Below are positions 1-35,219 of a stretch of 35,219 nt of DNA, one piece after another. Both the position numbers and the translations under genes were made by a program. Position 1 is the stretch's first letter. Every line of letters starts with the position of its first letter. The notes under the pieces are model-generated. The model saw only the letters and a list, made by a program, of their open reading frames with translations. It was not told the DNA's origin and did no database searches. This DNA is from a virus (taxonomy: Duplodnaviria > Caudoviricetes): positions 1 through 35,219 of IMG/VR virus record IMGVR_UViG_3300004241_000316. One strand, 5' to 3'.

Positions 1-63
1 CTCATTATCCGCCTCATTTATGGCACGTTCTGTCATTCCCATTTTACTAATAAATAATGTCAA
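1..63 (-). CDS. Hypothetical protein, 5' part only (runs off the window edge)
   Basis: TTG start at 61-63 with GAGGTGG SD upstream. The frame is open to the edge (MTLFISKMGMTERAINEADNE...). A promoter lies at 101-129. Confidence 0.5.
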   Translation of the reverse strand, partial: MTLFISKMGMTERAINEADNE

Positions 64-100
64 TCGTTCCACCTCATGTCTCATATGTATTTTAATGTAT

Positions 101-129
101 ATTATACAACATATTCCCATATGGGTAAA
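101..129 (-). promoter_or_regulatory. sigmaA-type promoter with palindromic operator
   Basis: TTTACC-N17-TATAAT on the minus strand. Perfect palindrome CCCATATGGG (116-125) overlaps the spacer and -35. Confidence 0.55.
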
Positions 130-275
130 TACTTTTCAAAATAATTGTAAAATTATCAAATTATTGGCATAATTTTCGTCAATTTTTGGGCGTTATGAGT
201 TGGCAGCAACAGCTATAGGCTCCTGTCTAGCATCTATAGTTTATGTTTTAATAATAAAAAGGAGGGTAGCTTCAC

Positions 276-689
276 TTAATCGCTACTCTCTCCATTTTTA
301 CTTAACTTCTCAAATTCCTCTCCATACATAGCCATAACAGCCTTGTCAACCATTCTCCCCATTGCAATATGTTTTTCAGCCGAAAGCTTACGGAGGTTTG
401 CCAAGATTTTTATGTCCAATGTTAGGTTGACTCTCTCCCTAGTTACAAGATCGGATTCTATTTCTCCCATATTCTCAAACTCAGCTTCGTATTCTTTCAT
501 ATTTAGATTTTTATTAGCCCATGCCTGAGCTTCTTCATCAGTAAGTGGAGCTATTCGTTTAACTTTGGCTGAGTATGAGTATAAGAAGTATGCGCCTTTA
601 GTGTTTTTATATAGTTCGTGGGTTTTGCTACTCCCGATAAGCTTTGATGTAGCTGTGTTATAAACTCGCCCCTTAATTACTTTCCTCAA
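276..689 (-). CDS. Phage hypothetical protein with C-terminal ribbon-helix-helix DNA-binding domain
   Basis: 137-aa ORF with GAGGAGG SD and TTG start. The C-terminus RERVNLTLDIKILANLRKLSAEKHIAMGRMVDKAV has the beta-alpha-alpha RHH pattern. Confidence 0.75.
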   Translation of the reverse strand: MRKVIKGRVYNTATSKLIGSSKTHELYKNTKGAYFLYSYSAKVKRIAPLTDEEAQAWANKNLNMKEYEAEFENMGEIESDLVTRERVNLTLDIKILANLRKLSAEKHIAMGRMVDKAVMAMYGEEFEKLSKNGESSD

Positions 690-783
690 TAATATCCCTC
701 CTCAATTTGCTACTAAATCATCCCCTAATTATTCGCTGTTTTCTTATCAACTCCTGCTAATGGGTAGGATAACCTACCAATTG

Positions 784-1035
784 TTATGGTAAACAATACC
801 TTGTTTCTACATATCTCAATTTATTATCGTTAAACAATACCACTAATTCATGATTTTCAGAGTCACAACGAAAAACACATGCAGTTAATACTTCTTTTGG
901 TACACCCCTTTCGCATCCTGTGTTTTGTCTTTTAAAAGTGTAGATATTGTCTTTAAATATTACTTTTGTTTTGTTCCTGATTTCGGGATGTTCAAATATT
1001 TCTTCTACACTTTTGAATTCCAGTACTGAATTCAT
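784..1035 (-). CDS. Hypothetical protein
   Basis: 83-aa ORF with AAGGAGG SD, co-directional with neighbours. Confidence 0.75.
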   Translation of the reverse strand: MNSVLEFKSVEEIFEHPEIRNKTKVIFKDNIYTFKRQNTGCERGVPKEVLTACVFRCDSENHELVVLFNDNKLRYVETRYCLP

Positions 1036-1111
1036 AGTATCCCTCCTTGTAATAGGTTGAGCGGAACCGGATTGCTCCGGCTCGGCTGACTTCCTGACAA
1101 TTTCCCTTGCA

Positions 1112-1708
1112 CTATGCGTACCAACTGCAACTTATTGGTTTTCCATCCCATCTACCGATACTGCCATATTCAGATTTAATATAAGGTTTGCCGCCATACC
1201 ATCTTATACGCTTTATTATAGGTTCCTCAATATATTCGCCTAGACTTGGTGTTACATGTCCACTCATAAGCCCTGTGGCATCTACAATATCTTTGTCAAT
1301 TTCTCTTATTACTATTGTACTTGCCGACCTGACTTCTATAACCTCATAAAAGTCGATGTTTGTCTGTTCGTAACCCCAAGAATCATAAAGTATGTCACCT
1401 GGCTTATATGGTACTGTTGATAAAGCTGGAGCTTTACGCTTGTTTTTTCGCTCTTGATTATACTCAATATTATCTTTTTGTTCTTTTAGATACTTGTCGA
1501 TGTACTCTTGCATTTTTTCTGCTGATTCAAATTTATAATGCCATGTTGGTTTACCTGCTGTACCTTTAAAGGCTATAGCTTCTAACTTATCTGGCTGAGT
1601 TCCGATTGTGCAATTATATTCTGGATATTCCTGCACTACAAACCCTTTTAAAAATATTTCTCTTACTTTCTGCCTATTTTCGGCAGTACTTAAGCTTACT
1701 CCGTACAT
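1112..1708 (-). CDS. Conserved phage hypothetical protein (SWGYEQTNIDFY motif)
   Basis: 198-aa ORF with AGGAGG SD. The GDILYDSWGYEQTNIDFYEV motif is recalled from phage/plasmid hypotheticals. Confidence 0.8.
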   Translation of the reverse strand: MYGVSLSTAENRQKVREIFLKGFVVQEYPEYNCTIGTQPDKLEAIAFKGTAGKPTWHYKFESAEKMQEYIDKYLKEQKDNIEYNQERKNKRKAPALSTVPYKPGDILYDSWGYEQTNIDFYEVIEVRSASTIVIREIDKDIVDATGLMSGHVTPSLGEYIEEPIIKRIRWYGGKPYIKSEYGSIGRWDGKPISCSWYA

Positions 1709-1734
1709 AATATGTATCCCTCCTAAATATATAA

Positions 1735-1848
1735 TTGATACTTAGAGAGGATATAAGCTATAATATATATTGCCTATATCCTCTCTTGACGGTTGGGTTT
1801 AGGGTTTAGTCTCCGGTTGACTGTGGTAAGTTGCCGGAGGCTATTTTT
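1735..1848 (+). ncRNA. Candidate ~75-nt antisense small RNA unit (promoter plus terminator, no ORF)
   Basis: TTGATA-N18-TATAAT (1735-1764). G-U-containing hairpin 1807-1843 followed by TTTTT on the + strand. Antisense to the leftward operon. Confidence 0.5.
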
Positions 1849-2224
1849 CTTTTTCTGCGATTACGCTGGCATCTAGTAGCCAGTAAATACATGTATCTCT
1901 GTCGTCAAATTCCTCAGTCCATGCTTCACGGTCTTGGTTGTCGATACCGATATACTTTCCACCGTCCTTTTGGATAAACAGTCCTAATGGTTTTCTAGTA
2001 TCAATTATGCTAAGTGCTTGCTCTTGATTGATTTCTTGAATTACTCCTGCCTCTAGCAAGTGCTTAATACATGCATCAATGATTTTCTTGCTATTTTTGA
2101 GCTGCTCCTGTAGGTATTTTATTTTGCTCTTTTTCATAGTAGGCAATTTGATGTTCGTGCTATTCTCCATTTGCAATCCCTCCTTTCCCAATACTACATG
2201 CAAGCCTCCTTTCAATACTTGCAC
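1841..2224 (-). CDS. Hypothetical protein (true start may be ATG at 2170)
   Basis: 127-aa ORF. GGAAAGGAGG SD precedes the internal MENSTN start. Confidence 0.7.
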   Translation of the reverse strand: MQVLKGGLHVVLGKEGLQMENSTNIKLPTMKKSKIKYLQEQLKNSKKIIDACIKHLLEAGVIQEINQEQALSIIDTRKPLGLFIQKDGGKYIGIDNQDREAWTEEFDDRDTCIYWLLDASVIAEKEK

Positions 2225-2234
2225 CGCTCCCAGC

Positions 2235-2537
2235 CTAAAGCCTGTTTATACTCGCTGGGACGAGTTTTGAGGAAGTTAAAGAGTGGATAGCGTTTAACGC
2301 TGATGTCATGTATTTTCCACTTTGCCACGAGAGCACAACTTCTGTTTTACTGTTTTCGGTTTTTTCGTACATGTTTGGATAAGTAGCCAGAACTCTTTCA
2401 CCGTCGCTTACTCTTTCAAATAATACTTCTGTCTGCATATGTGCATCTATTACCTTGTAATCATAGCCGTTGTCGTTATGGAGAACTTCTCCATTCTGGA
2501 ACCAATGAGTTAACCTTTTATATGACATAATCAACAC
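2235..2537 (-). CDS. Hypothetical protein (start probably ATG 2528)
   Basis: 100-aa ORF with AAGGAGTG SD, tightly packed in the operon. Confidence 0.7.
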   Translation of the reverse strand: MLIMSYKRLTHWFQNGEVLHNDNGYDYKVIDAHMQTEVLFERVSDGERVLATYPNMYEKTENSKTEVVLSWQSGKYMTSALNAIHSLTSSKLVPASINRL

Positions 2538-2542
2538 TCCTT

Positions 2543-2881
2543 TTAATATTCTCTAGTTGAGTAACTTTTCAACACCTTTGCATTACTTGGTTTTCTCTTT
2601 ATGTCCCCATCATAGGAACAGAACACATTAAATGCAGCCCTACAGCCTTCAAGTTTAAAATATACTCCGGTTTCAAGTACGTCTACATTTACATGTTCTA
2701 ACTTGCTGTCGCTTGTCATTAAAAAGTTCCTGTATTCCGCTTTACGAAGTTGCTCTAATTTGTTATCTTCGAGATTTTGGATAAAATGTTTTACATGGAT
2801 GCTATTAATTGTTTCACCGTTCCTTATGTTCTTTACTGCCCAAACTCTTTCGATTTGTTTATTTTCAAACATATTCAACAC
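2543..2881 (-). CDS. Hypothetical protein, first gene of leftward operon (start probably ATG 2872)
   Basis: 112-aa ORF with AAGGAGTG SD. Confidence 0.7.
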   Translation of the reverse strand: MLNMFENKQIERVWAVKNIRNGETINSIHVKHFIQNLEDNKLEQLRKAEYRNFLMTSDSKLEHVNVDVLETGVYFKLEGCRAAFNVFCSYDGDIKRKPSNAKVLKSYSTREY

Positions 2882-3063
2882 TCCTTAAAGTTATTTACTA
2901 TGTGCAAACCAGCCTGCTCTATCGCTCCCTCTATCCTGCTTTCGCTTCGAGGTATATTTGGCTAATGCCAATTCATCAAGCAAGCTGTGCTATTAAGTTT
3001 TCATGGTTCTGTTTTAGCCATTGGTTCGCCTTGTCCGGTAGGGTTTCCCATTCAGCCACTTTA

Positions 3064-3092
3064 AATATACATCATCTTATGTACATAGTAAA
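3064..3092 (-). promoter_or_regulatory. Leftward sigmaA-type promoter
   Basis: TTTACT-N17-TATATT on the minus strand, with palindrome TATGTACATA at 3078-3087. Confidence 0.5.
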
Positions 3093-3223
3093 AACAATAA
3101 AAATATGAAAAAGTGACAAATAACCATAAAAAAATAAACAGTATCGTATTTACTAAATAATACATAAATTATCTCCATATATATACATTTTGCATATATA
3201 AACGTTTTATGAACATAACATAA

Positions 3224-3282
3224 ACCGTTGAAAAGTTTACCGTTTTCATACCGTTTACAACTTTTTAGGGGAGATGTATAAT
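3224..3282 (+). promoter_or_regulatory. Rightward (late) promoter with upstream ACCGTT direct repeats
   Basis: TTTACA(3254-3259)-N17-TATAAT(3277-3282). ACCGTT occurs at 3224, 3239 and 3250. Confidence 0.7.
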
Positions 3283-3304
3283 AGAATTAGATAAATAAAA
3301 TATT

Positions 3305-3340
3305 TAGTACAGGTTCACTCCAGAGCCTGTACTATTTTTT
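3305..3340 (+). terminator. Intrinsic terminator/attenuator just downstream of the late promoter
   Basis: 12-bp stem TAGTACAGGTTC/GAGCCTGTACTA, 6-nt loop, then TTTTTT. Confidence 0.65.
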
Positions 3341-3455
3341 ATATGGTTGCTGTTTTAATTGGTAGATTGGGAGTTTTCTCATATATAGCTGTGGGTGGGA
3401 GCTGGAGCATGGCAGTCTTTAATGATTGCTATTATTTTTAGGCAGGTGAAAACAT

Positions 3456-3668
3456 GTGATAAGGTTAGAAATAGCAGAGGACCGGAAACGCATCTTACAA
3501 ATTGCACTAAGCGAATATATTGGCAATATGCTTGACTATGCTAAGAAAGGTGCAGATGAAGGAGACTGTTCGGCATATAAACCATGTCAAAACGCTGCTG
3601 AGATTGCGGACGGAATATTAAAGGAGCTTGACTGTGATTTACTTCCGCAAGGCTGGGAGAGATGGTAA
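3456..3668 (+). CDS. Hypothetical protein
   Basis: 70-aa ORF with AGGTGA SD and GTG start. Confidence 0.7.
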   Translation: MIRLEIAEDRKRILQIALSEYIGNMLDYAKKGADEGDCSAYKPCQNAAEIADGILKELDCDLLPQGWERW

Positions 3669-3696
3669 GGCTATAAAATTTAGAAGGTGAAAAGAT

Positions 3697-4446
3697 ATGA
3701 GCGATAAGTTAGAAGAATTAGCAGGCTTAGAGCATGAACAGTGGGCGTATTGGACAAAGTACATGTTAGATAATCTAACGCCTGAGAATGTAGATAGATG
3801 GGAAAGACAAATAGATACCCCATATAACGAGTTAAACGAAAAAGAAAAGGAATCTGACAGGAAGTGGGCAAGAAAGGCAATAGAAATACTAGGACGGGAA
3901 GTAAGGCAGGTGAAAGATATGAGCGACAATATAAAACAGGATACAGAAAACAGTATCTATATAGAAAATATAGACAAGAAATTAAAATATAATGGCAGTA
4001 TCACTGATAATAAAGCATATAAATTGTGTTTATTAGGTGCAACTGATAAGGAAATGGCTGAAATTATTGGAATTACTGAGTCAACTTTAAATGAGTGGAA
4101 GAAACAATATCCTAGTTTATCGGAGTCCATAAAAAGGGGCAAACGGGATGCAGATGCAGAGGTCGCAGAAAGCCTTTTTAAGAAAGCAACGGGCAAATGT
4201 ACTACCACAGAAGTAAAACGTGCTGTAGACGAAAATGGCAAGACTACAGAGAGCACTACAGTAAAAGAAAACATGCCTGATACATTAGCGGCTATGTACT
4301 GGCTTAACAACCGTAATCCTGACAGGTGGAAGCAGAAGCAGGAAATAGACCATAATGTTAGTGTAAAAACCCTCACGATATTACCTCCAGAGGAAGATGT
4401 TAAAGAGCTGCAAGAGGCAGAAGAACCGAAATTAATAGAAGAATAG
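3697..4446 (+). CDS. terS: Terminase small subunit (HTH) with in-frame N-terminal RyR-repeat-like domain; second start at 3919
   Basis: GATDKEMAEIIGITESTLNEWKKQYPSLSESIKRGK HTH and YWLNNRNPDRWK motifs are typical of phage TerS. The N-terminus has HEQW...TPYNELNEKEKESDR. Confidence 0.8.
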   Translation: MSDKLEELAGLEHEQWAYWTKYMLDNLTPENVDRWERQIDTPYNELNEKEKESDRKWARKAIEILGREVRQVKDMSDNIKQDTENSIYIENIDKKLKYNGSITDNKAYKLCLLGATDKEMAEIIGITESTLNEWKKQYPSLSESIKRGKRDADAEVAESLFKKATGKCTTTEVKRAVDENGKTTESTTVKENMPDTLAAMYWLNNRNPDRWKQKQEIDHNVSVKTLTILPPEEDVKELQEAEEPKLIEE

Positions 4447-4934
4447 TAGAATTGGAAATAGGTTCAAAAATAACTTTGGCTAATTTACTGGGTTTAGTGA
4501 CATAGCTTCACTGTACCAATACAAGAAATGTTGAAACAAAAATGGAAATTGAAGTAGACATAATAAAAATGCATTTAAGAATCAAGTAATTGCAACGGTT
4601 AGAAGGGCATTGCACGAAACCTCTGTTTCGCGCAGAATTTTTTAAATTCAAAATTCAAGGCTTTTCAGGGTTTAATCATATAAAGGGAGGACAAGCCCAA
4701 GGCTGGATTATACATATAATATCGGAGCCGTCGGCAACCTTCCTTTATTTTTTATGTGTGTACCTGTGCATTTTTACCTGGGTGCATGTTGGGTATGCAT
4801 ATGCGACGTGGTACGGAACGCAGGAGGGGGGGGCAGGCAGGTACGGGAAATTTTTTTACCTCCGCATACTATTCAAAATGTACCGCCGAAAACAAAAGAC
4901 TTTTTTCTCATCTGTTAAATAATAGGAGGCAAGT

Positions 4935-5111
4935 ATGACAGACAAAGAAAAAGTAAGCAAAGCAGAATGGAATGGTTCTGATAATTGTCCTTATTGTGGT
5001 TGTGCGTATAAAGACTTGTTTTACGACATTGTTCAAGAGGATGATGGAAGTATCTATGATGTAGTTGATTGTCCGAAGTGCGGCAGGAGACTCTATTATG
5101 AAGAATATTAG
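4935..5111 (+). CDS. Small zinc-ribbon protein (58 aa, below ORF-track cutoff)
   Basis: AGGAGG SD. Translation MTDKEKVSKAEWNGSDNCPYCGCAY...VVDCPKCGRRLYYEEY has two CxxC pairs. Confidence 0.75.
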   Translation: MTDKEKVSKAEWNGSDNCPYCGCAYKDLFYDIVQEDDGSIYDVVDCPKCGRRLYYEEY

Positions 5112-5129
5112 GGGTATAAAGATGAAAAC

Positions 5130-5300
5130 ATGTTCTTAAAAAAACAAATGCCATCAGGATATGGCGTGTATGGATATGAATACAGGAATATAATTAGCGG
5201 TAGAATAGTGGCTCTTGAAGTTAAAGATATAGGTCCGGTTCCTGTTATTCCTGCCAAAATAAAAAAAGGTAAGGTACATTCTGAAAAAAACGTGACGTAA
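5130..5300 (+). CDS. Possible small hypothetical protein (56 aa)
   Basis: Open frame MFLKKQMPSGYGVYGYEYRNII... directly after the zinc-ribbon gene; weak SD. Confidence 0.3.
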   Translation: MFLKKQMPSGYGVYGYEYRNIISGRIVALEVKDIGPVPVIPAKIKKGKVHSEKNVT

Positions 5301-5327
5301 AGGAGTTGGCAAAAGGAGTGATAAATA

Positions 5328-5774
5328 CTAAACATCTTTTTCCGTTTTTTCTGTAATTTGTGATGCTATATCAGCTATTTTATCAATGTTTTTATGTAGA
5401 CTCTTACTTGCTTGATTCATATAATTCATGTTACTCTCGATAATATCTTTCATTATTACTGTTATTGTAATACAGAGAAGAGCTAAGATTGACATTATAT
5501 AAATAATTCCAAATGCTATTTTTAAAATATTAAAAAGTCCTATAGGATCAAACTTTCCGGTATAGGTACTAATGATGTTATTAATGAACGTTAGAGAAAC
5601 AAAATCAAAAAGACATAATACTCCTAAGAAAAGGCAATACACAGAATAAAAACCTTCTTTACGCTTTTTACCAAGGAAAAATCTGCTTAATACTGCAACT
5701 ACAATACTTGCCATTATTGATGAGCATATTCCTACAAACCAGTTATTACTTAAAATTGCTGTCATAACATACAC
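5328..5774 (-). CDS. Membrane protein (about 3 TM segments), moron-like
   Basis: 148 aa with three long hydrophobic stretches, very AT-rich. Own promoter TTGATT-N16-TAGTAT with extended TG at 5809-5836 (minus strand). Confidence 0.75.
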   Translation of the reverse strand: MYVMTAILSNNWFVGICSSIMASIVVAVLSRFFLGKKRKEGFYSVYCLFLGVLCLFDFVSLTFINNIISTYTGKFDPIGLFNILKIAFGIIYIMSILALLCITITVIMKDIIESNMNYMNQASKSLHKNIDKIADIASQITEKTEKDV

Positions 5775-5974
5775 CAGCCTCTATAGCATTTCTATTGAAT
5801 ATACTTAAATACTACCATAATAAGTTAATAAATCAATACTAAAAATTTGAAAAGAATATGCAGCTCAAAACAAAGCTGTGGGGAAAATGGTAAAATTGAT
5901 ACAAAAAATTTCACAAAAAAATGCGTAAAAAATGCAACTAAAAGAATAAGTTTATTTCTTTACCGATGTGTCAA

Positions 5975-6592
5975 TCAAACTATTTTTTTAGAACTGTATT
6001 GTTTATATTCTTCAATACAGTTGCAAAGTACCCCAGAAATAACATATGGCAATGTAGTTATCTTTAAAAGCATTTCTAATTTATTATTATTATATGGTGA
6101 TAATAGCATGTTACTCCAAAATTGACTGCTGAAAATTGATAAGCTGAAATCAAAATTGTAAGAAGTCAGAAAAGATAAAGCCAATAAGATAATAAAGATT
6201 GTATTGACGATGGAAAGTGATATTTTGTAACTTTCATACTCGAATTTATTTATGCCATATAACCATGAAAATATAGTAGTAAATGTAAAAACAAAAATAC
6301 CTAAATTATTCAAATAACCTGCAGTTGAGGGAACTCTTATCATTATGAAATGAGCAACAAATGCGTACAAAAAATAATAGACTATTGGAGCAATAATAAT
6401 CCAAGATATTGGGAAAAACAGACTAATTGACCGATTTATGAATTGTTCCCAAATTTCTAATAAGATATAGAGTGCCATGAGAGTTAAACATATTTTAATT
6501 ATTTGTAATACCTCAGAAAACACAAAACATAAAATGAAAGTACAAAATAGTGTAACAAATAAAAAAACATAATTTGGACTACGCTTTTTCAT
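5975..6592 (-). CDS. Polytopic membrane protein (about 6 TM segments), moron-like
   Basis: 205 aa, strongly hydrophobic, very AT-rich, antisense to the late operon. Confidence 0.75.
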   Translation of the reverse strand: MKKRSPNYVFLFVTLFCTFILCFVFSEVLQIIKICLTLMALYILLEIWEQFINRSISLFFPISWIIIAPIVYYFLYAFVAHFIMIRVPSTAGYLNNLGIFVFTFTTIFSWLYGINKFEYESYKISLSIVNTIFIILLALSFLTSYNFDFSLSIFSSQFWSNMLLSPYNNNKLEMLLKITTLPYVISGVLCNCIEEYKQYSSKKIV

Positions 6593-6701
6593 ATAATTTC
6601 AACCCTTCATATAAATAGTATTTTAATTATAACGTACTTTGTAAAAAAACGGTAGTTTTAAATTACTATGACGCTTAAAAGTGTGTAATTTATGACGTAT
6701 T

Positions 6702-7052
6702 CCATACGCAATGAGACACTGGAATGAGCATCCTGACAGAATCCTATTGGCTGCTGAAAGGTTGAAGCAAATCCTCCATACCTTGAAGAAACACGCACGT
6801 CCCATGTAAAACAACAGTACCAAATGAAATACTTAAGGAAGGAGAGCATATTGAACTCATGAAAGTATTGCCGCAGCATCCGGGACCGGTAGTTATATCC
6901 GGGTATGAATCTGCATTGCACAAAGAAATGCTTGAGGATAGAGGCTGGAATGAAATGAAGGTCAGAACAATGACCAAAGCGGAGCAGCACGGCAAGAAGT
7001 AATTTGGATGAATTATGACTCGCCGGTAGAGCAGCTACAAATTACAATATGA
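6702..7052 (+). pseudogene. dam: Degraded Dam/D12-class DNA adenine methyltransferase (3' fragment)
   Basis: Reading across frameshifts gives WNEHPDRILLAAERLKQ / PPYLEETR / HIELMKVLPQHPGPVVISGYESAL / RQEVIWMNY. The N-terminus and the segment before (D)PPY are missing. Confidence 0.8.
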
Positions 7053-7070
7053 CACATAACAATACGTAGC

Positions 7071-7101
7071 AAATAAAATAGCACCTTTTCAGGTGCCTAT
7101 T
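7071..7101 (-). terminator. Intrinsic terminator
   Basis: Minus strand GCACCT-GAAA-AGGTGC followed by TATTTTATTT. Confidence 0.6.
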
Positions 7102-7171
7102 ACAAGTGAACAAGATGTCTGCATTTTTATATTTATCATTATTAAGCTTGTGTGAATCAGTAACCTTTCGG

Positions 7172-7246
7172 TTACCTTTTCGCACTAAACACTGTAAGTG
7201 CAATAATTGCAACGATACAGAAGCTTAAAAAGATGCACAGCGTCAT
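7172..7246 (-). CDS. 24-aa hydrophobic peptide
   Basis: GAGGTG SD, ATG, MTLCIFLSFCIVAIIALTVFSAKR*. TATAAT at 7280-7285 upstream; hairpins downstream. Confidence 0.5.
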   Translation of the reverse strand: MTLCIFLSFCIVAIIALTVFSAKR

Positions 7247-7358
7247 CTTGCCCACCTCGTTCCATATTAAGTTATCAATATTATATGAGTTCATCATAAA
7301 TTTATACATTAAGCATGATACATTCCAAACCGTATTAAAGGGTAGAGATTCCCAAAAG

Positions 7359-7583
7359 CTACAGCTTTCGGAAGTCCCTGATTATTTGAGATAACAGAAC
7401 TGCTATGTAAGTAACAAAAATTATGATTGCTATAACAAATAACCTGACAACCCACTGCAACATGAAACTGCTACTGAGTACAAATTGGCAGAATTTATCT
7501 ACCAAAGGTTCAAACAGCTCAGCAACAAGCGCAGATAATACTAAAGAGAATGGTTGAGACGTTTTGCAAGTTAGGTTTCTCAT
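7359..7583 (-). CDS. Small membrane protein (74 aa), type I toxin-like or moron
   Basis: AGAAAGGAG SD, hydrophobic C-terminal helix with basic tail, dedicated promoter at 7682-7710. Confidence 0.7.
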   Translation of the reverse strand: MRNLTCKTSQPFSLVLSALVAELFEPLVDKFCQFVLSSSFMLQWVVRLFVIAIIIFVTYIAVLLSQIIRDFRKL

Positions 7584-7681
7584 ATGATTACTCCTTTCTT
7601 GCGGAGGTTTTTACCTCCGACTTGTCTCACTCCTTTCTGGATTTGATTTTCTCTATAGTAGGGTTATCTCTACCCAAAAAC

Positions 7682-7710
7682 ATTATACAAGAGTTAGCAA
7701 ATAATGTAAA
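7682..7710 (-). promoter_or_regulatory. sigmaA-type promoter
   Basis: TTTACA-N17-TATAAT on the minus strand. Confidence 0.7.
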
Positions 7711-7758
7711 TCATTATGACGCATTACAAGATTTATGTGATTGTAAAGGGTGTGTTAA

Positions 7759-8022
7759 ATGGATAACTTCAAGATTATTCAAGATAGCAGAGGTTATATT
7801 CTAATAAACACCGACGGAGAATATAAAAACCATGCACATTCCAAGAAACAAAGCACTTGTGAAATGTTAATACGGCTTATTGTCAAGAGGATAGTTCCTA
7901 AGAGTTCGTATTTAAGGAATAGCTGTTTAAGGCTGACTCTGGACGATGATTATAAAGACAAAATTGAGAGAAAGCAGGTAAAGGATAGACAAAAACCTGC
8001 TTATTTTTATATCAAAAAATAG
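7759..8022 (+). CDS. Phage hypothetical protein
   Basis: 87-aa basic ORF with AAGGGTG SD. Resembles hypotheticals recalled near clostridial phage packaging genes. Confidence 0.75.
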   Translation: MDNFKIIQDSRGYILINTDGEYKNHAHSKKQSTCEMLIRLIVKRIVPKSSYLRNSCLRLTLDDDYKDKIERKQVKDRQKPAYFYIKK

Positions 8023-8090
8023 GGTGAGGCATAAATACCTTATCTAATCAAAAATATTTGATTGTAAGTCATTGTAGGAGGTCGGTTTAG

Positions 8091-8249
8091 TTGCAAAATA
8101 CGGAAGTAAAATGTAAAACTTGCGGCAGAACATTATTTTTCATAAGAAACGGTGTACTTGAAATAAAATGCAGGGATGGGACAATTAAAAGAATTTCATT
8201 ATTAGAGTTATCATCCCTTAGAAATGGGTTGACAGTTATTAAAATATAA
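8091..8249 (+). CDS. com: Com-family (phage Mu Com-like) zinc-finger RNA-binding protein, 52 aa
   Basis: AGGAGGT SD (8076-8082) and TTG start. EVKCKTCGRTLF...GVLEIKCRD matches the Com pattern IRCxxCxxLL...IEIxCxxC, except that the fourth Cys is absent. Confidence 0.75.
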   Translation: MQNTEVKCKTCGRTLFFIRNGVLEIKCRDGTIKRISLLELSSLRNGLTVIKI

Positions 8250-8283
8250 GAGTTCCAGGAACGCCTAGAGCGTCGAGAGAGCC
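8250..8283 (+). repeat. Four GA(G/A)NN(C/T)C heptads at 9-nt period (Com-type binding array)
   Basis: GAGTTCC 8250, GAACGCC 8259, GAGCGTC 8268, GAGAGCC 8277. Confidence 0.7.
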
Positions 8284-8321
8284 TATTCATTGCCTTAACG
8301 GGTAGTGAGTAGGCTTTTTTT
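8280..8321 (+). terminator. Intrinsic terminator upstream of terL
   Basis: 15-bp stem AGCCTATTCATTGCC/GGTAGTGAGTAGGCT with G-U pairs, then a T-run. Confidence 0.8.
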
Positions 8322-8348
8322 ATTTGTCTAAAAAGGGGGTGGTACAAG

Positions 8349-9817
8349 GTGTATAGAGTAGACTTAAAAGCACTACCGAAACTCACTAACGAAGTCTATT
8401 ATCCGCTATATAAGAATCAAAACAGATATTTGGTTTTATATGGCGGAGCCTGAATGTTGGCTCCGGTAAATCTGTATTTGCCGCACAAAAGACAATAAGA
8501 CGTATGTTAGAAGAACCAGGACATAAGATACTTGTTGTCAGAAAGGTTGCAAAAACACATAGACAAAGTACATTTGCTTTGCTGTGTCAAATAATATCAG
8601 ATTGGAACCTGGGAGAGATATTTGAGATAAATAAGACTGAAATGGAGATACGTTGTATAAACGGCAGTCAAGTAATACATGCCGGACTGGACGATGTAGA
8701 AAAAATCAAGTCGATCCAAGGGATAACCTCAATATGGATAGAGGAAGCCAGCGAGCTTGAAAAAGCAGATTTTATGCAGCTTGACCTTAGACTTAGGGGT
8801 AAGTTGAAGTATTACAAACAGATAATTCTTACCTTTAATCCTATTTCAGTTACACATTGGCTTAAAGCTGAGTTTTTCGATAATCCCAAGGAAGATGTCT
8901 TCACTCTAAAGACAACGTATAAAGATAACAAGTTTATAGATGATGAATACATCAAGGTACTTATGGCATTAAAGGATACCGATGAATACTATTTCATGGT
9001 TTACGTTTTGGGTAATTGGGGTGTACTTGGTAAGACGATATTCGACCCTATGAAGGTAAACAGTAGAATATCTGAGGTAGAGAATATAAAGGTTAAGAGA
9101 ATAGGTTATTTCCTCTATAAGTACGAGAACGAGAGAATAGTTGATGAATCTATCAAGTTTATTGATGATCCTAGCGGCTTTATTACAATCTATCAAGATG
9201 CTGAGTTCGGACACCCTTATGTAGTAGGCGGTGATACTGCCGGAGAGGGTTCAGACTACTTCGCCGGACAGGTTATTGATAACTCTGATGGTAAGCAAGT
9301 TGCAGTATTGCATAACAGATTCGACGAGGATTTATATACAAAACAGATGTATTGCCTGGGAAAATATTATAATAGTGCGCTGATAAGCATAGAAGCTAAT
9401 TTTAGCACTTATCCAGTATTAGAGTTGCAGAGGCTTGGATATAACAAGCAGTATAAACGGGAGATAATGGATACCTATACAAACAGATACCAAGAAAGAT
9501 TCGGATGGAGAACGGACAAGCTTACAAGACCAATTATGATTTCAAACCTTGTACAGATAGTCAGGGAGAAAACAGAGTGTTTTAACGATAAAGATACTTT
9601 GGATGAAATGCTTACATTCGTAAGGAATGAAAATGGCAGAGCAGAAGCGCAAACCGGAAAGCATGATGACCTTATTATGGCTCTTGCAATAGCATATCAG
9701 ACAAGAGACCAACAGGACTACAATGTGAAATTCCATAAAGAAGAAAAGACACTTATACAAAAAGACAAACAGAAGCGAGCAAGAAGATCATTATTCGGTG
9801 GTAGAAGACTTGCTTAG
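8349..9817 (+). CDS. terL: Terminase large subunit (PBSX-family), reading frame interrupted by an 8-nt insert at 8451-8458
   Basis: GTG 8349 gives MYRVDLKALPKLTNEVYYPLYKNQNRYLVLYGGA*. The frame of the 8504 ORF gives GSGKSVFAAQK from 8459. Walker B WIEEASE, coupling motif TFNP, and nuclease motifs GGDTA and HDDLIMA are present. Confidence 0.92.
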
Positions 9818-9823
9818 AGCTGT

Positions 9824-10135
9824 ATGTACGTTTTAAAACCATTCAAGGAGGATCAAGAAAATAACATGAAAGCTAAATTAATGATATTACCATACAATTT
9901 GAGATGTGACATATCAAGATGCAGTAACAAAGCTAAATATTCTATAGGTAACCCCGACAGTAGCAAAGCGACACATTTTCACCTATGTGAAAGTTGTTTG
10001 AAGGAATTGGCTGAGACATTTCCCGATGAATTGAAACCTATAAAAGAGGTAATTAAAGAGGTTGAGAAGATAGTCGAGAGAGTTATAGAAAAGAAGGTTC
10101 CCGTACAAATAGAAAATAAGAAAAAGGGGAGATAA
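9824..10135 (+). CDS. Small zinc-binding hypothetical protein (start possibly ATG 9866)
   Basis: CDISRC...HLCESC motif; AAGGAGG at 9845-9851. Confidence 0.75.
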   Translation: MYVLKPFKEDQENNMKAKLMILPYNLRCDISRCSNKAKYSIGNPDSSKATHFHLCESCLKELAETFPDELKPIKEVIKEVEKIVERVIEKKVPVQIENKKKGR

Positions 10136-10140
10136 GATGA

Positions 10141-10332
10141 ATGGATAGATTAGATGTTCTTCTTATCGTATTAATTGCGCTTATTGAGGTAGCTCATTTT
10201 ATAGAACGGAGGGATTTATACAATAGAATAATGGCAAAAGACCTTACGGAATATCAGAAGGACAAGAAACCCCCAAAGCAGGTTGAAAACATTATCAAGA
10301 AAAACATGCGTAAAAACGTGCTTGGCGAATAA
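10141..10332 (+). CDS. Small protein with N-terminal hydrophobic helix
   Basis: 63 aa, SD present, packed between terL and portal. Confidence 0.75.
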   Translation: MDRLDVLLIVLIALIEVAHFIERRDLYNRIMAKDLTEYQKDKKPPKQVENIIKKNMRKNVLGE

Positions 10333-10355
10333 AAAGGGGAAAGGTGGTGGTGTAG

Positions 10356-12368
10356 ATGCCCGTATTTGAAGGATTAAGAAATACTGTAAGCAGGTTCTTT
10401 AATAATAAAGATCCTGCTTTAACTTTAAATGACGAAGAAAACACAAATATAGATGGGGAAGGTTCGAGTGCAGAAGAATTTGACGAAGAAGTAAAGAAAC
10501 AGTTATTAGTATCTTTCGTAAATAAGGAATTTGATAGGATGCAAAAGGAAAGGATGCCTTATGAATTACAGTGGCAGCTAAACAACAACTTTCTAAGGGG
10601 AAACCAATATTGCGACATTAACATGCAGACTCAAGGAGTACAGGAAATACCTAGACTTTATTGGTGGCAGCAAAGAGAAGTATTCAATCACATTGCACCA
10701 ATTTATGAAACCAGGCTTGCAAAGCTTGGCAGGGTAGACCTCTCTTTAAAGGTAAGACCTGCAACCAACGAGCAGAGCGACATAAATACTGCAAAGATAT
10801 GTACTGCCTTATGCAAGGGTACAATGCGGCAGCAGGAAATGCAGATAAAGACAAAAAAAGCTAACGCATGGAGTGAGCTTATAGGTACTGTACTGTATAA
10901 AAACACATGGAATACATCATCTGGCACGCAATTGGCCGTTATAGATGGTGATAATTTTTCAGAAGGTGGAATTGAGGTCACAATAGTACCAGCATATGAG
11001 TTCTATCCTGATTCTAATTTCTCTGAGGATATAGACACTATGCGGTGTTGCATACATGCAAAGGTATATTCGACCAATGAGATAGAAGAAAAATGGGGTG
11101 TAAAGGTTGAGGGCAGGGAAATACCTGTATTCAACTTAAAGAACAGCAATATTAGCCTTGGAGGGCTTGGATATACCGCAAGCATACAGACCGTTAACAT
11201 ATCTAAACAGAAAGATAGCGAAGTTGTTAAGGAATATTACGAAAATACGGCAAAGAAGTATCTCAATGGAAGGTTAATAATTGTGGCTGGCGAGACTCTC
11301 CTTTATGAAGGTGAATTACCGTCAAAGATAGGTGAACAGAGTAAAGTTGGAATACCTTTTGTGAAACAAGTATGTGTAGAAAATCCAGGTTATTTCTGGG
11401 GTACAGCAATCATTGAAAGATGTATTCCTATACAAAGAGCCTACAACGCGGTTAAAAACAGAAAACACGAATACTTAAACAGAGTTGCGATAGGTGCATA
11501 TTCAGTAGAAAACGGTGCTTTAGATACAGATGAATTGCAGGAAGATGGTATAAGTCCAGGTAAAATTGTCACGGTTGAAAGAGGATTCAATCCTCCAAGA
11601 CCTATAGAAAACGGAGTGTTACCATCTGTATTCCCAGACGAAGAAACTAAACTACTTAATGAATTTGTTCAAATATCCGGTGTATCTGAATTAAGCAGAG
11701 ATAGTACAGCTCCTTCAGGCGTTGGCTCAGGTGTAGCACTTGAGATATTGAAGGAACAGGATGATACAAGGTTAAGTCTGACGGCTGAAAATATAAGACT
11801 TGCAATAATCAAAGTCGGCAAGCATTGGTTAAGATTATCTAAACAATATGCTACATTCCCTAGAATGTTGAGATATATCGGTGATGATAACGATGTTGCA
11901 GTTATTGAGTGGGAAGCAAATGATATAACCTCTGATGATATAGTCATTGAGACTGAAAATGAACTTGCACAGACTCCGGCACAGAGGAAACAGATGGTAG
12001 TTGATTTATTACAATATGGCTTATTCAACAATCCTGAAACCGGAAACATTGATAAGAGCATGAGAGGTAAAATATTTGAAATGTTGCAGCTTGGCAATTG
12101 GGAGGCTGCAACAGAGCTAGAAAACTTACATGCTAATAGAGCTAATAAGGAAAATATCTATTTAAAGAAAGGCACAATACCACAAATACAAGAGTATGAC
12201 GAACACGCAATACACATAGTTGAACACAACAAGTATAGGCTTACAACCGATTTTGAGGAATTGGCAAGCCAGAATCTTGAATTGGTTCAACTTTTTAATA
12301 TGCACGTTAAGCAGCATGAGGCCTACATACAACAAGCAATACAGGCACTTAACATGCAACAGGAATAA
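10356..12368 (+). CDS. Portal protein (P22-like)
   Basis: 670 aa, located after terL. FNHIAP, IVPAYEFYPD, YFWGTAIIE and ISGVSELSRD...SGVALEIL motifs are typical of podoviral portals. Confidence 0.88.
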   Translation: MPVFEGLRNTVSRFFNNKDPALTLNDEENTNIDGEGSSAEEFDEEVKKQLLVSFVNKEFDRMQKERMPYELQWQLNNNFLRGNQYCDINMQTQGVQEIPRLYWWQQREVFNHIAPIYETRLAKLGRVDLSLKVRPATNEQSDINTAKICTALCKGTMRQQEMQIKTKKANAWSELIGTVLYKNTWNTSSGTQLAVIDGDNFSEGGIEVTIVPAYEFYPDSNFSEDIDTMRCCIHAKVYSTNEIEEKWGVKVEGREIPVFNLKNSNISLGGLGYTASIQTVNISKQKDSEVVKEYYENTAKKYLNGRLIIVAGETLLYEGELPSKIGEQSKVGIPFVKQVCVENPGYFWGTAIIERCIPIQRAYNAVKNRKHEYLNRVAIGAYSVENGALDTDELQEDGISPGKIVTVERGFNPPRPIENGVLPSVFPDEETKLLNEFVQISGVSELSRDSTAPSGVGSGVALEILKEQDDTRLSLTAENIRLAIIKVGKHWLRLSKQYATFPRMLRYIGDDNDVAVIEWEANDITSDDIVIETENELAQTPAQRKQMVVDLLQYGLFNNPETGNIDKSMRGKIFEMLQLGNWEAATELENLHANRANKENIYLKKGTIPQIQEYDEHAIHIVEHNKYRLTTDFEELASQNLELVQLFNMHVKQHEAYIQQAIQALNMQQE

Positions 12369-12387
12369 AAATATTGGAGGAATTGTA

Positions 12388-13407
12388 ATGACACAGATTA
12401 CTAAGTTCGATAATCCCGTATCCGTTGCAAACCCCTATACCCCTTCCATAAATTTGCAGCTATTCGCCGAGGAAGGTGGAGAAGTTGGTAACAGTGGTGA
12501 GATTCCTGCCGAAGCCGGAGAAACAGGTCAGAACGTAACTGATCTGAACGGTCAGGTGCAGGAATTTTTTAATGCCGCTATGAACCCCACTGCAAAACAG
12601 GAAGGACAAGCTAAAGAAGTTGTTAATGGTGGGACCGAGCAGACACCGGAAGAAACACCACTCATTTTAGGCAAGTTTAAGAGTCAGGATGACCTTGTAA
12701 AAGCTTATACAAATCTTGAAGGCTTCAGCACTCAGACAAGGCAGGAGTTGGCCCGTGTAAATGAACTACTGGAGAACCAAAAACCTGTAGAAAAAGTTGT
12801 TGATAAGCCAGAAGAAAATCCGGCAGAGCAATTAGACGAAGAAGCCCTTGCAGTTAAGAAAGAAGAAATTTTAAACAGATTTTATGAAGACCCTTTGAAG
12901 TTTATAGATGATATAAACAAAAATGCAGAAGCAAGAGCCGAAGAAATAGCCAAAAAAATGGTTGAACCAATATATCAGGAAAGAGAGCAATCCGCAAACC
13001 AAAAGAAATGGGATGGTATTGCTTCACAGTTTAAAGCAACACACCCCGATATGACTGACTACTCCGAGGATATGATTAAATTTTTGGATGACAACAAAGA
13101 AATTGCAGGGAAAGAAAACTCTATAGAGCTTGCTTATAACTATGCAAAGGGAACGAAAGCACAGAATCAGAAAAGCCCTGATGAATTACTGAATGATCCA
13201 GAATTCATCCAGAAGGCAATCAGCAATGAAAATTTCAGAAATGAAGTGTTGAAGGCTACTGCTGCCGGAGTAAAAAAAGGGGGTCCGCCTCCTGTAATAT
13301 CCGGTAATGTATCCGGTGGAAAACCTGTTGCAGTACCTCCGACACAAGCAAAGTCCTTTAAAGAAGCAGGACAAATGATGCTCAAAAGCTTAGGCTTGAG
13401 CAATTAA
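12388..13407 (+). CDS. Capsid scaffolding protein
   Basis: GGAGG SD and ATG at 12388. Acidic/coiled-coil, NLQLFA motif, GKFKSQDDLVKAYTNLE motif, between portal and capsid. Confidence 0.8.
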   Translation: MTQITKFDNPVSVANPYTPSINLQLFAEEGGEVGNSGEIPAEAGETGQNVTDLNGQVQEFFNAAMNPTAKQEGQAKEVVNGGTEQTPEETPLILGKFKSQDDLVKAYTNLEGFSTQTRQELARVNELLENQKPVEKVVDKPEENPAEQLDEEALAVKKEEILNRFYEDPLKFIDDINKNAEARAEEIAKKMVEPIYQEREQSANQKKWDGIASQFKATHPDMTDYSEDMIKFLDDNKEIAGKENSIELAYNYAKGTKAQNQKSPDELLNDPEFIQKAISNENFRNEVLKATAAGVKKGGPPPVISGNVSGGKPVAVPPTQAKSFKEAGQMMLKSLGLSN

Positions 13408-13435
13408 ATTTAAAAACGAAGGGAAATGATTATAA

Positions 13436-14605
13436 ATGATTACTATAGCAACAGTTGCAGATGCGTTCAAAACTTTTTATAAACCTGTAATTGTTGACCA
13501 GATGAATACAAAAGTAAATCCATTTATGGCAAGGATTGAAAAGAACAGCGAAGAAGTATTTGGATCAACGATAAAGATGGCTATGAGATATGGTGTAAAT
13601 GGTGGCGTTGGAAATAGGGCAGAAGATGGTGATCTCCCAAGCCCGAACAACAGAAAATACAAGCAGGCAGAGTATGACACTAAAAACCTGTTTGGTACAT
13701 TAAGAATCACAGAGAAGTCAATAAGAGCTTCAGCAAATTCAGCAGGTGCATTTACAAAGCTCTTAGAGACTGAGCTTGACGGTTTGATGCAGGATGCTAA
13801 AATCAACTTTGGAAGACAGTTATTCGGTAATGGCACAGGCAAACTTGCTACTTGTTCTGCACACACCTCAGTAAATACTATTACTGTTGACTCAGTACAG
13901 TACCTTATTGAAGGTCAGGTAATCGATATTTGCGATGGAACTGGTACTGTAAAGACTGCTGCAAGAGAAATTACATCGGTTGATAGAACAGCACTTACCA
14001 TTATAATCAATGGTGATGCTGTAACAACCCTTGCAACTGATATACTGGCTATAAGCGGTTCCTATGGTTTGGAACTTACCGGACTTGGTTCAATATTTGC
14101 AACCTCTGGCAGCATATACGGATTAGACAGAGCAACCTACAAGTGGTTAATTCCTACAATCATGACTACAGTGGGTATAATCAGTGACATAAAGATAAAA
14201 AAAGGCTTCCATACTGCTGAAATAGTTGCCGATAGCTCACCAGACTTCCTTCTTACTTCTTATGGTGTTGAAAGGTCTTACTATGAGTACCTTGAAACGA
14301 CTAAGAGAAACGTAAACACAATGAAACTCACTGGCGGTTATACTGCAATTTCCTTCGATAACAAACCGTTGGTATCGGACAAGTTCTGCCCTGCAAGTAC
14401 TATGTATCTGCTTAATTCAGCAGACTTCATACTACACCAGATGGGTGAATGGGATTTCCTTGATAGAGATGGTTCAATTTTCAAACAGACAGCTAATAAA
14501 GCTGCTTGGGATGCTGTACTCGTTAAATACGGTGATCTTGGTTGCCGTAAACCAATAGGCCAGGTACAGTTTACAGGTATTACTGAGGATGACGGTGTAG
14601 CTTAG
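13436..14605 (+). CDS. Major capsid protein
   Basis: 389 aa, follows the scaffold, followed by a terminator. RQLFGNGTG and FDNKPLVSDKFCP...MYLLN capsid-like motifs. Confidence 0.88.
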   Translation: MITIATVADAFKTFYKPVIVDQMNTKVNPFMARIEKNSEEVFGSTIKMAMRYGVNGGVGNRAEDGDLPSPNNRKYKQAEYDTKNLFGTLRITEKSIRASANSAGAFTKLLETELDGLMQDAKINFGRQLFGNGTGKLATCSAHTSVNTITVDSVQYLIEGQVIDICDGTGTVKTAAREITSVDRTALTIIINGDAVTTLATDILAISGSYGLELTGLGSIFATSGSIYGLDRATYKWLIPTIMTTVGIISDIKIKKGFHTAEIVADSSPDFLLTSYGVERSYYEYLETTKRNVNTMKLTGGYTAISFDNKPLVSDKFCPASTMYLLNSADFILHQMGEWDFLDRDGSIFKQTANKAAWDAVLVKYGDLGCRKPIGQVQFTGITEDDGVA

Positions 14606-14618
14606 TAGTTTAAAAGGT

Positions 14619-14660
14619 GCCAGGATGAACGACATATTTTGTTTGTCCTGGCTTTTCTTT
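14619..14660 (+). terminator. Intrinsic terminator after the capsid gene
   Basis: GCCAGGATGAAC/GTTTGTCCTGGC stem plus TTTTCTTT. Confidence 0.8.
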
Positions 14661-14675
14661 ATGTGGAGGGTTAAA

Positions 14676-15062
14676 ATGAAAGTTCTCATGGAAAGCAATG
14701 TATTCAAGATACCGGAGAGGTTGAAGGAGATAGACAAAAGTTATTTTGTGATGTATGACAATGTTTCCGGTAAATTTGAAGTACATAGCACAGAAAATAA
14801 AGATAACAGTACCTATTGTCTGACTTTACCCTTTGAGGAATTGGATTGCCGGACGGTTGAATATGTATGGGAAACAAGGGCTGAAAATGCAAAAAAGCTT
14901 TGGGAAGAAATTAAAAGAAACAATGAAAAGCTTGAGATTGAAAATGCAAAGAAATATGCAGATTACATTAATTGCACATCAAAGGATATATATAGATACC
15001 TGGCTTCTAAGAGTGACCAGGAAACAATACCAAAAGATGCCTATAGTACGAGGTTTATGTAA
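14676..15062 (+). CDS. Phage hypothetical protein
   Basis: GGAGG SD before ATG 14676. The longer 14625 start lies inside the terminator. Confidence 0.75.
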   Translation: MKVLMESNVFKIPERLKEIDKSYFVMYDNVSGKFEVHSTENKDNSTYCLTLPFEELDCRTVEYVWETRAENAKKLWEEIKRNNEKLEIENAKKYADYINCTSKDIYRYLASKSDQETIPKDAYSTRFM

Positions 15063-15078
15063 AGGCAGGTGAGACTAA

Positions 15079-15612
15079 TTGATTTCAAAATATATTATTG
15101 AACATGCACAGTACCACGCTATACAGACAATAAGCACGGCGGTTGGATATGTTCTATTGAATGAAGCACTAAGGGAAGTTGCAACCGAATGCCCAAAAGG
15201 AAGGATACCGGATGATATAACTATAACTGCCGTTAGCAAAACATGGTATGTGTTACCTACGACATTTATTTCTATAGACAACGTAACTAACTCAGACAGT
15301 AAAGAAGTAACAGACTACGAGACAGATGGTGCGAGAATTAAATTTGAAGAAGATGGGACATACAAGGTTGAATATAAAAGGATGCCTGTAGAAATAGCAA
15401 AAGGGCTTGAATCCGCAGTGCCGGAGATACCCGAGTTATTCCACTCCAAGTTAAAGTTTTATATAGCTGCAAGGGTTAGAATGAATTTCAACCATGAAGA
15501 TGGAGAAGGCGCAAGGCTCCTAGCAGAGTTTTACAATGGGATACGAAGCGTTAATACAACTTTATCAAAGGGCAAGCATAAAAAGGTTATGCCAGCTCCT
15601 TTATGGCGGTGA
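15079..15612 (+). CDS. Probable head-tail adaptor protein
   Basis: 177 aa, AGGTGA SD. PEIPELFHSKLKFYIAAR adaptor-like motif; position after the capsid gene. Confidence 0.65.
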   Translation: MISKYIIEHAQYHAIQTISTAVGYVLLNEALREVATECPKGRIPDDITITAVSKTWYVLPTTFISIDNVTNSDSKEVTDYETDGARIKFEEDGTYKVEYKRMPVEIAKGLESAVPEIPELFHSKLKFYIAARVRMNFNHEDGEGARLLAEFYNGIRSVNTTLSKGKHKKVMPAPLWR

Positions 15613-15617
15613 TGTAA

Positions 15618-17375
15618 ATGGCTAAATCGAGCAGAGCGTTAGTGCCTTATACGGATTTCAGAGGCGGTATATCTGAGGTTGACCCCGATAATAAGAGAAA
15701 CAATGAGCTTGACGAAGGGGATAATATTGAACTTTCCAACAGAGGCGGCGGTTTTGCTTATAGACCTGGGACAATAAATATAAACTCCGTTTCGTATGCA
15801 AACGATATTGAGCAACTTATTGAATTTCCTTTGATAGATGGAACAGTAAAATTATTGGCGGTAAGAAATAAGAACTTGTATGACATTACGGATGACAGCA
15901 ATAATCTTCTTACTGCATTGAATAGTAACAATATTGCATATTTCTTTTTAAATAATAGATTTTACTTTGCCGATGAGTTGAGTTACAGAGTTTACGGTTA
16001 TTACAAGTACACAACTCAAAGCGGTACTGTGAGTTTAGCAATAGGTGACATAGTTAAAAACTATCCCGTATCAACACACGCTACACTACCTGGGACAGTC
16101 AAGCACTTCTACAAGACCATTGCTGCTATGACAAATATTGCCCTTGCGAGTGCCGATTATGGAGATGCAACAAAGTGGACAGATGTAACGGATGGTGTAA
16201 TACCCAATGATGTAAGAAATGTTGTAGCTGATGCTGACCTTACAAACAATATTACCCCTTTAGCGAAGTGTAAATATTTCGTTTATCATACAGGCTCACA
16301 TAGAATATTTGCTTCTGGCAATTCCGAAGATGCCGCAGCTCTGTATTATTCTGAAATTGATAAGCCTGACTTCTTTAAAGCAACTTCGATATTCTATCCA
16401 ACAAGAGGCGACGGGCCTGTAAGGGCTATGGTTCAGATATTGGATATACTGCTTTGTGGTTACGGTCATTCATGGTGGGGGTGGGAAGGCAAAGATGTTG
16501 CTACGGCAACATGGGGTAATTATCCTATACCTTATGGTGTTGTATCCAGCGATAGCCTTGTTATTACTCCAGGAGGATTTGCTTTCTTGTCATACGATGG
16601 TATTTATGATGTTTCAACTTCTCTGTTTAGCAGGGATATAGCATTAAACGCTGGAGAAAGTTTGATAAAGAAAATAAGTGATGAAAAGGTTGAAAAAAGG
16701 CTTGCAACAATAACGAATTTAGAAAACACGAAGGCTATTTTCTATGACAATAAATATTATCTGGCTTATTCAGATCTTGCTACAAAGATAAGGGACAAGA
16801 TTCTAGTATGCTATTGGGCTGATAAAAGCTTTGTCAGATATACAGGCATTAAGGCTAATTGCTTCTTAAGAACATATAAAAATGAATTGCTGGTAGGTTC
16901 CCTTAATTGGGTATTAAAGTTTGATAAAAACGAACAGAACGACATAGACGATACAGGAGCAGCAAAGGCTATAAACCTACATGTGGAAACGAAGTCATTC
17001 AATTTTGATAACCCTATTAGTCGAAAGATATTCTATAGGTTTTTCATATGGAGCAGCCAAAATGTTGACCAAGGAAATGAGTTAAAGATTAATTTAAGGA
17101 TAGATTTTGCCAATACTTTTTTTGACGTTGACTTGAATAGTGCTTCGTTTATATGGGGAACTCCTTGGGGCGGTGTATGGGGTACTGCCGACATAGCCCC
17201 ACAAGAAGCTAGTCTAAGAGAACTAGCATTAAAGGGTATAAGGTGCAAGGTAATATTTGATAGCAATTATATTAACACAAAAAATACCGTAGTTGTCTAC
17301 GGTATTGCTTTTGAGATTGAACATTTAACAGCAAGAGCCGCACAAATAGACTTAGGTTATAATCTTTTAAGTTAA
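15618..17375 (+). CDS. Probable tail hub/nozzle (stabilisation, tubular-B-like) protein
   Basis: 585 aa, beta-rich. DFRGG N-terminus, RPGT and LYYSE motifs; position typical of podoviral nozzle genes. Confidence 0.7.
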   Translation: MAKSSRALVPYTDFRGGISEVDPDNKRNNELDEGDNIELSNRGGGFAYRPGTININSVSYANDIEQLIEFPLIDGTVKLLAVRNKNLYDITDDSNNLLTALNSNNIAYFFLNNRFYFADELSYRVYGYYKYTTQSGTVSLAIGDIVKNYPVSTHATLPGTVKHFYKTIAAMTNIALASADYGDATKWTDVTDGVIPNDVRNVVADADLTNNITPLAKCKYFVYHTGSHRIFASGNSEDAAALYYSEIDKPDFFKATSIFYPTRGDGPVRAMVQILDILLCGYGHSWWGWEGKDVATATWGNYPIPYGVVSSDSLVITPGGFAFLSYDGIYDVSTSLFSRDIALNAGESLIKKISDEKVEKRLATITNLENTKAIFYDNKYYLAYSDLATKIRDKILVCYWADKSFVRYTGIKANCFLRTYKNELLVGSLNWVLKFDKNEQNDIDDTGAAKAINLHVETKSFNFDNPISRKIFYRFFIWSSQNVDQGNELKINLRIDFANTFFDVDLNSASFIWGTPWGGVWGTADIAPQEASLRELALKGIRCKVIFDSNYINTKNTVVVYGIAFEIEHLTARAAQIDLGYNLLS

Positions 17376-17390
17376 GGTGGTGAAATAACA

Positions 17391-27900: not shown

Positions 27901-30900
27901 AAGGAACACCCTGGCGAATTATCCGAAAGTGCAGCTATGGCAGCAGTAGAACCACCCGAACCAACTTATTCACCAAAGTTACCTAAAGCAATTGTTGAAA
28001 AAGGGATATTGTCGCTTGCACAACTTGAGTCTGTAGTATACGCAGGGCAAGCACATTCGCAGATATCACCCGACGATACTAGAAGGGGTTTCTTCCTGGG
28101 TGACGGTACAGGTGTAGGAAAAGGCAGACAAATTTCAGGCATAATACTTGACAACATGGCACAAGGGCGCAAAAAGGCTGTATGGGTATCTAAAAATGAA
28201 AAACTATTCGATGATGCTAAAAGAGATTGGACATCATTAGGCGGTAAAGCCGATGATGTTTTTTATTTGGGCAAAACAAAGCTAGGTCAAAACATTGCTG
28301 CAAAGGAAGGAATATTATTTACTCCTTATGATACACTTGCTACTAATATGGAGGTAAGCGGTAGTGGAGAACTTACAACCAGAGGAAGCAAATCTTCCAG
28401 GTTAGATCAGATAGTTAACTGGTTGGGTAAAGACTTTGACGGAGTTTTAGTTTTTGATGAATCGCACATGATGGCAAACAGCATAACAACCAAAGGAAAG
28501 AGGGGAAATAAAAAGCCTTCTGCCAGGGGATTAGCAGGGGTAGAGCTTCAAAAGAGATTGCCAAAAGCAAGAGTTGTCTATGTATCTGCAACCGGAGCAA
28601 CAGAAGTTGCTAACCTTGCTTATGCGGATAGGTTGGGATTGTGGGGCAGAGGGACAGACTTTGCAAATAAGAATGACTTTATTAATAAGATATCCCAAGG
28701 TGGCCTTGCAGCTATGGAACTCATAGCGAGAGATATGAAAGCTATGGGGGTTTACCTTGCAAGGACATTGAGCTTCAAAGGCATTGAATATGAAACACTA
28801 GAACATAAATTAACCGATGAACAAGTTGAGATATACGATTCTATGGCAGAAGCATGGCAAATAGTGTTACAGAACATAGGTAAAGCATTACGGGCTACGG
28901 GTGCAGTTGATGAAGAAACAGGTAAGACACTAAATAGCAATGCTAAAAAGAATGCTATGGGCGCATTTTGGGGCGCACAGCAAAGATTCTTCAACCAGAT
29001 ACTTACCTCTATGCAAATGCCGTCAGCTATAGAAGCAATAAAGAAGGATTTAGCCGAAGGCAGGGCAGTAGTACTGCAACTAGTAAATACTAATGAAGCA
29101 ACACAAAATAGACAAATTGCAAGGCTCCAAGACGAAGAAGCTCCCCTAGAGGATTTAGATTTAACACCTAGAGATATTCTACTTCAATACCTTGAAAAGA
29201 GTTTTCCAACAGAGCAGTACGAAACATATGTTGATGAGAATGGCAATGAGAAATCAAGAATAGTTGTAGATTCAAAAGAGAACCCAGTTATAAACCAGGA
29301 AGCCTTAAAAATGAAACAAGAATTGCTGGAGAAAATAGGCTCATTAAAAGTACCTGAAGGTCCCTTAGAATACATCCTAAATACTTTTGGAGCAGATAAA
29401 GTTGCTGAGATAACGGGAAGAAGTCAGAGAATAGTAAATGTTAACGGCAAAGCACAGCTTGAAAAGAGAAGTGCAAGACATGTAGCTGCCGATGCAGATG
29501 CGTTCATGGATGATAAAAAGCAAATTCTTATATTCTCCGATGCTGGAGGCACGGGTAAGAGCTATCACGCAGATAAAACTAGAAAGAACCAACGAAGGAG
29601 AGTGCATTACTTAATTCAGGCAGGTTGGAGAGCTGATAATGCAGTCCAGGGCTTCGGCAGAACGCATAGAACTAATCAATCTTCTGCACCAATATACAGG
29701 CTTGTAACAACTAACCTCAAAGGGCAAAAGAGGTTTATTTCCTCCATCGCAAGGAGGTTAGACCAATTAGGAGCATTAACAAAGGGACAAAGGCAGACAG
29801 GAGGCCAAGGTTTATTTAAGGCTTCTGATAACCTAGAAGGGCCATTAGCCAGTGATGCATTGAGACTATTTTATAAAGACCTCGTTATGGACTGTGTTGA
29901 CAGGCTTGAAAAGAACAAAATCATTGATAAAATGGGTTTGCAATCTATGTTTGATGAATATGCCAAAATTAACGAGTCTAGCACAGACTTAAGAGATGTG
30001 CCTAAGTTCCTGAATAGAATACTATCTCTTGATACATCGACACAAAACTATGTATTTGATGCTTTTGTAGAACGACTTGAGGCACTAACCGAAGCTGCTA
30101 TTGAAAAAGGAATGTTAGATACAGGTCTGGAAAACTATAAGGCTGATAAGGTAATTGTACTTGATGAAAAAGTTGTGTTTGAGGATGAAAAATCAAAAGC
30201 GCAGACTAAATATTGTGAACTTGAAGCTTACCATAAAAATCATCCTGTACCTTTCAAAAAGTATAATAGGCCCGATAATGATTCATTCGTAGGATTTTAT
30301 AGAAATTCCAAGTCCGGAAACATAAGGGCAGTATACAAAGCTGGCAACATTACCACGGAATATGGTTCGGTGGATGAAGCATACAGGCTATACGGGCAAA
30401 TAAACGATAATAAGATGTCTGTTAAAGAGTTCAACGAGAGCAATTGGGAAAAAGTTGACACTGTCGAAGCAGAAGGTCTATGGGATGAAGCCGTAGCAAA
30501 AGTGCCTGAATACAAAACGGGAAAATTGTATATGATATCCGGAACTATACTTCCTATTTGGGGTAGACTACCACAGGAAAATGTAAAAGTAATAAGAACA
30601 GCAACAGACAAAGGGATTCTTCTAGGTAGATTAATCCATCCAAATCATATTGATGCTACTCTTAGAAATCTTAATACACAGAGACAAAAGGGTGAAATAA
30701 ATGTAGCTGAATTGGTGGAGCAGATTATAGAAGGTGGATTTAAAGCACGACTTGCAAACGGCTGGACAATAGAACGCCGCAAGGTATCGGGATATTGGAG
30801 ACTTGAATTAATTGGACGTGACTTATATGCCGCAAGAAATCAACTAAAAGAGGATGGAGTATATACAGAATATATTCAATACGATACTAGATACTTTATA

Positions 30901-33900
30901 CCTATAGGAGAAAAAGCAGTAGGAGTAATAAATAAGATAACTGAATACAGACCAGTAATTGATGTTATAGCTCCCGAAAATATGAAGGCAGGAGCTTCCG
31001 CAGTTCAATCTTTAACAGGAACAAGACCACAAATGCCACAAGGAAATAACACTGCGACCTTAAACAGCAAGGATGGCGCAAAAACAGTCGATGAAATAGT
31101 TGAAATAATAGAAAAAACAATAAGCGTTCCAATAAGGACAGGTAAGTTCAGACAAAAGGCACACGGTATTTTTAAAGAGCTGCCAGAAGTCATTCGCACA
31201 AAGGTTACAAATGACTTACCAACGATATGCCACGAAGTAGGGCATTACTTAGATAAGAAATTTGGACTAGACGATTTGCAATTCAAAGTTGAATTGATGG
31301 CATTGGGGAAACCTGCTTCTAGAAAATCATACACTAAAGCACAAGTAAGAGCAGAAGGCATTGCAGAATTTGTTAGGTTGTATTTAATAGATCCGATGCA
31401 AGCCAATATACAAGCTCCAAATTTCATGCAACATTTTGAATCTATAATTGACAGGGACACGCTTGTACTACTGAATAGCATAAGAATAGACATACTAAAG
31501 ATTGTCAATCTATCAGATGTTGATAAGGTTAAGAATGATATATCTGTAGGTGAAGCAAGAAAAGCTACAAAACAGAAAACGGGACTCAGGGGAACGATGC
31601 AAAAGTTATATGATGCTTGGATTGATGAATACGCTCCATTTGGTAGAGTTGCAAAGAGAGCTGAGAAGGTAGGCTATGACGGAGAAACTTTGAATACTGC
31701 CGTTAAAGATTATAGGGGTTTTGAAGGCAAGGTGCTAGGCAATATAAATATGGCACAGACCGACCTTAACAATAAGGTTATAGGGAAGTCTTTTAATGAG
31801 ATACTTAAACCTATCAACAAAAATGAGGTTAACGATTTCAGAGCTTACATGGTAGCACGAAGGGCAATAGACTATGATAACAGAAACATGGTTATGCCAC
31901 AAACGTATTCAACTTACTACAATACATTGATAGCTTTAGACAATAAATATCCCCATTTCCAGGATACATTTAACGAGCTTGGGGAGTGGGAAGACAACGA
32001 AATGCAACTTTTAGTAGATAGTGGAGTGTATAGCCAAGATGCGGTTGAAGAAATGAAGAAAAACAATCCTAACCATGTACCTCTTTATAGGATACAAGAG
32101 GCTGTGGAGGCGGTTTATGGTGGTAGTGGTTCAACCTTGGGGCAGTCTAAAAAGGTTGTTAAACAGGCTAAAGGTTCCGGCAAGACAATAATTGATCCTC
32201 TTGAAAGTATGATATTTAACGCCTTCTTAGTAAGGAGAGCTGCCGAAGCTAATCAGATACAAGGTATGCTTTACGATATGGCTAAAAACATTGAGGGTTT
32301 TGGCGATATTGTAGAAATTGTACCTTCTGGAGTAAAGGGCTTTTCATTCAATGTTGAAGAAATAGGAAAGACTCTACAAGGTATGCTACAGGACGATATA
32401 CAAAACGAAATTGATGATAGAAAAAGTAAAAATCCTAATGATCCACAAATTCCATATCTCGAAGCTAGAAAGCAACAAACAAATGTTAAAAATATGGACT
32501 TAGATAGAATGGTTACACTGTTCAGGGCAAACTACAGAGAACGGGACAACGAAACAACTTACTATAAAGATGGCAAACCAATATTAATGCAACTTGAAAC
32601 AGAACTTTATAAGGCGATAAAAGGACTCAACAGAGAAGCAAGCAGTTTCATAGTCAGAATATTGAACGTACCTAAAAAGGTACTCCAAGCCGGAGCAGTA
32701 ACAACAGTAAACTTTGTAATGAAGAATATGTCAAGAGATACTTCAACATCGTTAATCAATTCGGAGGCAGGAATAAACCCTATAGATATTATTAACGGGT
32801 ATGCTAGTGCATTTAAAAAAGATAAGTGGTTTAAACAATGGGTACTGTCCGGTGGTAGCACTGAATATCTCCAAATAAATGAGAGAACCCAGGTACAAGG
32901 CATACTTGATGATGCACTGGGGTATACCTTAATCGGCAAGCTCCAAGATGCAATTAAAAAACCGACAAAGGAGAACTTAACAAGGTTGCTGTTTACTCCA
33001 CTAAATAAAATAAGAAATGCGGTAGAGTGGTCTGAGGCAGGCCCAAGAGTAGCAGAATATAGAAAGGCAGTAGAAAAAGGTTACAGTAAGAGTGAAGCTA
33101 CTGCATTAAGTAGGGATTTATCTCAGGACTTTGCAAGACATGGTTACTATGGTAAAGAATACAATAAGATAACTGCTTTCTTCAATGGCAACGTACAAGG
33201 TATAGATAAACAAATAAGGATATTCAAAGAACACCCATACAGAACCTTGCTAAGAGGTATGTTGTATGTAACCTTGCCAACTATGATTCTATACTTCATC
33301 AATGACGATAATGACGAATACAAACGTATGGCAGCATGGAGAAAAGCATTGTTCTATAACATTCCATTAGGTAATAGAAAAACAGCACAACACTTTCTAT
33401 CCATACCGAAACCCTATGGGTGGGGTTTCTTCTTTGGAGCTTTGCCAGAGATAATATTAGACGGTATAAAAAATGATGATCCAAAGATGTGGAAAGACAT
33501 TAGAGATGGGTTTACAACTAACTTTGATGTGCCGCTTGTCCCTTCTGCTGCATCTCCGACATTTGAGGTTATGAGAAATAAGAGTTGGAACAAGACGCCT
33601 ATAGAAAGTTACGGAGACAGCTTCAAATTTCCGTATCTAAGAAAAAACGAGAATAGCAGTATGGCTGCGGTTGGAATTGCCGACGTGTTGAAGGATGTAC
33701 CTGGAGTTAATAAACTATCCCCTAAGCAGCTCGACTATCTTGTGAAGGGTTATGGCGGCTCAGTAGGAGATTTCTTCTGGCGATTGCCGGATACAATTAA
33801 AAAAGGTATGGAATTGCCAACGGATTATACAAACTATCCGGTTGTAAAAGCTTTTATCACGGACACAGCATATTCCAACAGGTCAATAGATGATTTATAC

Positions 33901-34215
33901 ACCTATGGGAAAGAACTAAATGACAGATTGAGTGAAGCCCAAGAAACAGGAAAGTACAGAGCAATATCTCACTTGTCAGAGAATGAACAAAAGGCCTTAC
34001 AGTCGGCTATCAAGTATGCAATCAAAGAATACAACTCATTGGCCAATGATTTTTCAGATGCAAAGAGTAAGATCAAGGGGATAAGGGCAAACGACAAATA
34101 CAGCCCAGCAGAAAAGAAACTCAGAGAAAGAGAAGTACAGTTGCAAATGGTTAAAAAAGCAGAGTATTTCGTCAAAAAATACGAAGTGTTTAAGAAAAAT
34201 AACAAAATAAAGTAA
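21934..34215 (+). CDS. Giant polyvalent virion protein (DarB-like): PG-binding domain, N6-adenine MTase, strawberry-notch SF2 helicase, HExxH metallopeptidase, LPD38-like C-terminus
   Basis: 4093 aa. PG-binding VDGIYGPET..VDGIAGKQT (~22250-22400); MTase QQFSTP, LEPSAG (26791) and MNPPF (26983); GDGTGVGKG (28099), DESH (28456), QGFGRTHR (29647); HEVGH (31231). True start may be TTG 21943. Confidence 0.9.
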   Translation: MNQLGNDTKKYTIGRGNDLELFKKKFSGGTVKAEIETEKDIKGNEADNMLYTKNEPTSNNSAVGSAYAARAIMGMIRTQAQEGKPQSPTGTFKRYTENMAAGRDNSPEQVKKIQRALGITVDGIYGPETRKAVIRFQRDNGLLVDGIAGKQTLGKLFRYTNGTGMEDKYSAYAGTSIAKRDLYSSAVIPSTGMESKQSTYDTEQMLKPFSTISKPSEYGTLPKTDIIKSALEQKKTEENNQPSWGKTVSSSLLGNVAQTQTGMFNIPKKVIEGVSLGLDKILPDSIYNKEMQNNDPIMKALDNAVKSNESRAIAYQKDLEGVKGLKKFVSLGIGSLPQIVMAGVGGAAMTGMGGATLGSSSALSKLPTAAKQLIPFGTLAGSGYAREAENEGATYGQQMAYGLLGGTAEAATEVLPLENGLNLLKKFGAGDIAEEGAKTLIGKYGKTALSVLKELVFEGFQEGAMSPLGRGAQKMTYKPDMAMSGEGGVIDLKSMGEDAYSGVAMAVILGALGLPSAYASHKLVSQKIENGEPITPDFIKNEAMPAMQNDINSIDSSSGNDSNVGNGVVQPTQPFMPGINNKKSVSEIINGNPVSSVNFEDLEGTGMSKELVYALRQIKLGTPVPNDIVAKYPELQRIINGEISIDDFVNALDGGQLITPNVASPELQEGQLNNGIVQTINNNLIPQNNYKPEDLGQAEVKNNLINGIKADINLTPSQYRDSWNEMSISVYEEISKLKEEMKKADGKEKAALKARINDLDVGVNSKFENEYLTPLQNEIRKYLREIYGLDEGKIEQVVSDILENFTEEYMDKEHFDMPLKQWVDEYIEQEQQEPIDYIPNNAQAAILEEKETIDNGNIVPPSSSEQAAAENKPFADINNNEEGTATKGEAEEKPQNEKKEPTHKIKYGRDGKAAYEKWGNNEYVNADLNKPDDEYTQAFTKFFEFYYNKGLNGEKFPMFNEKFPVGKYNFPPFLEDAFYKAGVQDLEARNKRESKKKESEEKPTVSPKVLSDYGIEVRKTKTNRGNDVWHVPTNDKTKQYVDIFHKLKAIWYKPHPKAKAVWSFNYDPTEVLLKELTGKEVKATEVNTERESYPDSIDNDIKKLFYDNMGKNEEKALRAYNDFMKSYPDNWQNNLIKGRVVKGILAKYINDMEVLEDVFNKLKEMDESNNANRYGSDNYLELLNMVRTRVLTDEFLNKVAANQDNDEQNMLIAVEDKIKGYVAEVFLENIDKSSGNSINQMQEYFKDTAEIAKRYLKILKENIVNNQKTEHNEGEKKGADTKPNDNTVNPIKKTLPEGPVKNNLAWLDAQAELARQRLKDRHKNVRLNAGLPMDDLVDYSIIGADKLANGVVDFAEWSKEMLEEFGDNLRLFLRAIYGQSEAMLEMSPEDIQEMFELANKEDNNTPKEDTHKRTVSKDGRLKVGDIVRWEKNQSMYDVRRYYDKDFEIISFSDDFQLNDVASLRDLQTGEYLHRMIVRFLQKQQGNKKQTNNPSQKIADEVKESLGKNETIKINELIGWAEEAYGSKLSEGKYDRKQVHDAMELGVNQYLLENSKVLNTNNKDINAVLSNIDILKSLVELLPTQTNQTQEMKDFQQFSTPPHIAYVAAFAANIDKNDIALEPSAGIGGIATFAKINGAKVVVNELSQKRLEILKNMDFDEVYNENAEHINSILHDKVKPTVVVMNPPFSATAGRMGDKNSTKNAKAHIEQALDILQNGGRLVAIVGQGMTDNSKTFADWWEKIKAKYNVRANIPLYNADQTSNIKHTDEYKKYGTTFGTQLIVIDKTGSTENTLVANEPDLKKVVKLLVKEGIYDDRQRNIAGDQKSEPASDQYDSNAKPEKTGASNRGQSTTHGATNELGDRQSESGASRDNGSNQTRNEGNVGRDNSKSQPEPKNSNEVPSVGRKPSDTNIGFEGQKDSEGSNRVSPGEGNKQTDRKGDNIQQSGGNEIRELEVKVSGNKSNETVEKELDDSIYDTYTPSKLEIKGAKEHPGELSESAAMAAVEPPEPTYSPKLPKAIVEKGILSLAQLESVVYAGQAHSQISPDDTRRGFFLGDGTGVGKGRQISGIILDNMAQGRKKAVWVSKNEKLFDDAKRDWTSLGGKADDVFYLGKTKLGQNIAAKEGILFTPYDTLATNMEVSGSGELTTRGSKSSRLDQIVNWLGKDFDGVLVFDESHMMANSITTKGKRGNKKPSARGLAGVELQKRLPKARVVYVSATGATEVANLAYADRLGLWGRGTDFANKNDFINKISQGGLAAMELIARDMKAMGVYLARTLSFKGIEYETLEHKLTDEQVEIYDSMAEAWQIVLQNIGKALRATGAVDEETGKTLNSNAKKNAMGAFWGAQQRFFNQILTSMQMPSAIEAIKKDLAEGRAVVLQLVNTNEATQNRQIARLQDEEAPLEDLDLTPRDILLQYLEKSFPTEQYETYVDENGNEKSRIVVDSKENPVINQEALKMKQELLEKIGSLKVPEGPLEYILNTFGADKVAEITGRSQRIVNVNGKAQLEKRSARHVAADADAFMDDKKQILIFSDAGGTGKSYHADKTRKNQRRRVHYLIQAGWRADNAVQGFGRTHRTNQSSAPIYRLVTTNLKGQKRFISSIARRLDQLGALTKGQRQTGGQGLFKASDNLEGPLASDALRLFYKDLVMDCVDRLEKNKIIDKMGLQSMFDEYAKINESSTDLRDVPKFLNRILSLDTSTQNYVFDAFVERLEALTEAAIEKGMLDTGLENYKADKVIVLDEKVVFEDEKSKAQTKYCELEAYHKNHPVPFKKYNRPDNDSFVGFYRNSKSGNIRAVYKAGNITTEYGSVDEAYRLYGQINDNKMSVKEFNESNWEKVDTVEAEGLWDEAVAKVPEYKTGKLYMISGTILPIWGRLPQENVKVIRTATDKGILLGRLIHPNHIDATLRNLNTQRQKGEINVAELVEQIIEGGFKARLANGWTIERRKVSGYWRLELIGRDLYAARNQLKEDGVYTEYIQYDTRYFIPIGEKAVGVINKITEYRPVIDVIAPENMKAGASAVQSLTGTRPQMPQGNNTATLNSKDGAKTVDEIVEIIEKTISVPIRTGKFRQKAHGIFKELPEVIRTKVTNDLPTICHEVGHYLDKKFGLDDLQFKVELMALGKPASRKSYTKAQVRAEGIAEFVRLYLIDPMQANIQAPNFMQHFESIIDRDTLVLLNSIRIDILKIVNLSDVDKVKNDISVGEARKATKQKTGLRGTMQKLYDAWIDEYAPFGRVAKRAEKVGYDGETLNTAVKDYRGFEGKVLGNINMAQTDLNNKVIGKSFNEILKPINKNEVNDFRAYMVARRAIDYDNRNMVMPQTYSTYYNTLIALDNKYPHFQDTFNELGEWEDNEMQLLVDSGVYSQDAVEEMKKNNPNHVPLYRIQEAVEAVYGGSGSTLGQSKKVVKQAKGSGKTIIDPLESMIFNAFLVRRAAEANQIQGMLYDMAKNIEGFGDIVEIVPSGVKGFSFNVEEIGKTLQGMLQDDIQNEIDDRKSKNPNDPQIPYLEARKQQTNVKNMDLDRMVTLFRANYRERDNETTYYKDGKPILMQLETELYKAIKGLNREASSFIVRILNVPKKVLQAGAVTTVNFVMKNMSRDTSTSLINSEAGINPIDIINGYASAFKKDKWFKQWVLSGGSTEYLQINERTQVQGILDDALGYTLIGKLQDAIKKPTKENLTRLLFTPLNKIRNAVEWSEAGPRVAEYRKAVEKGYSKSEATALSRDLSQDFARHGYYGKEYNKITAFFNGNVQGIDKQIRIFKEHPYRTLLRGMLYVTLPTMILYFINDDNDEYKRMAAWRKALFYNIPLGNRKTAQHFLSIPKPYGWGFFFGALPEIILDGIKNDDPKMWKDIRDGFTTNFDVPLVPSAASPTFEVMRNKSWNKTPIESYGDSFKFPYLRKNENSSMAAVGIADVLKDVPGVNKLSPKQLDYLVKGYGGSVGDFFWRLPDTIKKGMELPTDYTNYPVVKAFITDTAYSNRSIDDLYTYGKELNDRLSEAQETGKYRAISHLSENEQKALQSAIKYAIKEYNSLANDFSDAKSKIKGIRANDKYSPAEKKLREREVQLQMVKKAEYFVKKYEVFKKNNKIK
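27377..27796 (+). CDS. Nested +1-frame gene (139 aa) inside the giant ORF
   Basis: Perfect AAGGAGG SD at 27361-27367, ATG 9 nt later, protein-like composition. The host frame here is a low-complexity polar linker. Confidence 0.65.
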   Translation: MIGKETLQEIRKANLHPINMIAMQNLRKLEQVIEDNQLHMAQLMSWGIDNPKVELPEIMGVTKPEMKEMLEGIIASLNQNPKTAMKYLVLEENPVIQISDLKDKKTAKEATEYLLEKVTSKLIEKGIIFNNPEEMRYEN

Positions 34216-34231
34216 ACCTATTCCCTAACTC

Positions 34232-34270
34232 ATAAGAGTGTGTACCTACAGGTATGCACTCTTATTTTAT
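34232..34270 (+). terminator. Intrinsic terminator after the giant gene
   Basis: 15-bp stem ATAAGAGTGTGTACC/GGTATGCACTCTTAT, loop TACA, T-rich tail. Confidence 0.8.
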
Positions 34271-34302
34271 ATATAAAATTGACGAAAGTGAGGCGGTTGG
34301 CT

Positions 34303-34598
34303 ATGACAGAAATGGAGTTATGCGCTGAAAGGCACGAAAGGATTAAAGAACTTTAGACTTGCACAACGACAGGTTAAATGCTCACAGTACTAAACTTGAT
34401 GTGCTGGAAAAGAACTATGCAGGTTCAGCTAAAGACATTGGATACTTAAAAGAGACAATTACCGAACTCAAAAAAAGCATAGACAAACTCATAGAGGCAT
34501 TAGATCGTTTGAAGATTAGACCACTTGAAAAGTATGAACAAATAGCAATGTGTGTTATTACATTCATTATCGCTTATGTTCTAGGGAAGGTATTGTAA
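34303..34598 (+). pseudogene. XhlA/hemolysin-like lysis accessory protein, frameshifted near 34350
   Basis: GAGG SD and ATG 34303 give MTEMELCAERHERIKE, then L and TAG. The -1 frame continues TLDLHNDRLNAHS as a coiled coil with a C-terminal TM helix. Confidence 0.65.
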
Positions 34599-34611
34599 AG
34601 GAGGGATAAAT

Positions 34612-34797
34612 ATGTTTAAGGAAAAATTAGCAAAACTGATAGATGTTAAAAGTATAATTACTATATTAGTTGTATCAACATTAGTATATGTTGTTGTGTC
34701 CGGCAGAGCTATAAACAATGATATATTCTTACTGTTTAGTAATTGCGCGACAATGGTTATCACTTACTTCTTCACAAAAAAAGAGAAGGTGGAATAA
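34612..34797 (+). CDS. Probable holin
   Basis: 61 aa, two TM segments, charged tail, AGGAGG SD, directly before the endolysin. Confidence 0.75.
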   Translation: MFKEKLAKLIDVKSIITILVVSTLVYVVVSGRAINNDIFLLFSNCATMVITYFFTKKEKVE

Positions 34798-35219
34798 ATG
34801 AAAGGTATAGATTTTACAAACCCATTAACTGTAGCTAAAGCAAAGGAACTTAAAGCTAACGGATATGACTTTGTATGTCGATACCTTGTTCCGGAGGGAT
34901 ACAGGACTAAGCGCATCACAAAAGCCGAAGCAGAAGCAACTACGGCAGGAATGATGCATTTGGCAATGAAGGTTTTTGGAATGTTGAAATAGAGAAAGCA
35001 GAGAAAATTACAATAACTAAGATACTTAAAAAAGGCACGGAGGGTGAAGAAGTTAAGACATTACAAACAATGCTTAATAAACATGGATACAAACTTATAG
35101 AGGATGGAGATTTTGGAGCAATTACCCAGGCAGCCGTTAAAGACTATCAGAGGTCAAATGAATTAGTTGCCGATGGAGTTGTTGGGGCTAAAACTTGGGC
35201 TAAACTTTATGGGGAGTAG
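34798..35219 (+). pseudogene. Endolysin (DUF1906-type glycoside hydrolase plus PG-binding domain) with internal deletion and frameshift
   Basis: The N-terminus MKGID...GYDFVCRYL...ITKAEAEA is DUF1906-like. From about 34950 the -1 frame reads NDAFGNEGFW...LKKGTEGEEVKTLQ...DGDFGAITQAAVKDYQ...DGVVGAKTWAKL* ending at 35219. Confidence 0.8.

Follow-up and report, generated by a model that had tools for sequence, protein, structure and literature searches.

The gene for the large terminase subunit (terL) of a temperate phage is interrupted within the codons of its ATP-binding loop by 8 bases that begin with a stop codon. This insert is a real stop-led gap, and 23 lineages, this phage included, carry such a gap at the same codon of the Walker A motif, in 17 distinct forms of 2, 5, 6, 7 or 8 nt. 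Because the inserts recur at one spot and the codons flanking them match, ribosomes likely hop over the stop. We infer from nucleotide sequences that the insert is quite probably crossed by a short translational bypass (stop-hop). Natural bypassing is known from very few systems, namely gene 60 of T4-like phages, Magnusiomyces mitochondria and, as candidates, the terL genes of Streptomyces phages. In the terL inserts, nature offers 17 versions of a very small signal, which lies in an essential gene and has covariation built in, so that the rules of re-pairing in the P-site (length of the gap, tolerance of mismatches, context of the stop and spacing from a Shine-Dalgarno (SD) motif) can be tested directly.

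The interrupted terminase gene

The DNA analysed comprises positions 1 to 35,219 of IMG/VR record IMGVR_UViG_3300004241_000316 (hereafter the window). The codons TAT (8439-8441), GGC, GGA and GCC (8448-8450) precede the insert, and GGC TCC GGT AAA TCT follows from 8459; the insert itself, TGAATGTT, occupies 8451-8458 between GCC and this GGC. The two parts joined (34 and 452 codons) give a TerL of 486 aa. The initial annotation of this DNA had described the 8-nt insert, its UGA, the 486-aa join, a GGAG motif and a GUU landing triplet, and all of these lie in the sequence where it had placed them. The features of the region are as follows.

3697..4446, plus strand: terminase small subunit gene (terS), PHROG 309, E 8e-41; 3.9 kb upstream of terL and uncoupled from it
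8275..8320, plus strand: terminator-like hairpin just before terL, with a 20-pair stem and a T run; common to the uninterrupted relative
8330..8343, plus strand: very strong Shine-Dalgarno site of terL, duplex of -18.0 kcal/mol with an assumed anti-SD motif
8337..8458, plus strand: diverged patch (ribosome-binding site, 34 codons and insert); the alignment with runs X3 and X4 breaks from 8336 to 8458
8349..8453, plus strand: terL part 1, 34 codons from a GTG start, ending in YGGA and then UGA; 91% identical to the residues of locus L002
8403..8446, plus strand: long 5' mRNA hairpin, predicted, ending just before the take-off codon; specific to the window lineage
8444..8465, plus strand: perfect 7-bp stem around the insert (8444-8450 with 8459-8465), from sequence and folds; specific to the window lineage
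8448..8450, plus strand: likely take-off codon GCC (Ala); GCC and GCG are commoner in carriers of an insert
8451..8458, plus strand: 8-nt coding gap, with the UGA stop at 8451-8453 and the likely landing triplet GUU at 8456-8458
8459..9817, plus strand: terL part 2, 452 codons from GSGKS

The frame of part 2 matches the Pfam family Terminase_3 (PF04466, E 2e-50) from profile position 12, and it has no in-frame ATG, GTG or TTG ahead of the Walker A lysine. The nearest uninterrupted relative, L002 (95% amino acid identity), reads YGGAGSGKS with the codons GGT GGT GCT GGC, and the sister protein aligns with PDB 4IDH at the GGxGSGKS P-loop. A Terminase_3 ATPase domain with this P-loop is present, i.e. 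the gene encodes a PBSX-type large terminase. The GUU of the window differs from the take-off codon GCC at the second position and is near-cognate only. Judged from L002, it is probably the resident alanine codon GCT after one transition. GGAG at 8445-8448 stands 7 nt ahead of GTT (8456-8458). A cognate GCU is found at 8460, 4 nt past GUU, from which translation would reach a stop after 11 codons.

An assembly error, left as a caveat by the initial annotation, is ruled out as the source of the insert. Contig L001, possibly from the same sample, is identical to the window, and run X1, possibly the source of the window, yields one identical contig without gaps (depth 11.8). In run X2, which belongs to a different study, a contig of 204 nt (depth 2.5) covers 8310-8513 with eight substitutions and no gap; four of its five listed changed codons, read by hand, are synonymous. 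Both runs were compared as contigs. It is this divergent strain from a second study, together with the inserts of 22 other lineages, that excludes the artefact.

Recurrence of the insert and matching of the flanking codons

A first search for homologues gave 15 loci, among them L005 (50% identity), whose stop-led insert at this codon is a different one, of 6 nt. Pattern scans gave 32, 48, 10 and 40 loci in viral sequences, 29 in metagenomes and at least 120 in genomes. These loci were filtered by HMM and near-copies (L029, L034 and L037) were removed, leaving 23 lineages, which are not phylogenetically independent. Also excluded were L016, L021 and L030, which have an uninterrupted MGGAGS in a shifted register, L053, with an in-frame sense codon, and L179, an ABC-type ATPase. 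Every insert falls after the fourth residue of YGGx. A stop codon opens the gap in 23/23 lineages, five of the six insert scans having demanded T and a purine at the gap start; in the scan without a stop requirement, 17 of 18 TerL loci, from six lineages, are stop-led, the lone exception, a distant TerL, having a sense codon in frame. Recurrence of differing short stop-led inserts at this codon, as the initial annotation had envisaged, is therefore found in 23 lineages. All five inserts of 7-8 nt (L001/window, L023, L267, L270 and L272) open with TGAA despite belonging to three separate TerL clades, which may reflect either a shared origin or a preferred stop context. L360 has no insert and has an in-frame TAG about four codons before YGGA, where its relatives have Glu (RY*VYYGGA); this could be a null allele, a recoded stop or another throttle.

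Uninterrupted terL genes with the same motif are found in about 480 stretches of IMG/VR, while carriers in the pattern class that corresponds to them number 20 (about 4%). In GTDB genomes (40 of 64 parts, at least 120 loci), L112 is the one TerL carrier among the matches listed, the others being chance matches. Searches of INPHARED (tblastn and three blastn searches) gave no cultured carrier among the three nearest records inspected, each of which has one continuous annotated terL. In a quick tree of 98 ATPase domains, carriers are scattered among uninterrupted genes, and the insert label switches 14 times, at least eight of these switches being forced by strong branches.

The landing triplet, taken as the last three bases of the gap, is unconstrained by any scan pattern. 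Among 20 gaps of at least 5 nt (a set without L280 and the two 2-nt gaps), 15 have a landing triplet whose first two bases repeat those of the take-off codon, against a permutation mean of 7.2 matches, and none of 100,000 shuffles reaches 15. Take-off codons other than those of alanine match in 6/6 cases (Gly with GGN four times, CGA with CGU and AGA with AGC). The five unmatched landing triplets comprise two of GUU (the window and L044), two of GUA and one of ACU; GUA is also the end of both 2-nt gaps. Since GUU and GUA landings recur after alanine, the GUU of the window belongs to a recurring near-cognate class; the earlier proposal that tRNA-Ala lands on GUU is borne out to the extent that GUU or GUA closes 4/20 gaps of at least 5 nt and both 2-nt gaps. 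When the take-off codon is that of alanine, it is GCC or GCG in 14/17 carriers and in 20/87 uninterrupted genes with alanine at this position (p=6e-6). Such matching is what re-pairing of peptidyl-tRNA would predict; frameshifting, readthrough and splicing would need none. As to gap length, 15/23 gaps are 2 modulo 3, seven are in frame and only one is 1 modulo 3. Much of this bias would be accounted for by the fact that a 4-nt gap is too short for a stop plus a GCN or GGN triplet.

Probable stop-hopping and competing explanations

Ribosomal bypass, suggested by the initial annotation, is the best reading of these data, backed by stop-led inserts at one codon in 23 lineages. In the window, ribosomes loaded at the very strong SD site would read 34 codons and then pause once UGA occupies the A-site. 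The majority would release a 34-aa peptide. In a minority, peptidyl-tRNA-Ala would leave GCC, slide 8 nt and re-pair with GUU through one Watson–Crick and two G-U pairs, 7 nt after GGAG, and decoding would restart at GGC to produce the 486-aa TerL with its P-loop intact. The upstream hairpin and the stem of the window may compensate for the poor fit of the landing codon and steer the tRNA away from the cognate GCU at 8460, which is a dead end.

Dedicated RNA structure appears to be confined to the window lineage. The perfect 7-bp stem with the insert as its loop, described previously, is present in the sequence, but in folds that include the upstream DNA only the inner four pairs are stable (pair probability 0.91-0.99 for the three inner stem pairs measured and 0.02 for the outer pair 8444-8465), because the hairpin at 8403-8446 draws on the same 5' arm. 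Over the last 60 nt ahead of the stop, the window has a folding z of -4.4, the strongest of the 23 carriers. Across the family, arm pairing is no stronger in carriers than in uninterrupted genes (p=0.77), contrary to the earlier expectation of a conserved stem, and upstream folding is the same in carriers and controls (p=0.45), with z below -2 in 3/23 and 9/111, respectively. Carriers do have a lower local folding energy (p=0.001), but their segments contain the insert and are longer by its length. A conserved hairpin as a family signal is rejected on the arm-pairing and upstream-fold comparisons, which leaves the perfect hairpin as peculiar to the window lineage. GGA-GC occurs in four of the five gaps of 7-8 nt, although Gly codons give such mini-SD motifs anyway; the second Gly is GGA in 9/23 carriers as compared with 28/110 controls. 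As regards a possible nascent-peptide stimulator, the peptide translated before the stop is under constraint from its role in TerL.

Judged by their substitutions, the carriers are evolving under purifying selection. The pair L017/L029 has 24 synonymous and four non-synonymous differences. L270 and L267, whose 8- and 7-nt inserts are one base apart, differ with dN 0.017 and dS 0.79, and L280 and L112, a pair that has recombined, with dN 0.016 and dS 0.53. Translation initiation also sets the carriers apart. With starts chosen by SD strength using the assumed anti-SD motif, and among lineages that are not independent, the SD energy is -12.7 or stronger in 21/21 scorable carriers (the 23 minus L270 and L272, which lack upstream DNA; median -16.3), whereas the 113 uninterrupted genes have a median of -6.4 and 16 of them reach -12.5 or stronger. 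Sister comparisons give the same contrast. Coupling to an upstream ORF is found in only 5/21 carriers versus 77/113 uninterrupted genes. So strong a signal for ribosome loading, on an mRNA with a stop at codon 35, is understandable if part of the ribosomes get past that stop.

Low terminase output would then be the product of strong initiation and an inefficient hop, in place of coupling to terS, and a stop-hop suggests how phages could hold down the amount of an enzyme that cuts DNA. The best-placed start is other than ATG in 11/16 strong-SD uninterrupted genes (CTG in L002) and in 4/21 carriers (p=0.006); weak start codons suggest an alternative way of holding terminase low. Several uninterrupted terL genes with a strong SD (L002, L339, L346, L355 and L408) seem to start with CTG, ATA or ATT. 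In the window, terL may also be limited at transcription by the terminator-like hairpin at 8275-8320. This hairpin is preceded by a Cys-rich ORF of 52 aa (8091-8249), which has no convincing match in Pfam or PHROG and which we take, by eye, to resemble a Com-type zinc ribbon. Annotation pipelines will call terminase genes that work in this way pseudogenes or truncate them.

Recoding of another kind is an unlikely alternative to the stop-hop. A -1 slip at gaps of 2, 5 and 8 nt, or readthrough at gaps of 6 nt, would leave one to three extra residues in the P-loop, three of them in the window. The distribution of gap lengths modulo 3 fits these events, the downstream frame of the window has no stop in the 15 codons ahead of the resume codon, and for both 2-nt gaps a -1 slip and a +2 hop are equally fitting. 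However, neither slip nor readthrough requires the landing triplet to match the take-off codon, as it does in 15/20 gaps, and the 7-nt gap of L267 stands beside the 8-nt gap of L270 with both genes under purifying selection. Spacing within the P-loop is fixed, which argues against extra residues. Readthrough by a nearby suppressor tRNA is rejected, no tRNA gene being present in the window or in 14/14 loci scanned (pieces of 2.5-20 kb).

It is somewhat more doubtful still that the inserts are inactivating scars of mobile elements, in prophages that die or borrow the terminase of a helper. The window does sit in an integrated temperate phage with a P22-type portal, whose integrase, repressor and a host-type LysR gene are found on the longer contig G001. 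Its lysis genes, noted as damaged in the initial annotation, indeed have two lesions (within 34301-34595 and 34798-35219) as compared with provirus G002: a frameshift divides the gene ahead of the holin, which corresponds to a 118-aa ORF of G002, and the truncated endolysin keeps only 64 codons of a glycoside-hydrolase-like start and a separate peptidoglycan-binding end, G002 having a gene for an M15 peptidase at this place. In view of this damage the prophage copy in the window may be defective, for reasons that may be unrelated to the insert. The low share of carriers among pattern matches and the lack of a cultured carrier among the three nearest INPHARED records inspected would also suit decay. 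On the other hand, decay predicts neither the rule that a stop comes first nor codon matching, and it is at odds with the purifying selection between carriers, their intact downstream ORFs and the unusually strong ribosome-binding site kept in 21/21. In the window itself, the ORFs of the portal, the capsid and the adaptor region each align in one frame with G002.

Removal of the insert before translation, either from the mRNA as a micro-intron or from a share of the DNA, is very improbable. Micro-excision had been raised in the initial annotation, and the insert of the window is exactly the loop of a hairpin. Structure, ends and length are, however, unconserved over the 17 inserts, some of which have only 2 nt, and the covariation tracks codon identity, which is a property of translation. 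The X1 and X2 contigs show no joint or deletion at the insert and so lend micro-excision no support, although contigs drop rare variants. The sole RNA-labelled run (X3, a small share) contains only the uninterrupted relative. A two-piece gene, encoding the 34-aa peptide and a restarted downstream protein, is hardly credible and is rejected: the start codon at 8504, which would give 437 aa, lies past the Walker A lysine, and 21/23 carriers have no ATG, GTG or TTG in the downstream frame from the last upstream stop to the resume codon.

Proposed origin of the insert and relation to known bypass systems

The inserts are associated with homing endonucleases. A NUMOD4-HNH, I-HmuI-like or GIY-YIG gene lies directly upstream of terL in 10/21 carriers versus 1/72 controls (p=4e-7). 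In the other 11 carriers no endonuclease gene adjoins terL; they include the window, where the two ORFs upstream of terL have no Pfam hit. Compared with the uninterrupted sister, the patch at 8337-8458 has diverged far more than the DNA on both flanks. Synonymous differences from the sister are found in 15/24 codons upstream versus about 112/452 downstream of the insert (p=2e-4), and the region 8200-8336 has only seven differences in runs X3 and X4. L280 and L112 have the endonuclease, the 5' codons and the insert in common, whereas their downstream backbones differ, the downstream gene of L280 being nearer to that of the uninterrupted L289 (pS 0.13 versus 0.38). The discordance among L280, L112 and L289 and the diverged patch of the window point to lateral transfer of the insert together with its flank.

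The insert would accordingly be read as the 3' edge of a mobile patch consisting of the endonuclease gene, a new ribosome-binding site, replacement 5' codons, the take-off codon and the stop. Such a patch would take the recipient's own alanine codon as landing site and would shield the allele from cutting by the endonuclease, as in T4 mobA/gene 60. The link to homing endonucleases suggests a second case of an endonuclease-driven origin of recoding. The interval from terS to terL contains serine resolvase genes at several loci, carriers as well as controls (L097, L243, L245, L346 and L352), and a tyrosine recombinase is present in L256; by this gene content, the terS–terL junction is a hotspot of insertion.

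The bypass of T4-like gene 60 is associated with matched codons, a stop and mobA, and the endonuclease of the MobA element is sometimes lost while the bypass stays (bioRxiv 10.1101/2022.08.31.505936). The terL inserts resemble it in their position at an invariant codon, in the stop right after the take-off codon and in matched take-off and landing codons that covary, and also in an upstream HNH endonuclease that is sometimes lost, in repeated insertion at one site and in a replaced 5' segment. Unlike the 50-nt gap of gene 60, the gaps in terL are of 2-8 nt, and the target is the Walker A motif of terL instead of a topoisomerase. Two endonuclease families, of putative activity, take part here, about one-fourth of the gaps have a mismatched landing triplet (GUN or ACU), and the bypass is deduced from sequence. 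A take-off stem-loop and a 5' stem-loop, both predicted in the window, are not conserved in the 23 carriers; the stop directly 3' of the take-off codon is found and the codons match at the level of the family. A free-standing endonuclease gene by the gap, as in the MobA type, is absent from the window and present in the ten carriers mentioned above.

In Streptomyces phage Hau3 and in the prophages StrepC.1 and S. catenulae, terL has gaps of 7-10 nt led by UUA; with UAA substituted for UUA, the bypass at KGWG of Hau3 terL was proven in E. coli by mass spectrometry (PMC10732093). KGWG, which the first Streptomyces gap follows, may be read as a Walker A loop. A short gap in a large terminase gene is common to both groups. 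Here the codon in the A-site is one of the true stops (UAA, UAG or UGA), in contrast to the developmentally gated UUA of Hau3. The genes described here belong to the PBSX/Terminase_3 family and to another host group, and they form 23 lineages with codon covariation and a link to endonucleases, as compared with three genes in the Hau3 group. TTA opens 0/23 gaps; only the scan free of a stop requirement (18 TerL loci) could show such a gap, and none was there. With neither conserved stem-loops nor UUA, the terL gaps described here belong to neither the T4 gene 60 type nor the Hau3 type, though they would work alike.

Synthetic stop-hops in E. coli reporters reportedly go back to the work of Weiss in 1987. 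Such hops have been described (PMC5009743; bioRxiv 2024.12.09.627546), and the terL cases differ from them in being natural, selected and located in an essential gene. A 2016 review states that no natural in-frame stop hopping was known (PMC5009743), and one passage of a 2024 preprint gives bypass in T4, phage terminase candidates and Magnusiomyces only (bioRxiv 2024.12.09.627546). Similarly to the byps of Magnusiomyces mitochondria, the terL inserts are many and short, with relaxed codon matching and little context dependence (PMC5009743); unlike byps, they concern bacterial ribosomes, real stops in place of an unused codon and one fixed site in one gene. Among literature records represented mostly by titles and the openings of abstracts, no report of stop-led gaps in PBSX-type terL was found.

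A broader proposal, put forward tentatively and with a little less than even confidence, is that these inserts represent a widespread natural class of minimal stop-hops of 2-8 nt, with no RNA structure devoted to them, that several families of homing endonuclease have carried into the P-loop of terL. Together with a maximal ribosome-binding site, the hop would form a rheostat that replaces coupling to terS, and packaging would depend on the pace of termination in the host, i.e. on the supply of release factor. The class would include in-frame stop-hops and routine landing of tRNA-Ala with a G-U pair at mid-codon.

As to the host of the phage in the window, its relatives point to Bacillota; a search for the LysR gene in five genomes gave best-scoring matches of only 27-29% identity. 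Downstream of terL, an ORF of 4093 aa (21934-34215), with an endolysin-like N-terminus and a methyltransferase-like stretch, is mosaic relative to its counterpart in G002, and likely encodes a giant virion protein that is ejected. Genes of the tail region (at 19974-21899 and 17831-18103) have internal repeats whose copy numbers differ from those in G002.
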